Positions 1-64,000 of a stretch of 64,000 nucleotides of DNA are shown piece after piece; position 1 is the first letter of the stretch, and the number at the start of each line of letters is the position of its first letter. The notes under the pieces were generated by a model. It saw nothing but the letters and a program-made list of their open reading frames with translations, was not told the origin of the DNA and did no database searches. A program made the translations under genes and the position numbers. The stretch is from Polyangiaceae bacterium UTPRO1 (lineage in GTDB: Bacteria; Desulfobacterota; Binatia; UTPRO1): assembly GCA_002050235.1 (NCBI GenBank), contig MWST01000027.1, positions 25,155-89,154 of the forward strand. The letters run 5' to 3'.

Positions 1-40
1 ACGACCTCACCATGCCAAAACTGCGGTGCGTTGGCGAGGC

Positions 41-69
41 GAGTGTGCACGTAGTATACGTGCACGCTT
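41..69. promoter_or_regulatory. Inverted repeat upstream of bolA (possible operator or RNA hairpin)
   Basis: Perfect 9-bp IR gtgcacgta-gta-tacgtgcac at 45-65, extendable with G-U pairs to 41-69. Confidence 0.4.
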
Positions 70-70
70 C

Positions 71-298
71 ATGCATCCCGACGAGATCCAACGCAGTCTA
101 GCGGAAACGTTCCCCGCCGCGGCGATCAGTGTCGAGGACTATACCGGCGGCGGCGATCATTTCTCGGTCCACATCACGAGCCCGGCGTTCGCAGGGCGGT
201 CGCTGGTGGAGCGGCATCAAATGGTCTACCGGGCGCTTGCGGCCCTCATGCCCCGCATCCACGCCCTGCAGCTCAAGACCGACGCACCGGGCGAGTGA
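71..298 (+). CDS. bolA: BolA family transcriptional regulator / Fe-S partner
   Basis: MHPDEIQ...GGGDHFSVHITSPAFAGRSLVERHQMVY...IHALQLKT is the BolA signature; directly upstream of grxD; start taken at ATG 71. Confidence 0.93.
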   Translation: MHPDEIQRSLAETFPAAAISVEDYTGGGDHFSVHITSPAFAGRSLVERHQMVYRALAALMPRIHALQLKTDAPGE

Positions 299-311
299 GG
301 AGAGATTACCC

Positions 312-635
312 ATGGCAGACCCCGTCATCACCGAGATCGAGAACGAACTGCGCAACAACAAGATCATGATCTATATGAAGGGCACTCCGAGCTTCCCGCA
401 GTGCGGCTTCTCCGCAGCCACCATCGAGGTCTTCGAACAGCTCGGCCGGCCCTTCGGCAGCGTCGACGTGCTGAGCCAGCCCGCCAAGCGCGAGGCGATC
501 AAGCGCTACTCCAACTGGCCGACGATCCCGCAGGTCTACGTCGACGGGAAGTTCCTCGGCGGCTGCGACATCGTGCGCGAGATGTTCACGACCGGCGAGC
601 TGAAGCGCCTGCTCGACGCAGCGTTCGCGAGCTGA
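312..635 (+). CDS. grxD: Monothiol glutaredoxin (Grx4 family)
   Basis: KGTPSFPQCGFS motif, SNWPTIPQVYVDGKFLGGCDIV; ATG at 312. Confidence 0.96.
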   Translation: MADPVITEIENELRNNKIMIYMKGTPSFPQCGFSAATIEVFEQLGRPFGSVDVLSQPAKREAIKRYSNWPTIPQVYVDGKFLGGCDIVREMFTTGELKRLLDAAFAS

Positions 636-680
636 GTCTCCGCGCCGCCGCCGGGATCGACTCGAGTCTGCCGCGTTACG

Positions 681-1895
681 TCACGGGTGCTGCTCGCGGA
701 GGTCGAGCGCTTGTGCCAGATCGGCTATCAGGTCGGCGGCATCCTCGATGCCGACAGCATAGCGAATGAGGTTGTCCTTGATGCCGACCATTAGTCGCTC
801 CTCGGTCGTGAGCTCGTAGAAGCTCATCAGGGCGGGTTGCTCGATCAGGCTCTCGATGCCGCCCAGCGAGGGGGCGATCCGCGGTATACGGCAGGCGTCG
901 ACGACCCGTATCGCCGCATCGAGATCGCCCTCTACCTCGAAGGAGACGACGCCGCCGAAGCCTCGCATTTGCCGGCGCGCGATGGCGTGTTCGGGATGGC
1001 TCGGCAGACCGGCGTAGTGGACGCGCTGCACCTTCGAGTGGCCCTCTAGGAACTCGGCGATCGCCTGGGCGTTGGCGTTCTGCCGTTCGATCCGGAGCGC
1101 CAGCGTCTTCAGGCCGCGGATCAGGAGATAGGCGGCGAACGGGTCGAGCACTGCTCCGGTTACGCCATGGAACGCGCGGATGCCGTCGACGAGATCGGCA
1201 GACCCGAGGACCGCACCGGCCATGATGTCGTTGTGGCCGCCCAGGAACTTGGTGGCGGAGTGCAGCACCAGATCGACGCCCCACGCGAGCGGCTGCTGAT
1301 TGTAGGGTGTCGCGAACGTTGCGTCGATGACGGTCTTGACGCGGTGGCGTCGCCCGATATCGGCGAAGCGCTCGAGGTCGAGGATGCGGTTGTAGGGGTT
1401 CGTCGGCGATTCGCTGATGAGGATGCGGGTATTCGGCCGGATCGCTTCGGCGATGGCCTCGTAGTCGCCGGCGGGGACCGTCGAGCACTCGATGCCGTAG
1501 CGATGCAGCGTCTGGGTGAGGAACTGGCGCGTACGGCGATAGGAGTCGTTGGTGACGACGACATGCGCCCCGCGCGACAGCATGGCGAAGAGCGTCGTCG
1601 TCACCGCGGCCATCCCGCTCGCCATGAGGACGCAGTCTTCGGCGCCCTCGAGCACGGCGAGCTTCTGCTCGGCAGTGCGCTGGGTAGGGTTGCCGTAGCG
1701 GCCGTACTCTTCGCGCTCGATGCGATGCTCGAAGTGGTCGCGGAGCTCCTGCGTGTCGGCGAAGGTGTAGGTGGCGGTCTGGACGATCGGCGTCGTCAGG
1801 GCGTTGGCGGCCTTGTGGCGCGGCTCGCCGGCGTGCACCGCCACGGTGGAGAACCCGGGCGCCGTGCCGGTGCCGTATGGGTCGCGAGCGTTCAT
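681..1895 (-). CDS. metB: Cystathionine gamma-synthase, plant-type (Cys/Met PLP enzyme)
   Basis: C-terminal part of the 681-4661 ORF: YGRYGNPT, SGMAA, ESPTNP, HSATKFLGGHND (PLP Lys), SLGGIESL; start overlaps the thrC stop (TGATG). Confidence 0.88.
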   Translation of the reverse strand: MNARDPYGTGTAPGFSTVAVHAGEPRHKAANALTTPIVQTATYTFADTQELRDHFEHRIEREEYGRYGNPTQRTAEQKLAVLEGAEDCVLMASGMAAVTTTLFAMLSRGAHVVVTNDSYRRTRQFLTQTLHRYGIECSTVPAGDYEAIAEAIRPNTRILISESPTNPYNRILDLERFADIGRRHRVKTVIDATFATPYNQQPLAWGVDLVLHSATKFLGGHNDIMAGAVLGSADLVDGIRAFHGVTGAVLDPFAAYLLIRGLKTLALRIERQNANAQAIAEFLEGHSKVQRVHYAGLPSHPEHAIARRQMRGFGGVVSFEVEGDLDAAIRVVDACRIPRIAPSLGGIESLIEQPALMSFYELTTEERLMVGIKDNLIRYAVGIEDAADLIADLAQALDLREQHP

Positions 1896-3241
1896 CAGGC
1901 TTCGAGGAGGCGAGCGCGTTCGACGTGGCGCGCGATGGTGTCTGCGACCTGCTTGGCGTCGGCAGGCAGCTCGACGGGAAGGTTCCGGTGATTCGGCTTG
2001 ATGCCGGCGAGCGTGCCGAGATGGTATGCCGTCTTCTGGTCCGCGAACTTGAGCCCGTGAGCGGTCGAGATCACCACGACGCGATCGCTCGCCTTGACGA
2101 TCTTGTGCTCGACGAGCTTGCGCAGGGCCGCGAGCGCGACGCCGGTATGCGGGCAGTTGAACATGCCGGTGCGGTCGGCGCGCGCCGATTCGTCCGCGAG
2201 CTCTTGCTCGCTCGCCTGCTCGACGACGCCGTTGAACCGCTGCAGGGTGCGGATGGCCCGCTTGGCGCTCACCGGATTGCCGATCTGGATGGCGCTGGCG
2301 AGGGTCTGCCGGGCGGTGACCGGCTCGAAGCGCTCGAAGCCGGACAGATACGACCGATACAGCGGGTTCGCGTGCTCGGCTTGTGCGACGCAGATGCGCG
2401 GCAGCTTCTGGATGAGGCCGAGGTCCTGCAACAGCAGGAAACCCTTGCCGAGAGCCGTCACGTTGCCGAGGTTGCCGCCCGGGATGACCACCCAGTCCGG
2501 AACCTCCCAATCGAACTGCTGCACGATCTCTATGGCGACGGTCTTCTGGCCTTCGATACGGAGGCTGTTCATCGAGTTCGCAAGGTAGATACGCTTCTGT
2601 TTGGTTATCTCCTGCACGACGGCCATGCAGCCGTCGAAATCGGTATCGAGCGATAGTACGAGGGCGCCGTTCGCGAGCGGCTGCACGAGCTGGGCTGGCG
2701 AGACCTTGTTGCGCGGCAGGAGCACGATCGACGCGATGCCGGCGGCTGCGCAGTACGAGGCGAGGGCCGCCGAGGTATCGCCGGTGGAGGCGCAGGCGAC
2801 GGCGTCGATGGGCTGGCCGTCGGCGATCATCTGCTTCACGACGGAAACGAGCACTGTCATGCCGAGGTCTTTGAAAGAGCCCGTATGCGAATTGCCGCAC
2901 TGCTTGACCCAGAGGTCCTCGACGTGCAGTTGCCGTCCGTAGCGCTCGGCCCAGAAGAGATTGCTGTTGCCTTCGAAGGTGGAGACGATGTTCTCGTTGT
3001 CGATGAAGGGGAGCACCCACTCCTTCTTGGCCCAGACCCCCGACCCATACGGGTACGTGCTCTTGCGCGTGCGCTCGTCGAAGAGCTGCATCCAGGCGGC
3101 CGGTGCGCGCGTGCGCAGTGCGTCGACGTCGTGCTGCACCTCGAGGAGGTCGCCGCACGTCGGGCAGCGGTAGATGATCTCGAGGAGGGAGAACTGCCCC
3201 GGGCAGCCGTTGATGCACTGGAACCACGCGTTGTAGCTCAT
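1895..3241 (-). CDS. thrC: Threonine synthase, long plant-like type
   Basis: [35 protein letters not shown] (PLP Lys), [21 protein letters not shown]. Confidence 0.95.
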
Positions 3242-3292
3242 GATCGACCGAGCTTCCGACAGGCAATACGAAAAAGCAACTCGTGACCGGCG

Positions 3293-4615
3293 TCAGCGCC
3301 ACCAGCCGTGCGCGCGCAGTACGACGATCCAGGCATAGCCCGTACCCCAGGGGGTAGGGTCGAGCCACGGGTCGCGCGCTCCGATCATGGCGAGCGGGAA
3401 GGAGACCGCGTAGGCGATCCAGAACGCGGTGCGGCCGGCACGTGAGCGCAGGGTCGCGTAGGCGTCGGCGAAGAACACGTAGAGGAGCGGGATGAAGAGG
3501 CAGAACCAGCGGACGCCGTAGCTGTTTCCGCCCGGGTTGTCGGAGGTGGCGAGATAGTAGGCGGTGAGCGCCGTCGTCGGTGCGATCACGAGCCCGAGCT
3601 CGGCGCGCCACGGGTAGGTGCGGTCGGCGGTGAGCCGCAGCATTCCGATCACCACGAACAGGAGGACGGGTGTCAGAGCGAAGATTCCGCGAGTGCCGAA
3701 GGTGCAGAGCCAGACATACGCGAGCAGTGCGCTGAGCGAAGCGTGGGGGAGGGAGGAGCCGGCGAGATGCCCGGCGGACGCGGCGAAATAGGACCCGGGA
3801 TATTCGAAGAGGCGCGGCTGCAACGAGAGCGGCAACGGACTGCCCGAGAGGACATATGCGTATCCCAGGTAGCCGGCGATGGGTGCCGCGGCGACAGCAC
3901 CGAACGTGAGGATCGCAGTGCCCCGGCGCGGCGCCCCGGGCCAGCCGATGTAGGACAATAAGAAGGGCAGGTAGAACGCGGCGCCATGATCGGCCGTTGC
4001 CGCCGTGCCGACGAGCAGTCCTCCGGTGGCGAGAGTGGGGAGTCCGGCGCCGAAGCGTCTCCACGACCAGACGAGCAGCGTACCCGTGAGCAGCGCCGTG
4101 GCAGAGGGCGGATGGTTCGAGAACGTGACGCTGTAGACGGTGTTCAGCGAGCCGAGGCCGATCGCTACCAGGGTGAGCGCGCGCCAGCGCGGGTCGGGGA
4201 CTATGCGCCCGAGGAAGCGAGCGAGGAACAACAGGCCGAGCCATGTCGTAGCGCCTATCGTAAGCAGCGTCGTCCAGTAGTAGGCACGCGGGAGGTCGCT
4301 GCGGAACGTGAGGCCGCGGGCGACCTCGGCGGCGTATACCGGAACCGCCATGAGGGCGACGGCGGGCGGCTTGTCGGAGTAGTAGTGGCCGTCGATCATG
4401 CAGACATCGCCGCTCTTGCGGCCCATCTCGGTGCCGTCGACGTACAGCCGCCCGTGCTCGACGATCGCTTCCACCATCGCGAGGCGCGAGGTGTCGTTCC
4501 AGCCGCCGTAGCGCGCGTGCGTCCCGAAAACGAGAAAGATAGCGATGGCCGCGAGCGCGACCGGGACGGCTGCGCTCGCGGCGGGCGAGTACGCGGCCGT
4601 GGTCGCCGCGCTCAC
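3293..4615 (-). CDS. Polytopic membrane protein, GT-C-fold glycosyltransferase-like
   Basis: Multiple TM segments; WNDTSRLAM, YYSDKPP, FSNHPP; GTG start overlaps the upstream stop (GTGA). Confidence 0.7.
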   Translation of the reverse strand: MSAATTAAYSPAASAAVPVALAAIAIFLVFGTHARYGGWNDTSRLAMVEAIVEHGRLYVDGTEMGRKSGDVCMIDGHYYSDKPPAVALMAVPVYAAEVARGLTFRSDLPRAYYWTTLLTIGATTWLGLLFLARFLGRIVPDPRWRALTLVAIGLGSLNTVYSVTFSNHPPSATALLTGTLLVWSWRRFGAGLPTLATGGLLVGTAATADHGAAFYLPFLLSYIGWPGAPRRGTAILTFGAVAAAPIAGYLGYAYVLSGSPLPLSLQPRLFEYPGSYFAASAGHLAGSSLPHASLSALLAYVWLCTFGTRGIFALTPVLLFVVIGMLRLTADRTYPWRAELGLVIAPTTALTAYYLATSDNPGGNSYGVRWFCLFIPLLYVFFADAYATLRSRAGRTAFWIAYAVSFPLAMIGARDPWLDPTPWGTGYAWIVVLRAHGWWR

Positions 4616-6021
4616 TCGGCTCCCTCGGACGCGTCGCTGCGCGGCCGGCGCGTCGCGGCAATTCCGCCCGCGACGGCTGTCGCCGCGACCAGGTTGGCGA
4701 TCGCGAGAGCCCACTCGCGGGGCACGTCGCGGCGACGGAGCTCGTGGCGGTGCGCGCGCACCGCCGGCGGGAAGACTGCCTCGTCGGGCTGTACGTGCAT
4801 GGCGAGGAGGTTGCCCCACTGCCAGGAGAGAATCTGCAGGCTCATGGTCACGAGGCATGCAAGAGCGCCGAGCGTCGTTCGCGGCAACAAGAACGCAGAG
4901 CCGATCAGAAAGGGCGCAGTGAAGGCTCCGTAGGTGCTGTGGACGCGGGTCGGCAGGAGCACCGCCGCGAGGGTCACGAGGGCAGCGAGCGGCAAGATGC
5001 CGAACCGGGCATGGAGCGGATCCCGGCGCTCCCAGGCGCGCACGATCGCGTAGGCTCCCGCGAGGCCCGCAGAGAGGAGCAGCGCCCCCCAAGCGTCGCG
5101 GGTGATGCCGAGCAGGCGGGTTCTAGGATCGAGCACGCCGGTCGCGAGGAGGTCGATGTACCAGACGTTGAAGCTCATCGCTGTCGTCCAGTGCAGTCGA
5201 TACACGTAATTGTCGAGATATGCGGAGCGCAACCATGCGGTGCCGGAGTCGACCCAGAAGGGCAGCGCCGCCAGGTTCAGTGCCAGCAGCGCCACGACGC
5301 CGGCGCCGACGATCCGCGCTCGCGGCCTACGGAAGAGGAGCGCGTACAGCCAGAGCGGCGCGAAGATCAGCCCCGACGGCTTCGCCGCGAGTGCGATACC
5401 CCAGAGTGCACCTGCCGTGAGCCAGCGGCCGCGCGTCATCGCCAGCACCATCCAGATACCCGGGGCGAGGACCCAGGACTCGGTTTGGCCCCAGAATGCT
5501 CCGTCGAGAAGGAGTGGCGGCGCCAGCCAAGCGGCGGCGAAGGCGGCCACTGCCGCGTTGCCAGAGGCGAAGCTGCCGACGAGCAGGGCGAGGCCCAGCG
5601 CGAGCAGGAGCTCGGCGCCGGACGTTGCGACCGCGTAGGCGACCCGCGCGGTGGCGGTATTGGCTACGGAGCTCGGGTCGAGACGTTCGAGCAGGCGACC
5701 CTGGAGTAGGAAGACATAGGCGGCCAGGGGCGGATAGTTCAACCGCTCGCCGGTTCCGGTGAACAGGCGCCGGGGGTGGCCATCGATGAACACATCGGTA
5801 GCAACGGGCTCGGGCGGATGCCGATACAAGTCGAGCACTCCGGCTGTGACTGCCTGGCGGCCCCAGCAGACGTAGTCGACGTGGTCTCCGAGGAAGCCCC
5901 AGCGCGGCGCGAGCCCGAGGAGGACGACTCGCACCGCGCATCCGGCGACGAGTGCTGCGAACAGCGCGACGACAGCGCGCCGCTGCTTGCTCAGGGCAGC
6001 GGCAGTAGCGGCGGCGGACAC
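4612..6021 (-). CDS. Membrane glycosyltransferase (GT87/PIG-M-like, GT-C fold)
   Basis: DHVDYVCWG, NYPPLAAY, FWGQTES, ALAAKP motifs among about 10 TM helices. Confidence 0.75.
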   Translation of the reverse strand: MSAAATAAALSKQRRAVVALFAALVAGCAVRVVLLGLAPRWGFLGDHVDYVCWGRQAVTAGVLDLYRHPPEPVATDVFIDGHPRRLFTGTGERLNYPPLAAYVFLLQGRLLERLDPSSVANTATARVAYAVATSGAELLLALGLALLVGSFASGNAAVAAFAAAWLAPPLLLDGAFWGQTESWVLAPGIWMVLAMTRGRWLTAGALWGIALAAKPSGLIFAPLWLYALLFRRPRARIVGAGVVALLALNLAALPFWVDSGTAWLRSAYLDNYVYRLHWTTAMSFNVWYIDLLATGVLDPRTRLLGITRDAWGALLLSAGLAGAYAIVRAWERRDPLHARFGILPLAALVTLAAVLLPTRVHSTYGAFTAPFLIGSAFLLPRTTLGALACLVTMSLQILSWQWGNLLAMHVQPDEAVFPPAVRAHRHELRRRDVPREWALAIANLVAATAVAGGIAATRRPRSDASEGAE

Positions 6022-6111
6022 GACGGCTTGCTAGGCGCCGCCGCTCCGAAACTCAAGTGGAACGCTCCGCCGTGGCCTGCTCTCGACGCCCGTGTACGAC
6101 GGCTCCTCCCC

Positions 6112-6504
6112 TTATTGCGTTATCGCGATGCGGCGCGGCTTCGCCCGTTCTGCTTTCGGGATCTCGAGTGAGAGAACCCCGTTCTGCATACGCGCGACGA
6201 TGCGGTCGCTGTCGACGTCGTTGGAGAGCGTGAAGCGACGGACGTAGTTGCCGACGTAGTACTCCGTGTAGAGCGGAGTGACGTCCTGATAATCCTTGAG
6301 GTCGACCTGCCCCTCGATCGTCAGCACCCCGTTGTCGAGATGGACGTTGAGCGAGCTCTCGTCGACGCCGGGCATGTCGGCCCACAGCCACAAACCTTCC
6401 CGAGTTTCATAGATGTCGACCTGCGGAACGTAGGTTCGTCCCGCTCGCGTCGTTTCGTCGAGAGCTTCTCGCTTCTCCGGGATCTTGAGCTCTTGATTGG
6501 TCAT
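6112..6504 (-). CDS. Hsp20/alpha-crystallin small heat shock protein
   Basis: PQVDIYET, ADMPGV, FTLSNDVDSDRIVARMQNGVLSLEIPK. Confidence 0.94.
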   Translation of the reverse strand: MTNQELKIPEKREALDETTRAGRTYVPQVDIYETREGLWLWADMPGVDESSLNVHLDNGVLTIEGQVDLKDYQDVTPLYTEYYVGNYVRRFTLSNDVDSDRIVARMQNGVLSLEIPKAERAKPRRIAITQ

Positions 6505-6532
6505 GAGAGTCTTTCCTCCTGAATCCGTTCGC

Positions 6533-6979
6533 TCAGCTCGCCTTTACGCTGATCTGGCGCGGCTTCGCTTCTTCTTTCTTGGGAACGCGAATCGTCAGGA
6601 CGCCGTACTTGTAGGCGGCATCGGCACGGCTCAGATCGAGATCGGCGGGAAGCTGGAAGGAGCGTGAAAACTGCCCCGACCCGCGCTCGCGACGATGGAA
6701 GCTGCCTCCAGGCGGTGGCGCGACCTCGCGTTTGCCGCTGACGGTGAGCGTCCTCCCCTCGGCCTCGATGTGAACATCTCCGGGCGGGACGCCGGGGGTC
6801 TCCAGCTTCATCACGTAGCCGTCCTTGTCGGCGAAGACATTGACCGGTGGAAAGACGCCGCGGCCGGACGGGCCGAGATCGATCCCGAAGGGCTTGTCGA
6901 ACACGCGCTCCAACTCGCGCTGGAGAGCCAGCAAGCCGGAGACGGGATCGAAGCTTGACGACATGCGAAATCGAGTCAT
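6533..6979 (-). CDS. Hsp20/alpha-crystallin small heat shock protein
   Basis: PPVNVFAD, RRERGSGQFSRSFQLP, YKYGVLTIRVPK; SD GAGGAGG about 8 nt before ATG 6979. Confidence 0.94.
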   Translation of the reverse strand: MTRFRMSSSFDPVSGLLALQRELERVFDKPFGIDLGPSGRGVFPPVNVFADKDGYVMKLETPGVPPGDVHIEAEGRTLTVSGKREVAPPPGGSFHRRERGSGQFSRSFQLPADLDLSRADAAYKYGVLTIRVPKKEEAKPRQISVKAS

Positions 6980-7114
6980 GGATGGAACCTCCTCACGGAA
7001 TATCGATTGGGTGGGTACAACCAGCGGCCGCAAACCTAAGCGCGGATCCCGCAGCGTCAAGGCGCGCAGCCGGAACCCGAGGTCCCGGCCTGGGGTGCAT
7101 GGGCTTGCACTTCT

Positions 7115-7132
7115 GTCTACATACGTGTAGGT
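7115..7132. promoter_or_regulatory. Putative TetR operator palindrome in the hsp20/tetR divergent intergenic region
   Basis: ctaca-tacg-tgtag dyad (7117-7130) just after a TTGCAC -35-like hexamer and 12 nt before the tetR start. Confidence 0.45.
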
Positions 7133-7142
7133 AGGGGCTCTT

Positions 7143-7796
7143 ATGCCGTCGCGCTCCCGTTCGACGCCTGCTGCGGACGACACCCGTGAGCGCGTCATCG
7201 ACGCCGCACAAGCGATCTTCGCGCGCGACGGCTTCGTCGGCGCCAAGATGCAGGAGATCGCCGATCGCGTCGGCATCCAGCGTCCGAGCCTCTTCTACCA
7301 CTTCAAGAACAAGGAGGCGCTTTTCGTGGCGGCGCACGAGCAGGTGTTCGCCAGGATCGAGCCGGTATTCCGCGAGAGCCTGGCGCCGAACGGTGACCCG
7401 TTCGTTCAGCTCGATCGCGTGAGCCGCGCCGTGCTCGCGGTCATGGCGGAAGAACCGGATTTCGCGCGCATGGTAGCCCGTACGTCCGTCGATCGTCATC
7501 CGGCGGCGGTGAAGATCGTGCGCACGTACCTGCAGCCGTTGATCGACCTGTCGGTCGCCTTCGTCCGCGACGGGCAGCGACGCGGCGTCTTCGCCGACAT
7601 CGATCCGTTCTTCTTCACGTTGAACAGCTGGGGGGCGGCGCTCGTCTACTTCGTCGCCCGCGATCTGCTCGCCCCGGCCGCCAAGCCGACCGACGCCAGG
7701 GACGTCGCTCGGTTCACCACGACGCTGCTGCAGATGGGCAATCGCGCACTCGCGACGAGTGAGCGGCGCAGGACGCCCGCCCGGCGGGCGTCCTAG
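7143..7796 (+). CDS. TetR/AcrR family transcriptional regulator
   Basis: N-terminal HTH: VIDAAQAIFARDGFVGAKMQEIADRVGIQRPSLFYHFKNKEALF. Confidence 0.95.
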   Translation: MPSRSRSTPAADDTRERVIDAAQAIFARDGFVGAKMQEIADRVGIQRPSLFYHFKNKEALFVAAHEQVFARIEPVFRESLAPNGDPFVQLDRVSRAVLAVMAEEPDFARMVARTSVDRHPAAVKIVRTYLQPLIDLSVAFVRDGQRRGVFADIDPFFFTLNSWGAALVYFVARDLLAPAAKPTDARDVARFTTTLLQMGNRALATSERRRTPARRAS

Positions 7797-7816
7797 TTCC
7801 AGGAGGTAAACCCATC

Positions 7817-8956
7817 ATGGAGCGTCGAGTCTTCAGCCGCGAGCACGAGTTGTTTCGCGAGCAATTCAAGAAATTCTGCGAGCGCGAGATCACTCCCAAC
7901 GTCGATCGCTGGGAAGAGCAGCGCATCGTCGATCGGGACACCTGGAAGAGGGCGGGCGAGCAGGGCTACCTCTGTCCGATGCTCGACCCGAAATATGGGG
8001 GTTCGGGAGTCGACTTCGGCTATGCGGCGATCATCAACGAAGAGATCGTGAGGGCCGGTTCCTCGGGATTCACGGCCGGACTCCACAGCGACATCGTCGT
8101 CCCCTACATAGACAGCTACGGTAACGAGGCGCAGAAGGAGCGCTGGCTCCCGGGCTGTGCTGCCGGCGACACGATTACGGCGATCGCCATGACCGAGCCG
8201 AACACCGGCTCCGATCTGGCGTCCATCAAGACGACTGCCGTTCGCGACGGCGACTCGTACGTAATCAACGGCCAGAAGACGTTCATCTCGAACGGCATCC
8301 TCTGCGACCTCGTGATCGTCGCCGCCAAGACGGATCCCGAGTCGCGGCACGGCGGGGTCAGCCTGATCGTCGTCGAGAACGGCACGGCGGGCTTCGAGAA
8401 GGGTCGCAAGCTCAACAAGATGGGCATGCACTCGCAGGACACTGCGGAGCTCCACTTCTCCGACTGCCGCGTTCCGGTCGGCAACCTCCTCGGAGAGGAA
8501 GGGCAGGGGTTCTACTACTTGATGGAGAAACTCCAGCAGGAGCGTCTCGTATGTGCGATCGGCGCCCAGGCGGGCATGGAGACCGTACTCGCCGAGACCG
8601 TCAAGTACGCGCAGGAACGCCAGGCGTTCGGCAAGCCGATCGCCAAGTTCCAGAACACGCAGTTCAAGCTCGCGGAGATCGCAACCGAGGTCGAGATCGG
8701 TCGCGTCTTCGTCGACCGGCTCATCGAGGAACACATCAAAGGCACTCCCATCATCAAGGAAACCAGCATGGCCAAGTGGTGGGTGACCGAGATGTGCAAG
8801 CGCAACATCGATCTCTGCCTGCAGTTCTTCGGCGGCTACGGCTTCATGGAAGAATATCAGATCTGTCGGGCCTACCGTGACGCTCGCGTGCAGACGATCT
8901 TCGCAGGCACTACCGAAATCATGAAGATCATCATCGCCAAATCCATGGGACTCTAG
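7817..8956 (+). CDS. Acyl-CoA dehydrogenase (long-chain type)
   Basis: [55 protein letters not shown]. Confidence 0.96.
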
Positions 8957-8987
8957 TCCCCGCATTCATCCAAGGAGAGTATCCGCA

Positions 8988-10175
8988 ATGATCAAGAACC
9001 CGCGCAAGGTGTCCGTGATCGGCGTCGGCATGACGCAGTTCTTCAAGCCCGGCGAGAAGGATTACCCCGAGCTCAGCAAGCAAGCCGGCGATCAAGCTTT
9101 GAAGGACGCCGGCATCGCGTACGACGTGATCGAGCAGGCCTTCGTCGGCTACGTCTACGGCGAGTCCACCTGCGGCCAACGCGCCGTCTATCAGCTCGGC
9201 CTCACCGGCATCCCCGTCTACAACGTGAACAACAATTGCTCGACCGGCTCGACGGCGCTCTACCTGGCCTACCAGGCGATCGCGAGCGGCATGAACGACT
9301 GCGTCCTGGCCCTCGGCTTCGAGAAAATGGAGCGCGGCTCGCTAGGGGCCAAGTTCACGGACCGTACGCATCCTATGGATCAGCACATGCAGGTCATGAT
9401 GTCGACGCAGGGCTTCGAGTCCGCACCCGCGGCGGCTCAGATGTTCGGCGGCGCGGGTCGTGAGCACATGCAGCGCTACGGCACGACCAAGGAGCAGCTC
9501 GCCAAGGTCGCCGTCAAGAACCGCCGGCACGCAGTCGCCAACCCGCGCTCGCAGTTCCGCCAAGCCTCGAGTCTCGAAGAGATCCTGGCGGCGCCGATGG
9601 TCTTCGAGCCGCTCACCAAGTTCCAATGCTGCCCGACGTCCGACGGCGCGGCCGCGGCGGTGCTCTGTTCCGAGGAATTCGCGAAAAAGCACGGCGTCGA
9701 CAAGGGCGTCTCGATAGCGGCGATGACGATGACGACCGACTTCCCGACGAGCTTCGAGCAATCGATGATCAAGATGGTCGGCCAGGACCTGACCAAGGCC
9801 GCGGCGACCAAGGTTTACGAGCAGAGCGGCCTCGGGCCCGAGGACGTGCAGGTGATCGAGCTGCACGACTGCTTCACGCCGAACGAGATCATCACCTACG
9901 AGGGGCTCGGGCTCTGCGGCGAAGGCGAGGCCGGTAAGCTGATCGACGACAACCAGACCACGTACGGCGGCAGGTGGGTGGTGAATCCGTCGGGCGGCCT
10001 GCTTTCGAAGGGGCATCCTCTCGGGGCGACGGGTCTCGCCCAGTGTTTCGAGCTGAACTCGCAGCTCCGCGGGCTCGTCGAGCCCGAGCGGCAGGTGCAG
10101 GGCGCCAAGGTCGGTCTTCAGCACAATCTCGGTCTCGGCGGCGCCTGCGTCATTGCGATGTATCGTCGCGACTAG
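8988..10175 (+). CDS. SCP-x-type thiolase / lipid-transfer protein
   Basis: [10 protein letters not shown] (catalytic Cys), [34 protein letters not shown]. Confidence 0.93.
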
Positions 10176-10197
10176 GGCGCGGCGATGGTCGACGTCT

Positions 10198-10236
10198 GGG
10201 GCGGCGCGCCGGGCAGCATGCGCGGCGCGCCGCCCC
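10198..10236. terminator. Strong GC hairpin after the thiolase (terminator or REP-like)
   Basis: Perfect 14-bp stem ggggcggcgcgccg / cggcgcgccgcccc; no U-tract. Confidence 0.4.
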
Positions 10237-10339
10237 TCGGGATCACGGACATCGGCGTCCCGGGCGCGATGACGCGTCCGTACTTGTGGCCGCCACGAGA
10301 TCACTGCATATACGTGCGCCCATGGCCGAGGCGCATGCG

Positions 10340-11626
10340 ATGTCGTTGGGGGAAACCCTCCCGTTCTGGTCGATAGCTCCCTTCGCGCTGATGCTCCTCG
10401 GGATCGCGCTGATCCCTCTGCGCTGGCCGCACTTCTGGGAGAGCAACGCCAACAAGGGAATCGTGAGCGCCGTCCTGGGCGTGCCGGTGGCGTTATACGT
10501 CGCGACCCACGATCCGCACCTCCTGTGGCACACGACACTCGAGTACGTGTCGTTCATCGCGCTGCTCGGCGCGCTCTTCACGATCTCGGGGGGTATCGTG
10601 CTGCGCGGCGACCTGCGTGCGACGCCGGCGATCAACACGGCGTTTCTCGGAGTCGGCGCCCTGCTCGCGAACATCATCGGGACGACCGGCGCCAGCATGC
10701 TGCTGATACGGCCGCTCCTCCAGACCAACTCCGAACGCAAGCACGTCGGCCACATCCCGATCCTCTTCATCTTCGTCGTCTCCAATTGCGCCGGTCTGCT
10801 GACGCCGCTCGGCGATCCGCCGCTCTTCCTCGGCTATCTGCGAGGCGTTCCGTTTTTCTGGACCCTGCGCCTCCTGCCCGAGTGGATCTGTGTTGTATCG
10901 ATCCTGCTCGTCGTGTTCTACGTTATGGACGGACGTGCGATCGCCAAGGAGTCGGCGACGGATCTACGGCGCGACGTCGAGGAGCAGGTGCCCCTGCATC
11001 TCGCCGGAACGATCAACGCCCTCTATCTACTCGGCGTCGTGATCGCCGTGCTGATCAGCCCATCGCTCCCGGAGGGTCCGGCTCGCGAAGGGGTGCGCCT
11101 CGGCGTCATGGCCGCCATGACCGCGCTCTCGCTCGCGACCACGCCGCAAGCGCTGCGCCGCGAGAACGGGTTCACCTTCGGGCCGATCACCGAAGTGGCG
11201 GTACTCTTCGCAGGCATCTTCGCGACGATGATCCCGGCGCTCGAGATCCTCCGTGTGCGCGGCGCCGAGTTCGGCATTCGGGAGCCGTGGCAGTTTTTTT
11301 GGATGTCGGGGATCCTCTCGTCTTTCTTGGACAACGCCCCGACGTACCTGACTTTCGCGTCGCTAGCGCAGAGCATCGGTCCCGGCGCCGATACCGCCGT
11401 GGCCCTGGCCGGAGGACCTGTCTCGGCGACGCTCCTGACGGCGATCTCGGCGGGCTCGGTACTCATGGGCGCCAACAGCTACATCGGCAACGGGCCCAAC
11501 TTCATGGTCAAGGCGATCGCCGAGGAGCAGGGCGTGGCCATGCCGAGCTTCGGGGGCTATCTGCTCTGGTCGGTAGCGATCCTCATACCGATATTCGTCG
11601 TGATGACGTTGGTGTTCTTCAGGTGA
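10340..11626 (+). CDS. Putative Na+/H+ antiporter / ion transporter (IT superfamily)
   Basis: GTTGASML, LTPLGDPPLFLGYLRG, SSFLDNAPTYL, YIGNGPNFMVK; alternative start at 10322. Confidence 0.85.
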   Translation: MSLGETLPFWSIAPFALMLLGIALIPLRWPHFWESNANKGIVSAVLGVPVALYVATHDPHLLWHTTLEYVSFIALLGALFTISGGIVLRGDLRATPAINTAFLGVGALLANIIGTTGASMLLIRPLLQTNSERKHVGHIPILFIFVVSNCAGLLTPLGDPPLFLGYLRGVPFFWTLRLLPEWICVVSILLVVFYVMDGRAIAKESATDLRRDVEEQVPLHLAGTINALYLLGVVIAVLISPSLPEGPAREGVRLGVMAAMTALSLATTPQALRRENGFTFGPITEVAVLFAGIFATMIPALEILRVRGAEFGIREPWQFFWMSGILSSFLDNAPTYLTFASLAQSIGPGADTAVALAGGPVSATLLTAISAGSVLMGANSYIGNGPNFMVKAIAEEQGVAMPSFGGYLLWSVAILIPIFVVMTLVFFR

Positions 11627-11627
11627 C

Positions 11628-12308
11628 ATGAGCGGCGAGCGGCAGGCGATTCTCGTGCTCCGCGCCAGCGGTGCGGCGGTCCTCCTGCTCTCGGTTGCTA
11701 TGCTGGCGGCCTTTCCCGCGTCTCCGGCCGAGCGCAACGTCCCTGGGTTCACGAGCCCCGTCGTCGGCTTCGAGCTCGCGACGACGCCCGAAGAAGTTCT
11801 CGGCATCCTCGGTCACCCGGGAAACCCGGCGCGCGCTGCGGTGGTGGAGCGGATGAACCGGGGAAATCGCATCGACTTCCTCTTCATGATCGCGTACCCG
11901 GCGCTCTACATCGGCATCGTCCTGCTGCTGCGCGCCCGCGGTCGCCTCACCGGGAGCCTCGGGCGGGTGGCGATGCTGCTCCCCGGCGTGATGTGGCTCG
12001 GCGATGTCCTCGAGAATCGCGAGCTGCTCGCGCTTGCCGCGCTCACCGATCCGGCTGCGATGGCGGGCGCGCTCGCGCGCCTGCGGCCTTGTACGCTCGT
12101 GAAGTGGCACGCGCTTTTCGCGATGTCGATCCTGGTCGCCTATCCGATCTGGAAGGATCGGAGCTGGTGGCGGTGGGCAGGTCCGGTCTTCGGCGCCGCA
12201 GGGAGCGTCGGTCTCGCTTCGGTGCTGGCGCCCCCGGCGACCGAGATCGCCGCCTATCTACTGTCGCTGGGCTGGCTCGCCACCTGGGCCTACGCGCTGC
12301 GGGCGTGA
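11628..12308 (+). CDS. Hypothetical integral membrane protein
   Basis: Several TM helices; starts 1 nt after the antiporter stop. Confidence 0.7.
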   Translation: MSGERQAILVLRASGAAVLLLSVAMLAAFPASPAERNVPGFTSPVVGFELATTPEEVLGILGHPGNPARAAVVERMNRGNRIDFLFMIAYPALYIGIVLLLRARGRLTGSLGRVAMLLPGVMWLGDVLENRELLALAALTDPAAMAGALARLRPCTLVKWHALFAMSILVAYPIWKDRSWWRWAGPVFGAAGSVGLASVLAPPATEIAAYLLSLGWLATWAYALRA

Positions 12309-12327
12309 ACGACGCGGCGAGCATCTC

Positions 12328-12343
12328 TGGCACTGTTCGTGCA
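12328..12343 (+). promoter_or_regulatory. Sigma-54 (-24/-12) promoter of the two-component operon
   Basis: TGGCAC-TGTTC-GTGCA with GG-N10-GC spacing, about 50 nt upstream of the kinase ATG. Confidence 0.7.
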
Positions 12344-12390
12344 TAATCGTCGGCAGTGCCCGGCGCCATCACTCCCACCGGGGGTCGCGG

Positions 12391-13884
12391 ATGAAGCTGG
12401 CCCGTCGACTCATGCTGGCGCTCATCCTCGCGATTTCCGCGGTGATGGCGCTGAACTCGTACGTCCGCGTCCACCGGGCGCTCGCGTACTTCGAGACCGA
12501 CCGGCAGACCGACGAGCGCTTGCTCGGCCGCGTGCTCGGCGCCGCCGTGCGGACGGTCTGGGAGCATGACGGCGTCGAGCGCGCCCGCGACATCATCCGC
12601 CGGGCCGACGACAGCGTGAGCGAGGTGCGGATCCGCTGGGTGTGGCTGGATGCGCACGGGGCTCCCGAGGAGCTGCCGGTCGTGCCCCTCGACGATTTCC
12701 GGGAGGAGGTGGTGAACGGCAAGATCATCCGGCTCCAGCACGAAGAAACGGGCGAGGATCGGCGTTTTGCATACCTGCCGGTGGTTCTGCCCGGACAGCG
12801 GCCGGCGGCGGTCGAGGTGTCGTCATCGCTGGCGCGCGAGCGTGCGTACCTGCGCGGGAGCGTCTTGACGGCGTTGGCGACGACGTTGGTGATCGCGACC
12901 TGTTGCGGGCTCATCGCCATGGGCCTCGGCTATTGGTTCGTCGGTCAGCCGATCGCCGAGCTGTGCCGTCAGGCGCAGAGCATCGGCAGCGGCGACTTTT
13001 CCACACGCGTCACCGTGCGTCATCGCGACGAGATCGGGCAGCTCGGGCTCGAGATCAACGTCATGAGCGAGCGCCTCGCCGAAGCCAATCGGCGTATTGC
13101 CGCGGAAACCGAAGCTCGGATCGCGACGCTCGAGCAACTGCGTCATGTCGATCGTCTGAAGACCCTCGGCCAGCTGGCCTCGGGGGTGGCGCACGAGCTC
13201 GGCACGCCCCTCAATGTCATTGCCGGCCGCGCCAAGCGTGGCCGCAGCGGAGGGCAATCGGCGGAGGAGCAGCAACGCGCCTTCGGCGTGATCGCCGAGC
13301 AGGCCGATCGCATGACGGGGATCATTCGACAGCTCCTGGAATTCGCCCGCGTGCGGGGCCCGCGGCTCGGGGTCCGCGACCTGCGGCAGGTGACCCGCAG
13401 TGCGCTCGATCTGCTGTCGCCGCTCGCGGAGAAGCGCGGTGTCGTGATCGCGCTCGCAACCGATGCAGTGCCGGTGTCCGCCGAGGTCGACGGCAACCAG
13501 ATGCAGCAGGCGCTCACCAACGTGGCCATGAACGGTCTGCAGGCCATGCGCCCCGGCGGGGAGCTACGCGCGTCGGTCAGTCGTATATGGGCGACGCCGC
13601 CGGCAGGAAACGGCGGGGTGCCCGGCGAATATGCGTGTATCGCCATCCAGGACCAAGGCGGCGGCATTCCCCCGGAGGACATCCCGCACGTCTTCGAGCC
13701 GTTTTTCACGACCAAGGACGTCGGCGAAGGCACGGGCCTCGGGCTGTCGGTGACGTGGGGGATAGTGCGCGAGCACGGAGGCTGGATCGACGTCGCGAGC
13801 GAGGCCGGGTGCGGGACGACGTTCCGCATCTACTTGGCGCTGGCGAGCCCGCTCGTGCCGCCAGTGGCGGAGACGAGCGCGTGA
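12391..13884 (+). CDS. HAMP-domain sensor histidine kinase
   Basis: Two TM helices, HAMP (DEIGQLG), H-box VAHELGTPLN, N-box NVAMNGLQAM, DQGGGI, FFTTKDVGEGTGLGL. Confidence 0.96.
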   Translation: MKLARRLMLALILAISAVMALNSYVRVHRALAYFETDRQTDERLLGRVLGAAVRTVWEHDGVERARDIIRRADDSVSEVRIRWVWLDAHGAPEELPVVPLDDFREEVVNGKIIRLQHEETGEDRRFAYLPVVLPGQRPAAVEVSSSLARERAYLRGSVLTALATTLVIATCCGLIAMGLGYWFVGQPIAELCRQAQSIGSGDFSTRVTVRHRDEIGQLGLEINVMSERLAEANRRIAAETEARIATLEQLRHVDRLKTLGQLASGVAHELGTPLNVIAGRAKRGRSGGQSAEEQQRAFGVIAEQADRMTGIIRQLLEFARVRGPRLGVRDLRQVTRSALDLLSPLAEKRGVVIALATDAVPVSAEVDGNQMQQALTNVAMNGLQAMRPGGELRASVSRIWATPPAGNGGVPGEYACIAIQDQGGGIPPEDIPHVFEPFFTTKDVGEGTGLGLSVTWGIVREHGGWIDVASEAGCGTTFRIYLALASPLVPPVAETSA

Positions 13885-15254
13885 CCGCCAGCGTGCTCGT
13901 AGTCGACGACGACCGGGCTATGGGCGAGTTCCTGGTCGGCGAGCTCGAGGAAAAACACTTCTCCGTCCAGAGCTGCACCTCCGGGCGCGCGGCGCTCGAC
14001 GCGCTTGCGCTCGCCTCCTTCGACGTCGTGGTGACCGACCTCAACATGCCGCAGATGAGCGGGCTCGCATTCTGCGAGCGCATGGCCGCCGACCACCCCC
14101 AGGTACCGATCATCGTGCTGACCGCGTTCGGCAGCATTGAAACCGCGGTTGCGGCGATCCGTGCCGGCGCCTACGACTTTCTCACCAAGCCGGTCGAGAT
14201 CGACGCACTCGCGCTCGCACTGGAGCGGGCGGCTCAGCACCGGCGCCTGCGCGACGAGGTGCACCGTCTGCGCAGCGTCGTTGCCGCGACCCAGCAGTAC
14301 GAGGATCTCGTCGGCAGCAGCTCGGCGATGCAGCGCCTCTACCGGCTCCTCGACGATCTTGCAGATTCGGATGCGTCGGTTCTCGTCTCGGGCGAGAGTG
14401 GTACCGGTAAGGAGCTCGTAGCGCGCGCGCTGCATCGGCGTGGACGTCGGAGCGATGGCCCCTTCGTCGCCCAGAACTGCGCTGCGATTCCGTCCGCACT
14501 GCTCGAGAGCGAGCTCTTCGGGCATGTTCGCGGCGCGTTTACCGACGCGCGCGCCGCGCGTACCGGGCTCTTCGTGAGGGCGAGCGGCGGTACGCTCTTT
14601 CTCGACGAGATCGGAGAGCTGCCGCTCGAGCTGCAGCCGAAGCTCTTGCGGGCGCTTCAGGAGCGCGTGGTGCGACCGCTCGGTGCCGATGCCGAGGTAC
14701 CCTTCGACGTGCGCTTGGTGGCGGCTACCAACCGCGACCTCGATCTCGCGGTCGAGGAGCGGCGGTTTCGTGAAGATCTGTATTTCCGGGTGAACGTCGT
14801 GCACGTCGAGTTGCCGCCGCTGCGGGCGCGCGGCAACGACGTCATGCTCCTGGCACAGCGTTTCCTGGAGCGCTTCGCCGCCCGCAGCGAGAAGCCGATC
14901 ACGGGCATCTCGACGCCGGCTGCCGAGCTGCTCCTGGCCTATTCCTGGCCCGGCAATGTCCGTGAGCTCCAGAACTGCATCGAGCGGGCGGTGGCCCTGA
15001 CGCGCGGCGACGAAATTGCGGCGGCAGACCTCCCCGAGAAGATTCGCACCTATAGCGCGTCGCACGTCCTGCTCGCTGCCGATGACCCGTCGGAGCTGGT
15101 ACCCATGGAGGAGGTGGAGCGCCGCTACGTGCTGCGCGTCATGGAGGCCGTGGGCGGCAGCAAGAGTATGGCGGCGCGCGTGCTGGGGTTCGACCGCCGG
15201 ACGCTCTATAGAAAGCTCGAACGCTACGGGTACGGAGCCGGCGGACGGAAATGA
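13881..15254 (+). CDS. Sigma-54-dependent response regulator (NtrC/AtoC-type)
   Basis: Receiver VVDDD..TDLNMP, GESGTGKE, ESELFGHVRGAFTDA, LFLDEIGE, WPGNVREL, Fis HTH; GTG start overlaps the kinase stop. Confidence 0.96.
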   Translation: MTASVLVVDDDRAMGEFLVGELEEKHFSVQSCTSGRAALDALALASFDVVVTDLNMPQMSGLAFCERMAADHPQVPIIVLTAFGSIETAVAAIRAGAYDFLTKPVEIDALALALERAAQHRRLRDEVHRLRSVVAATQQYEDLVGSSSAMQRLYRLLDDLADSDASVLVSGESGTGKELVARALHRRGRRSDGPFVAQNCAAIPSALLESELFGHVRGAFTDARAARTGLFVRASGGTLFLDEIGELPLELQPKLLRALQERVVRPLGADAEVPFDVRLVAATNRDLDLAVEERRFREDLYFRVNVVHVELPPLRARGNDVMLLAQRFLERFAARSEKPITGISTPAAELLLAYSWPGNVRELQNCIERAVALTRGDEIAAADLPEKIRTYSASHVLLAADDPSELVPMEEVERRYVLRVMEAVGGSKSMAARVLGFDRRTLYRKLERYGYGAGGRK

Positions 15255-15335
15255 CCGCCGGCACTCTTGTCACAAATGAGCATTCTCGCCACATACTCGG
15301 GCTCCACGGTGCCTCGGTCCGTCCGCCATCCGCGA

Positions 15336-15351
15336 GGGTACGAGAACTGCT
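15336..15351 (+). promoter_or_regulatory. Putative sigma-54 promoter
   Basis: GGGTACG-AGAA-CTGCT with GG-N10-GC spacing; upstream tgtcacaaatgagca (about 15268-15282) resembles an enhancer-binding-protein site. Confidence 0.5.
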
Positions 15352-15365
15352 AGGATCCGGATCCG

Positions 15366-15446
15366 ATGGTCGATCTCATATTCGTGGCGCTCGGTTTGCT
15401 GATCGGCTGCGGCATCGTGGGTGTGGTCATGCACTGGGCTCGTTGA
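15366..15446 (+). CDS. Small 26-aa single-TM peptide MVDLIFVALGLLIGCGIVGVVMHWAR
   Basis: ATG 15366 to TGA 15444-46; one continuous hydrophobic helix with a basic C-terminus; below the ORF-track cutoff. Confidence 0.5.
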   Translation: MVDLIFVALGLLIGCGIVGVVMHWAR

Positions 15447-15666
15447 GCCCCTCGTCGCTGTTACTACGTAGACCTCGCATGCATCGTCTCTCCCCTCGGG
15501 TTGGGTGTCGGCTCGCGCTGGCGATGGTCACCGACATAGCGGACGCCAGGGTCGCGGCGCCGTCGGCTCGCGCGGGGCGGTCGACCGAGCTTCCGGCGAG
15601 CTTTCGCCCGAGCGCCTGTGGGGAAGACGATCGCGCCGGGCCGCAGCGTGCGCCGGCGGCCGTTCG

Positions 15667-17586
15667 GTGAGGAGCTCGGAGCAGTCGCACGCACGGGCGT
15701 GGCCGCGCGAGGTGTGGGTTCTCGTATTCGCGCTCGCCTGCCTCAACACTTTCGGCATCACGTGGGGGCTGCCGAATCCCAACGGTGATTGGGCCATCGA
15801 CTCGATCGCGCCGTTCGGACCTCTGCGCTACGCGCGGGAGATGCTCTACAGCGGTCACTGGTGGTCGAAGTACCCGCCGTTGCACTTCACGCTGCTGTCG
15901 CTCGTGTACGCTCCTTACGCCTTGTATCTGACGGTGACCGGCAGCCTGACGCCGGGAACGCTGGCGGCCTACCCTTGGGGGCTGAGTGATCCAGAGGTGT
16001 CGGTCACGTACTTCACCCTGATGGCGCGGGCCATGAGCGCGGCTATGAGCGTCGGGGTAGCGGTGATCGCCTATCGGCTCGCGGTCGAGCTCTCCGGACG
16101 CCTCGCCGGGATATTTGCGGCGATCGCTTTCGCATGCTCTCCGCTCGCCGTCTACTACGGCGCTGCCGCCAATCTCGACATGCCCTATCTCTTCTGGAGT
16201 AGCCTCGGGCTGCTCGCACTGGCCAGGATCGGCCGTGGAGCGCCGCTTGCGACGTACGTCCGCCTGGGCGTCTTCGCTGCGGCGGCGATGGCTACCAAGG
16301 ACCAGGCGTACGGGCTCTTCTTGCTCCTGCCGTTTCCGTTGCTGGCGCTGCACGGGCGGGTTCATGGCGGCAACGGTCTCCGCGACCGCCGGCTGTTGGC
16401 GGCCGGGGCCGCGGCGATCGTTACGTATCTGGTAGCAGCCAACGTGCTGCTCGACGTCCGCGGTTGGCTCGCGCACGTCCATTACATCACCCACGAGGGC
16501 TCGCGCCCCTACCAGATGTACCCGGCGACGCCGCTCGGCGTAGCTTCGTTCGCGCTCTACGTCGTCGGGCTCCTGTTCGAGACGGCGACACCTCCCATAG
16601 TGGTCCTCGCCGGCGTCGGCCTCTACGCGCTGCGACCGGGCGTGCAGCGCAGCGCGCTACTACTTCTGGCCGCTGCTGCTTCGTACTGCCTGACTTTCCT
16701 GGGGCCGATCCTGTACGTGTTCCCGCGCTTCGTCCTACCGCTGGTGTTCGTGTGCGCAGTCTTTGCCGGGGTCGGAGGTGCGGCGCTCGTGCGGCGGGCG
16801 GGCACGCTGGGGTGGGCGGCGGTCGCAGCCAGCCTCGCCATCGTCTTCCTTTACGGCACCTCGATGAATCTCGGGCTGGTGTGGGATTCGCGCTACGCCG
16901 CCGAGCACTGGCTGGCGGCGCACGTCGACGCCGGAACGCGTGTCGGCGTCAACGGCGAGAGAGTCTATCTACCGCGCCTCCCGGCCGACCTCGAGAGTGT
17001 GCCGGTGGATGTCACCACCGAAGGTCTGGTCTTCGCAGGCGCGCCGCCCGAGTTCCTGGTGTTCTCGGACGCCTACTATGCCCGTTATCTGCGCCGCGCC
17101 GCGGTTCGACCCGTGATGCTGGCGCTGCTCTCCGGCGCGTCGGGGTACCGGCGGGTGGCGACGTTCCACAGCCGGCACCTGCTCGCGACCCGCCTAATTC
17201 CGACGATGAATCCCCGTATCGTCGTGATGCAGCGTATTGCGCAGCTAGACGGTTCCGGCAGCGACCTGCAACTCACGGAACGAGTCCTCGACCGCACGTG
17301 CGAACTCGTGCAGGTCGGGCACGAGATCCCAGTCGGCGATGAAGCCCCAGCAGAGTCGGCCGGCGTAGCTGAAGAGCGCGACGCCGAGGGCCTGGTTGGG
17401 GAGGAGGGCCAGCATGGGGTAGCACTCCCGGAGCTCGGCGCCGAGGAGGTAGAGCGGAATTTGCGGTCCCGGGACGTTCGTCACGACCAGGTTGAACGGG
17501 CGAGTGCGCGTGCTGAGACGCAGCGCCGACGAGAGCAGTGTCGTGCTCGTCCATTCACTGACGGCTGCGAGGACCCGCGCACCTAG
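15667..17586 (+). CDS. ArnT/GT39-like membrane glycosyltransferase; C-terminus reads into the antisense strand of WS/DGAT
   Basis: ITWGLP, SKYPPLHF, ANLDMPY, AMATKDQAY motifs; start uncertain (GTG 15667); the last roughly 114 codons look like antisense shadow. Confidence 0.75.
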   Translation: MRSSEQSHARAWPREVWVLVFALACLNTFGITWGLPNPNGDWAIDSIAPFGPLRYAREMLYSGHWWSKYPPLHFTLLSLVYAPYALYLTVTGSLTPGTLAAYPWGLSDPEVSVTYFTLMARAMSAAMSVGVAVIAYRLAVELSGRLAGIFAAIAFACSPLAVYYGAAANLDMPYLFWSSLGLLALARIGRGAPLATYVRLGVFAAAAMATKDQAYGLFLLLPFPLLALHGRVHGGNGLRDRRLLAAGAAAIVTYLVAANVLLDVRGWLAHVHYITHEGSRPYQMYPATPLGVASFALYVVGLLFETATPPIVVLAGVGLYALRPGVQRSALLLLAAAASYCLTFLGPILYVFPRFVLPLVFVCAVFAGVGGAALVRRAGTLGWAAVAASLAIVFLYGTSMNLGLVWDSRYAAEHWLAAHVDAGTRVGVNGERVYLPRLPADLESVPVDVTTEGLVFAGAPPEFLVFSDAYYARYLRRAAVRPVMLALLSGASGYRRVATFHSRHLLATRLIPTMNPRIVVMQRIAQLDGSGSDLQLTERVLDRTCELVQVGHEIPVGDEAPAESAGVAEERDAEGLVGEEGQHGVALPELGAEEVERNLRSRDVRHDQVERASARAETQRRREQCRARPFTDGCEDPRT

Positions 17587-18657
17587 CGTCTGCCGCGACT
17601 CCTTCAAGCGTGCGGTGGCGGCGCGGACCTTGTCGAGACGGCGCCGCGGGTCGCGTTCGGCGACGGGGAGCTCCGTGATCCAGAGAGCGATCTGGTTGCC
17701 GAGCGCGCCGCGCTCCTCGTCGCTGCGGATGCTGACCGGAATGCTCGCACGCAGCTCCAGGACATCGACGTTGACGCGCCGACTTTCGAGGAACGTACGC
17801 AGCGCGCCGGCCACCGTCGCCAATACGATGTCGTTGACGGTGCCGCCGAGGCGATTTTTCACGGCCTTGATGGCCTCGAGGTCGAGCGTCCGCCAGTCGT
17901 AGCGACGATGCGGGCCGATCGGTAGGTTGATCGGCGTCGGTGACGCCGGGCGCGCAGCCACGCCGAGTGTCTCGGCAAGGGCGCTGATGCTCTCCCAGAA
18001 TCCCGCGAGGAGGCGGGTCGGCGCTCCGAACGGGCAGGGCGTCTCCCGCAGAAGCTCGAGCGGCGCGCGGAGGCGCCGTACCCACTCGTCGCGAAAGATC
18101 TGGAAAGACGTAGGCGCCGGGCGCGGTATCCAGCGCGGGCCGGAGGTGAATTCGGCCGACGGCGCCGGGGTCAGCAGCACCGCCAGCAGATCGACGCCGG
18201 AGATACCGTCGACCATGCAGTGGTGGGCCTTGGCTACGAGCGCGAAGCGCCCGCCCTCGAGTCCTTCGACGACCCAGATCTCCCAGAGCGGCTTGTCGCG
18301 ATCGAGTTGCTGAGAGACGATGCGCGCGGCGAGTCGCTTCAGCTGCCGCTCGTCGCCGGGGCGCGGCAGGGCGCTGTGGCGCACGTGGTAGTGGATGTTG
18401 AAGTGCTCGTCGTCGATCCACACCAGGCGGTTCCCGAGCGGGACCGTCGCGAGCCGTTGGCGGTAGCGCGGAATCAAGTGCAGCCGTGATTCGATGTAGA
18501 TGCGGATGAGATCGACGTCGATGCCGCCGTCGAAGCGCGAGAGCGGCGCCGCTTCGAGCACCAGCACCGCGGCGATGTGCTGGTGTGTCGTCGGGCTTTC
18601 GATCGCGAGAAAGGAGTAGTCGACGACGGAGAGGCGATCGAAAGCGTAGCGTTGCAT
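17245..18657 (-). CDS. Wax ester synthase / diacylglycerol acyltransferase (WS/DGAT)
   Basis: HHCMVDGISG catalytic motif, LDRDKPLWE, GGTVNDIVL, NLVVTNVPGPQ. Confidence 0.96.
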   Translation of the reverse strand: MQRYAFDRLSVVDYSFLAIESPTTHQHIAAVLVLEAAPLSRFDGGIDVDLIRIYIESRLHLIPRYRQRLATVPLGNRLVWIDDEHFNIHYHVRHSALPRPGDERQLKRLAARIVSQQLDRDKPLWEIWVVEGLEGGRFALVAKAHHCMVDGISGVDLLAVLLTPAPSAEFTSGPRWIPRPAPTSFQIFRDEWVRRLRAPLELLRETPCPFGAPTRLLAGFWESISALAETLGVAARPASPTPINLPIGPHRRYDWRTLDLEAIKAVKNRLGGTVNDIVLATVAGALRTFLESRRVNVDVLELRASIPVSIRSDEERGALGNQIALWITELPVAERDPRRRLDKVRAATARLKESRQTLGARVLAAVSEWTSTTLLSSALRLSTRTRPFNLVVTNVPGPQIPLYLLGAELRECYPMLALLPNQALGVALFSYAGRLCWGFIADWDLVPDLHEFARAVEDSFRELQVAAGTV

Positions 18658-18744
18658 GTTGGCGGGCTTCGGAGACCGGGGTCTCGGCCCGCCCACTATA
18701 GCCGAGCCGGCGGGCCTGGGGATGCCCCGATCGGGTGCGGGCGG

Positions 18745-19020
18745 CTAGAAGACTCCGGCGATGACCTCGAAGGGAAGGGCCACCAAGTCGAGGATCAAGG
18801 TGAGCGGCACGAGCGGCACCTTGGCGACCGGGTGCACGTCGAGGTCGAGCGCCGATCTCGTGGCGACGAAGATGTACTCGTCGTTGTAGCCGCCGCGCCG
18901 GTCCTCGTAGCGATCACGATAGCGATCCGCGAAAGCGGGTGCGGCAGGGACTGCGGCGACGAGCGCCAGCACCAACAGCGAAGCCGCACAGCGGCGGAGC
19001 ACGACGGCGCGCATGGGCAT
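18745..19020 (-). CDS. Small exported hypothetical protein
   Basis: SD GAGGAGG, signal peptide ending AFA, C-terminal hydrophobic LILDLVALPFEVIAGVF. Confidence 0.65.
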   Translation of the reverse strand: MPMRAVVLRRCAASLLVLALVAAVPAAPAFADRYRDRYEDRRGGYNDEYIFVATRSALDLDVHPVAKVPLVPLTLILDLVALPFEVIAGVF

Positions 19021-19040
19021 CGAATCCTCCTCGAAGGGGT

Positions 19041-19505
19041 TCACGCGCGCTCCCGCGGCTGCAAAACGACCACCGGAATCGGGCGTGCAGTGAGCAACTC
19101 GTAACGCGAGTAGAAGGGATTGGAGGCGGTGAGCATCGGCCAGAGACGTCGGCGCTCCTCGGAGTCGGCGGCGTGGGCGACGACCGGTATGCGGCTCGCA
19201 CCGACTTGTACGACCGCTTCGGGCTGCGCCTGCAGGTTCAGCCACCAGGCGGGATCGCGGTCGGCGCCGCCGTTCGAGGCGACGACGACGTAGTCGTCGC
19301 CGTCGAGCACGTAGGTGAGTGCTACGGTGCGCTGCTCGCCCGAACGCCTACCTGTCGTGGTGAGCAGGAGGCTCGCGAGGCCGGCGGTCCAGTGTCCGAT
19401 CAAGCCGTAGGTCACTCGGTAGAGGCGCGTGTGCACCCAGCCGACGAGCTTCCACAGTCCGCTCTCACCGACGAGCGTGAGCGCTTGACGCGTGACCCCC
19501 CACAC
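19041..19505 (-). CDS. Deazaflavin (F420)-dependent nitroreductase family protein (Ddn-like)
   Basis: LLLTTTGRRSGEQR, VVASNGGADRDPAWWLNLQAQP, RPIPVVVL. Confidence 0.9.
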   Translation of the reverse strand: MWGVTRQALTLVGESGLWKLVGWVHTRLYRVTYGLIGHWTAGLASLLLTTTGRRSGEQRTVALTYVLDGDDYVVVASNGGADRDPAWWLNLQAQPEAVVQVGASRIPVVAHAADSEERRRLWPMLTASNPFYSRYELLTARPIPVVVLQPRERA

Positions 19506-19710
19506 GGTTCGAGTTTTCCAGGCCGCTCGCGGAGGCGCAAGCAGCGTTGCGCTCGAGGCCTGCGCCGGGACCGGTAATGACTAACGGCAGGGCATAGGCT
19601 GGACGTGAGAGCACCCTTGAAGGCCGCGTGCAGGCCGTCGTCCGACGGCCGTCGTCTTGACGAGGCAGCAGCCCGGGCAGTAGCTTGCCGCTCCCATTCG
19701 AGGTTCGCGC

Positions 19711-20487
19711 ATGAACTGGAAGACGCTCAGTGTCACCTATGACGGCCCCATTTTGCGGGTCTGGCTCGATCGACCCGAGAAACGGAACGCCCTGAACGGC
19801 ACGGCGCTCGAGGAGATCGCGTCGCTCTACGAGAGCCTGGCGACGGATTTCACGACCCGTGTCGTGGTCCTCGGCGGGCGTGGGGCGTCCTTTTGCGCGG
19901 GTGCCGATCGAACGGATCCGCCGGGATCGGAGCGCCTCGGCGGCGCGTCCGACGCGACCGATCGCGAACGGCGGTGGGTGGCACAGCTCGGTCTCCGCGC
20001 TGCGCGCGCGATCGAGCGCGCCGAGGTAGTGACGATCGCGCGCCTTCATGGGCACGTGGTCGGTGGCGGACTGGCGCTGGCAGTGGCGTCCGACTTCCGT
20101 GTCGCTGCCGAAGGGACGCAATTCCACGTGCCCGAGGTGGATCTCGGTATTCCGCTCTCGTGGGGCGGTACGCCGCGGCTCATCCACGAGATCGGCGCCG
20201 CGCGCGCCCGCGAGCTCGTGCTGCTCTGCGAGCGCATCGACGCCGCCGAGGCGCACCGTATAGGCCTCGTCCATCGGGTCGTTCCGCCCGCCGAGCTCGA
20301 CGCGGCCGTGAACGCCATGTCGGCGCGGCTCGCGGCCAAGCCCGAGATCGCGGTGCACATGACCAAGACGCAGTTTCGCGCCTACGCCGCGCGCGCCGCG
20401 TTCGGCGACGTCACGGAGACCGACGGGGATCAACTGCTGGCCGCCGCTCGCGGCGCGATCGCACGGCAGAGCTTTCCGACCTCGTAG
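19711..20487 (+). CDS. Enoyl-CoA hydratase/isomerase family protein
   Basis: RPEKRNAL, FCAGAD, GHVVGGG, PEVDLGI. Confidence 0.92.
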   Translation: MNWKTLSVTYDGPILRVWLDRPEKRNALNGTALEEIASLYESLATDFTTRVVVLGGRGASFCAGADRTDPPGSERLGGASDATDRERRWVAQLGLRAARAIERAEVVTIARLHGHVVGGGLALAVASDFRVAAEGTQFHVPEVDLGIPLSWGGTPRLIHEIGAARARELVLLCERIDAAEAHRIGLVHRVVPPAELDAAVNAMSARLAAKPEIAVHMTKTQFRAYAARAAFGDVTETDGDQLLAAARGAIARQSFPTS

Positions 20488-20521
20488 CGTTGCCCCGCTC
20501 CGACGCGCAGGAGACTTTTCC

Positions 20522-21373
20522 ATGAGCCTAGTCCTCGTCGAGAAGCCGCGCCCGCACGTGACCGTAGTCCGCCTGAACCGCCCCCACAGGTTGAATGCCA
20601 TGTCGTTCGAGCTGATGACGGCGCTCTACGACACCTTGCGCCGAGTGGCCGCCGACAACGCCGCCTGGGTCGTCGTGCTGACCGGCGAAGGCCGGGGATT
20701 CTGCTCGGGTCTCGATCTCGAGGATCCGGGCATGATTCCGGGCATCGACGATATGTCGTTGGCGCGCATCGGCATGCTGGCGATGGGCCACTTCTCGCGC
20801 ATAGTGCCTGCTCTCCGCGACCTGCCGCAGCCGGTGATCGCGGCCGTCAACGGACCGGCGTACGGAGGCGGCATGTGTCTGTCGCTCGGCGCCGACCTCC
20901 GCTTCGCTGCGGCATCGGCCGAGTTCAACGCTACCGGCATCGTAAACGGCCTCACCTCGACCGAGCTCGGCGCCAGCTGGCTCTTGCCGCGCTTGATCGG
21001 CGCGTCGCGTGCGAACGACCTGTTGCTGACCGGGCGCAAGATCGGCGCCGAAGAGGCCGAGCGCATCGGGCTCGTCTCCCGAGTCGTCGCCGATGGCAGC
21101 GTCGTCGACGCCGCTGTCGAGGCTGCCGAGCGCATGTGCGAGTTCAGCGCATTCGGCCTGCAGATGACGAAGAAGGTCTGCTGGGCCAATCTCGAGACGA
21201 CGAGCCTCACGGCGGCGGTCGACCTGGAAGACCGCAACCAACTGCTCCTCGGCAACACCGAGAACCTCGTCGAGTGCATCCGTGCCCGGCGCGAGAACCG
21301 CAAGCCCATCTATACGGACATGCCGCGGCGCGATGTCATCGAGCACGGCGCGAGCCGTCCGCCGAAGTATTGA
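20522..21373 (+). CDS. Enoyl-CoA hydratase/isomerase family protein
   Basis: NRPHRLNAM, FCSGLDL, NGPAYGGG, LLTGRKIGAEEAERIGLV. Confidence 0.93.
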   Translation: MSLVLVEKPRPHVTVVRLNRPHRLNAMSFELMTALYDTLRRVAADNAAWVVVLTGEGRGFCSGLDLEDPGMIPGIDDMSLARIGMLAMGHFSRIVPALRDLPQPVIAAVNGPAYGGGMCLSLGADLRFAAASAEFNATGIVNGLTSTELGASWLLPRLIGASRANDLLLTGRKIGAEEAERIGLVSRVVADGSVVDAAVEAAERMCEFSAFGLQMTKKVCWANLETTSLTAAVDLEDRNQLLLGNTENLVECIRARRENRKPIYTDMPRRDVIEHGASRPPKY

Positions 21374-21396
21374 AGATAGCGATCGCGCCCTGGCGG

Positions 21397-21840
21397 TCAG
21401 CGCCGGACGGCGACCGCTTCACCCGCCAGCGCGGCCCCGGGGTCGAGCGCGAGCAGGCGGACGCGTCCGCTCGCGACCAGCGTACCGTCGGCGGTGTGGG
21501 CGTCGGCCTGCCACAGTTGCGAGCGCCGCCCTCGGGTCAACGGGCGGGCCGTAACGGTGACGCGTCCTTCACGTACCGCGTGGATGAAGCTCGTATGATT
21601 CTCGACGCCGACCACGGCCTGGCCGCGTGCGGCGCCGGCCAGGGCCGCGCCCATCGAGCAGGCGGTCTCGACCGCGGTGCAGTGGACGCCGCCGTGCACG
21701 ATCCCGTACGGCTGGCGATGGCGATCGTCGATGTCGTATTCGAGAACGACCTCATCGGGACTGCAACGTACGAGGCGGATGCCGAGCGTCGCATCGAGTC
21801 CGGTCGCGGGGTCGGCGGGTCGCGTTGATTCGGAGGGCAC
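21397..21840 (-). CDS. PaaI family thioesterase (hotdog fold)
   Basis: QPYGIVHGGVHCTAVE, GRRSQLWQ; start approximate (GTG 21840). Confidence 0.9.
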   Translation of the reverse strand: MPSESTRPADPATGLDATLGIRLVRCSPDEVVLEYDIDDRHRQPYGIVHGGVHCTAVETACSMGAALAGAARGQAVVGVENHTSFIHAVREGRVTVTARPLTRGRRSQLWQADAHTADGTLVASGRVRLLALDPGAALAGEAVAVRR

Positions 21841-21911
21841 GGCGAGGTAGTGGCGCGACCGGAGCGTTAACGCAAGAGCCGCGGCACGAACGTCGCGGGA
21901 GGGAGCGGGGA

Positions 21912-22436
21912 ATGAGCCAGACCACGCAGCAGTTGTTTCGCCGGATCCTCGTGCCGCACGACTTCTCGGACCACGCGACGCGCGCACTCGAGATCGCGTT
22001 CGGGCTCGCCGGGCCGGAGAGCGTGCTCACGGTTCTGCACGCGCTGCCGCCCGTATACTCGTCGATGGGCGGACCCGCCGCAGATCTCGCCTGGGCGCCG
22101 ACGCCCGCCGTGGTCGCCGACGTGAAACGCCAGCTCGAGCGCACGATCGAGCGCTCGCTCGGGAGCGCTGCGGCGGCCCGCGTTCGTTGCCGCGTCGACC
22201 TCGCGGATCCGCTGACCGCGATCCTCGCGGCCGCGAAGCGGGCCGATCTCATCGTCATGACCACGCTCGGACGTACCGGTCTCGGGCATCTGCTCATGGG
22301 CAGCGTGGCGGAGAAGGTGGTGCGCCACTCTACCGTGCCGGTGCTGACGCTGCATCCGAAGACGGCCGCACGCCTCACGCGCGGCTGCCGGCGCAAGGGG
22401 GTCCGGTCGAGCGCCAAGCGGAGTCCGGGCGCCTAG
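21912..22436 (+). CDS. Universal stress protein (UspA family)
   Basis: RRILVPHDFSDHA, ADLIVMTTLGRTGLGHLLMGSVAEKVVRHS. Confidence 0.93.
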   Translation: MSQTTQQLFRRILVPHDFSDHATRALEIAFGLAGPESVLTVLHALPPVYSSMGGPAADLAWAPTPAVVADVKRQLERTIERSLGSAAAARVRCRVDLADPLTAILAAAKRADLIVMTTLGRTGLGHLLMGSVAEKVVRHSTVPVLTLHPKTAARLTRGCRRKGVRSSAKRSPGA

Positions 22437-22521
22437 CGTTTGCTGATCGCGTTCGTCCCGCCGACTCGGACGAGCGATCGCAACGCGACCGATTCGACGG
22501 ATCGTTGCGGGTGCGGGCGGC

Positions 22522-23196
22522 TCAGCGGCCGCGGTCGTCGGCAGCTTCGCGCTCGAAGTCGCCGGTCGCGCCGTCTGGCGCCGGACCGGGATAGCACTCG
22601 GCGTACACGGCGATCATCTCCTCGAAGGGGACGTCGACGTAGGTGCCGCGATCGCGGACGTACTCCATGTGGCGTTGGCCGGCGGCATCGAAGGGATGGA
22701 AGAGGCTGTCGGAGACGCCGTCGAACTCGAGCGGCTGCACACCGAAGCGGTCGCAGAGCGAGCGGTTGAAGGTCGGAGTCGCCTTGACCCAGCGGCCGCC
22801 GAGAAAGAGCTCGGTGAAGCCGTGGAAGAAGAAGACATCGGTTCCCATCTGCGCGCGCAGCCGCTCGGTGGTGAGGTGGTTGCGGACGTCGGCGAAGCCG
22901 AGCCGTGCCGCGATGCCGGCGGCGCGAGCGCCGGCCGCGAGGACGATCGCCTTGGCGACGCAGAAACCGGCGCCGCGCGCGAGGACGCTAGAGGCACGGA
23001 GGAACTCGGGGGTGAGGACGATCCCGTAGGGGTCGTACCGGATCTCGTCACGAACCGCATAGAACAGGCGTACGGCGCGCTCGCGCTCGTCGGCAGCGCC
23101 CGCAGTGGCGCGGGCGCTGAACGCCCGCACGGCGGGAGCGTCACTGTCGACGCACAGGGAGGGCTGCAGAAAAGGGGCGATATCGGATGTCGGCAT
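22522..23196 (-). CDS. Transglutaminase-like family protein
   Basis: VRDEIRYDPY, GFCVAKA (Cys), FHGFTE (His), WVKATP. Confidence 0.9.
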   Translation of the reverse strand: MPTSDIAPFLQPSLCVDSDAPAVRAFSARATAGAADERERAVRLFYAVRDEIRYDPYGIVLTPEFLRASSVLARGAGFCVAKAIVLAAGARAAGIAARLGFADVRNHLTTERLRAQMGTDVFFFHGFTELFLGGRWVKATPTFNRSLCDRFGVQPLEFDGVSDSLFHPFDAAGQRHMEYVRDRGTYVDVPFEEMIAVYAECYPGPAPDGATGDFEREAADDRGR

Positions 23197-23304
23197 CGGG
23201 TCTCCTCGATCCAGGATGGCGGCGCTGGGTCGGCGGCGGTCGTAGCAACTCCGCGGTTCTGACGGTAGCCGTTCCGGAGCCGCGGCGCGATCAGGGCGGA
23301 TCCG

Positions 23305-25167
23305 GTGCGCCCACGGCGGAGGCTCAAGAACCCGCCCGAAGCTGTCGATGAGTACCGGCGAGTGTCCGTGCTCGCTTCCGACTTGCGTGTCTCTCGGAGC
23401 ACCTATAGGTCCGAGGCGACTGCCGTTCTGCCGCGACGATTGGCCGTCGTCCTGGGGCTTTTCATGCTCTTCATGGGTGCCGGCACGCTCTTCGAGGGCA
23501 CCTACCACTCGGATCGCATGCGGCTTGCGTTGCTCTGGTACGGCATCGAATTGGGCATCGCGGCGACGGCCCTGGTTCTGTGCTGGCTACCGCGTCTGCA
23601 GAAGTGGTCCGAGCCGATCGCCGTCGGCATCAGCGTCGTCGAGTTCGCGTGCGTCTGCGCCTACCACGCCTCGGTGGGCGCTCAGGCGGAACGAGTCGCT
23701 ACGGTCCTGGGGGCGGTTCTGAACGTGCTCTCGGTGCTGTGTCCGTGGGGTTGGCCGGCGCAAGCCGCGGTGGTCGCGGGCGCGGTCGTGAGCTTCGCGG
23801 CAGCGGCCCCGTTCCTCGTCACCGCCGATGCGCTCGTCTTCCCGGGGCTCGTGTTGCTCGGCGTCGCCACTACGTCGATATGGGCGGTAGTCTTCCTGGA
23901 CCGCTATCGCTTCGAGGCTTTCGCGCACGCCGCGTCGCAGGCCGAGGAGGCGGAGATTGCGGCAGCGCTGGCGCGTATCGGCGAGACTCTGAGCCGCCAC
24001 CTCGGCGAGACCGACGTGCTGGACCAGGTCAACTGCCTCATGCGCGATACGCTCGGCTGCGACTGGAGCAGTCTCTACCTGCTGGACCCGCACCGGTGCG
24101 TATACCGGCTGGCGGCCAACATCGGCTCCCCCACCGAAGTAGCGATCGAGCTGGCGCAGGTCGAGTTTCCGCCGACCAGCCTGGCGCTGCTCCAGGCACT
24201 GACGCCGGGCGAGCTCATCGAGATCGCCGACGCCGACGACCAGCCCTGGGTTCCCGTCGAGCTCATGCACCGTTTCGCCGTCGCCTCGGCGCTCTTCGCA
24301 CCGATAGCGCGCGGCGAGCAGATCATCGGCGGGCTCGTCGTCGGCTACGTCGATCGTCGCGGCCCGTTCTCCAGCCGCCAGCGTCGGCTCGCGCTCGGGA
24401 TCGCTCACGTCGCGGCGACGACTCTCGAGAACCGCCGCCTGATCGCCGATCTCCAGTCGGCGAACCGTCTGAAGTCGGAGTTCGTGGCGACGATGTCGCA
24501 CGAGCTCAGGACGCCCATCAACGTCATCATGGGGTACACGGAGATGCTCGCCGATCGCGCCGTGACCGCCGACGAGTCGGCGTTCGACGACACGCTCGGA
24601 CGCATCCGGACGCAGTCGGTCGAGCTCCTGAACCTGGTCAGCGCGACTCTCGACATCGGACGTCTGGAGTCGGGCCGAGAGAGCCTCAAGCTCGACACCG
24701 TCGAGGTCGCCGTGCTTTTCACCGAGCTGGCGCGCGAGCTCGACGCTCTCACCCCGCCGGCGGTACAGCTACGCTGGCTCAACGACTGCGAGCGAATCGC
24801 TATCGTCAGCGACCGCGTGAAGCTGAAGACGATCCTGAAGAACCTCGTCGGCAACGCGCTCAAGTTCACGAGCTCAGGAGCCGTCGATGTGAGCGCGAGC
24901 AGCCGCGACGGCTGGGTGCGCTTCTCCGTCCGCGATACCGGCATCGGCATCGCCCCCGAGCACCTGGCACTGGTCTTCGAGATGTTCCGGCAAGTGGACT
25001 CCTCGTCGACGCGAAAATTCGGCGGCGTGGGCCTCGGGCTGCATATTGCGCGCCGCCTCGCGGGGCTCCTCGGGGGAACGATCGCCGTCGAGAGTACGCA
25101 AGGGGTCGGCTCCGTATTTACGGTGGACCTCCCCGTCGAACGCGTCGGCGACCGGCTGGCGTCGTAG
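23305..25167 (+). CDS. Membrane GAF-domain sensor histidine kinase
   Basis: Multi-TM N-terminus, GAF, KSEFVATMSHELRTP, NLVGNALKFT, DTGIGI, GGVGLGL; start uncertain. Confidence 0.92.
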   Translation: MRPRRRLKNPPEAVDEYRRVSVLASDLRVSRSTYRSEATAVLPRRLAVVLGLFMLFMGAGTLFEGTYHSDRMRLALLWYGIELGIAATALVLCWLPRLQKWSEPIAVGISVVEFACVCAYHASVGAQAERVATVLGAVLNVLSVLCPWGWPAQAAVVAGAVVSFAAAAPFLVTADALVFPGLVLLGVATTSIWAVVFLDRYRFEAFAHAASQAEEAEIAAALARIGETLSRHLGETDVLDQVNCLMRDTLGCDWSSLYLLDPHRCVYRLAANIGSPTEVAIELAQVEFPPTSLALLQALTPGELIEIADADDQPWVPVELMHRFAVASALFAPIARGEQIIGGLVVGYVDRRGPFSSRQRRLALGIAHVAATTLENRRLIADLQSANRLKSEFVATMSHELRTPINVIMGYTEMLADRAVTADESAFDDTLGRIRTQSVELLNLVSATLDIGRLESGRESLKLDTVEVAVLFTELARELDALTPPAVQLRWLNDCERIAIVSDRVKLKTILKNLVGNALKFTSSGAVDVSASSRDGWVRFSVRDTGIGIAPEHLALVFEMFRQVDSSSTRKFGGVGLGLHIARRLAGLLGGTIAVESTQGVGSVFTVDLPVERVGDRLAS

Positions 25168-25220
25168 CCGCCGCGGCGTCCGCCCGGGCGCGGACGCCGC
25201 GGCGGCTCGCGCCGTGCGGT

Positions 25221-25910
25221 CTACTTCATGATCTCCAGCAGCTCGACGTCGAAGACGAGCGTCGCCCCCGGCTTGATCTGCGGCGGCCGACCCTGATCGC
25301 CGTAGGCGATCTCGGCCGGGCAGATCAACTTCGCCTTGCCGCCGACCTTCATCATCTGCACGCCCTCGGTCCAGCACTTGATGACGCCGTTCAACGGGAA
25401 GGTGGCCGGCTGATTGCGCTGCACCGAGCTGTCGAACACCGTGCCGTCGATGAGCGCGCCCGTATAGTGCACCTTCACCTTGTCGGTCGCTTTCGGCTGC
25501 TCGCCGGTGCCCGCCTTCTCTTCCTGATAGACCATGCCCGACGCCGTCTTCACGGCGCCGTTCTCCTTGGCCGCTTTTTCGAGGTACTCGTGCCCCGCCT
25601 TCTTCTCGGCGGCGGCGACCGCGGCGGCGTTGGCGGAGATGCGGTCGCGAAGCTTCTGCTGGATCTTTGCGAAATTCTCCTTGACGTCGGCCCGCGGCGT
25701 CTTCTTGAGCGCCCCGTCCTCGAACCCCGCCTTGACCACGGCGAACTCCTCGGGCGTCAGGTTGAGCATTGTCAGCTGCTGGCTCAGGTTGAAGCCGAGC
25801 GCGTAGAAACCTTTGTCGTCGTCGGTCTTCAACTCCGGGTCGGCGGCGAATGCCGGGACGCTGCACGCGACCATCGCACACAGCAGCAGCGCGGTTCGAG
25901 CACGGAACAT
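25221..25910 (-). CDS. FKBP-type peptidyl-prolyl isomerase with N-terminal dimerisation domain (Mip/FkpA-like)
   Basis: Signal peptide, YALG, KVKVHYTGALIDGTVFDSS, VIKCWTEG, AYGDQG, TLVFDVELL. Confidence 0.96.
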   Translation of the reverse strand: MFRARTALLLCAMVACSVPAFAADPELKTDDDKGFYALGFNLSQQLTMLNLTPEEFAVVKAGFEDGALKKTPRADVKENFAKIQQKLRDRISANAAAVAAAEKKAGHEYLEKAAKENGAVKTASGMVYQEEKAGTGEQPKATDKVKVHYTGALIDGTVFDSSVQRNQPATFPLNGVIKCWTEGVQMMKVGGKAKLICPAEIAYGDQGRPPQIKPGATLVFDVELLEIMK

Positions 25911-26012
25911 CGAGGAGCTCCTTTCGATATACGGGGCAATGACCTGGGGAATGCGAGCGGTACTATCCGCGTTGCACGACGCGCGCAATGCCTCTATACG
26001 ACCGCGATCGAA

Positions 26013-27557
26013 CTGAACCGGCAGGCGTCGCTCTTCGACCCGCGCGAGGTCCTGCGCGGCGTTTTCGGCTACGAGGACTTCCGTCCCGGCCAGGAGAAGA
26101 TCATCGCGACCGTCATCGGCGGCCGCGACTGCATCGGCGTCATGCCGACCGGTGCCGGCAAGTCGCTGACCTTCCAGATTCCCGCCCGGATACTGCCGGG
26201 CACCGTGCTGGTGGTGAGCCCGCTGATCTCGCTCATGAAGGACCAGGTCGATGCGCTGACGCGTTACGGCTTCCGGGCGACGGTCCTGAACTCGTCGATC
26301 GCCTACGAGACCAGGCGCGATCGGCTCCAGCGCCTGCGGGCAGGCGAGTACGAGCTCGTCTACGTCGCCCCCGAAGGGCTCGAAGGCAGCCTGCGGGCGA
26401 TGCTGGCGCAGATGCCGATCTCGCTCGTGGTCGTCGACGAGGCGCACTGCATCTCGGAGTGGGGCCACGACTTCCGGCCGGCCTACCGACGTCTCTGCGG
26501 GTTGAAGCAGGAGCTTGGCGGGGTGCCGGTCCTGGCGCTCACGGCGACGGCGACGCGCCGAGTCGCGGGCGACATCATTCGTCAGCTCGGCATGGTGAAG
26601 CCGGACGGCTTCAAAGGATCGTTCTTCCGTCCGAACCTCCGGCTCTGGGCTCACAAGAAGGGTGACGGCCGCGGCTCCCGGCAGGACCTCCTCGGCTACG
26701 TGCGGCGGCGCGCCGGGGAGAGCGGGATCATTTATTCGCTCAGCCGCAAGAACGTCGACACGCTCGCCGCCTTCCTGGCCGCCAACGGCGTGCGGGCGCT
26801 GCCGTATCACGCGGGACTCGACGAGGTGACGCGGGCGCGCCATCAAGACGCGTTCGCCCGCGACGAAGCCGATGTCGTGGTGGCGACGATCGCGTTCGGC
26901 ATGGGTATCGACAAGTCGAACGTCCGCTACGTCATCCATCGCGAGATGCCGCGCTCGATCGAGGGCTATACGCAGGAGATCGGTCGCGCCGGCCGCGACG
27001 GCGTCGCCAGCGACTGCGTCCTGCTCTACTCGTGGGCCGACGTGATCGCGCACGAGCGGCTGCAGAGCACGATCGAGGACGTGACCGTGCGCCGCGCCGC
27101 CGCCGCGAAGACGAAAGCGATGTTCGAGCTGGCTGAGGCCCCGGGGTGTCGCCACGAGCGCCTGGTCGCCACCTTCGACGAGCTGATTCCGCCCTGCGGC
27201 GTGTCCTGCGACCACTGTCGCGGCGAAGCCCTCGGCGACCTGCTCGTCGCCGCACGTGCACGCACGAGGATCGGGCAGGGCGGCGCCGGCGCCGCCAAGG
27301 CTTCGGCGGCGGCTCCGCTGGCGGGCGCCGAAGCGGCGCTCTTCGAGCGCCTGCGCGTATTGCGCCGCTCGCTCGCCGACGCCGAGGGCGTCCCCGCCTA
27401 CATCGTCTTCAGTGATGCCGTCCTGGCGCGGATGGCGGCGATGCGGCCGGCGGACGAGGCCGGCCTTCTTGCCGTGCCCGGCGTCGGCCCCGCAAAGCTC
27501 GCGCGCTACGGCGCCGCCTTTTTACAGGCCATTCGAGGAGGAGATGTCCGACCATGA
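26013..27557 (+). CDS. recQ: RecQ-family ATP-dependent DNA helicase with HRDC domain (short form)
   Basis: MPTGAGKSL, DEAHCISEWGHDFRP, ALTATAT, YHAGL, ATIAFGMGIDK, QEIGRAGRDG, C-terminal HRDC; start uncertain. Confidence 0.95.
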   Translation: MNRQASLFDPREVLRGVFGYEDFRPGQEKIIATVIGGRDCIGVMPTGAGKSLTFQIPARILPGTVLVVSPLISLMKDQVDALTRYGFRATVLNSSIAYETRRDRLQRLRAGEYELVYVAPEGLEGSLRAMLAQMPISLVVVDEAHCISEWGHDFRPAYRRLCGLKQELGGVPVLALTATATRRVAGDIIRQLGMVKPDGFKGSFFRPNLRLWAHKKGDGRGSRQDLLGYVRRRAGESGIIYSLSRKNVDTLAAFLAANGVRALPYHAGLDEVTRARHQDAFARDEADVVVATIAFGMGIDKSNVRYVIHREMPRSIEGYTQEIGRAGRDGVASDCVLLYSWADVIAHERLQSTIEDVTVRRAAAAKTKAMFELAEAPGCRHERLVATFDELIPPCGVSCDHCRGEALGDLLVAARARTRIGQGGAGAAKASAAAPLAGAEAALFERLRVLRRSLADAEGVPAYIVFSDAVLARMAAMRPADEAGLLAVPGVGPAKLARYGAAFLQAIRGGDVRP

Positions 27558-28222
27558 CGCTACCCCGATCGTCGTCGCCGCAACCTGCCGTCGAGGCATC
27601 CCGCCCGACGGGCCCGATCGCTCGCGGCCTCGCCCGCGCGTGGCTGTGGTGCTTCGGCTGGAAGGTCGAAGGCGCGCTGCCGCTCGGCGTGAAGGCAGTC
27701 GCGATCGCCTACCCGCACACGACGAACTGGGACATGCCGTTCATGCTGGCGGTCGCCTATCGTCTCGGCGTCCGGCCGTCGTGGCTCGGGAAGCGGCAGA
27801 TCTTCCGAGCGCCGTTCGGGCGCTTCATGCGCTGGCTCGGCGGCATACCCGTCGACCGGAGTGCGCGCACGAACATGGTGGCGCAGGTCGTCGAGCGCTT
27901 CGCCGCGGTCGAGAGCCTCTTCCTCGTGATTCCGCCGTCGGCGACGCGCCGCAAGGCCGCGCACTGGAGATCGGGCTTCTACCACATCGCGCGTAGCGCC
28001 GGAGTGCCGATCCTCTGCACCTTTCTCGATTACGGACGCAAGGTCGGAGGCATCGGTCTCGTAGTCCATCCGACCGGCGACGTGCGTGCCGACATGGATC
28101 GCATCCGAGCCTTCTACCAAGGGATCCAGGGCCGGTATCCCGAGAACCACACGCCCATATATCTGCCGGAAGAGGATCCTCCCCGGATCCGCGCCGCCGG
28201 AGGTTCCGCCGCCCGCTGCTGA
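27554..28222 (+). CDS. 1-acyl-sn-glycerol-3-phosphate acyltransferase family (PlsC-like)
   Basis: PHTTNWD (HX4D), GGIPVDRS, WRSGFYHIA. Confidence 0.9.
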   Translation: MTLPRSSSPQPAVEASRPTGPIARGLARAWLWCFGWKVEGALPLGVKAVAIAYPHTTNWDMPFMLAVAYRLGVRPSWLGKRQIFRAPFGRFMRWLGGIPVDRSARTNMVAQVVERFAAVESLFLVIPPSATRRKAAHWRSGFYHIARSAGVPILCTFLDYGRKVGGIGLVVHPTGDVRADMDRIRAFYQGIQGRYPENHTPIYLPEEDPPRIRAAGGSAARC

Positions 28223-28316
28223 TCGTGTGTGTCGCGGGCGGCAGAAATGGCCGGCCACGGCGGACGATTCTGCCTGGACAGCCGGCCTGAGGACGCCGCC
28301 GCTGCCGTTTCGCTGC

Positions 28317-28332
28317 TGGCATCGAACCTGCT
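28317..28332 (+). promoter_or_regulatory. Sigma-54 promoter upstream of motA
   Basis: TGGCAT-CGAAC-CTGCT with GG-N10-GC spacing. Confidence 0.6.
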
Positions 28333-28341
28333 GTCCCGGGC

Positions 28342-29145
28342 ATGGCGAATCGATCGTGGCTTTGGGGACGGCTCGGCGTCTCGTTGATCGGGGCGGCGGT
28401 GTTCACGTTGGCGGCAGGGACATCCGGCGCACTCGACCCGACGGCGCTGCTCATCACCATCGGCGGGGGGCTCGGGGTGACGGCGCTGACGTTTCCCCGC
28501 GAGCGCATCGGGCGCGCGTGGCAGCTCGTCCAGGCAAGCCTGGAGGAGCCCGCGGATCTCGAGGGAATCGTCGCCGCGCTCAAGCACTGCGCTCGCGTCC
28601 ATCGGCTCGAAGGGGTTCCGGCGCTGGAACGAGCGGCGGCGCACGCTGACGACGCGTTCCTGCGAACCGCGATCGTGCTGGCTACAGAGGGGCGTGACGA
28701 CGAGGATCTCGCGGCGGCGCTCGCGGGCGAGGTCCGGCGTGCAACGACGGAGGGTGAGCGCGCGCACCAGGTACTGTTGCTGCTCGGTAAGCTCTTCCCC
28801 GCCTTCGGCCTCATCGGCACGCTCATCGGACTCGCACACTTGCTGCACAATCTCGGCACCGCCACGAACCTCGCCGCGATCGGGCCCGGACTCGGCATTG
28901 CGGTGACGACGACGCTCTACGGCGCCGTGCTTGCAAACGTGGTCGTGCTGCCACTCGCGACCAAGATGCACGCGCATCTCGAACGGCGACACGCGATCAT
29001 GCAGATGATCGCCGACGGTGCATTGATGGTCCAGCGCAAGGAATATCCGACGCGCATCGAGCAGGTGCTCCGCAGCGCCTTCGCGCTGCCGGTCCGTGGC
29101 GCCGCACCGGTCGCATCCTTGACTTTGGCCAGCCGTGCGGCTTGA
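28342..29145 (+). CDS. motA: MotA/PomA-like stator A subunit
   Basis: TM1/2, cytoplasmic ARVHRLEG..LE, PAFGLIGTLIGL, GIAVTTTLYGAVLANVVVLPLATK. Confidence 0.88.
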   Translation: MANRSWLWGRLGVSLIGAAVFTLAAGTSGALDPTALLITIGGGLGVTALTFPRERIGRAWQLVQASLEEPADLEGIVAALKHCARVHRLEGVPALERAAAHADDAFLRTAIVLATEGRDDEDLAAALAGEVRRATTEGERAHQVLLLLGKLFPAFGLIGTLIGLAHLLHNLGTATNLAAIGPGLGIAVTTTLYGAVLANVVVLPLATKMHAHLERRHAIMQMIADGALMVQRKEYPTRIEQVLRSAFALPVRGAAPVASLTLASRAA

Positions 29146-30007
29146 CCCGCACGCAGCCGGCCCCGGTCCGTCCTTCCTACAGGAGGACTCGAACGGCTGG
29201 CTCGTAACCTTCAGCGACATCGTGCTCCAGCTCTTCGCCTTCGTCGTGCTGGCGGCGGTGCTGGGAGGCGGTCCGGCGCCGACTCCGGCGCCGCCGGCGG
29301 CGCCGATGACGGCGCTGGGCTCGGGCGAAGCGAACCGAGCCGCGGCGGCCGTGGAGGTGTCGGCGCGGCGAGAGCCGGACGCGCTCTCGCGCGCCCGTTT
29401 CGAAGAGGCGGCGCCGCCGCCGGCGGCGCCGGTCGCAGCCGCGGATTTGCCGGCGGCGTCCGGTGCTCCCGGTGCTGCGGCGAGGGCCGCATCCGAGGCT
29501 GATGTCGCAGCTGCTGCGTGGTCCGCCCCGGCAACGGCGGCGCCGGTCCGCTCGCTCGCGACCGAGCTCGAGGCCCTGGTCGCCGCCGCGGGGCTCGGAC
29601 ACGCCGCCCAGGTCGCCGTCGAGGGCGGGGGAGTCATCCTCTCGATCAACGATACGATCGGCTTCGCGTCCGGGAGCGCCGAGCTCCTGCCAGACGCCGG
29701 TGCGGTGCTCGACGCCGTGCGGGAGCTGGTGGCGGTGCGTCCGGATCTCGTCGTCGAGGTCTCGGGGCACACCGACGACCGTCCGCTCCATGCGGGACCG
29801 TTCCGCTCGAATCTCGACCTGTCACTGGCACGGGCGGCGCGCGTCGCCCGCGCGCTCGCAGCGGGGGATCCGTCGCTGGCGAGCCGCATTTTCGCCGCCG
29901 GCTATGGAGATGCACGCCCCGTGGCGCCGAACGACGACGCCGGCGGCCGGGCGCGCAATCGCCGCGTCGCGCTTCGACTCGTCGCCGACCGCGCTGCGGT
30001 GTCCTGA
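29135..30007 (+). CDS. motB: MotB-like stator B subunit with OmpA-like peptidoglycan-binding domain
   Basis: WLVTFSDIVLQL (conserved Asp), Pro/Ala linker, FASGSA, VSGHTDD, SNLDLSLARA, GYGDARP, NRRV. Confidence 0.88.
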   Translation: MRLDPHAAGPGPSFLQEDSNGWLVTFSDIVLQLFAFVVLAAVLGGGPAPTPAPPAAPMTALGSGEANRAAAAVEVSARREPDALSRARFEEAAPPPAAPVAAADLPAASGAPGAAARAASEADVAAAAWSAPATAAPVRSLATELEALVAAAGLGHAAQVAVEGGGVILSINDTIGFASGSAELLPDAGAVLDAVRELVAVRPDLVVEVSGHTDDRPLHAGPFRSNLDLSLARAARVARALAAGDPSLASRIFAAGYGDARPVAPNDDAGGRARNRRVALRLVADRAAVS

Positions 30008-30022
30008 CTCGCAGCGAGGTGC

Positions 30023-31780
30023 TCAGCGTCTCCCGGGTGCGGCGCCCTGCCGCTTCGCTTCGGGCAGCGCCTGGCTGCACACCTTGGCCAGCTCGTTCAC
30101 GTCGAGCGCCGGTGGCCGCATCATGCGCTCCGCGATGCGCGCGAGCGTGCCGCCGCCGGGATCGCCATGGACGATCACCGTCAGCACTCTGCCGTTCTCC
30201 GGACCGAGCGCGTCGAGGAACTCGACCGCAGGTTGTCCGGCATTGCGGACGTCGATCACGACCGTGTCCGGTCGTAGGATCGCGAGCAGGTCGAGGGCCT
30301 GCTTCTCGTCGCAAGCCATCGACACGGAGTGGCCAGCCTTGACGAGGGCGGCCTTGGCGGCCATGAAGCCGTCGATGTCCTCCGTCAGGAGGATGGTGCG
30401 GCGATTGCCGCGTCCGGCGCTGTCGACGGTGGCTGCGATCTCGGCGGCGCTCGGCGGCGCCACGAAGCAGCGCAGCGGCCCGAGGATCCGGCTGCCGCGT
30501 TCGGGGTGCGAGGCGTAACCGACCAGCATGGTGCCGTCGGCGTTTGCGGCCGCCATTTCGACCACGCGCGTGGAGTCGCAGGCGACGAGGTTCACGGCGG
30601 TGACGGCGCCGCGGCCGGCGGGAATCGCTTTGGCGACGGCGTCCCGGATGCGGTCGCGAAGAGTCGCGTCGGGCTCGAGCACCGAGCCCAGCGCCGGGCC
30701 ATCGGTCGTCGCGGCACCGGCCGGAGGGGCTTCCGGCGCCGCCTTCGTCTCCGCCGGCGGGGGCGCTGCGACCGGCGCTGCGGCGCGCTCCGGCTCCGGC
30801 GGCGGAGGAGTGATGGCGGTCGCCGCGAGCTTCGTCGCCAGCATCTCTTCGAGGCAAGCAAGGCGTGAAGCCAGGAGGCTGCGATCCTGCTCCGTCGTGG
30901 CGAGCTCGGCCGCGAGTCGTCGATGCTCCTCCTCGAAGCTCGCGAGCCGTTCGCCGAGCATGCTCCGCTCGCGTGCCGTCTCCCGGCGCTCTTCGTCCAT
31001 ACGGGTGACGACGGCGCGCAGCTCCTGCAGCATGGCTTCGAGGGCCGAGCGATCTTCGGCGCGAGCTACATCCGGGGAGCGACGTCCTTGGTCCACGTCC
31101 TGACGCTCGCGCCGGTCGACCCACGGTGCGCAGCCGAGCGGCGGCGGCGCCATCTCGGGCGCGGGGAGCGGCGTCGGTCCGCGTTCGTCCCGTGTCCACA
31201 TGAGGGTCGAGAGCGCCAGGGACAGCACGGAATAGACGAATGCCGGCGCCGTCAGCGCATCGGTGGCGAGCGGGGCGCCGCTCCCGAGCACGAGCAGGAC
31301 CCCGACCGGTAAGTGCCAGCGGTAGAGCGGGACGGCGGCTACGGACGCGATCGGTCGCCGCCGGTCGATGCCGAGCAAGCGCCCGATGAACGGATCCTCG
31401 TCGGGCTCGGCGACGATGTAGATCCTGCGATCCACCAGGGCGCGGAGCGGCATCTCCGACGTCTCCTCGTCGCCCCAGCGTAGAACGTCGAGGGCTTCAG
31501 CACCGGCCACCGTGAGGCCGCGGGCGGCGGCGAGTGTGAGGCTGGCATCCTCGCGCCGGTAGAGGAGCAGGGCGCCTGCCGGCGCGTCGAAGAGTGCGAG
31601 CATCACCGGCAGGGCTTCGACCGTCATCGTGTCGAGCGGAACTTGCCGGAGCTGCAGCTCGACGATGCGCACGACCGCGGCGAGCGCAGGACCGGCGAGG
31701 GCTGCGCTTGCTACGGACGGAGATTCATCGAGGTCCGGATCACGGCCGATCCGGAGCAGTCCTGTCGGAGCCGGCGCCAT
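30023..31780 (-). CDS. Hypothetical signalling protein: GAF, coiled coil, Pro linker and degenerate receiver domain
   Basis: GAF-like N-terminus (AVPLYRWHLPVGVL), heptad region, C-terminal receiver-like ILLTEDID...LRPDTVVIDV. Confidence 0.7.
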   Translation of the reverse strand: MAPAPTGLLRIGRDPDLDESPSVASAALAGPALAAVVRIVELQLRQVPLDTMTVEALPVMLALFDAPAGALLLYRREDASLTLAAARGLTVAGAEALDVLRWGDEETSEMPLRALVDRRIYIVAEPDEDPFIGRLLGIDRRRPIASVAAVPLYRWHLPVGVLLVLGSGAPLATDALTAPAFVYSVLSLALSTLMWTRDERGPTPLPAPEMAPPPLGCAPWVDRRERQDVDQGRRSPDVARAEDRSALEAMLQELRAVVTRMDEERRETARERSMLGERLASFEEEHRRLAAELATTEQDRSLLASRLACLEEMLATKLAATAITPPPPEPERAAAPVAAPPPAETKAAPEAPPAGAATTDGPALGSVLEPDATLRDRIRDAVAKAIPAGRGAVTAVNLVACDSTRVVEMAAANADGTMLVGYASHPERGSRILGPLRCFVAPPSAAEIAATVDSAGRGNRRTILLTEDIDGFMAAKAALVKAGHSVSMACDEKQALDLLAILRPDTVVIDVRNAGQPAVEFLDALGPENGRVLTVIVHGDPGGGTLARIAERMMRPPALDVNELAKVCSQALPEAKRQGAAPGRR

Positions 31781-31916
31781 CGGGGGGTGCCGACCAGGCT
31801 AGCATGCCGGGTTCGAGCTGCCGCCTGCGATTCTCTCTCGTGAACGCGTCGCTCCCCGCGGTATGCGCGATGCAGTGCGGTCTTGCTGGGCGTGCTGTCC
31901 CGCAGCCGCAGGGCGC

Positions 31917-32459
31917 TTACTCGCCGCAGGCGGAGCTGCAGTCGCGTCCGACGCCGAGCGTGCCGCCCACCGCGATGCAGCGTTCCGCGGATGCTGCGAT
32001 CTCGCAGCGCGGCACCTTGCAGTCGATAACTCGATCGCACTTGCGCTTGCTGCCGGTACAGGTGCCTGCCTTGATGCCGTCGCCAGGATTCGGGTCGCCG
32101 ACGCAGTCGCGTTGCTTCGCGATGCAGCAGGTGACGGTCTCCGCGGACCTGCCGCAGGCCGAGCGCGAGGCCAGCCGGCGGATCTTGGCGACACAGGCGC
32201 GCGGCACTGATCCGCAGGTGCGCTTGCCGCTGGCGTCCGGAGAGCAGGCGCTCAGCGCGCGAAGCTTCTGAGTCACGCAGCGCACGTGGTCGGCGTGATT
32301 CCCGGGCGTGTCGCACGGGCAGGCGGCGTCGATCGTGGCCTTGGCTGCTCCGAGGGCTGCAGTGCAATCGACGCCGGTGGGCCGGGCATCGGCAGGGTAG
32401 GGGGTCAGGACGGCCAGCGAAAGAGCGAGAGCGGCGACCGAGCCCAGAATTTTCGTCAT
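31917..32459 (-). CDS. Secreted cysteine-rich protein (18 Cys)
   Basis: SD GGAGGAG, signal peptide ending ADA, 18 Cys counted in about 155 mature residues. Confidence 0.75.
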   Translation of the reverse strand: MTKILGSVAALALSLAVLTPYPADARPTGVDCTAALGAAKATIDAACPCDTPGNHADHVRCVTQKLRALSACSPDASGKRTCGSVPRACVAKIRRLASRSACGRSAETVTCCIAKQRDCVGDPNPGDGIKAGTCTGSKRKCDRVIDCKVPRCEIAASAERCIAVGGTLGVGRDCSSACGE

Positions 32460-32641
32460 CGACGGACTCCTCCGGAAGGATTGGCAGCGGCCACTATCGT
32501 ACGGCGCCACTGACCGGGCAAGCGTCCTTCGCATCGCCGGCGGCCGCCAAAGCCATGACGCCGAGCCAACGGAATGGCGCATGCCCGATGCGTCTCTGGC
32601 TTCGAACAATCGAGAATCCAAGGGTTTTCGATCATGCCGGG

Positions 32642-32657
32642 TGGCATATCAGTTGCT
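32642..32657 (+). promoter_or_regulatory. Sigma-54 promoter
   Basis: TGGCAT-ATCAG-TTGCT, a near-consensus -24/-12 element, about 55 nt before the HTH gene. Confidence 0.72.
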
Positions 32658-32711
32658 CCCGAACCAGGCAGAGCTTTGTCGTTAGTTCGTCGAACCGGAG
32701 GATAATCGACC

Positions 32712-32921
32712 ATGGAAGCCGAAAACATCCGCACGCTGCGCCACAATCTGGGCCTGACGCAGGAGGAGTTCGCGCATCGCCTGGGTATCACGGTCGCCAC
32801 CGTGAACCGCTGGGAGAACGGCCACAACAGCCCCACCCGCCTCGCGCGCAAGGCCCTCTACGACCTGGCGTCGGAAAAGGGAGGCCCGGGGCCGCAGTTG
32901 AATACACCGTCGGAAGGCTGA
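32712..32921 (+). CDS. XRE-family helix-turn-helix protein
   Basis: IRTLRHNLGLTQEEFAHRLGITVATVNRWENG; SD GGAGG. Confidence 0.92.
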   Translation: MEAENIRTLRHNLGLTQEEFAHRLGITVATVNRWENGHNSPTRLARKALYDLASEKGGPGPQLNTPSEG

Positions 32922-32931
32922 GCGGCCGCCG

Positions 32932-33381
32932 ATGCTCCGGGGACCGAGTCCGCCTGCCGGCCGGCCCCTCACGATCCTGCTGGTCGAGGACAACTTCGAC
33001 CACGTCGTGATCACGCGTCAGGCGGTGACGGCGATCGTGCCGTGCGAGATCGAGGTCGTGAGCGACGGCAGGCAGGCGGTGGAGCGACTCGCGAAGTCGC
33101 CGCAGGCGCAGCCTCGTCCGGATCTGATACTCCTGGATCTCCATCTGCCGGTGATGAACGGGATCGACGTGCTGCGCTGGGTCCGCCGTGACCCGGCGTT
33201 CCACGGCACGCCGGTCATCGTGCTCACGGCGGCGGGAGAAGACGAGGCGCTGATCCTCGAGTGCTATACGAGCGGCGCCAACAGCTTCTTGCCGAAGCCG
33301 GCGACCGACCAGCGATTCGCCGAAGCGCTGCGTGTGCTCGCCGGGGCGTCGTCCGACGCGGAGACGACGGCCATCTCGTGA
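32932..33381 (+). CDS. Single-domain response regulator (Rcp-like)
   Basis: ILLVEDN, PDLILLDLHLPVMNG, VIVLT, GANSFLPKP. Confidence 0.93.
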   Translation: MLRGPSPPAGRPLTILLVEDNFDHVVITRQAVTAIVPCEIEVVSDGRQAVERLAKSPQAQPRPDLILLDLHLPVMNGIDVLRWVRRDPAFHGTPVIVLTAAGEDEALILECYTSGANSFLPKPATDQRFAEALRVLAGASSDAETTAIS

Positions 33382-33438
33382 CGCGAGCATCCTGTGCGAT
33401 CGCGCGTATCCTGCGTCGCGCCTGCCTCGGTGTGGGGG

Positions 33439-33801
33439 CTAGCGGCGGCCGCCCGAGCGTCCGCCGGAAGAACGGAAGGTCGCGAATGCCTCGCTGCCGG
33501 GGCGGATGGCCTTGGTATCGAAGAATCGTTCCGGCTTCTTCGGGAAGCACAGCCGCTCGTGGGTACGCTTGATGCGCTCGCGGAGGATCGACGAGTCGCG
33601 CGTACTCTCGCCGGCGCGGCGCAGTTCCTCCACCGAGAGCTCCATCGTTGCTTGCTGCTGCCCCCGGGACAGCCCGAGCGAGAGCAAGTGGTCCTGCGGT
33701 GTCGGACCGTCGCTCAACTGGATCTGCAGCCGCTTGTCGACGGTGCGGACGATCTTGCGGAGGAGGTTGTGGGCCTCGGTCTCGAGATCTTGATGGCGCA
33801 T
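33439..33801 (-). CDS. Hypothetical protein (120 aa)
   Basis: Globular-looking composition, SD GGAAGGAAG upstream, C-biased third codon positions; no recognisable domain. Confidence 0.65.
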   Translation of the reverse strand: MRHQDLETEAHNLLRKIVRTVDKRLQIQLSDGPTPQDHLLSLGLSRGQQQATMELSVEELRRAGESTRDSSILRERIKRTHERLCFPKKPERFFDTKAIRPGSEAFATFRSSGGRSGGRR

Positions 33802-33996
33802 CGGTACTTCCTTCCCTGCGTGTCGGTGGTCTGACGGCGCTTCGCCGCCAAAAGCGCGCGAGTGTAGGAGCGGCTCGTCGGGGTGTCAAGGCGAGACGTG
33901 CAGGCCTGTCGTGCAGGCTGCTGTCGCGCTCGGGCATCGCTGTGCACGCTGGTCAGGCGCGCCGTCGTAAGGTAAACCGCTTTGGTCGATCGGGAT

Positions 33997-34085
33997 GGAG
34001 AGATGGCCGAGTGGTCGAAGGCGCACGCCTGCTAAGCGTGTGTAGGGGTAACACTCTACCGAGGGTTCGAATCCCTCTCTCTCCG
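33997..34085 (+). tRNA. tRNA-Ser(GCT)
   Basis: Acceptor GGAGAGA/TCTCTCC plus G73, anticodon arm cacgc-ctGCTaa-gcgtg, long variable arm, GGTTCGAATCC; no encoded CCA. Confidence 0.97.
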
Positions 34086-34281
34086 CTCCCCGACGACCCG
34101 AGCACGCTGCCGGCCTCGCCGCGACCGCGGTTGTCGCAGCGCCCCGTTCGCCTGCGATCGCGGAGCCGGTATGCCCGAGCCTGCTTCCGCGGCCGTGCTC
34201 CGCGCTGGACGGCATGGAGAGGTGCAGCGGCCTCGCGAAGTTGACTGCCGTTCACCCGGCTAGTAGGCTTCGCCCCTTCAC

Positions 34282-34355
34282 GCGCCCATAGCTCAGTTGG
34301 ATAGAGCGTTTGACTACGAATCAAAAGGTCGCAAGTTCGAATCTTGCTGGGCGCA
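34282..34355 (+). tRNA. tRNA-Arg(ACG)
   Basis: Acceptor GCGCCCA/TGGGCGC plus A, anticodon arm tttga-ctACGaa-tcaaa, GTTCGAATC. Confidence 0.97.
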
Positions 34356-34691
34356 CTGGTAGTTAGCTCGCCGCATCCTCCTCCGGTCGTCATGCGGCTG
34401 TAGTACTTGACGCGCCGGACGCTTCCGCTCGCGTCGTTGGAAGCACCGCGACGCTCGGAGCGTCCGGAGTCGCCCGCATCCATGTAGACGCCCGCGCCTG
34501 AAGAACCTGCCTGTCCACGATGTCGCAGCGGTCGAATACGGAGTGGGCCGAGTGGCCGGTGGCTGCGATCGCGGTGCGCGCCGGCTGCTAACTATGCGCA
34601 CGGACTTTCCGGCCGGCGTACCTTCAGCGCAATGAATGCCGCGAACAATTTCTGGCGGAGCTGATCGAGCTGTCCTCCTATTTCGGGCGCG

Positions 34692-34760
34692 GCGAGCCGG
34701 ATCACGAAGATGGAGGACGGGCGGAGGCGCTTGGCGTACAAGGCCGAGCACGTGATCAAC
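34692..34760 (+). pseudogene. Fragment resembling an IS1182-family transposase, cut by the IS3 end
   Basis: ASRITKMEDGRRRLAYKAEHVIN resembles the DARITKMKDGRTHLAxKAEH motif (recalled, not searched); terminated by the TGA of the IS3 IR. Confidence 0.4.
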
Positions 34761-34809
34761 TGAACCGCCCCGGTTTTGTCGGAGCCTCCGATGAACCCGG
34801 GGCGATTCA
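34761..34809 (+). mobile_element. Fused IS3-family IRL+IRR (49-bp element with the whole interior deleted)
   Basis: tgaaccgccccggttttgtcggag (identical to the reverse complement of the IS3 end at 45867-45890) joined to ctccgatgaacccggggcgattca, an imperfect inverted copy. Confidence 0.85.
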
Positions 34810-35044
34810 CTGCTTCGATGCGCGAGCGGCGAGGGCGCGGGCGCACTGAGCGCCGGTGCCGCCGACCCGCGTCGTCGGGGCCGGCGCCGAGGTGTCCGGC
34901 AGGGACGGATGCTCCCCCTCCGGACGGCGGCCGGCACCCTCGGGTGCAGACGGTGCGGACCTGCTGTGATTTTCCGTGCGGCGTCAGGTGAACCCTCGAC
35001 AGGATGCTCCTGCGCGGTGGCGATGCCTGGAATAGCGAGAAGGC

Positions 35045-35245
35045 ATGCCTCGTCCGCGCTCCGAGGTCGGGGGGATGCTGCACACCGGCCGCCGTGCGTC
35101 GGCAGTCGATGCCGGGACCATGCTGGTGGCTATCGGCACCGTGATGGCGGCGATCCTGCTCTACGGGCTCGTCTGCTGGGTGCTCGGGACGGTCGACGAG
35201 CCCGAGGAAGTGGCTGGCTTCGTCCGGTACTATGCGGTGCGCTAG
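35045..35245 (+). CDS. Small membrane hypothetical protein
   Basis: One TM helix (LVAIGTVMAAILLYGLVCWVLG); start uncertain. Confidence 0.45.
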   Translation: MPRPRSEVGGMLHTGRRASAVDAGTMLVAIGTVMAAILLYGLVCWVLGTVDEPEEVAGFVRYYAVR

Positions 35246-35267
35246 GGCTCGGGTAGGTACGCGGCCG

Positions 35268-35570
35268 TCAGTGCTTGGCGACGATAATCTTCGGGCGCTC
35301 CGGGTCGGGCCGGTAGAGGATCACGACGTGTCCGACGACGCCGCAGAGCGCAGCGCCGGCCGCAGCCGCGAGTGCTGCGGCGGCATCGTGCTTGGCGACC
35401 GGCTGGTGCAGGCGCACCTTCACGAGCTCGTGGGCGCGCAGTGCTCCGTCGACCTGTCGCGTCACGGCGTCGGTGATGCCGGCGCTGCCGACGTGGACGA
35501 CGGGTTCGAGGTGATGGGCGAGGGCGCGAAGCGCCTTGCGCTCACGACCGGTAAGAAGGGGCGCGGCCAC
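35268..35570 (-). CDS. yhbY: YhbY/CRM-domain RNA-binding protein
   Basis: LTGRERKALRALAHHLEPVVHVG, HELVKV, GHVVILYR. Confidence 0.93.
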   Translation of the reverse strand: MAAPLLTGRERKALRALAHHLEPVVHVGSAGITDAVTRQVDGALRAHELVKVRLHQPVAKHDAAAALAAAAGAALCGVVGHVVILYRPDPERPKIIVAKH

Positions 35571-35617
35571 TGGCTGCGTCTACGAGCAGAAGGACGCGGT
35601 GTCGGACGACGCCCGCC

Positions 35618-37048
35618 TCAACCGGCTGCGCACCCCATGACGGCCTTGACTTCGAGGAACTCCTCGAAGCCGTATTCGCCCCACTCGCGGCCGTTGCCGC
35701 TCTGTTTGTAGCCGCCGAAGGGCGCGGCGAAGTCGGCGCCGGCGCCGTTCAGGTGCACGTTTCCGGTGCGCAGGCGCGCGGCGACGCGGAGCGCGCGCTC
35801 CGGATCACCCGACGAGACATAGCCGGAGAGTCCGTACACCGTGTCGTTGGCGATGCGGATGGCGTCCTCTTCGGTGTCGTAGGGGAGGATCGCCAGCACC
35901 GGCCCGAAGACCTCTTCGCGCGCGATGGTCATGTCGTTGCGGACGTTCGTGAACACGGTCGGTCGGACGTAGAAGCCGCGCGTCACGCCCTCGGGGCGGC
36001 CGGGTCCGCCGGTGACCAGCTCGGCGCCCTCGGCGATGCCTTTCTCGATCAGCCGCTGGATCTTGTCGAACTGCGCCTTGCTCGCGACCGGACCGATCTG
36101 GGTGTCCTCGGCCTTGGGATCGCCGACGACCGTTGCCTCGGCGGCAGCCTTGGCGATCGCCGCCGCTTCCTTGAGCTTGGCGCGCGGCACGAGCATGCGC
36201 GTCGGGGCGTTGCACGACTGGCCGCTGTTCATGAAGCAGCTACGGACGCCGCCCTTCACTGCGCGTTCGAGGTCGGCGTCGTCGAGGATGATGTTCGCCG
36301 ACTTGCCGCCGAGCTCCTGGGCGACGCGCTTCACGGTGTCGGCCGCGTTCTTGGCGACCTGGACGCCGGCGCGCGTCGAGCCGGTGAACGACATCATGTC
36401 GATGCCGGGGTGCGAGGAGAGCGCGGCTCCGACGGTCGGACCGTCGCCGTTTACGAGATTGAAGACGCCCGGCGGCACGCCGGCCTCGTCCAGCACCTGG
36501 GCTACCAGGATGCCGTCGAGGGGGGCGATCTCGCTCGGCTTCAGGACCATCGTGCAGCCGGCTGCAAGGGCCGGCGCCACCTTGCACATGATCTGGTTCA
36601 CCGGCCAGTTCCACGGCGTGATCAGGCCGCAGACGCCCACGGGCTCGTGCAGGATGCGTGTCGAGCCTTTGTTCTCGACGAAGCTGTAGGTCTTGAGCAC
36701 CTCGATCGCCTGCATGAGGTGCGCCAGGCCCGAGGGCGCTTGGGCGGCACTGGCGAGCCACATCGGCGCGCCCATCTCGAGCGAGATTGCCTCGGCGATC
36801 TCGGGGAGCTTCGCCTGGTAGGCGGCCATGATGCGCTCGAGGAGCGCCACGCGCTCCTCGCGGGTGGTTCGCGAATAGGTCGTAAAGGCCTTGCGTGCTG
36901 CCGCCACTGCGCGATCGACATCGGCGGCGCTGCCGAGGCTGATCCTGCCGACCACTTCCTCGGTGGCCGGAGAGATCACGTCGAGCGTCTTCGGGACGGC
37001 CGGCTTCACCCACTGGCCGTCGATGTAGAACTCGAGATGTTCGCGCAT
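35618..37048 (-). CDS. Aldehyde dehydrogenase
   Basis: PWNWP, KPSE, FTGS, QELGGKS, NSGQSC, EEVFGP, GGYKQSG. Confidence 0.97.
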   Translation of the reverse strand: MREHLEFYIDGQWVKPAVPKTLDVISPATEEVVGRISLGSAADVDRAVAAARKAFTTYSRTTREERVALLERIMAAYQAKLPEIAEAISLEMGAPMWLASAAQAPSGLAHLMQAIEVLKTYSFVENKGSTRILHEPVGVCGLITPWNWPVNQIMCKVAPALAAGCTMVLKPSEIAPLDGILVAQVLDEAGVPPGVFNLVNGDGPTVGAALSSHPGIDMMSFTGSTRAGVQVAKNAADTVKRVAQELGGKSANIILDDADLERAVKGGVRSCFMNSGQSCNAPTRMLVPRAKLKEAAAIAKAAAEATVVGDPKAEDTQIGPVASKAQFDKIQRLIEKGIAEGAELVTGGPGRPEGVTRGFYVRPTVFTNVRNDMTIAREEVFGPVLAILPYDTEEDAIRIANDTVYGLSGYVSSGDPERALRVAARLRTGNVHLNGAGADFAAPFGGYKQSGNGREWGEYGFEEFLEVKAVMGCAAG

Positions 37049-37182
37049 GGTGGTCCTCCTAGCGGGGATGTCCTGGTCGGTGTCGCAGAGGCTCGACCTC
37101 CATGCAAGTACGCGCCGCCCGCGTCCGCAGCGTCCGGACCGCGACGTGGTGGCGCCGCGGCCCGCCGTGTTATGGGTGGCCG

Positions 37183-37950
37183 ATGTCTTGCGAGACCGTT
37201 CTCCTCGAGATCCGGGAGGGCGTGGCGATCGTCACCTGGAATCGCCCGCACCAGCGCAACGCCTTCAACCGTCGGATGTGGAACGAGGGCCGCGATCTGC
37301 TCCACGAGCTCCGCGCCGATCCGCGGGCGCGCGTGGTCGTGGTGACCGGCGCCGGCGACGCCTTCACCGCCGGCCAGGATCTGAGCGAGATGGCGGCGGC
37401 TCCCGGCGATGCCGGGCATCCGTTCGGTAGCTTCATGGATGCCCTGATCGAGTTCGACAAGCCGCTCCTGGCCGCGGTGAACGGGGTCGGTGTCGGCATC
37501 GGACTGACGATGCTCCTTCACTGCGACGTGGTGTACGTAGCTGAGGAAGCGCGCCTGCGGGCTCCGTTCGTACCGCTCGGTGTCGTCCCCGAGGCGGCGG
37601 CGAGCTTCATGCTGCCGCTGATAATAGGCTATCAGCGCGCCGCCGAAGTGCTCTACACGGGCGACTGGATCGACGCCCGGCGCGCCGTCGAGCTCGGCCT
37701 CGCGGCCCGGATGTGCCGGCGCAGCGAGCTGGTGCCGGCGCTCCTCGCGGTCGCGGCGAGGATGGCGGTGGGACCGAGCGGCGCCATCCGCCACACCAAG
37801 CGCCTCCTTCTCGCGACCCGCGCCGAGCAGGTGCGCGCCGCCCGGGCGCGCGAGGACGCCGCTTTCGTCGAGCGCGTGGGTACGCCCGAGAACCTGGAGG
37901 CCATCCGCGCCTTCTTCGAGAAGCGCCCGCCTGATTTCTCCGGGCTCTGA
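37183..37950 (+). CDS. Enoyl-CoA hydratase/isomerase family protein
   Basis: NRPHQRNAF, FTAGQDL, VNGVGVGIG, PFVPLGVVPE. Confidence 0.93.
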   Translation: MSCETVLLEIREGVAIVTWNRPHQRNAFNRRMWNEGRDLLHELRADPRARVVVVTGAGDAFTAGQDLSEMAAAPGDAGHPFGSFMDALIEFDKPLLAAVNGVGVGIGLTMLLHCDVVYVAEEARLRAPFVPLGVVPEAAASFMLPLIIGYQRAAEVLYTGDWIDARRAVELGLAARMCRRSELVPALLAVAARMAVGPSGAIRHTKRLLLATRAEQVRAARAREDAAFVERVGTPENLEAIRAFFEKRPPDFSGL

Positions 37951-38021
37951 AGGTGCGGCATCGGCGCCGGCGATCGCTCCGGTGCGCGGCCGCCGTGCGC
38001 GCGCGCCGTCAGCACGGCGGC

Positions 38022-38468
38022 TCACCGGGCGCGGTGATCCCGGCGTTTCGCTCCCGCGGTGCCGTGGATGACCGCACGGATGTCCGCCGCCCAGCCGGCG
38101 GGATCTTCGGGCGGTCGGAACGACCAGCTGGTCGCCGACCCGCCGCGGCCGGCGCGCAGGCTGAGTCGGTCGTGGTCGCGGGCTACGGCGTAGGCTCCGG
38201 TCGAGCGGGGCGTGATCTCCAGCCAGAAGTAGTCCCGCTGGTGGATGACGATGCTCTGGGCGGTGACGACGATCGAGGCCGTGCTCTCCTTCCAGGTGCC
38301 GGCGCGGGTGCGGCGAATCGGCAGATCGACCGCGCGGCGAACGATGCCCTCCGCCTCGAACCGCCGCTGCTGCTCGGCGCCGAGCGTCCCGGTGGTACGC
38401 TGGCACGCGGCCAGGAGCAGGAGTGCGGCGAGAGCGGCGCGGCGCAGCAGCGGCGGACGCACGCTCAC
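38022..38468 (-). CDS. Putative lipoprotein
   Basis: Lipobox LLLAAC after RRAALAA; GTG start overlaps the acyl-CoA dehydrogenase stop. Confidence 0.7.
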   Translation of the reverse strand: MSVRPPLLRRAALAALLLLAACQRTTGTLGAEQQRRFEAEGIVRRAVDLPIRRTRAGTWKESTASIVVTAQSIVIHQRDYFWLEITPRSTGAYAVARDHDRLSLRAGRGGSATSWSFRPPEDPAGWAADIRAVIHGTAGAKRRDHRAR

Positions 38469-39694
38469 ACCGGCAGATCGCCGGTGGCGCGCCGGGTGCT
38501 GCCGTGGCGCTGCCAGGCGGCGATCGTCCGCTCTGCGATTCGCATGCGGTGCACCTCGTCGGGGCCGTCGGCGAAGCGCGCCCAGCGCGCGTGCTGGAAC
38601 ATGTGGGCGAGCGGCGTATCGGTCGAATAGCCGAGCGCGCCGTGCACCTGGATGGCGCGGTCGACGATGCGGCCGAGGGTGTTGGCGACGAAGTGCTTCG
38701 TCATCGAGACCTCGGAGGCGAAGTCGAGGCCGCGGTCGATCTTGTAGGCAGCGTGCAGCACCATGAGCTTGCACTGGTAGAGCTCCATGGCGGAGTCGGC
38801 GATCATCCACTGAATGCCCTGCTTCGCGGAGAGCAGGGAGCCGTGCGCGAAGCGCTTGGTCGAGCGGTCGACCATCATCTCGAGCGCGGTCTCGGCCTGG
38901 GAGATCCAGCGCATGCAGTGCGCGAGGCGGGCCGGGCCGAGGCGGTACTGGCCGAGGCGATGGCCCTGGCCGCGCCCGCCGAGCATGTTCGCGGCGGGTA
39001 TGCGCAGGTCCTCGAGGCGGATCTCGGAGTGTCCCGTCGAGCCGTGCATGGTCTCGATCTCGCGTACGTGGTGCCAGCCGGGCGAGGGGAGGTCGACGAT
39101 GAACCCGGTGTTCGCGGCCTGGGGGCGCTCGGGATCCTCCTCGGTACGCGCGATCAGGATCGCGAAGCCGGCGCGCCGCGCGTTCGAGATGAACCACTTG
39201 TGGCCGTTTACGACCCAGTCGTCGCCGTCGCGCACCGCGCGCGTGCGGATGAGGGTCGGATCCGAGCCCGCCACTTCCGGCTCGGTCATCGCGAAGCAGC
39301 TCATGACGTGCCCCTCGCACAGCGGTCGCAGGTATCTTTCCTTCTGTGCGTCGGTACCCCAGTGCAGCAGCGTGTGCATGTTGCCTTCGTCCGGCGCCTG
39401 GCAGTTCAGCACCCAGGGGCCGTAGTAGGCCTTGGCCGCCTCCGCCTGCACGATCGCGAGCTCGACGTGTCCGAGACCCATGCCGCCCCACTCCTTCGGC
39501 ATGTGCGGCAGCCAGAGGCCGGCAGCCTTGGCCTCGGCCCGCATCTGCAGCAGCAGCTTCACGTAGGCACTGCGCTCGAGCGAGCCCTTGTCGCCGATCT
39601 TCGCTTCGCCTGGTCGGACGACGTCGCGGATGAAGTCGCGGACGCGGACGCGGATCGCTTCGATCGCGGGGTCGAGAGTGAAATCGATCGCCAT
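38465..39694 (-). CDS. Acyl-CoA dehydrogenase
   Basis: CFAMTEPEVAGSDP, VNGHKWFISN, QVHGALG, ADGPDEVH. Confidence 0.96.
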   Translation of the reverse strand: MAIDFTLDPAIEAIRVRVRDFIRDVVRPGEAKIGDKGSLERSAYVKLLLQMRAEAKAAGLWLPHMPKEWGGMGLGHVELAIVQAEAAKAYYGPWVLNCQAPDEGNMHTLLHWGTDAQKERYLRPLCEGHVMSCFAMTEPEVAGSDPTLIRTRAVRDGDDWVVNGHKWFISNARRAGFAILIARTEEDPERPQAANTGFIVDLPSPGWHHVREIETMHGSTGHSEIRLEDLRIPAANMLGGRGQGHRLGQYRLGPARLAHCMRWISQAETALEMMVDRSTKRFAHGSLLSAKQGIQWMIADSAMELYQCKLMVLHAAYKIDRGLDFASEVSMTKHFVANTLGRIVDRAIQVHGALGYSTDTPLAHMFQHARWARFADGPDEVHRMRIAERTIAAWQRHGSTRRATGDLPV

Positions 39695-39774
39695 GGTTCG
39701 GCCTCCCGGCAGCGTGCCTATCACGGGCGCGCCCCGGTTGAAGATCCCGCGGGCATCGTGCACAAGTCCGGTCC

Positions 39775-40275
39775 ATGCGCTCGACATCGGGGGGTAGCGT
39801 GCTCGCGGCGGCGACGGCGCTGGTGCTCGGCGCCGGCGCGGCGGCGGCGCAGCCGGCGGCCATGGGCTGGCAGGGCTTCGCCAACGCCTGGATAGCTGCG
39901 CATGCGCAACGCGTCCGCGGACAGGCGCCGCGCGAAGCGCGCAAGAGCTGCGAAGGCGACATCAACGGCGACGGCCACGGCGACGTCGTCGTGATCTACA
40001 CGATCGAGGCCGGCGGCAGCGGCGCCTGGACGCAGTACGCGACCGTCCTCACCTCGACCCAGCAGGGTTACGGGGCTACGCTTCCGAAGGAAGTGGGAGG
40101 CAAAGGAACGCGGATCGTCGAGAGCTGCGCCGTCGCCCCCGGGAAGGTCGAGATCTCATTCAAGACCTGGGCGGCGGCGGATGCCGCGTGCTGTCCGAGC
40201 GTACCGGGAAAGGCGACGCTCTCGTTCGCGAACGGAGCGCTCGCCGAGGCGCCCTCCGCGTCGTCCAGCAGGTGA
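39775..40275 (+). CDS. Secreted hypothetical protein
   Basis: Signal peptide, GDINGDGHGD Ca-binding-like loop, 4 Cys (ending AACCPS). Confidence 0.7.
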   Translation: MRSTSGGSVLAAATALVLGAGAAAAQPAAMGWQGFANAWIAAHAQRVRGQAPREARKSCEGDINGDGHGDVVVIYTIEAGGSGAWTQYATVLTSTQQGYGATLPKEVGGKGTRIVESCAVAPGKVEISFKTWAAADAACCPSVPGKATLSFANGALAEAPSASSSR

Positions 40276-40450
40276 CGCGCGGACGCGCTGCTGCGAGCCG
40301 GGCACGGGCGAGGTCGGGCGGCGAGAGCGCGGCGCGCTGCCCGGTAGGCGACGCGCAGGCGCGCTGCGGACGGCCAGGAGCGGGCAGGAGCGCGCGGCGG
40401 CGGGCGCGTGCCGACGTCGCGATGAGTGGCCGCGTCCGCGATGGCCAACA

Positions 40451-40465
40451 TGGCACCGGCGTTGC
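40451..40465 (+). promoter_or_regulatory. Sigma-54 promoter
   Basis: TGGCAC-CGGCG-TTGC, an exact consensus match. Confidence 0.7.
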
Positions 40466-40755
40466 GATGAGCTCCCGCGTTTAGACCGGGTGCGGCAGGG
40501 CACGCCGTGCATGGCCGCCGGCCTCGTGCAGCCCTGCCAGGAGTCGGACGCCTCCCTACGCTTGCTCTTGCCGTTGGACTTCGCGATGGCGTCCGCATGA
40601 CGGGTCGAGCGGGAGCTGGCGTCGGCATCCGGAGCGCATGTGCGCGCCAGACCACGGGGCTACGCTCGGCGTCCGGCGCGCGGCGAGCAGCGGCCGGGCG
40701 CAGCCCTGATCCGGACTGCGACCGCGTGGCACCCGACTTGGAGACCAGGCGCTCC

Positions 40756-41418
40756 ATGCGTCCGCTGAGCGATGGCGTGATGCGCCGCCTGGCCGCGGCT
40801 ACGAGCGAGCCGGGGCGCGTCCTCAAGCAGCATCCCATCTCCCGCGACCTCGCCGCAGGCTTGCTCTCGCGCAGCACCTACGTGGCCTGGCTCGGGCAGC
40901 TCTTCTTCGTGCACCGCGCCCTCGAGTGGCACCTCGGCCGCTTGCGGGCGGTCGTCCCCGCGCTCGGTTGCGTCGTTCGCGATCACTACTTCCACACGCC
41001 CGCTATTGCCTCCGACCTCGCGTGCTTCGGGATCAGGCTGCCGCGGCTCGTCCCGCTCGCGTCGACGGGCGTGCTCGTCGAGATGATCGACGGGCTCGCC
41101 GGCCGAGCGCCGCTCGCCCTCCTCGGCATGGCCTACGTCCTCGAGGAGGCCAAGAACGGCGGCCGGCAGATCGCGAAACGCACGCGGCTGGCGTACCGGC
41201 TTCCGCCCGGACAGGGCGTTGCCTACCTCGATCCGTACGGGGAAGCGCAGCGACAGCGCTGGCTCGACTTCAAGATCGACATGGAGGCTACGGCCTTCGA
41301 AACCGAAGAAGCAGCGGTCATGGCCGATGCCGCCGCCATCATGTGCAAGGGGCTCACGCACGTGCTCGACGAGATCGCCGCGGTCGAGCGCGTCACCCGC
41401 CGCGCCCCGGCGGTCTGA
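40756..41418 (+). CDS. Heme-oxygenase-like fold protein with divergent active site
   Basis: YVAWLGQL..VHRALE, SDLACF, YVLEEAKNGGRQI, YLDPYG; lacks the N-terminal proximal His. Confidence 0.75.
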   Translation: MRPLSDGVMRRLAAATSEPGRVLKQHPISRDLAAGLLSRSTYVAWLGQLFFVHRALEWHLGRLRAVVPALGCVVRDHYFHTPAIASDLACFGIRLPRLVPLASTGVLVEMIDGLAGRAPLALLGMAYVLEEAKNGGRQIAKRTRLAYRLPPGQGVAYLDPYGEAQRQRWLDFKIDMEATAFETEEAAVMADAAAIMCKGLTHVLDEIAAVERVTRRAPAV

Positions 41419-41527
41419 TCGGAACGCCGCGGGAGCACATCGCCGCTGCGGCCCCCGTGCAAAGAAATGGAATAGTTTTCCGTAGGCCGATCGCAACGCC
41501 GCGGGAGCGCATCGCCGCTACGGCCCC
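41417..41527. repeat. Two 39-bp direct repeats separated by a 33-bp AT-rich spacer
   Basis: 41417-41455 versus 41489-41527, 36/39 identical by manual alignment. Confidence 0.85.
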
Positions 41528-41581
41528 GGAGCCGCGCAGCGCGCCGGCTCCGGTCGGTGCGCGCCGGGGCGAGAGCGACGC

Positions 41582-42364
41582 TCACTTCAGCAGCAGCGAG
41601 ACGTCGGGACCGCCGCGCAGCGTGTGTCCGCCATCGACGGCGAATACCTGTCCGGTGATCCACGATGCCGAGTCGCCGAGTAGGAACACCGCTGCCGCCG
41701 CGATGTCCTCGACCGTGCCGAGGCGGCGGAGCGGCATCAGCGCTGCGTAGTCGGCGCGGACGAGCGGATGGGCGGCGAGCGGCGCCGCCAGGTCGGTAGG
41801 CACGAGACCCGGCCGCAGGGCATTGACGCGAATGCCGTGCTCGCCGAGCTCGTCCGCAGCGCAGCGGGTGAGCATCTCGACGCCGGCCTTGGAGACGCAG
41901 TAGGCGCTCATGAGCCGGTGGGTGAGCACCCCGGCGATCGACGAGACGTTGACGATGCTGCCGCCGTTCCCGAGCTTCAGCATGGCTGCGGCTTCGTGCT
42001 TGAGGGCGAGCATGGTGCCGTCGAGATTCGTGCGCAGGACGAACGCCCACGACTCGAACGGCTGCTCGGCGACGCCGCCCATGCTGCCGGTGCCGGCGGC
42101 GTTGACGCCGTAGTCGAGGCGCCCGAAGCGCTCGACGACCGCAGCAACGGCACGCTCGACGTCGGCCTCGACGCCGACATCGCCGGCGATCGTCAGGGTC
42201 GCCGCCGAGGCGGGGAGGGTCACCGCGGCGCGCCCCAGCTTCTCGGCATCGCGCCCCATGAGGGCGACGCGGGCGCCGGTCGCGGCGAGCGCAGCGGCGA
42301 TGCCGAGTCCGATGCCGCTGCCGCCGCCGGTGATGAAGCCTACCTTGCGCGCCGCTTCCGTCAT
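41582..42364 (-). CDS. Short-chain dehydrogenase/reductase (SDR)
   Basis: TGGGSGIG, NAAG, NVSS, YCVSK, VDGG. Confidence 0.96.
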   Translation of the reverse strand: MTEAARKVGFITGGGSGIGLGIAAALAATGARVALMGRDAEKLGRAAVTLPASAATLTIAGDVGVEADVERAVAAVVERFGRLDYGVNAAGTGSMGGVAEQPFESWAFVLRTNLDGTMLALKHEAAAMLKLGNGGSIVNVSSIAGVLTHRLMSAYCVSKAGVEMLTRCAADELGEHGIRVNALRPGLVPTDLAAPLAAHPLVRADYAALMPLRRLGTVEDIAAAAVFLLGDSASWITGQVFAVDGGHTLRGGPDVSLLLK

Positions 42365-42567
42365 GGTGCACCTCCGGGCGGCTTCTCTGGCACGGCGGCG
42401 CGCGGCTGCCAACACGAGCCGTCGTCGCTGCCGTGGGCAGCGATCGGCGGGCCTGCGGCCGCCGGCAGCGTTGACGACGCTTGACGTCCGCCGACAGCGG
42501 GCGGCGGGCGCAAGCCGTGGCGCCGCCACGCATCCGCATCGGGAGCGCTCCTTGCTCTCTGCCGGGC

Positions 42568-43590
42568 ATGGCGAGCGATCTGGCGGTGTGGCGGCCGGAG
42601 GTCGAGGCGGCGCCGGGAGTGGCGGCGATCGTCCGTCCGACATGGGTGCGGATGGCGGAGCGCGTCGCGCCGCTCGGTGCCCGCCTCCTCGGCGGCCGGC
42701 ACTTCCGGGGCGGGGTGGAGCATGCCCTCTGCGGCAAGGTGCACGGGGCGGCAGCGCGCGGCATCCTTTGGGCCTTTGCGCCGCCGCCGGCCTTCGCGCG
42801 GGTGCGGCGCGGATGCGGCCGGCATCCGGTGGACGCCTATCGCGGCCGGGTACCGCATCTGAACGGGCTCCCGGGTGGCGGCGACACCTTGCTCCACCAC
42901 CATCGCGGCGCCGGTGCGGCGCGCGGGCTCGTCGTCGTGAGCCGCGGCGTCGGCGCGCTCGCCGACCTGGTCGCGCGCCGCCTCGCCGCCGCCCTCGTCC
43001 GCATCGGATTCGACGTCGCCGTCGTGTCTTCCGCGGGGTGCGGCCCTGGCGACGACAGGCTCTGGGCGCAGAGCATCGGTCGCGTGCTGGTGACGATCGT
43101 CCGCCGCGTGCACGCAGGCGTCGCCGCCGAGGCGTGGGCGCGTCAGCTCGGATACCGGCGCGTGCTCGCTGCCGGCGTCGGCCTCGGCGGCACGGTCACC
43201 GCACTCCTCGGAGCGACGACCGCGCGCTTCGATGCCTGCGTGCCGATCCTCGCCGGCGCCCACCCGGGAAGGCTCTGGCTGCCGCCGCGGGGATTCGCGC
43301 GAGCCGCCGACCACGCGGCGCTAGCCCGTGACGCCGTCCGCGACGCGCGGACGCTGCTTCGCCTCTTCGATCCGGTCGCACCCTGTCGTCTGCCGCCGCC
43401 GCGGCGCCGCGCCGGCTGCGCGGTCGTCGGTCTTCGCTACGACCGCCAGGTGCCGCCGAGCGACGTGCAGGCGCTCGCCGCCCACTGGAGAGCGGGCGCG
43501 GTCTGGCTCGAGCGTTCGCACATCGAGGTGCCGCTCGCGGTGCGCGCTCTCGCCGCAGTGGTGGCGCACGCCGCCGGCGTCCGCACCTGA
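42568..43590 (+). CDS. Alpha/beta-hydrolase-fold protein lacking the nucleophile Ser
   Basis: Elbow reads GVGLGG; later Asp (RYDRQVP) and His (ERSH) at the expected positions. Confidence 0.6.
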   Translation: MASDLAVWRPEVEAAPGVAAIVRPTWVRMAERVAPLGARLLGGRHFRGGVEHALCGKVHGAAARGILWAFAPPPAFARVRRGCGRHPVDAYRGRVPHLNGLPGGGDTLLHHHRGAGAARGLVVVSRGVGALADLVARRLAAALVRIGFDVAVVSSAGCGPGDDRLWAQSIGRVLVTIVRRVHAGVAAEAWARQLGYRRVLAAGVGLGGTVTALLGATTARFDACVPILAGAHPGRLWLPPRGFARAADHAALARDAVRDARTLLRLFDPVAPCRLPPPRRRAGCAVVGLRYDRQVPPSDVQALAAHWRAGAVWLERSHIEVPLAVRALAAVVAHAAGVRT

Positions 43591-43654
43591 ACGACGGATT
43601 GCGGACACCGTCGGCTTCCATTATAAGACCCCGGATTCTGCAGTTTCGCAGTGG

Positions 43655-44046
43655 TCCCCGGTAGCTCAGTTGGTAGAGCGTTCGGCTGTAGCAATGCAGC
43701 CTCGTCGGGAAACCGGCGAGTGAAAAGCGGGTGAATTCAGGGAAGCCTAAGTGCCAAGCGAGGCAGGCTGCCGAGAAGCGGTCGCGAGGGAAGCACGCCG
43801 ACGGCCGGTTGTCGGCAGCCTGCCGGGCATACGGGAACCGTGAGCCAAGCCCCCCAATGACCCGGTCGCGAGGCCGGCAGGGTGGGGGGAAGGTGCAGAG
43901 ACTAGGGAGTGACGAAAGAATAATCTCCCCGCGAGCGCCCGCCACCTACGTCCGCATGGATACGGTGATGAGATAGTCCACGCCCGTCGGAAACGGCGGG
44001 ACGACGTGTAACCGAATGGTCGCTGGTTCGAGTCCGGCCCGGGGAG
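43655..44046 (+). tRNA. tRNA-Asn(GTT) interrupted by a group I intron (exons 43655-43689 and 44009-44046)
   Basis: Spliced exons give a perfect 73-nt cloverleaf: acceptor TCCCCGG/CCGGGGA (U1-A72) plus G73, anticodon arm ttcgg-ctGT|Taa-ccgaa, T arm gctgg-ttcgagt-ccggc. Confidence 0.95.
43690..44008 (+). ncRNA. Group I self-splicing intron, 319 nt, no internal ORF
   Basis: P1 ggctgt/gcagcc with U-G at the 5' splice site; P2 with GAAA loop; P3 gcgggtg/cgcccgc; P gaattcagggaa; Q aaccgtgagc; R gtgcagagacta; S gagatagtcc; P7 gacta/tagtc; P9 with GAAA loop; P9.0 acg/cgt; terminal G. Confidence 0.94.
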
Positions 44047-44086
44047 CTATTTTTCTGTCACGCCAAGTCGCGTGACCGGATGTTGA

Positions 44087-44130
44087 ACGAGACCCCGAGG
44101 GCAGCACGCTTCTCGGGGTTTCGTCTTTCT
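44087..44130 (+). terminator. Rho-independent terminator downstream of tRNA-Asn
   Basis: Stem acgagaccccgag / ctcggggtttcgt followed by ctttct. Confidence 0.65.
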
Positions 44131-44327
44131 GGTGCCGTTATGTGGGGTTGCGCGTGTGGGTGATGTGCGCGGCAGATTTTCTGGGAGCTGCGAGGAGAGC
44201 GCTGGGAGCACGTAGTGGACGACGTTGGGGGCTCGCGGGGCGTTCTCGGCGGCGGATCGTCCTCGAGAATCAGTTTTCTCTTCGGGGTGCCGTTTTACTC
44301 GAGCGACCGGGTGTTGAACGCAGGCTC

Positions 44328-45236
44328 TCACGACTCGGGCTCGAAGTAGTCGCTGTCGATCTTCGGCACGCGCAGCGTCCAATGGCTGACGCCGACGCCG
44401 TGCTCGATCATCAGCTCTGCGAGGCGGCGACCGTCGACGAGCACGATCGAACCGGTCCGCACCTTCTCGGCCGTGGTGTACGCGTCGCCAGTGAACTTCG
44501 ACGTCGTGAGGAGCACGCCCTTGTCCGCGCCGCGCGTCGTGAGCGCGCCGATGAAGTCACGCACGACTGGGCCGCCCACGGGCTGCTGCCAGCGCTTGGC
44601 CTGAACGTAGACCTTCTGCAGGCCAAGGCGGTCGAGCGAGATGACGCCGTCGATGCCGCCGTCGCCAGAGCCGCCGACTGCCTGCAGTTCCTGGCGGCTC
44701 AGACCGTAGCCCATGGCGTGCAGCAGATCGAGGACGAGCCGCTCGAAGAAGCCGGGCGTCTCACGGCCGATGAGCTCGAGCAGCTCCGAGCCCACGCTGT
44801 CGCGGATCTCGCGCAGCGAGATTTCGATACGGTCCTCGGGCGTTGCGACGACGCTCGTCTCGGGCGAGACCTTGTCGTCGGGTTTCCCGCTGACGTCTTC
44901 CTCGTCATAGGCGTGGGCCAGCTTCGCGACGAGATCGGCGGGGAGGCCCTGCGGATATTCTTTAGCCAGGGCCAGCCCCTGCGGTGTGATCTGCCAGACG
45001 CCTCGCTGCACCGACTGTGAGAGGCCCGCGCGCTTGAGTCGATCGTGCGCCCAGCCGTTGCGGTTCGCGTAGACGGCCTGGACGCCGCTCGGCACGCGCT
45101 CGGCACGTTCATCGACGGTCAGCTCGAGCGCGTCGGCGACACCTTCGTGGGCCTCGCGCGTACGCACAGGCGTGCCTCGATCGGCGAGCAACCGGAGCAG
45201 CGGCGAGATGAAGCGGTCGAAGGACGGAACGGGCAT
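44328..45236 (-). CDS. mrr: Mrr-family modification-dependent (type IV) restriction endonuclease
   Basis: N-terminal Mrr_N (NRNGWAHDRLKRAGL..RGVWQIT); catalytic FFERLVLDLLHAMGYG, GDGGIDG, VYVQAKRW, GVLLTTSKFT. Confidence 0.95.
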   Translation of the reverse strand: MPVPSFDRFISPLLRLLADRGTPVRTREAHEGVADALELTVDERAERVPSGVQAVYANRNGWAHDRLKRAGLSQSVQRGVWQITPQGLALAKEYPQGLPADLVAKLAHAYDEEDVSGKPDDKVSPETSVVATPEDRIEISLREIRDSVGSELLELIGRETPGFFERLVLDLLHAMGYGLSRQELQAVGGSGDGGIDGVISLDRLGLQKVYVQAKRWQQPVGGPVVRDFIGALTTRGADKGVLLTTSKFTGDAYTTAEKVRTGSIVLVDGRRLAELMIEHGVGVSHWTLRVPKIDSDYFEPES

Positions 45237-45264
45237 GGCTCCCCAGCGGGTCGCATGGATTCTA

Positions 45265-45890
<626 letters not shown>

Positions 45891-45907
45891 ACGCTCCTCG
45901 GCGAGCT

Positions 45908-46324
45908 TCATTTTGCCGAAGGCCCGCAACCGGTAGGTCGGACACGCGCGCGTAGCCGATGTACGTTAGCGCGCCGACGCCTCGTAATCGGCGTCATCCG
46001 CCCTGCGTGCATCGACGGTAGCCCCCACGCCGCCCGCTGCTCCTCCCGCGTCCCCGCGCGCGCCACCGCCCGCTGCGTCCGCCCGGACATGGGCTTCCGG
46101 CCGTCGACGGCTTCGAGGCGCAGGACGGCCTCCTGCAGATCGGCTGCAGGCTGCCGGACGCCGAGGAGCTGCGTGACCTGCGCCCGGGTGCGCCGCAACT
46201 TGCGCGCGAGGGTGGCTCTGTGTGCGACCTCGCCTCGCTCGACGGTGCAGCTCCCGTCTCGGTTTTCGTGGCGGACCCGGGCGCCATCGCCGGCGCTCGT
46301 GATGACGAGCGCGCGTAGTTTCAT
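45908..46324 (-). pseudogene. Degenerate HTH protein of a type found in recombinase-carrying integrative elements
   Basis: LARKLRRTRAQVTQLL..AADLQEAVL..EEQRAAW resembles the LARxxGVTRARVTQxxxLxxLAPDIQExIL family (recalled); truncated by the IS3 IRL side. Confidence 0.45.
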
Positions 46325-46358
46325 GCGCGTGGCGCTGTTCCCGCTCGCCTGGACCGGT

Positions 46359-46447
46359 ACCTACGGCCGCATGGTGACGGTGATGAGATAGTCCACGCCC
46401 GTCGGAAACGGCGGGACGACGTGTAACCGAATGGTCGCTGGTTCGAG
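46359..46447 (+). repeat. attR-like copy of the intron 3' end plus tRNA-Asn 3' exon
   Basis: 46377-46447 identical to 43962-44032 (71 bp); the upstream 18 bp has 3 mismatches; the acceptor-stem part is degenerate. Confidence 0.95.
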
Positions 46448-46448
46448 A

Positions 46449-46478
46449 GCGGCCCCGGAGAGCGATCTCCGGGGCCGC
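46449..46478. terminator. Perfect 13-bp hairpin with GCGA loop
   Basis: gcggccccggaga-gcga-tctccggggccgc, between attR and the convergent kinase gene. Confidence 0.6.
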
Positions 46479-46515
46479 ATCCTCTGCGAGTGCCGGCGCG
46501 TTACAGCCATGGGCG

Positions 46516-47961
46516 TCAGGTAGAACCCGGCGGCGCGTCTTGCTCGTCCCGCGGGTGCAGTAGGTCCGCGAAGAAGGCCCGGTCGGCGAGCAGCGAGGTG
46601 TCGCCGAGGAACATCTTGCCGTAGCGTTCGAAGTAGAGGAGCTGCTTGGCGAGGAGGAAGGTGCCGCGGTCGAAGGCGGTGCCGCGGCCGCCGTGGCGGG
46701 CGACGCCGACGTGGAGGGCGCGCTGCCGCTTGAGGCGCGCCAGGAACCGTCGCCACGACGGGTGCGGGGGCGGCGCTGCCGCGGGGTCGGCGACGTTGCC
46801 CTGCCAGGCGGCCAGGAACCTGCCGAGGCTCACTTCGCCGAAGGGGCGCGTCAGCATCGGTTCGACGACGCTGCGCGCGAAGGCGGCCAGGCCGTCGCGG
46901 TCGAGGCCGAGGCCGTCGCGGAGGGCGGGACCGTAGCTGGTGAAGAACTCGTCGGCGATGTCGAGCCAGGCGCTCTCGTCGCCGAGCGCGCCCGCGACCG
47001 TACGGCGCAGGAAGCGCAGCGTGCGCGCGTCGAGGCGGCCGACGATGCCCCAGTCGAGGACGCCGACGCGGCCGTCGCGGAGGACGAGGATGTTGCCGGC
47101 ATGGGTGTCGGCGTGGAAGGTGCCGTCGCGGAGCGCGGTCAGGAACCAGGCGCGCACCAACTGCTCGAGGAGCGGCCGGGCATCGAGTCCGAGCGCGGCC
47201 ATGCGGGCGCGATCGTCGATCGGCACGCCGTCGAGGAAGTCCATGACCAGTACGCGCCGGCCGGAGAGCTCTGGGTAGGGCGCGGGAATGACGATGCGGT
47301 CGAGGCGGAGCGCGTGCGCGAGCTCGCGATGGTGCTCCATGGCGCGCGCCTCGTTTTGCAGGTCGAGCTCCTCGGTGAGCTGCTCGTGGAAGCCGTCGAG
47401 CATGCGCACGAGCTGGCCGGCTTCCGGGATGCCGATGCGGAAGGCGAGGACGTCGAGGAGCGGTCCCATCAGGCGGAGATCGACGGCTATGGTCCTTTCG
47501 ATGCCGGGCCGCAGCACCTTGACCGCAACCATGCGGCCGTCGGGCAACGTCGCGCGGTGGACGACGGCCATCGACGCGCGCCCGATCGGCTCGGGATCGA
47601 ACTCGGCGAAGACGTCGGCGAGCGGGCGGCCGAGCGTCGCCTCGATCTCCGCGCGCACGTCGCCAACGGGTACCGGAGGTCCGGTGTCGAGGCACGAGCG
47701 GAACTCTTCGGCGACGCTGTCGCCGAAGACTCCCGGCGCCGAGGCGACCAACTGCCCGAACTTGACGAACGTCGCGCCGAGGGACTCGAAGAGGAGCCGC
47801 AGCGGCCGGGCGAACGCTTGCGGCTCCGTGGACCGGCGGAGGGTGCGGCGGGCGAGCGGCGGACCGAGCCGGCGCGCAGCCAGCGCCAGCATCCGGCCGC
47901 CGCGGCGGCGCAGATCGCGCCCGGCGGGCGTCGGGAGCGGCAAGGGGACGGGTCGCAGCAC
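46516..47961 (-). CDS. ABC1/UbiB (AarF) family atypical kinase
   Basis: GATFVKFGQ, PIGRASMAVVH, VAVKV, EELDLQNEA, FHADTHAGN, LDWG. Confidence 0.93.
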   Translation of the reverse strand: MLRPVPLPLPTPAGRDLRRRGGRMLALAARRLGPPLARRTLRRSTEPQAFARPLRLLFESLGATFVKFGQLVASAPGVFGDSVAEEFRSCLDTGPPVPVGDVRAEIEATLGRPLADVFAEFDPEPIGRASMAVVHRATLPDGRMVAVKVLRPGIERTIAVDLRLMGPLLDVLAFRIGIPEAGQLVRMLDGFHEQLTEELDLQNEARAMEHHRELAHALRLDRIVIPAPYPELSGRRVLVMDFLDGVPIDDRARMAALGLDARPLLEQLVRAWFLTALRDGTFHADTHAGNILVLRDGRVGVLDWGIVGRLDARTLRFLRRTVAGALGDESAWLDIADEFFTSYGPALRDGLGLDRDGLAAFARSVVEPMLTRPFGEVSLGRFLAAWQGNVADPAAAPPPHPSWRRFLARLKRQRALHVGVARHGGRGTAFDRGTFLLAKQLLYFERYGKMFLGDTSLLADRAFFADLLHPRDEQDAPPGST

Positions 47962-47979
47962 GAGAGCGCTCCGCTGCTA

Positions 47980-49254
47980 TCACGGTGCTCGGCGATCGAC
48001 GATAAAGAAAACGATGCCGCCCAGGGTGACGATGGCCGCCGCCGCAAGGAACATCGCGCCGTAACCGGAGCTGCGGATGATCGCTCCGAGGAGCGGACCG
48101 CCGACGAGGGCGCCGGCGTCGAAGAGGGCGGTGAAGATGGACGTTGCGGCGCCGCGCTCGGCGGTGCGGGCACGGTCGACGACGAGCCCGGAGAGGATCG
48201 GGAACGTGAAGCCGTGGCCGAGCCCGGCGCCGACGCCGGCGACGACGATCGCGGTGGGCGTGGTCGCAGCGGCGAGCAGCAGATAGCCGACCGCGAGCGC
48301 TCCCAGGGCCGGCGCCAGCGCCCGTTTCGGTCCGACCCGCTCCGGTACCCACGCGAAGCCGAGGCGGAGGACGATGGCGGCGATCGAGTACGCCGTGAAA
48401 AAGAGTCCGACCGAGCCGATCCCGGTCTCGAGCACGAAGGTCTTGACGAACGTGAACTGGGCGGTGAGGGCGGTCGCGAACACCAGGCCGATGAACCAGA
48501 GCGGCAGGAGATCGCGCTGCGCCAGCGCGGCGAGGAAGCCGCGCCCGGGAAGCTCGCCTGCGGGGTGACGCACGTCGCGCAGCGGCAGCGACAGGAGGAG
48601 CGAGGTCAGCGCGAAGGCGGTCGAGACGTGGAAGAGGTCGGCGTAGGAGCCGTAGCGCAGGATGATGTCCCCGAGCACGCCGCTCACCGACATCGGGAGG
48701 AGCCCCGAGATGCCGTAGAGCCCGATGCCCTCCGTGCGCCGCTGCGGCGGCAGCAGGTCGGCGGCGTGGGTCATGAGCGCGGTAAAGAGCGTCGCCTCGG
48801 CGACTCCGTGGGCGGCGCGGACGACGTAGAGCCACGGCCCGAGGTCGCGCACGGTCGGGTAGAGCGCGCACACGGTCACGTTCAGGACGCCGCCGGCGAG
48901 GATGACGCCGCGCCTGCCGCGCGCGTCCATCAAGGTGCCGAGGGGCGGGCGCCAGAGGATGGCGGTGGCGGCGGTGACGCTCACGATGATGCCGATCCTC
49001 ACCTCGTCGGCACCGAGCTCGTGGAGGAAGCCGGAGAGGTGGAGATAGAGCGTGAAGGCGAGGTTCTGGAGGAAGTTCGCCGCGAAGCAGAAGAGGAACT
49101 GGCGCGAGACGACGCGCGGCCGCGCCCGCCGCGGCGCCGGCGTCCGTCCGGCTCGCGCCGGCGCTACGGGCGCACCCGATGGCGCGCGGGCGCCGCGCTG
49201 CCGGCGGCGCTCGCGGGGGCGCGGAGGGTGCGCGGCGGACCTAGCGGAGCGCAT
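47980..49254 (-). CDS. MFS transporter
   Basis: About 12 TM helices, motif A GTLMDARGRR and ERVGPK; start uncertain. Confidence 0.9.
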   Translation of the reverse strand: MRSARSAAHPPRPRERRRQRGARAPSGAPVAPARAGRTPAPRRARPRVVSRQFLFCFAANFLQNLAFTLYLHLSGFLHELGADEVRIGIIVSVTAATAILWRPPLGTLMDARGRRGVILAGGVLNVTVCALYPTVRDLGPWLYVVRAAHGVAEATLFTALMTHAADLLPPQRRTEGIGLYGISGLLPMSVSGVLGDIILRYGSYADLFHVSTAFALTSLLLSLPLRDVRHPAGELPGRGFLAALAQRDLLPLWFIGLVFATALTAQFTFVKTFVLETGIGSVGLFFTAYSIAAIVLRLGFAWVPERVGPKRALAPALGALAVGYLLLAAATTPTAIVVAGVGAGLGHGFTFPILSGLVVDRARTAERGAATSIFTALFDAGALVGGPLLGAIIRSSGYGAMFLAAAAIVTLGGIVFFIVDRRAP

Positions 49255-49457
49255 GCGTCGTCCGTCCGCCGGCCGCGCGCATCCACGATCCCGACGCCGC
49301 CGGTGCGGCAGCGGTCGCGGCTCGTGGTCTCGGGCTTCTCGGGATCGATCGCAAGCGGCTCGGACAGCGCGGCACCTCCGGCGGGAATTCGCTGCGCGCG
49401 GCACTCTAGGAGCCGCGCCCTGCCGGATCAAGGCGACTGTGGTATGCGCCGCGGGTA

Positions 49458-50564
49458 GTGAGTTCCGCAGCGATTCCTCCCCAGCCGATCGCGCTCGAGC
49501 GCCGCTTCCCCGGCATCGCCGGCCGCCTGCCGCGGCTGCCGCTGGCGGCGCTGCCGACGCCGGTCGAGCGCTTGGCAACGCTCGGCCGCGAGGCCGGCGT
49601 CGCCGACCTCTGGGTGAAGCGCGACGATCTGAGCGGTACGCCGTACGGCGGCAACAAGGTGCGGAAGCTCGAGTGGCTGCTCGCCGACGCTCGCGCCCGC
49701 GGGCGCCGCAGCGTGCTCACCGTCGGAGCGCTCGGCAGCAACCATGCGCTCGCGACTACCGTCTATGCGCGCGCTCAGGGCTTCGCCGTGCATCTCGTGC
49801 TGATTCCGCAGCCGGTGAGCGAGCACGTGCGGCGGACGCTCCTCCTCGATCATGCCTTCGGCGCGACCATCCATGCGGTGCCGTCGGTTGCTGCCGCGCG
49901 CCGGCGCGTTCTCGGACTCTTCGCCCGCGGCGCGCTCGCCGGCGGGCGTCCGTACTTCGTGACCACCGGAGGCTCGTCGGCCGTCGGCACGCTCGGCTAC
50001 GTGAACGCCGGCCTCGAGCTCGCCGAGCAGGTGGCGGCGGGGGCGCTGCCGGAGCCGGCGGCGATCGTCGTGCCGCTCGGCAGCGGCGGGACCGTGGCCG
50101 GACTCGTCGCCGGCCTGCGCCTCGCCGGCCTTGCGACGCGGGTGCTTGCCGTGCAGGTGACCGACCTGCTGCCGCTCTCGCCGCGCTTCCTCGCCCGCCT
50201 GGGGGCGCGGGCGCTGGCGGTGCTCGGGCGGCTCGGCGCCGGGCCCTTGCCGCGGCTCGCGCCCGGGGATTTCGATGTCCGTACCCAGTGGCTCGGGCCC
50301 GGGTACGGGGTCGTGACCCCCGAGGGCGCCGACGCCGCCCGCCGGGTCCTTGCGACCGAGGGCCTGCGGCTCGAAACGACCTACGGCGCCAAGGCGTTGG
50401 CCGCGGCGCTCGCCCTCGGCCGCATGGCGCCGTGGCGGGACCGGCCGCTGCTCTTCTGGCACACCTACAGCGCCGCCGATCCCGCCGCGACGCTGGCCGG
50501 CCTGCCGTCCTGGCGGGACCTGCCGCCCACCGTGCACCACGTCTTCGCCGGTCTCGAGCCGTGA
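49458..50564 (+). CDS. D-cysteine desulfhydrase / ACC deaminase family PLP enzyme
   Basis: LWVKRDDL, YGGNKVRKLE, SNHA, GSGGT, LETTYGAK. Confidence 0.9.
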   Translation: MSSAAIPPQPIALERRFPGIAGRLPRLPLAALPTPVERLATLGREAGVADLWVKRDDLSGTPYGGNKVRKLEWLLADARARGRRSVLTVGALGSNHALATTVYARAQGFAVHLVLIPQPVSEHVRRTLLLDHAFGATIHAVPSVAAARRRVLGLFARGALAGGRPYFVTTGGSSAVGTLGYVNAGLELAEQVAAGALPEPAAIVVPLGSGGTVAGLVAGLRLAGLATRVLAVQVTDLLPLSPRFLARLGARALAVLGRLGAGPLPRLAPGDFDVRTQWLGPGYGVVTPEGADAARRVLATEGLRLETTYGAKALAAALALGRMAPWRDRPLLFWHTYSAADPAATLAGLPSWRDLPPTVHHVFAGLEP

Positions 50565-50703
50565 TCGTCTTGACCTAGCGGTGGCGAACGACATAGACGA
50601 CCGGACACGCCGCGATACCCTGATCGGTCGCGACGCACGCACCTCGCTGGGGCGTAGCCAATCAGGGGGTCGATTGCGGAAAGCGGCATTCGTAGTGACG
50701 GGG

Positions 50704-51672
50704 ATGAAGCGGCTCTTCGATAGCCGCCCGGTGCATGCGCAGATCGTCGTCACCCGCGAGTGCAACCTCGCGTGCGGCTATTGCCACGAGTTCACCAACG
50801 GCGCTCCGATGGTACCGTTCGACGTGCTGGCGCGGCGCATCGACGCGCTCGGTGAGCTCGGCGCCTTCACGATGGATCTGCTCGGTGGCGAGCCGCTCCT
50901 CCATCCCGACATCGTGCGCTTGGCGGCCCGGATCAAGGCGACGCGCGGCGGCACCAACTTCGCCACCATCATCACCAATGCCTTCAAGCTCACCCCCGAG
51001 CTCGTCGACGGCTTCAACGCTGCCGGCCTGGATTGCATGCAGGTGAGCGTCGACGGCATCGATCCCGCGCCCGGTCTGCCGAAGTCGCTGCGCTCGGTGC
51101 TGCCCAAACTCGAGATCCTCGCCGCCCGCGCCGCCTTCCAGGTGAAGATCCAGACGGTGCTCACCGAAGAGAGCTGGCGTTCCTACGCCCAGTTCCGCGA
51201 GCTGCTGGCGCCGTTCGATTTCGAGTTCGGCTTCTCCCTGCTGCACGACGGCGCGGGGCGGATCGCCATCCGGGGCGCGCACTTCGCCGAGCTCCTGCGG
51301 CAGCACGAGCTTTTCCCCGGCATGGCGTTCTTCCGTCGCCACGCGGCCGAGATACTGGTCGGCGACTTCCATCGGCCGTGGAAGTGCCTCGGCGGCTTCA
51401 AGTACCTCTACGTGAACGCCGAGGGCAGGGTGCAGTACTGCAGCCAGGTGGCGGGGGGCGCGCCTGCGGTCGAGACGCTGACGCTCGCGGATCTGCGCGC
51501 CGCCGATGTCCACAAGCCGTGCGAGGCCGGCTGCGCGATCGGCTGCGTCCGCACGGTATCGCACGCGATGGCCAATCCGCTGCGATCGCTGTCGACGTCG
51601 GTCGAGATCCTCGCCGACTTCATGCGGCCGCGCACTCCGGCGCCGGTGCCGCTCTCCCGCACCCGGCGCTGA
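50704..51672 (+). CDS. Radical SAM protein with a C-terminal Cys-rich auxiliary region
   Basis: CNLACGYC (CxxxCxxC), GGEPLLHP, C-terminal CLGG...YC...CEAGCAIGC. Confidence 0.92.
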   Translation: MKRLFDSRPVHAQIVVTRECNLACGYCHEFTNGAPMVPFDVLARRIDALGELGAFTMDLLGGEPLLHPDIVRLAARIKATRGGTNFATIITNAFKLTPELVDGFNAAGLDCMQVSVDGIDPAPGLPKSLRSVLPKLEILAARAAFQVKIQTVLTEESWRSYAQFRELLAPFDFEFGFSLLHDGAGRIAIRGAHFAELLRQHELFPGMAFFRRHAAEILVGDFHRPWKCLGGFKYLYVNAEGRVQYCSQVAGGAPAVETLTLADLRAADVHKPCEAGCAIGCVRTVSHAMANPLRSLSTSVEILADFMRPRTPAPVPLSRTRR

Positions 51673-51768
51673 TGCCGCGAGCGCCGGTCGGCGCCGGCGG
51701 CAGTGCCGATCGGCGCAGCGGCTGTCGCGTTGCTTGCAGTCGCCGCCGCGGCGCGACATGAGCGACGC

Positions 51769-54700
51769 GTGGCGACCAAGGGGCGGAAACCGCGGACGAG
51801 CGAGGGGAGCGCGGCGCGACGCATCGTCGTCGCCGCCCGCGCCCTCGATCGGGTCACCGCGGCGCGGGCCTGGCTAGCGGCGCAACCGCGCGACGGGGAG
51901 GCGCTCGTGGTCGCCGCGAGCAGCGAAGCGGCGGACGAGATCGTCCGCAGCGACGTCGGCGCCGGCGGCGCCCGCTTCGGGCTCGCCCGTGCGACCCTGG
52001 ATCGCGTCGCCGGACTTCTGGCGGCACCGGCGCTCGCCGCGCGCCGGTGCGTTCCCGGGAGCGCGCTCTCGCTAGCCGCGATCGCGGCGCGCGCGGCGCA
52101 TCGCCTGCGCACGGCGGATCGGCTCCGCTACTTCGGTCCGGTCGCCGATCGCCCGGGCTTCCCGCTGGCGGTGGCGCGGACGCTGGCGGAGCTGCGCGCG
52201 AACGGCGTCACGCCGGCGATGCTGGAGACGTTGCCGCTCGTGGGCGCGGATCTGGCGCTCCTCGCGACTGCGGTGGCGGCGGAGCTCGACGCCGCCGGTC
52301 TTGGGGATCGCGCCGCGGTTTTTGCCGCCGCCGCGGCCGCCGTCGACGCGAGCCCGCCGCCGCCGTTCGTCGGCGTGCCGACGCTGCTCCTCGACGTGCC
52401 GGTTGCGAGCGCGTGCGAAGCGGCGCTGGTTGCGGCGCTCGCGCGCCGCGCGCCGGCGCTGATCGCCACCGTTCCGCTCGGCGACGACCGCTCGTGCGAT
52501 CTGCTCGCGGAGGCCCTCGCGGCCGCGCCGGTGGTCGTCGAGGGTCCCGGCGATGCGACCGGCTCGCTCGCGCGCCTGCAGCGCCATCTCTTCGTACCGT
52601 CGACGCCGCCGCCGGCGCCGCTCGACGAGACCGTGACGTTGTCGTCGTGGCCCGGCGAGGCGCGCGAGTGCGTGGAGATCGCCCGTCGCATCCAGGAGGA
52701 GGCGGCGCGCGGCGTGCCGTTCGACCGCATGGCGGTCTTCCTGCACGCGCCGCGCGAATATGCGGCGCATCTCGAGGAGGCGCTGCGGCGCGCCGAGGTG
52801 CCGGCGTTCTTCGCCCGCGGGACGACCCGCCCCGATCCCGCCGGGCGGGCGCTGCTCGCCTTGCTGGCGTGCGCGGCGGAAGGGCTCTCGGCGCGGCGCT
52901 TCGCCGAGTATCTCTCGCTCGCGCAGGTGCCGGATGCGGCGCTGCGCGCCGTGCGTACGGCAGTCTCGCTGCCGGTCGTGGCGCCGGCGGAGGAGGAGCT
53001 GCTGCCTGCGGCGGTCGCCGAGCAGTTGGCGGCAGCGACGGCGGCGGCGCGCGCGGAGGCCGAGCGCGACGAGCCTCTACCGCTCGACCCGCTCGCCGAG
53101 GAAGTCGTCGCCGGCGCCGTCGTCGCGCCGTGGCGCTGGGAGGAGCTGCTCGTCGACGCCGCCGTGATCGGCGGCAAGGACCGTTGGCGGCAGCGACTCG
53201 ACGGCCTGGCGCGCGAGCTCGAGGTCCGGCGCGCCGAGCTCGCCGAGGAAGACGAGCCGCGCGCCGCCCGCATCGAGGGCGTGCTGGCGCAGCTCGGACA
53301 TCTGCGCGCCTACGCGCTACCGCTCGTCGACCGTCTCGCCGGCTTCGCCGGCTGGCGAGCACCGTGGGGCGAGTGGCTCGAAGAGCTGCGGGCGCTCGCC
53401 GGCGCGGCGCTGCGCGACCCGACGGCGGTGCTGGCGACGCTCGCCGAGCTCGCGCCGATGGCGCCGGTCGGCCCGGTCGCGATCGACGAGGTGCAGCTCG
53501 TGCTCGGCCCGCGCCTGCGCTCGCTCGCCGAACCGCCGCCGCGCCACCGCTACGGTGCGGTGTTCGTCGCCCCGGCGGCGGCGGCGCGCGGCCTCGTCTT
53601 CGATGTCGTCTTCGTCCCCGGGCTCGCCGAGCGGTTGTTCCCGCGCAAGATCGTCGACGACCCGATCCTCCTCGATCCGAGCCGGCGCGCTCTTTCCGGC
53701 GCCGCGGCGCCGCTCGTCACGCGGGCCGATCGCGTCGCCGGCGAGCGCCTGGCGCTGCGGCTCGGGGTCGGCGCCGCCGGCGAGCGCGTCGTCGTCTCCT
53801 ATCCGCGGCTCGACATGGAGCAGGGCAAGCCGCGCGTGCCGTCGTTCTACGCGCTCGAGACCCTGCGCGCCGCCGAAGGCCGGCTGCCCGGCTTCGAGGA
53901 GATCGGACGCCGGGCGCGCGGCGCGGCCCGCCTCGGGTGGCCGGCGCCCGAGCGTCCCGAGGACGCCGTCGACGACGCCGAGTACGATCTGGCGCTCTTG
54001 GCGCCGCTCCTCGACGCCCGCACGGACCCGCGAACGACGACCGGCTCGGCGCGCTATCTCCTCGACGCCAACGTGCATCTGGCGCGAGCGCTGCGCGCTC
54101 GCGCCCAGCGCTGGTGGAAGCGCTGGACGCCCGCCGACGGCCTCGTCGATCCCGACGAGCTCGGCCGCACCGCGCTGGCGGCGCATCAGCTCGACGCGCG
54201 CTCCTATTCGCCGACGGCGCTGCAGCACTTCGCGGCGTGTCCGTACCGGTTCTTCCTCCAGGCCGTCCACCGCCTGAAGCCGCGCGACGAGCCGGTGGCG
54301 ATCGAGCTCATCGATCCGCTGACGCGCGGCTCGCTCTTCCACGAGGTGCAGTTCGGCGTCCTCTCGCGTCTGAAAGCGGAGGGACTCCTGCCGGTGGACG
54401 TCGCGACCGTGACGCGGGCGCGAGAGGTGGTGGATAGCGTGCTCGATGCGGTCGCCGCGCGCTACCGCGAGCTGCTGCACCCCGCCATTCCCCGCGTCTG
54501 GGAGGACGGCATCAACGGCGTCCGCGCCGACCTCCGCGAGTGGTTGCGCCGCAGCGCCGAGGACGGGAGCGGCTGGATTCCCGACCGCTTCGAGCTCGCC
54601 TTCGGGCTGCCGCCGCGCGAGCGCGGCGATGCCGACCCGGCGAGCGTGACCCGGCCGCTCGCGGTGGCGGGTCCGCTGCAGCTGCGCGGCTCGATCGACC

Positions 54701-55122
54701 TCGTCGAGCGCCACCCGCGCGGCACGCTGCGCGTGACCGACCACAAGACCGGCAAGGCGCGCGCCGCCCGCGACGTCGTCATCGGCGGCGGCGAGGTGCT
54801 GCAGCCCTTGCTCTACGCGCTCGCCTGCGAGCAACTGCTGCCTGCATCCGTAGAGGCAGGGCGCCTCTACTACTGCACCGCCGCGGGCGGTTACGAAGAG
54901 CGCGTCGTCCCGCTCGACGCCGCCGGCCGTGCGGCGGCGGCCATGGTCGTCGCGACGGTCGACCGCGCCCTTCGCGACGGCTTCCTGCCGGCCGCCCCCG
55001 CCGACAACGCGTGCCGGTATTGCGACTACCGGACGGTCTGCGGGCCTTACGAGGAGATCCGCTACAGGCGGAAGCCCGCCGAGCGCCTCGGCGATCTGAT
55101 GCGTCTGCGGAGCATGCCGTGA
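51769..55122 (+). CDS. addB: AddB-like PD-(D/E)xK nuclease subunit with Fe-S Cys motif
   Basis: Degenerate UvrD-like N-terminus; SPTALQHFAACPYRFF, GSIDLVE, VTDHKTG, QPLLY, CRYCDYRTVC; start approximate. Confidence 0.85.
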   Translation: MATKGRKPRTSEGSAARRIVVAARALDRVTAARAWLAAQPRDGEALVVAASSEAADEIVRSDVGAGGARFGLARATLDRVAGLLAAPALAARRCVPGSALSLAAIAARAAHRLRTADRLRYFGPVADRPGFPLAVARTLAELRANGVTPAMLETLPLVGADLALLATAVAAELDAAGLGDRAAVFAAAAAAVDASPPPPFVGVPTLLLDVPVASACEAALVAALARRAPALIATVPLGDDRSCDLLAEALAAAPVVVEGPGDATGSLARLQRHLFVPSTPPPAPLDETVTLSSWPGEARECVEIARRIQEEAARGVPFDRMAVFLHAPREYAAHLEEALRRAEVPAFFARGTTRPDPAGRALLALLACAAEGLSARRFAEYLSLAQVPDAALRAVRTAVSLPVVAPAEEELLPAAVAEQLAAATAAARAEAERDEPLPLDPLAEEVVAGAVVAPWRWEELLVDAAVIGGKDRWRQRLDGLARELEVRRAELAEEDEPRAARIEGVLAQLGHLRAYALPLVDRLAGFAGWRAPWGEWLEELRALAGAALRDPTAVLATLAELAPMAPVGPVAIDEVQLVLGPRLRSLAEPPPRHRYGAVFVAPAAAARGLVFDVVFVPGLAERLFPRKIVDDPILLDPSRRALSGAAAPLVTRADRVAGERLALRLGVGAAGERVVVSYPRLDMEQGKPRVPSFYALETLRAAEGRLPGFEEIGRRARGAARLGWPAPERPEDAVDDAEYDLALLAPLLDARTDPRTTTGSARYLLDANVHLARALRARAQRWWKRWTPADGLVDPDELGRTALAAHQLDARSYSPTALQHFAACPYRFFLQAVHRLKPRDEPVAIELIDPLTRGSLFHEVQFGVLSRLKAEGLLPVDVATVTRAREVVDSVLDAVAARYRELLHPAIPRVWEDGINGVRADLREWLRRSAEDGSGWIPDRFELAFGLPPRERGDADPASVTRPLAVAGPLQLRGSIDLVERHPRGTLRVTDHKTGKARAARDVVIGGGEVLQPLLYALACEQLLPASVEAGRLYYCTAAGGYEERVVPLDAAGRAAAAMVVATVDRALRDGFLPAAPADNACRYCDYRTVCGPYEEIRYRRKPAERLGDLMRLRSMP

Positions 55123-58100
55123 ACGTCAGCCCCGATACGGCGGCGCTCGCCGACGCTCCCGCTCGCGCCCGCATCGCCACCGACCTCGACACGACGCTCA
55201 TCGTCGAGGCGGCGGCGGGTACCGGGAAGACCACGGCGCTGGTCGCCCGCATGGTCGCGGCCCTCGCAGCCGGGCACGGCGAGCTCAGGCGGATGGCGGC
55301 GGTGACGTTCACCGAGCTCGCCGCCGGCGAGCTCAAGCTGCGCCTGCGCGGCGGCATCGAGCGCGCCCGCCTCGACGCTGCTGCGGACTCCGCGGCGGCC
55401 CGAAACCTGTCGCGCGCCCTGGAGCAACTGGAAGAGGCGAGCATCGGCACCATCCACTCGTTCTGTAGCGATCTCCTGCGCGAGCGCCCGGTCGAAGCCG
55501 GCGTCGATCCGCTCTTCGAGGTGGCGGCGGCCGACGTCGCCGAGGATCTCTTCGAGCAGGCCTTCGGCCGCTGGTTCGAAGAGGCGCTGAAGGATCCTCC
55601 GGAAGGGGTGCGGCGGATCCTGCGGCGGACGCCGCCGCGGGGCGGGAGCGTGCGCGATCTGTTGCGCGAGGCCGCCCGTGATCTCGCCGAGCGGCGCGAC
55701 TTCACGGCTCCGTGGCGCACCGCCGCCTTTGCGCGCGAGGACGAGATCGATGCCCTCATGGTGGAGCTCGAGGCGCTCGGGCGGCACGCTGCCGCCGGCG
55801 ATCGCAGCGACTACTTCTACCAGTCGCTCGCCGAGATCGACGGCTTCGTCCAGGAGGTGCGACGGCGCGAGGCCATCTGGGGCCGCGACTACGACGGGCT
55901 CGAGGCCGAGCTCTTGCAGTTGCCGAAGACCGTACACTGGCATTGGACCGGCTTCGTCCGCGGCCCGACGGCGGCGCTGAAGACCGAGCTCCGCGCCGAA
56001 CGCAGCCGCGTCCAGGCGCACCTCGCGGCCTTCGCCGATGCCGTCGGCGCCGATCTGGCGCCGCGCCTGCAAGCCGAGCTCCGGCCTGCGATCGACCGCT
56101 ATCAGGCGCTCAAGCGCCGGGCCGGGCGCCTCGACTTCAACGACCTGCTGCTGGTAGCGCGCGATCTCCTGCGCCGCGACGCCGGCGTGCGGCGCGATTA
56201 CCAAGAGCGCTTCACGCACATCTTCGTCGACGAGTTCCAGGACACCGATCCGCTGCAGGCCGAGATCCTGATCCTGCTCGCCGCCGGCGATCCGCAAGAG
56301 GCCGACTGGACGCGGGTGCAGCCGAAGCCGGGGAAGCTCTTCATCGTCGGCGACCCGAAGCAGTCGATCTACCGCTTCCGGCGCGCCGACGTGGCGCTCT
56401 ACGAGGAGGTGAAGCGGCGCCTCGTCGCCGCCGGCGCCGTACTGCAGCACCTAACCGTGAGCTTTCGCGCCCTCCCCGAGATCCAGGCAGCGGTCAATGC
56501 GGCGCTGGCGCCGCGCATGGCGGGAGCGACGGCGAGCCAGGCGGCCTACGTGCCGCTGGTGCCGGCGCGTGCGCCGGTCGCCACCCAGCCGGCGATCGTG
56601 GCGCTGCCGGTGCCGGCGCCCTACGGCGACTACGGCAAGATCGTCGACTGGCGGATCGAGCAGTCGCTGCCCGACGCGGCCGCGGCGTTCGTCGCCTGGC
56701 TCGTGCGCGAGAGCGGGTGGACGGTGAGCGATAGCGGCGGCCGGCGTCGCCCGCTCGAGCCGCGCGACGTCTGCATGCTGTTCCGCCGCTTCAAGTCGTT
56801 CACGACCGACGTCACGCACGCGTACGTGCGTGCGCTCGAGGCGCGGCACTTGCCGCACGTCCTCGTCGGCGGCACCGGCTTTCACGCCCGCGAGGAGATC
56901 GAAGCGCTGCGCAACGTGCTCGCCGCCATCGAGCGGCCCGACGACGAGCTCGCCGTGTTCGCGACCCTGCGCGGTCCGTTCTTCGCCCTCGGCGACGGCG
57001 CGCTGCTGGCGTTCCACGAGCGGTTCGGGACGCTGCATCCGTTCCGGCGCGTTCCCGACGAGCTGCCGCCCGCGCTCGCCGAGGTCGCGGAGGCCATGGC
57101 CCTGCTGCGCGATCTGCACCGCGGCCGCAATCGGCGGCCGCTAGCGGATACGATCGCGCGCTTCCTCGCCGCGACGCGGGCCCACGCCGGCGTCGCCATC
57201 TGGCCGGCGGGGGAGCAGGCGCTCGCCAACGTCATGCGCCTCATGGATCTGGCGCGGCGCGCCGAGCGACAAGGGATCACGTCGTTTCGCGCTTTCGTCG
57301 ATCGGCTCGCCGCCGCCGACCGCGTCGAGACGGGCGAGGCGCCGATCCTCGAGGAAGGTACTGGCGGGGTGCGGCTCATGACCGTGCATCGCGCCAAGGG
57401 TCTCGAGTTCCCGGTCGTGCTCCTCGCCGACCCGACCGCCAAGGAAGCGCCGGGTGAACCGAGCCGCTACACCGATGCGGCGCGCGGGCTCTGTGCGCTG
57501 CGCATCGCCGGCTGCTCGCCGTCCGAGCTGCTGGCGCATCGCGACGAGGAGCGGGAGCGTGACCGCGAAGAGGCGGCGCGCATCCTCTACGTCGCGGCGA
57601 CGCGAGCGCGTGATCTGCTCGTAGTGCCGGTTATCGGCGACGCGCGCCACGACGGCTGGCTCGCGGCGCTCCATCCGGTAGTCTATCCCGACGAGTCACG
57701 CCGCCGCCGGCCCGAGAGCGCGACCGCGCCGGCCTGTCCGCGCTTCGGACCCGATAGCGTCGCCGAGCGGTCCGAGCGCACGCCGGGGCGCGAGCAGTCG
57801 GTGGCGCCGGGGGTGCACGTTCCCGAGGTCGGCGATCACCGCGTCGTCTGGTGGGACCCGAAGACCCTGACACTCGGGCTCGAGGAGAACGTCGGTCTTC
57901 GCCAGCAGCGGCTCCTGCAAGCGGACGAGGACGGCACCACCTGCGAGCGCGGCGTGCGCGCGCACGCCGCCTGGTGCGCGGCGCGTACGCGGGTTCGCGC
58001 CGAGGCAGGTCGTCCTGCGGTGGCGGTGGTGACGGCGACCGCGTGGGCGGCGGCGCAGGCAGCCGCGGGTGCGGATGGCGACGGTCCGGAGAGCGAGCCG

Positions 58101-58643
58101 TCGGCGGCCTCTATCCCGACCGCGAGCGCGGCGCTGGCGGCGCTCGCTGCCGCCGTCGAGGTGCAGTCGGCGCGCGCCGATGACACCGGCGCGCGGCCCG
58201 TCGGCGTGCGCTTCGGCGTCCTGGTGCACGCGGCGCTCGCCGTCGTCGACCTCGAGGCGGGGCGCGAAGCCGTCGCCGCCGCGGTGGCGCTGCAGGCGCG
58301 GCTTACCGGGGCGACGGCGGAGGAGGCCGCGGCGGCGATCGCAGTAGTGTGCGATGCGCTCGCCCACCCTCTGGTGCGGCAAGCGGCGGCAGCGGCGCGG
58401 AGCGGCGTCTGTCGACGCGAGGTCGCGCTCGCCTGCAGGCTCGACGACGGCACGCTCGTCGAAGGGGTCGCGGACCTGGTGTTCCGGGGCGCCGGCGACG
58501 ACCGATGGACGGTGGTCGACTTCAAGACCGACCGCGACGTGGCGCTGCGGCTCGCCGAGTACCGCTGGCAGCTCGCCGCCTACGCCTACGTGGTTACGGG
58601 TGCGACCGGCGCCGGCGCGCGGGCAGTCGTCCTCGGCGTGTGA
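55119..58643 (+). CDS. addA: AddA/UvrD-family helicase-nuclease
   Basis: AAAGTGKT, VTFT, TIHSF, VDEFQDT, VGDPKQSIYRFR, MTVHRAKGLEF, YVAATRAR, C-terminal GVADLV..VDFKTD; GTG overlaps the addB stop. Confidence 0.92.
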   Translation: MNVSPDTAALADAPARARIATDLDTTLIVEAAAGTGKTTALVARMVAALAAGHGELRRMAAVTFTELAAGELKLRLRGGIERARLDAAADSAAARNLSRALEQLEEASIGTIHSFCSDLLRERPVEAGVDPLFEVAAADVAEDLFEQAFGRWFEEALKDPPEGVRRILRRTPPRGGSVRDLLREAARDLAERRDFTAPWRTAAFAREDEIDALMVELEALGRHAAAGDRSDYFYQSLAEIDGFVQEVRRREAIWGRDYDGLEAELLQLPKTVHWHWTGFVRGPTAALKTELRAERSRVQAHLAAFADAVGADLAPRLQAELRPAIDRYQALKRRAGRLDFNDLLLVARDLLRRDAGVRRDYQERFTHIFVDEFQDTDPLQAEILILLAAGDPQEADWTRVQPKPGKLFIVGDPKQSIYRFRRADVALYEEVKRRLVAAGAVLQHLTVSFRALPEIQAAVNAALAPRMAGATASQAAYVPLVPARAPVATQPAIVALPVPAPYGDYGKIVDWRIEQSLPDAAAAFVAWLVRESGWTVSDSGGRRRPLEPRDVCMLFRRFKSFTTDVTHAYVRALEARHLPHVLVGGTGFHAREEIEALRNVLAAIERPDDELAVFATLRGPFFALGDGALLAFHERFGTLHPFRRVPDELPPALAEVAEAMALLRDLHRGRNRRPLADTIARFLAATRAHAGVAIWPAGEQALANVMRLMDLARRAERQGITSFRAFVDRLAAADRVETGEAPILEEGTGGVRLMTVHRAKGLEFPVVLLADPTAKEAPGEPSRYTDAARGLCALRIAGCSPSELLAHRDEERERDREEAARILYVAATRARDLLVVPVIGDARHDGWLAALHPVVYPDESRRRRPESATAPACPRFGPDSVAERSERTPGREQSVAPGVHVPEVGDHRVVWWDPKTLTLGLEENVGLRQQRLLQADEDGTTCERGVRAHAAWCAARTRVRAEAGRPAVAVVTATAWAAAQAAAGADGDGPESEPSAASIPTASAALAALAAAVEVQSARADDTGARPVGVRFGVLVHAALAVVDLEAGREAVAAAVALQARLTGATAEEAAAAIAVVCDALAHPLVRQAAAAARSGVCRREVALACRLDDGTLVEGVADLVFRGAGDDRWTVVDFKTDRDVALRLAEYRWQLAAYAYVVTGATGAGARAVVLGV

Positions 58644-59105
58644 GTCGCGGGACGGTTCCGGGAGCGCCGGGAGCTCCTTGGTCGCCGGCCGCGCCGCGCT
58701 GTGCTTTTCGCAAGGTGCGGCGGCTCGCCGCGCCGTTCAGCGGCTCGTGCGATCGCCCCGCGGCTTCGAGGTCGCGGACTCGAGCGGCAGCGGCGGCAGC
58801 GGCGGCAAGATGTCCGTCGCGCCCTGCCGCACCGGCGGCGTGAACCACCGAGTAGTGCGGTGGCGAAGGATGCGTATGCGGCGCCCTAGCGTCAGGCGCT
58901 CGGCGACGACGTCGAGCAGGCGTCTGTCCCCCATGTTCATTCCTCCCCGCCGGTTTCGATATGCCCGATCATTTGCATCGGCCGCTACATTACACGTATC
59001 GACGCGAATTTTCCAAAAGGAGCCTGCCGATCATGGCGTCGAGGGATTTGCGCGAGATCGTCTCGGGGCGCATCCTGCGCCGGGTCCGGATCAGGGGAGG
59101 ATTCC

Positions 59106-60392
59106 ATGCCGAGGGACACGCTCACCGTCACCGACGATCGCACCGGCCGCACCTACACGCTTCCGATCACCGGCAACACCATCAGCGCCGTCGATCTCCG
59201 CCAGGTGGCGGGGCCGGACGATCGCGGGCTGATCTCGTTCGATCCGGGACTCCGCAACACCGCGACCTGCCGGAGCGCGATCACCCAGCTCGACGGCCGC
59301 ACCGGCACCTTGCGCCATCGCGGCTATGCCATCGAGGACCTCGCCGCCCACTGCACCTATCCCGAGGTGGCCTATCTGATCCTCGAAGGCGAGCTGCCGA
59401 GCCCGAGCCGCCTCGAGTCCTGGCAGGCCGAGCTCGGGCACCACGCCCTCGTCCACGAGTACGTGCGGCGCTTCATCGGCGGTTTCCGCTACGACGCCCA
59501 CCCGATGGGCATGCTGACGAGCACCGTCGCGGCGCTCTCGACCTTCTATCCCGAGGCCGCCCAGGTCCATGATCCGGCGGTGCGCCGGCGCCAGATCGTG
59601 CGCCTCCTCGGGCAGGTGCCGACGCTCGCCGCCTTCGCGCACCGCAAACGCAGCGGGCTCCCGTACGTCTATCCCGACCTCGAGCTCTCCTACGTCGGCA
59701 ACTTCCTAAGCATGATGTTCCGCATGACGGAGCTGCGCTACGAGGTCGATCCCGTGGTCGAGCGCGCGCTCGACGTGCTGTTCGTGGTCCATGCGGATCA
59801 CGAGCAAGCGTGCTCGACGACCACCATGCGCTGCGTGGGGAGCGCCAGGACCGATCCGTACAGCGCCGCCGCGGCAGCGACGGCGGCGCTCTCCGGACGC
59901 TTCCACGACGAGGCCTACGAGGCCGTGATCGCCATGCTGGAGGCGATCGGCGGTCCCGCGGGCGTACCGGCGTTCGTGGCCGCGGCAGCGCGATCGCGGC
60001 AGGAACCGCCCGGCTTCGGTCACCGCGTGTACCGCACCTACGATCCGCGGGCCCGCATCCTGCGTGAACACGCGGCGAAGGTCTTTGCGGTCACCGGCCA
60101 GCCGCGCATCTTCGAGACCGCGCTCGCGCTCGAGGAGGCCGCCGCGAAGGATGCATACTTCATAGAGCACGCGCTCTATCCGACGGTCGACTTCTACGAG
60201 ACGATCATCTATCACGCCATCGGCTTTCCGCCCGAGATGTTCCCCGTGCTCTTCGCCATTCCGCGCTTCGTCGGCTGGGCGGCACAGTGGAACGAGATGA
60301 TGAGCGATCCCGACCAACGAACCTACCGGCCGCGCCAGCTCTACACCGGCGTCGGCGTGCGCCCGTACCTGCCCCTGACGGAACGTGCATGA
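59106..60392 (+). CDS. gltA: Citrate synthase (type II-like)
   Basis: FDPGLRNTA, HADHEQ, GFGHRVY..YDPRA, YPTVDF, RPRQLYTG; SD GGAGG. Confidence 0.88.
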   Translation: MPRDTLTVTDDRTGRTYTLPITGNTISAVDLRQVAGPDDRGLISFDPGLRNTATCRSAITQLDGRTGTLRHRGYAIEDLAAHCTYPEVAYLILEGELPSPSRLESWQAELGHHALVHEYVRRFIGGFRYDAHPMGMLTSTVAALSTFYPEAAQVHDPAVRRRQIVRLLGQVPTLAAFAHRKRSGLPYVYPDLELSYVGNFLSMMFRMTELRYEVDPVVERALDVLFVVHADHEQACSTTTMRCVGSARTDPYSAAAAATAALSGRFHDEAYEAVIAMLEAIGGPAGVPAFVAAAARSRQEPPGFGHRVYRTYDPRARILREHAAKVFAVTGQPRIFETALALEEAAAKDAYFIEHALYPTVDFYETIIYHAIGFPPEMFPVLFAIPRFVGWAAQWNEMMSDPDQRTYRPRQLYTGVGVRPYLPLTERA

Positions 60393-60994
60393 GCCTCGAT
60401 GATCTGAAGAAGCACCTGGTCGATATCTGTCATTGCGCCAGCGAGCGCTGGCTCACCGCCGGCTCCGGCGGCAACATCAGCGTCCGCATCCCCGAGACGA
60501 CGCGCTACCTGTGCACCGCGACCGGCGTCACCTTCCGCGATACGGCGGTCGAGAACATCGTCGAGATGGACCTCGACGGCCGCCAGCTCAGTCCGGGCCC
60601 GTGGAAGCCGTCGAAGGAGCATCGCTGGCACGCCGGCATCCTGGCGCTCCGCCCCGAGGTGCACGGCGTCGTGCACACGCACTCCACCGCGACCATGGCC
60701 TTCGGCATCGTCGACATGACGCCGCCCCACATGACCGGGCAGGCTCGCGCCCACCTCGGCCGGATCCAGATCGTCCCCTATGCCGATGCCGGTTCCGACG
60801 AGCTCCGCGATCTGATCGTCGGCGTCTACGAGGCGCATCCCGATACCCGCATCGTGCTGCTCGCGAACCACGGTCTCGCGGCGACCGGTCCGTCGCTCCT
60901 CGAGGCCTACAATCGCGCCGAGATCGTCGAAGACTCCGCCCAGGCATACCTCCACTGCAAGATCCTCGGGCGGGAGCCCAAGCTCGACTTCTGA
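60389..60994 (+). CDS. Class II aldolase/adducin family protein
   Basis: GSGGNISVR, KPSKE, VVHTHS, LANHG (Zn ligands); ATGA overlap with the citrate synthase stop. Confidence 0.92.
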   Translation: MSLDDLKKHLVDICHCASERWLTAGSGGNISVRIPETTRYLCTATGVTFRDTAVENIVEMDLDGRQLSPGPWKPSKEHRWHAGILALRPEVHGVVHTHSTATMAFGIVDMTPPHMTGQARAHLGRIQIVPYADAGSDELRDLIVGVYEAHPDTRIVLLANHGLAATGPSLLEAYNRAEIVEDSAQAYLHCKILGREPKLDF

Positions 60995-61046
60995 GCGGTG
61001 CTGCGCGGAGCAGGGCGCTGCGAACGAGGCCGGGCGCCGGGGTGCC

Positions 61047-62903
61047 TCACTGCTCGACGCAGTAGACGTGGTGGCCGAGGTCGCAGCGCGACGTCATCGC
61101 GTCCTGCCACCAGGTCGGCGTGATCAGAGTGGCGCGGCCGAAGAAGCCGCTACCCGTTCCCGAGGCGAAATCGCCGCAGGTGGAGCTAGCGGTCCCTGCC
61201 TCGGAAGGGGTGGCGGCGCCGCTCCACGCGACGTCGGAGTAGCTGCCGAGATACTCGCCCGTCGGCCGCTGCCAGATGCCGCTCGCGAGGACGCCGCCGG
61301 CGGCGAGCGTCGCGCCGTCGGCGATGAACGTCCCGTCGGGGCGGACGTACAGCGCCGCCGGGTCGATCCGCGCCGCGGCGCCGGCGGTCGTAGTGGCGAG
61401 GAGCGCTTTGTAGGTTCCCGGCAGGTGGGCACCAGCAGCCTCGAGCGCGCACATCGTGTCGGCGCTCGCGAGGCCGCCCCCCGCGCTCGGTTTCATGGTG
61501 CCGCTGGTGATGAAGACGATCTTGCCGCTCGTAACCGCGGGACCGAGCGCGGTCGCCCCCATGCCGATGCCGAAGCAGTAGTGGTGCCGCGGCTGCGCGC
61601 AGGCCGACGCGGCGCCACTGTCCGTCCATGCTGCCGGACCCCCGGCGCTGTTGCCGATCGTGCCCTTCACGTTGCTGGCCGCGGTCCAATCGCCGCACGT
61701 GTCCGTAGCGGCCCCGCCGCTCGCCTTCGTCCCCGTCCACACCTCGGCGGCGCCGACGTCGCTTCCGTATTCGTCGAGGTGGATGGCATTGAAGATCCGG
61801 CTCTCGGCGAGATCCAGGGGCAGGTCGGCGAGCGGCTCGCCGTCGGGGCGGACGAAGCCGCGCGCGCCTGCGAGGCGACTCGCGGCGGTGACCGTCGCCG
61901 TCGACAGCCAGGCCACATAGGTTCCGCCGAGGCCTGCAGCGGCGGCGAGGTCGCCGCAGATGGCGTCGGCTCCCTCCAGGCCTCCGAAATTGCCGTTGTG
62001 GGTGGTCGAGGTCACGAACGCGATGTTGAAGGGCATGGGCGTCGGCGTCGTGGTCGGGAGGGGTGAGGGGGTCGCCGACGGCGCCGGGGTCGGCGTCTGC
62101 TCCGCGGCGGTATCCTCCGCGGTCGGCGCCGCGGTCGACGTCACGACCGGCGTCGGCGAGGCCGCGGTCGACGCTGCGGTCGAGGTGACGGCGAGCGTCG
62201 GCGTGGCCACGGGCGGCGCCGCGGTCGAGGTTACGGCCGCTGTCGGCTCGACCATGGTCGGCGTCGGCGTCGGCGCTGCTGCCGGCGTCGGACAGACGTC
62301 GGCGCGGAGGTCGTATCCGATGCCCGCGAGGAGAGCGTCTGCACGCGGCGTTCCGGCCTCGAGGATGTCGGCGGCACTGCAGTCGGCGATGCGCAGGATG
62401 CACTCGGCGTAGTCATCGAGCTTCTCCTCGGGATCGACGCCGAAGCGCCGGCACGCGGCTCCGAGGCCGTCGATGTCGAGCGCGGCGCTGCTGCGCAGCA
62501 CGTCGTAGGGAAGCGCTGCGGTGCTGCACGTCCGCCGCAGTGCCTCGCGGAGCTTCACCCCGGCCTGCTGGCTCCGCACCATCTGCTTCGCGCAGAGAGC
62601 CGCCGCCTTGGCGGCGCAGCCGCCGTCGCCGGGCTTCAGCTGCAGACAAGCGGAGACCGTGTCGAGGCACTTCTGAACGCTGGCGAGCTTGGTTGCGGTG
62701 AAGGCGCGCGCGGCCTTGCCGACCGCCCTTCCGCACTTCACGACGGCGCGGATCGTGGCCGGCTCGGTGATGCTCTGGGCGGCGACGGGCGGCGCGGGAG
62801 CCGCCGCGACGACGGCTATGACGATGGCTATGGGGATGCGCACGCGACGGACACTCGAAGGCGGGCTCCTCCGAGGTATGGTCGTCCGCTGCTTTCCGGT
62901 CAA
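61047..62903 (-). CDS. Secreted protein: Cys-rich N-domain, Pro/Thr linker and two DUF1554-like domains
   Basis: Signal peptide; two repeats of (AF)VTS..GLxGADxxC..YxAWLS..VRPDG..WTG..C..W. Confidence 0.8.
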   Translation of the reverse strand: MTGKQRTTIPRRSPPSSVRRVRIPIAIVIAVVAAAPAPPVAAQSITEPATIRAVVKCGRAVGKAARAFTATKLASVQKCLDTVSACLQLKPGDGGCAAKAAALCAKQMVRSQQAGVKLREALRRTCSTAALPYDVLRSSAALDIDGLGAACRRFGVDPEEKLDDYAECILRIADCSAADILEAGTPRADALLAGIGYDLRADVCPTPAAAPTPTPTMVEPTAAVTSTAAPPVATPTLAVTSTAASTAASPTPVVTSTAAPTAEDTAAEQTPTPAPSATPSPLPTTTPTPMPFNIAFVTSTTHNGNFGGLEGADAICGDLAAAAGLGGTYVAWLSTATVTAASRLAGARGFVRPDGEPLADLPLDLAESRIFNAIHLDEYGSDVGAAEVWTGTKASGGAATDTCGDWTAASNVKGTIGNSAGGPAAWTDSGAASACAQPRHHYCFGIGMGATALGPAVTSGKIVFITSGTMKPSAGGGLASADTMCALEAAGAHLPGTYKALLATTTAGAAARIDPAALYVRPDGTFIADGATLAAGGVLASGIWQRPTGEYLGSYSDVAWSGAATPSEAGTASSTCGDFASGTGSGFFGRATLITPTWWQDAMTSRCDLGHHVYCVEQ

Positions 62904-62946
62904 GGATGTTTCTCGGCCCGGCGCCCCGCGCCGCGGGCGGCAGCGA

Positions 62947-63600
62947 TCAGGCGGCCAAGCGCGACAGGAACTCCTGGTCCTCGGCGATGAGGGCTTTTAG
63001 CGAAGGCCGTTCGACGACGCGCTCGAACCAGGCGGCGAGCGCCGGAAACCGGGTGCGGTCGATCTCGACGCCGCCCTGGCGGAGGTTCACGAGCTGGCAG
63101 GCGACACTCACGTCGGCGAGGGTGAAGGTGCCGGCCACGAGGTAGGGCTGGTCGCCGAGCTCGCCTTCGAGGTAGGCGAGGAAGGTCGGGAGCTCCTTGA
63201 GCCCGCTCTGCACCACCGCCTCGTCGCAACCGCCCTTGATGAGCTTGGCGCTGATGACCCGCTGGAAGAAGACCTTGGCGGTGAGGCTCGGTGCCATGCC
63301 GCCGTCCGCGTACTCTTCGAACCAGCGCACGCGGGCGCGATCGTAGGGATCGCGCGGGAAGAGAGCGGGCGTCGGAAAGCGCTCCTCGATGTACTCGGCG
63401 ATCACCGTGCTGTCGGCGAGCGAGCGGCCCTGTTCGTCTTCGAGGGCGGGTATGCGGCCGAGCGGGCTGCGGCGCAGGAAGTCGTCGCTCTTGTCGAAGG
63501 GGTTGGTGGTCACCAGCTCGTAGGGAACCTGCTTCTCGGCGAGCGCGCAGCGCACCTTGCGCACGAACGGAGAGAGCGGGGCGCCGTAGATTTTTAGCAT
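62947..63600 (-). CDS. Glutathione S-transferase
   Basis: SPFVRKV, SPLGRIPAL, DSTVIAEYIEE, FTLADVSV. Confidence 0.95.
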   Translation of the reverse strand: MLKIYGAPLSPFVRKVRCALAEKQVPYELVTTNPFDKSDDFLRRSPLGRIPALEDEQGRSLADSTVIAEYIEERFPTPALFPRDPYDRARVRWFEEYADGGMAPSLTAKVFFQRVISAKLIKGGCDEAVVQSGLKELPTFLAYLEGELGDQPYLVAGTFTLADVSVACQLVNLRQGGVEIDRTRFPALAAWFERVVERPSLKALIAEDQEFLSRLAA

Positions 63601-63777
63601 GAGGGGCTCCTGATGAAGCGGACGTGCGCCGCACCGCGACGCCGGACGGTCACCTAGCGCCCACGACCGTCTGAAGCAACGACGCGTATGGGCGGGGCGC
63701 TGGTGGGCGGCGCTCCGGATGCGGCGCCGACGATCTCGGTTGCGGCCGGCTTCCGCTCCGGGTTACACGCGGGCCGC

Positions 63778-64000
63778 ATGCGCCGTTTGTCCTACCCGTT
63801 GCTCTGCGCGCTCTGCGGTTTCGTGCTCGGGTGGATTCCGATGTTCCTCCACGGGCCGATCCCGGAGAAGTTCGACCTCTTCTATCTGCGCGGCGCCGTC
63901 GCGGTGTGGAGCTGGTACGCGGCCAGGCTCCTCGTCGGCGTCATGGTCGGCATCACGTGGTGGCCGCCGCGCTGGTACCTCCGCGGCCCGCTGTGCGGCT
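63778..64000 (+). CDS. Membrane protein, N-terminal part (runs off the window)
   Basis: ATG 63778, open to the window end, hydrophobic (MRRLSYPLLCALCGFVLGWIPMFLHGP...). Confidence 0.65.
   Translation, partial: MRRLSYPLLCALCGFVLGWIPMFLHGPIPEKFDLFYLRGAVAVWSWYAARLLVGVMVGITWWPPRWYLRGPLCG

Follow-up and report, generated by a model that had tools for sequence, protein, structure and literature searches.

The tRNA-Asn(GUU) gene of UTPRO1, an uncultured soil bacterium of the class Binatia, is in all probability interrupted by a bona fide group I intron of the class Asn.4Ug, which combines an IC3-like core with a P7.1 hairpin and splits the only tRNA-Asn(GUU) gene detectable in this Binatia genome. 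The split gene lies on the plus strand at positions 43655-44046 of the window, by which we mean the whole stretch of 64,000 nucleotides that was analysed. When the two exons are joined, they form a sequence of 73 nt that ARAGORN called as tRNA-Asn(gtt), in which U1 pairs with A72 in the acceptor stem and the anticodon loop reads CU-GUU-AA. The UTPRO1 intron is a new lineage-level member of a class that was catalogued in 2020, and it leaves the knowledge of group I introns unchanged. Its interest lies mainly in annotation and in the comparative set to which it belongs; a side issue is an insertion bounded by a repeat that contains some of the ribozyme.

The predicted exon boundaries come from three independent sources, namely ARAGORN in intron mode, the U-1/omega-G rule together with the P1 wobble, and the intron-less orthologues. 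Applied to the whole genome, the intron mode of ARAGORN reported a gtt tRNA as i(36,319), i.e. with a 319-nt intron after position 35 and with identical exon boundaries. This mode also yields dozens of chance calls in the UTPRO1 genome, which is 70% G+C, and hence proves little by itself. Intron-less orthologues, in which the exons are joined at 35/36, were found in G004, G019, G023, G028, G032, G035, G036, G039 and others of the class. The sequence at the site is CUGUUAA in these orthologues (L021 and the BLAST relatives) and CUGU/...G/UAA in UTPRO1, the slashes marking the splice sites. BLAST showed 97% identity of the 5' exon to the G004 and G023 genes, which have no intron and in which both exons abut, and 100% identity of the 3' exon to the 3' half of the G004 gene. 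In G004, a member of the same genus, the exons thus stand side by side at 35/36 with 97-100% identity. The G004 locus is also syntenic (its contig, L020, matches positions 42472-43574 and 46569-47415 of the window); since the flanking genes are the same, it represents the orthologous site without the intron. Pairing in the tRNA helices is 100% across the related genes; pair 27:43, which spans the intron, covaries from U-A to A-U. The initial annotation, made from the letters of the sequence, had described a tRNA-Asn(GUU) split at 35/36 with the junction at 43689/44009, and both ARAGORN in intron mode and the intron-less orthologues proved this placement exact to the base.

Table 1. Features of the split tRNA-Asn(GUU) gene, its group I intron and the far repeat copy (window positions).
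Feature	Position	Strand	Description
5' exon	43655..43689	+	35 nt: acceptor 5' strand, D arm, anticodon-stem 5' strand, C32 U33 G34 U35; sequence TCCCCGGTAGCTCAGTTGGTAGAGCGTTCGGCTGT, last base U35
Group I intron	43690..44008	+	319 nt, splits the anticodon at 35/36; no family match for any ORF
P1	43684..43701	+	exon GGCUGU and intron A1 pair with UGCAGCC; paired in 31/31
P2	43702..43719	+	7 bp, GAAA tetraloop 43709-43712; 100% paired; compensatory G-C to A-U in 13 sequences
P3 5' strand	43727..43733	+	pairs with 43936-43942; 7 bp without variation, 100% paired; also present in the MFE fold
P4 5' strand (P element)	43737..43742	+	pairs with 43838-43843 (Q element)
P5	43746..43834	+	CCUAAG/UACGG motif resembling a tetraloop receptor; encloses the P5 extension
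P5 extension	43762..43824	+	13-bp perfect stem GGCAGGCUGCCGA/UCGGCAGCCUGCC and distal part; about 70 nt; lineage-specific insert
P6, P6a, P6b	43844..43894	+	P6a = CCCCCCA/UGGGGGG; P6b with GCGA loop
P7 5' strand (within R element)	43900..43904	+	GACUA, pairs with UAGUC 43974-43978 (S element); invariant in 31
P7.1 hairpin	43905..43929	+	25 nt; GGGAG/CUCCC; near-invariant 15-nt loop UGACGAAAGAAUAAU
P8	43943..43967	+	second receptor-like motif CCUACG/UACGG; 3/4 pairs of the distal stem compensatory
P9.0 and P9	43980..44007	+	P9.0 ACG/CGU encloses P9; P9 7 bp, GAAA loop 43990-43993
Terminal guanosine (omega-G)	44008	+	adjoins the 3' splice site; G in 31/31 Binatia genes
3' exon	44009..44046	+	38 nt: U36 A37 A38, anticodon-stem 3' strand, variable loop, T arm, acceptor 3' strand, G73; sequence TAACCGAATGGTCGCTGGTTCGAGTCCGGCCCGGGGAG, ends in discriminator G73; CCA not encoded
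Far repeat copy	46359..46458	+	degenerate duplicate of the intron's final 65 nt and of the 3' exon as far as the T loop; far insertion boundary

A search with the Rfam model RF00028 (Intron_gpI) aligned positions 43680-44000 to the full length of the model (positions 1-253) with a score of 49.1 bits (E 1.7e-11), which is 0.9 bit below the curated cut-off of 50 bits. Nine related copies scored 60.7-83 bits, all above the cut-off, the lower value belonging to L003, which is 95% identical. The UTPRO1 copy has the lowest score among the ten copies scored because of two inserts and a mismatch in P4. The intron at 43690-44008 was the sole group I candidate across the UTPRO1 genome. Its secondary structure was drawn by hand, and all the hallmarks that had been named from the sequence were found, including P1 with its U-G pair, the GAAA loops of P2 and P9, P3, P7, P9.0, the terminal G, the P5 extension and P6. 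Folding of the intron alone with ViennaRNA recovered P2, P3, the P5 extension, P6a, P6b, P7.1, P8 and P9 unaided in the MFE structure. The wobble that marks the 5' splice site in P1 is U35(43689)·G(43696), and this pair is UG in 31/31 sequences; the pair just inside the intron is A-U in 8 sequences and G-C in 23. P7, the guanosine-binding helix, aligned to P7 of RF00028. The CCUAAG/UACGG motif in P5 may serve as a tetraloop receptor, judging by its likeness to P5 of the Azoarcus intron. Omega-G is also found in 54/54 Asn genes from other phyla among the matches listed (ARAGORN parse).

We considered whether the intron might hide an endonuclease. The only ORF within it (81 aa, 43731-43976) matched nothing in Pfam, and the P1 loop of UTPRO1 measures 4 nt (4-9 nt and ORF-less across the Binatia copies); hence this idea was rejected, and the initial annotation was correct in listing no homing endonuclease. 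A maturase-like ORF was likewise not found in or beside the intron.

The proposed structure was compared over an alignment of 31 distinct related Binatia genes, the window copy included. Paired cells made up 98.2% of 2374, and 18 pairs were changed on both sides in these 31 genes; neither value was reached in any of 500 shuffles (0/500), and slid partners gave only 35-44% paired. The compensatory changes were located in P1, P2, P5, P6a, P6b, P7.1, distal P8, P9.0 and P9. P6a has such changes in 5/7 pairs and P9 in 2 pairs, P9.0 switches from G-C to C-G in 13 sequences, and P7.1 shows one change, from G-C to A-U, in L015. P3, P7 and proximal P8 are invariant and therefore uninformative on covariation. 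A second Binatia subclade is devoid of P6b. A survey of relatives, which had been proposed along with the original description, was conducted by a BLAST search of 40 relatives with the 392-nt gene and revealed the split gene in 7/8 genomes of the same genus, in 9/10 genomes from other genera of the family and, from a second family, in a single genome (G027). Further copies, titled Candidatus Binatia or bearing older 'delta proteobacterium' labels, came from an exact-pattern scan of species genomes. In a quick maximum-likelihood tree the Binatia copies formed one clade with a long stem (SH-aLRT 100), the deeper branches being weak; L053, L065 and L119, which are labelled Binatia or delta proteobacterium, were placed outside this main clade.

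Two inserts contribute to the low Rfam score, and the inserts of the periphery vary from one copy to the next. Within the 31-gene alignment, the P5 extension is present only in the window, L003, L004 and L005, and in L005 the stem reaches ~24 bp; the inserts of other relatives differ and are located in P6b (L007) or in L8 (L042). The P5 extension was also considered as a small mobile hairpin repeat, an idea that was dismissed since no second copy exists in the 3.8-Mb genome. The 3' part of the intron is associated with an insertion: positions 43944-44043 recur at 46359-46458 with 94% identity, and this 100-bp repeat, spanning P8 from its second base on, P7', P9.0, P9, the terminal G and the 3' exon to the T loop, bounds an insertion of 2.3 kb that is not present at the locus in close relatives. 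The insertion contains a gene for a type IV Mrr restriction endonuclease (44328-45329, minus strand; PADLOC mREase_IV, E 1.1e-89) and a truncated IS3 orfA with a frameshift pseudoknot. The far copy of the repeat is devoid of 20 nt of the tRNA 3' end and continues into TTCGAGAGCGG..., which resembles the native downstream region of the relatives, and the P8-P9 segment of the proximal copy resembles that of the relatives. It is conceivable, at somewhat less than an even chance in our estimate, that the working ribozyme is a chimera made by a mobile element. If the insertion came via site-specific recombination, the attachment site would have reached 65 nt into a group I intron, and a tRNA-gene-targeting element would have adapted to an intron-bearing tRNA gene and carried a spare piece of the ribozyme. 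Should the chimera reading be true, the 20-nt loss in the far copy would now block clean excision.

The mismatch in P4 and the insertion raise the question of whether the UTPRO1 copy is functional. The intron family could be real and this particular copy splicing-impaired or dead, in which case the cell would live on residual activity or on a tRNA-Asn encoded in the 11% of the genome that is unassembled; both the G·G mismatch of P4 and an apparent replacement of the last 65 intron nt during the insertion event are possible causes. The mismatch, G43740·G43840, is the sole unpaired cell in P4 and lies in a core helix that is otherwise invariant, as G43840 is unique among the 31 sequences (C in 30/30 others); the initial annotation had overlooked it. 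P4 was lost from the MFE fold with G43840, and with a C at 43840 it was recovered, together with P5 and most of P6, the two predictions differing by 1.9 kcal/mol. The lowest Rfam score (49.1 bits vs 60.7 for the 95%-identical L003) and the 89% completeness of the genome point in the same direction. We nevertheless regard an impaired copy as unlikely. A single mismatch in a GC-rich 6-bp helix is predicted to cost only about 1.9 kcal/mol, all other core positions match the consensus, the P8-P9 segment of the proximal copy is relative-like, and no further Asn-like exon exists in 3.8 Mb; moreover, a single-base consensus error in a metagenome assembly would explain the G equally well. In exact-pattern scans of metagenome contigs, the G43840 form was not found in other sequences. 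The G could reflect a mistake in the assembly, a change that is tolerated or a genuine defect.

It is also improbable, to a similar but slightly greater extent, that the intron is not autonomous and needs a host protein in vivo, for example an RNA chaperone or, as a cofactor, a tRNA synthetase, which would make 'self-splicing' a misnomer. Some group I introns elsewhere do need protein cofactors, and the near-invariant 15-nt loop of P7.1 could be a protein-binding site as well as an RNA contact. On the other hand, the GAAA loops L2 and L9 and the CCUA(A/C)G/UA(C/U/G)GG motifs of P5 and P8 resemble the receptors that stabilize small introns of the Azoarcus type, and the lack of a maturase-like ORF in or beside the intron also argues against such dependence. 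The idea of an assembly artefact, or of an unrelated element within a tRNA pseudogene, is refuted by the presence of the split gene in >30 independently assembled genomes from different studies and by the compensatory changes in both intron and tRNA.

For the group I intron that we favor, the proposed chemistry follows the established behaviour of group I introns. The precursor would be transcribed as a single RNA of about 390 nt, and the intron would fold into P1-P9, with the GAAA loops of L2 and L9 probably docking on the receptor-like motifs in P8 and P5, by analogy with Azoarcus. Free guanosine bound in P7 would attack the phosphate 3' of U35, the base whose wobble with G in P1 marks the site. 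G44008, positioned by P9.0, would then occupy the same P7 pocket, and the 3'-OH of U35 would attack the bond before U36, such that the exons are ligated and the anticodon G34-U35-U36 is restored. The tRNA would be completed by the usual trimming of its ends, with RNase P acting on the 5' side, and by the addition of CCA.

Several traits of subgroup IC3 are found in the UTPRO1 intron: a small core with P2 and neither P2.1 nor P5abc, GNRA loops in L2 and L9, and receptor motifs in P8 and P5. One IC3 trait is absent, as the 25-nt P7.1 hairpin sits between P7 and P3'. Helices P7.1/P7.2 are typical of subgroup IA and not of IC3, and we therefore describe the intron as an 'IC3-like core plus P7.1' and do not file it as IC3. 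The closest well-known counterpart is the intron in the pre-tRNA-Ile(CAU) of Azoarcus sp. BH72 (IC3; Aol6.Ile2.5Ug), which is likewise an ORF-less intron in the anticodon loop of a bacterial tRNA. In both, P2 and P9 end in GAAA loops and P5 and P8 contain receptor motifs of the CCUAAG/UAUGG type, and the two introns are near-identical in J6/7-P7 (AAGGUG(U/C)AGAGACUA) and in J8/7-P7' (GAUAGUCC). They differ in the insertion site, which is after U36 in the tRNA-Ile(CAU) of Azoarcus and after U35 in UTPRO1, and in the periphery, since Azoarcus has a short P6 and no hairpin between P7 and P3', whereas UTPRO1 has P7.1, a three-part P6 and the P5 extension. The tRNA-Leu(UAA) intron of cyanobacteria and plastids (Leu.3Ug) is also a group I intron of the anticodon loop and has a long vertical inheritance after the loss of mobility; unlike the UTPRO1 intron, it resides in another tRNA at site 34/35 and has no P7.1 hairpin.

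The class Asn.4Ug is one of 21 classes defined in a scan of 80,413 bacterial genomes, with Pam37.Asn.4Ug as its seed (Williams, 2020; bioRxiv 10.1101/2020.01.27.920355). The UTPRO1 intron lies between positions 35 and 36 of tRNA-Asn(GUU) and has U-1 and omega-G, which are the features that define this class. The seed agrees with UTPRO1 in the tRNA, tRNA-Asn(GUU), in the site CUGU/UAA (35/36), in the U at -1 and in the terminal G. The two share the core strings GGGUGAAUUCARGGAA, GCAGAGACUA, AGCGCCCG and GAUGAGAUAGUCCAC, as well as a hairpin between P7 and P3' with an ...AAUAA... loop. A hairpin at the P7.1 position is also seen in the seeds Dba165.Lys.2Ug and Mba55.Phe.2Ug; unlike the Binatia copies, Pam37.Asn.4Ug has an additional stem between P1 and P2. 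The P7.1 hairpin, which the initial annotation listed as an extra, is indeed present but is common to the whole Asn.4Ug class and not special to UTPRO1. Kinship with the seed is indicated by the common core strings and by the tree, which sets the Binatia clade among Asn.4Ug introns, with weak deep branches. No Binatia host is named in the accessible portion of the text of Williams (2020).

We took advantage of the shared strings to investigate the distribution of the class, and the pattern AGAGACTA N20-50 AGCGCCCG N10-40 GATGAGATAGTCC gave at least 120 matches in a species-genome collection. Among the matches listed, ARAGORN first called 54/114 loci as tRNA-Asn with CTGT/...G/TAA, and a rule-based re-parse identified at least 78 Asn.4Ug genes (78/114 among the matches listed) in about 20 phyla. 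Those among the matches listed were from Acidobacteriota (14), Cyanobacteriota, Nitrospirota and Pseudomonadota (7 each), Myxococcota and Bacillota (5 each), and Binatota, Planctomycetota and Chloroflexota (3 each), the remaining genes being distributed over about a dozen further phyla and including 2 CPR genomes; the pattern was drawn from G+C-rich copies and is thus biased against the A+T-rich CPR genomes. The site had originally been regarded as rare in a non-CPR lineage, and introns at Asn 35/36 as known mainly from Patescibacteria. Neither view held, given the class already described by Williams (2020) and the 2/78 CPR genes among the matches listed. The published exemplar is itself cyanobacterial and not CPR, since the 5' end of Pam37.Asn.4Ug is nearly identical to Phormidium and Floridaenema loci.

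A first tree suggested that the intron jumps between tRNA-Asn and tRNA-Thr within several phyla, including Binatia. This was ruled out as an ARAGORN mis-parse: the arrangement CTGT/...(T/C)G/TAA can be read as CT/GT.../(T/C)GTAA, which gives Thr(UGU/CGU), and similar slips give Asp, Ala and Pro.

A subset of the class carries endonuclease genes. Among the matches listed, 19/78 Asn.4Ug introns were 536-588 nt in length, and most of the long introns that were translated had an ORF of 106-146 aa in the P1 loop with the motif CxxC...HH...CANCH; one of these ORFs exceeded the Pfam cut-offs for both HNH_2 and HNH (28 and 22.9 bits). Frameshifted or truncated remnants of the P1-loop HNH ORF were observed in L078, L081, L115, L132, L145 and L146. 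The HNH-bearing introns of Nitrospira sp. (L059), Heliobacteriaceae (L083) and Blastocatellia (L095) have the same site, core and P7.1 as UTPRO1 and differ by their length of 536-588 nt with the P1-loop ORF, in contrast to the 319 nt and the ORF-less 4-nt P1 loop of UTPRO1. The ORF-less Binatia copies fit the common cycle in which an intron invades, its endonuclease decays and the intron is finally fixed or lost. The UTPRO1 intron, which has no endonuclease gene, would best be read as a fixed, immobile remnant of a once-homing intron. Inheritance within Binatia may have been mostly vertical, as suggested by the occurrence of the intron in the majority of one family and in some members of another, a single precise absence being seen in the genus of UTPRO1; the peripheral L5, P6b and L8 would gain and lose inserts around a fixed core. 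The same site across phyla offers a comparative set of intact HNH, decayed HNH, ORF-less and precisely absent states that could aid the study of the homing cycle. In the literature searched, an experimental splicing test of any Asn.4Ug intron was not found, and the papers on group I introns and tRNA-Asn dealt only with organelles, phages or unrelated subjects.

In the UTPRO1 assembly (G000, 3.8 Mb), ARAGORN called no other tRNA-Asn, and apart from the partial copy at 46359-46458 no other exon-like sequence was found in the 3.8-Mb genome. Whether the split gene is the only tRNA-Asn gene had been put forward as a point to check, and the answer was the same for the 89%-complete assembly, whose missing part could still hold a second tRNA-Asn, and for three relatives that are 99-100% complete (G008, G009 and G013), in which BLAST found only the split gene. 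With no intact tRNA-Asn found in UTPRO1 or in these relatives, the lineage would have to splice the split gene, and we infer from the genomes that it does so. A whole family of uncultured bacteria appears to rely on a ribozyme for an essential tRNA.

These findings have consequences for annotation. It had been anticipated that standard tRNA finders would miss the gene or misread its 5' half as Tyr(GTA). The first part was borne out, as both default ARAGORN and the Rfam tRNA model missed the gene at their standard thresholds, the latter matching only its 5' half (18.1 bits); the misreading as Tyr(GTA) did not occur. According to the paper that describes it (PMC8450103), tRNAscan-SE 2.0 is not designed for detecting group I introns. 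As a result of these limits, Binatia genomes of the UTPRO1 family would be reported as having no tRNA-Asn, which agrees with the earlier expectation for UTPRO1 itself, where ARAGORN called no other. Inferences on completeness or codon usage would be wrong wherever the split tRNA-Asn is missed.

Upstream of the split gene, no sigma-70-type promoter scored above the scan threshold; by eye, TTGCGG and TATAAG separated by 17 nt can be seen at about 43599-43627, which we treat as a weak promoter lead only. A terminator-like hairpin followed by a T-run is located at 44087..44124 (+), 41 nt 3' of the tRNA.

The window intron departs from its relatives within the catalytic-core helices at position 43840, where it carries a G while a C is found in 30 of 30 related introns. 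This base places a G·G mismatch in P4, an otherwise invariant helix, and the intron scores about 11 bits lower against Rfam than the relative with which it shares 95% identity. Directly 3' of the tRNA gene, a 2.3-kb insertion was observed that is absent from close relatives; it is bounded by a direct repeat reaching back into the intron, and no integrase was found within it. In the far copy of the repeat, 20 nt are missing from the 3' end of the tRNA, and the sequence continues into a 13-bp perfect hairpin.

Features of the insertion adjoining the split tRNA-Asn gene (window coordinates)
Feature	Position	Strand	Remark
Insertion	44047-46458		2.3 kb
Direct repeat, 100 bp	43944-44043 and 46359-46458		65 nt of intron included
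Type IV Mrr restriction endonuclease gene	44328-45329	minus	inside insertion
Truncated IS3 orfA	45519-45875	minus	inside insertion
ALIL frameshift pseudoknot of IS3 orfA	45445-45561		

Other Binatia copies possess inserts of their own in peripheral loops: the intron of L007 (genome G006) has a P6b insert of about 45 nt made up of repeated CGATCGATG-ACCGATCG units, and that of locus L042 a tandem CCCACGGTGATGAG repeat in P8 (L8). Nested within the Binatia clade is the intron of L031, whose contig (DATMAZ010000158.1) bears the label Candidatus Limnocylindria (Chloroflexota). The contig is probably mis-binned; horizontal transfer is a possible alternative. Within the same GTDB genus, further members are listed at NCBI under names such as Polyangiaceae, Thermodesulfobacteriota or delta proteobacterium.

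Members of the same class (Asn.4Ug, tRNA-Asn introns at 35/36) harbor HNH homing-endonuclease ORFs of 106-146 aa in the P1 loop (L059, L083, L095, L099, L128, L134 and others), the phyla among the matches listed including Nitrospirota, Bacillota, Acidobacteriota and Elusimicrobiota. Frameshifted or truncated remnants of such ORFs were seen in L078, L081, L115, L132, L145 and L146.

The intron mode of ARAGORN labels some Asn.4Ug genes (L049, L060, L061, L069, L101, L102, L104, L113, L121, L138, L161 and L162) as tRNA-Thr(UGU/CGU) split at 33/34, since (U/C)G closes their introns and UAA follows; surveys trusting these calls would create a false 'Thr' intron class. Burkholderiales loci (L050, L071, L079, L084, L105 and others), whose P7.1-type intron cores were matched by the pattern scan, are called tRNA-Gln(CUG) by ARAGORN; a better interpretation is tRNA-Met/Ile2(CAU) interrupted after U36 (ACUCAU|...G|AAUCC), the Azoarcus-type site. 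Elsewhere in the window's assembly, a tRNA-like call at C37:86474-86561 has no assigned identity, and a tRNA of 95 nt at C24:37871-37965, outside the window, whose anticodon is CUA, is labelled 'Pyl' by ARAGORN.
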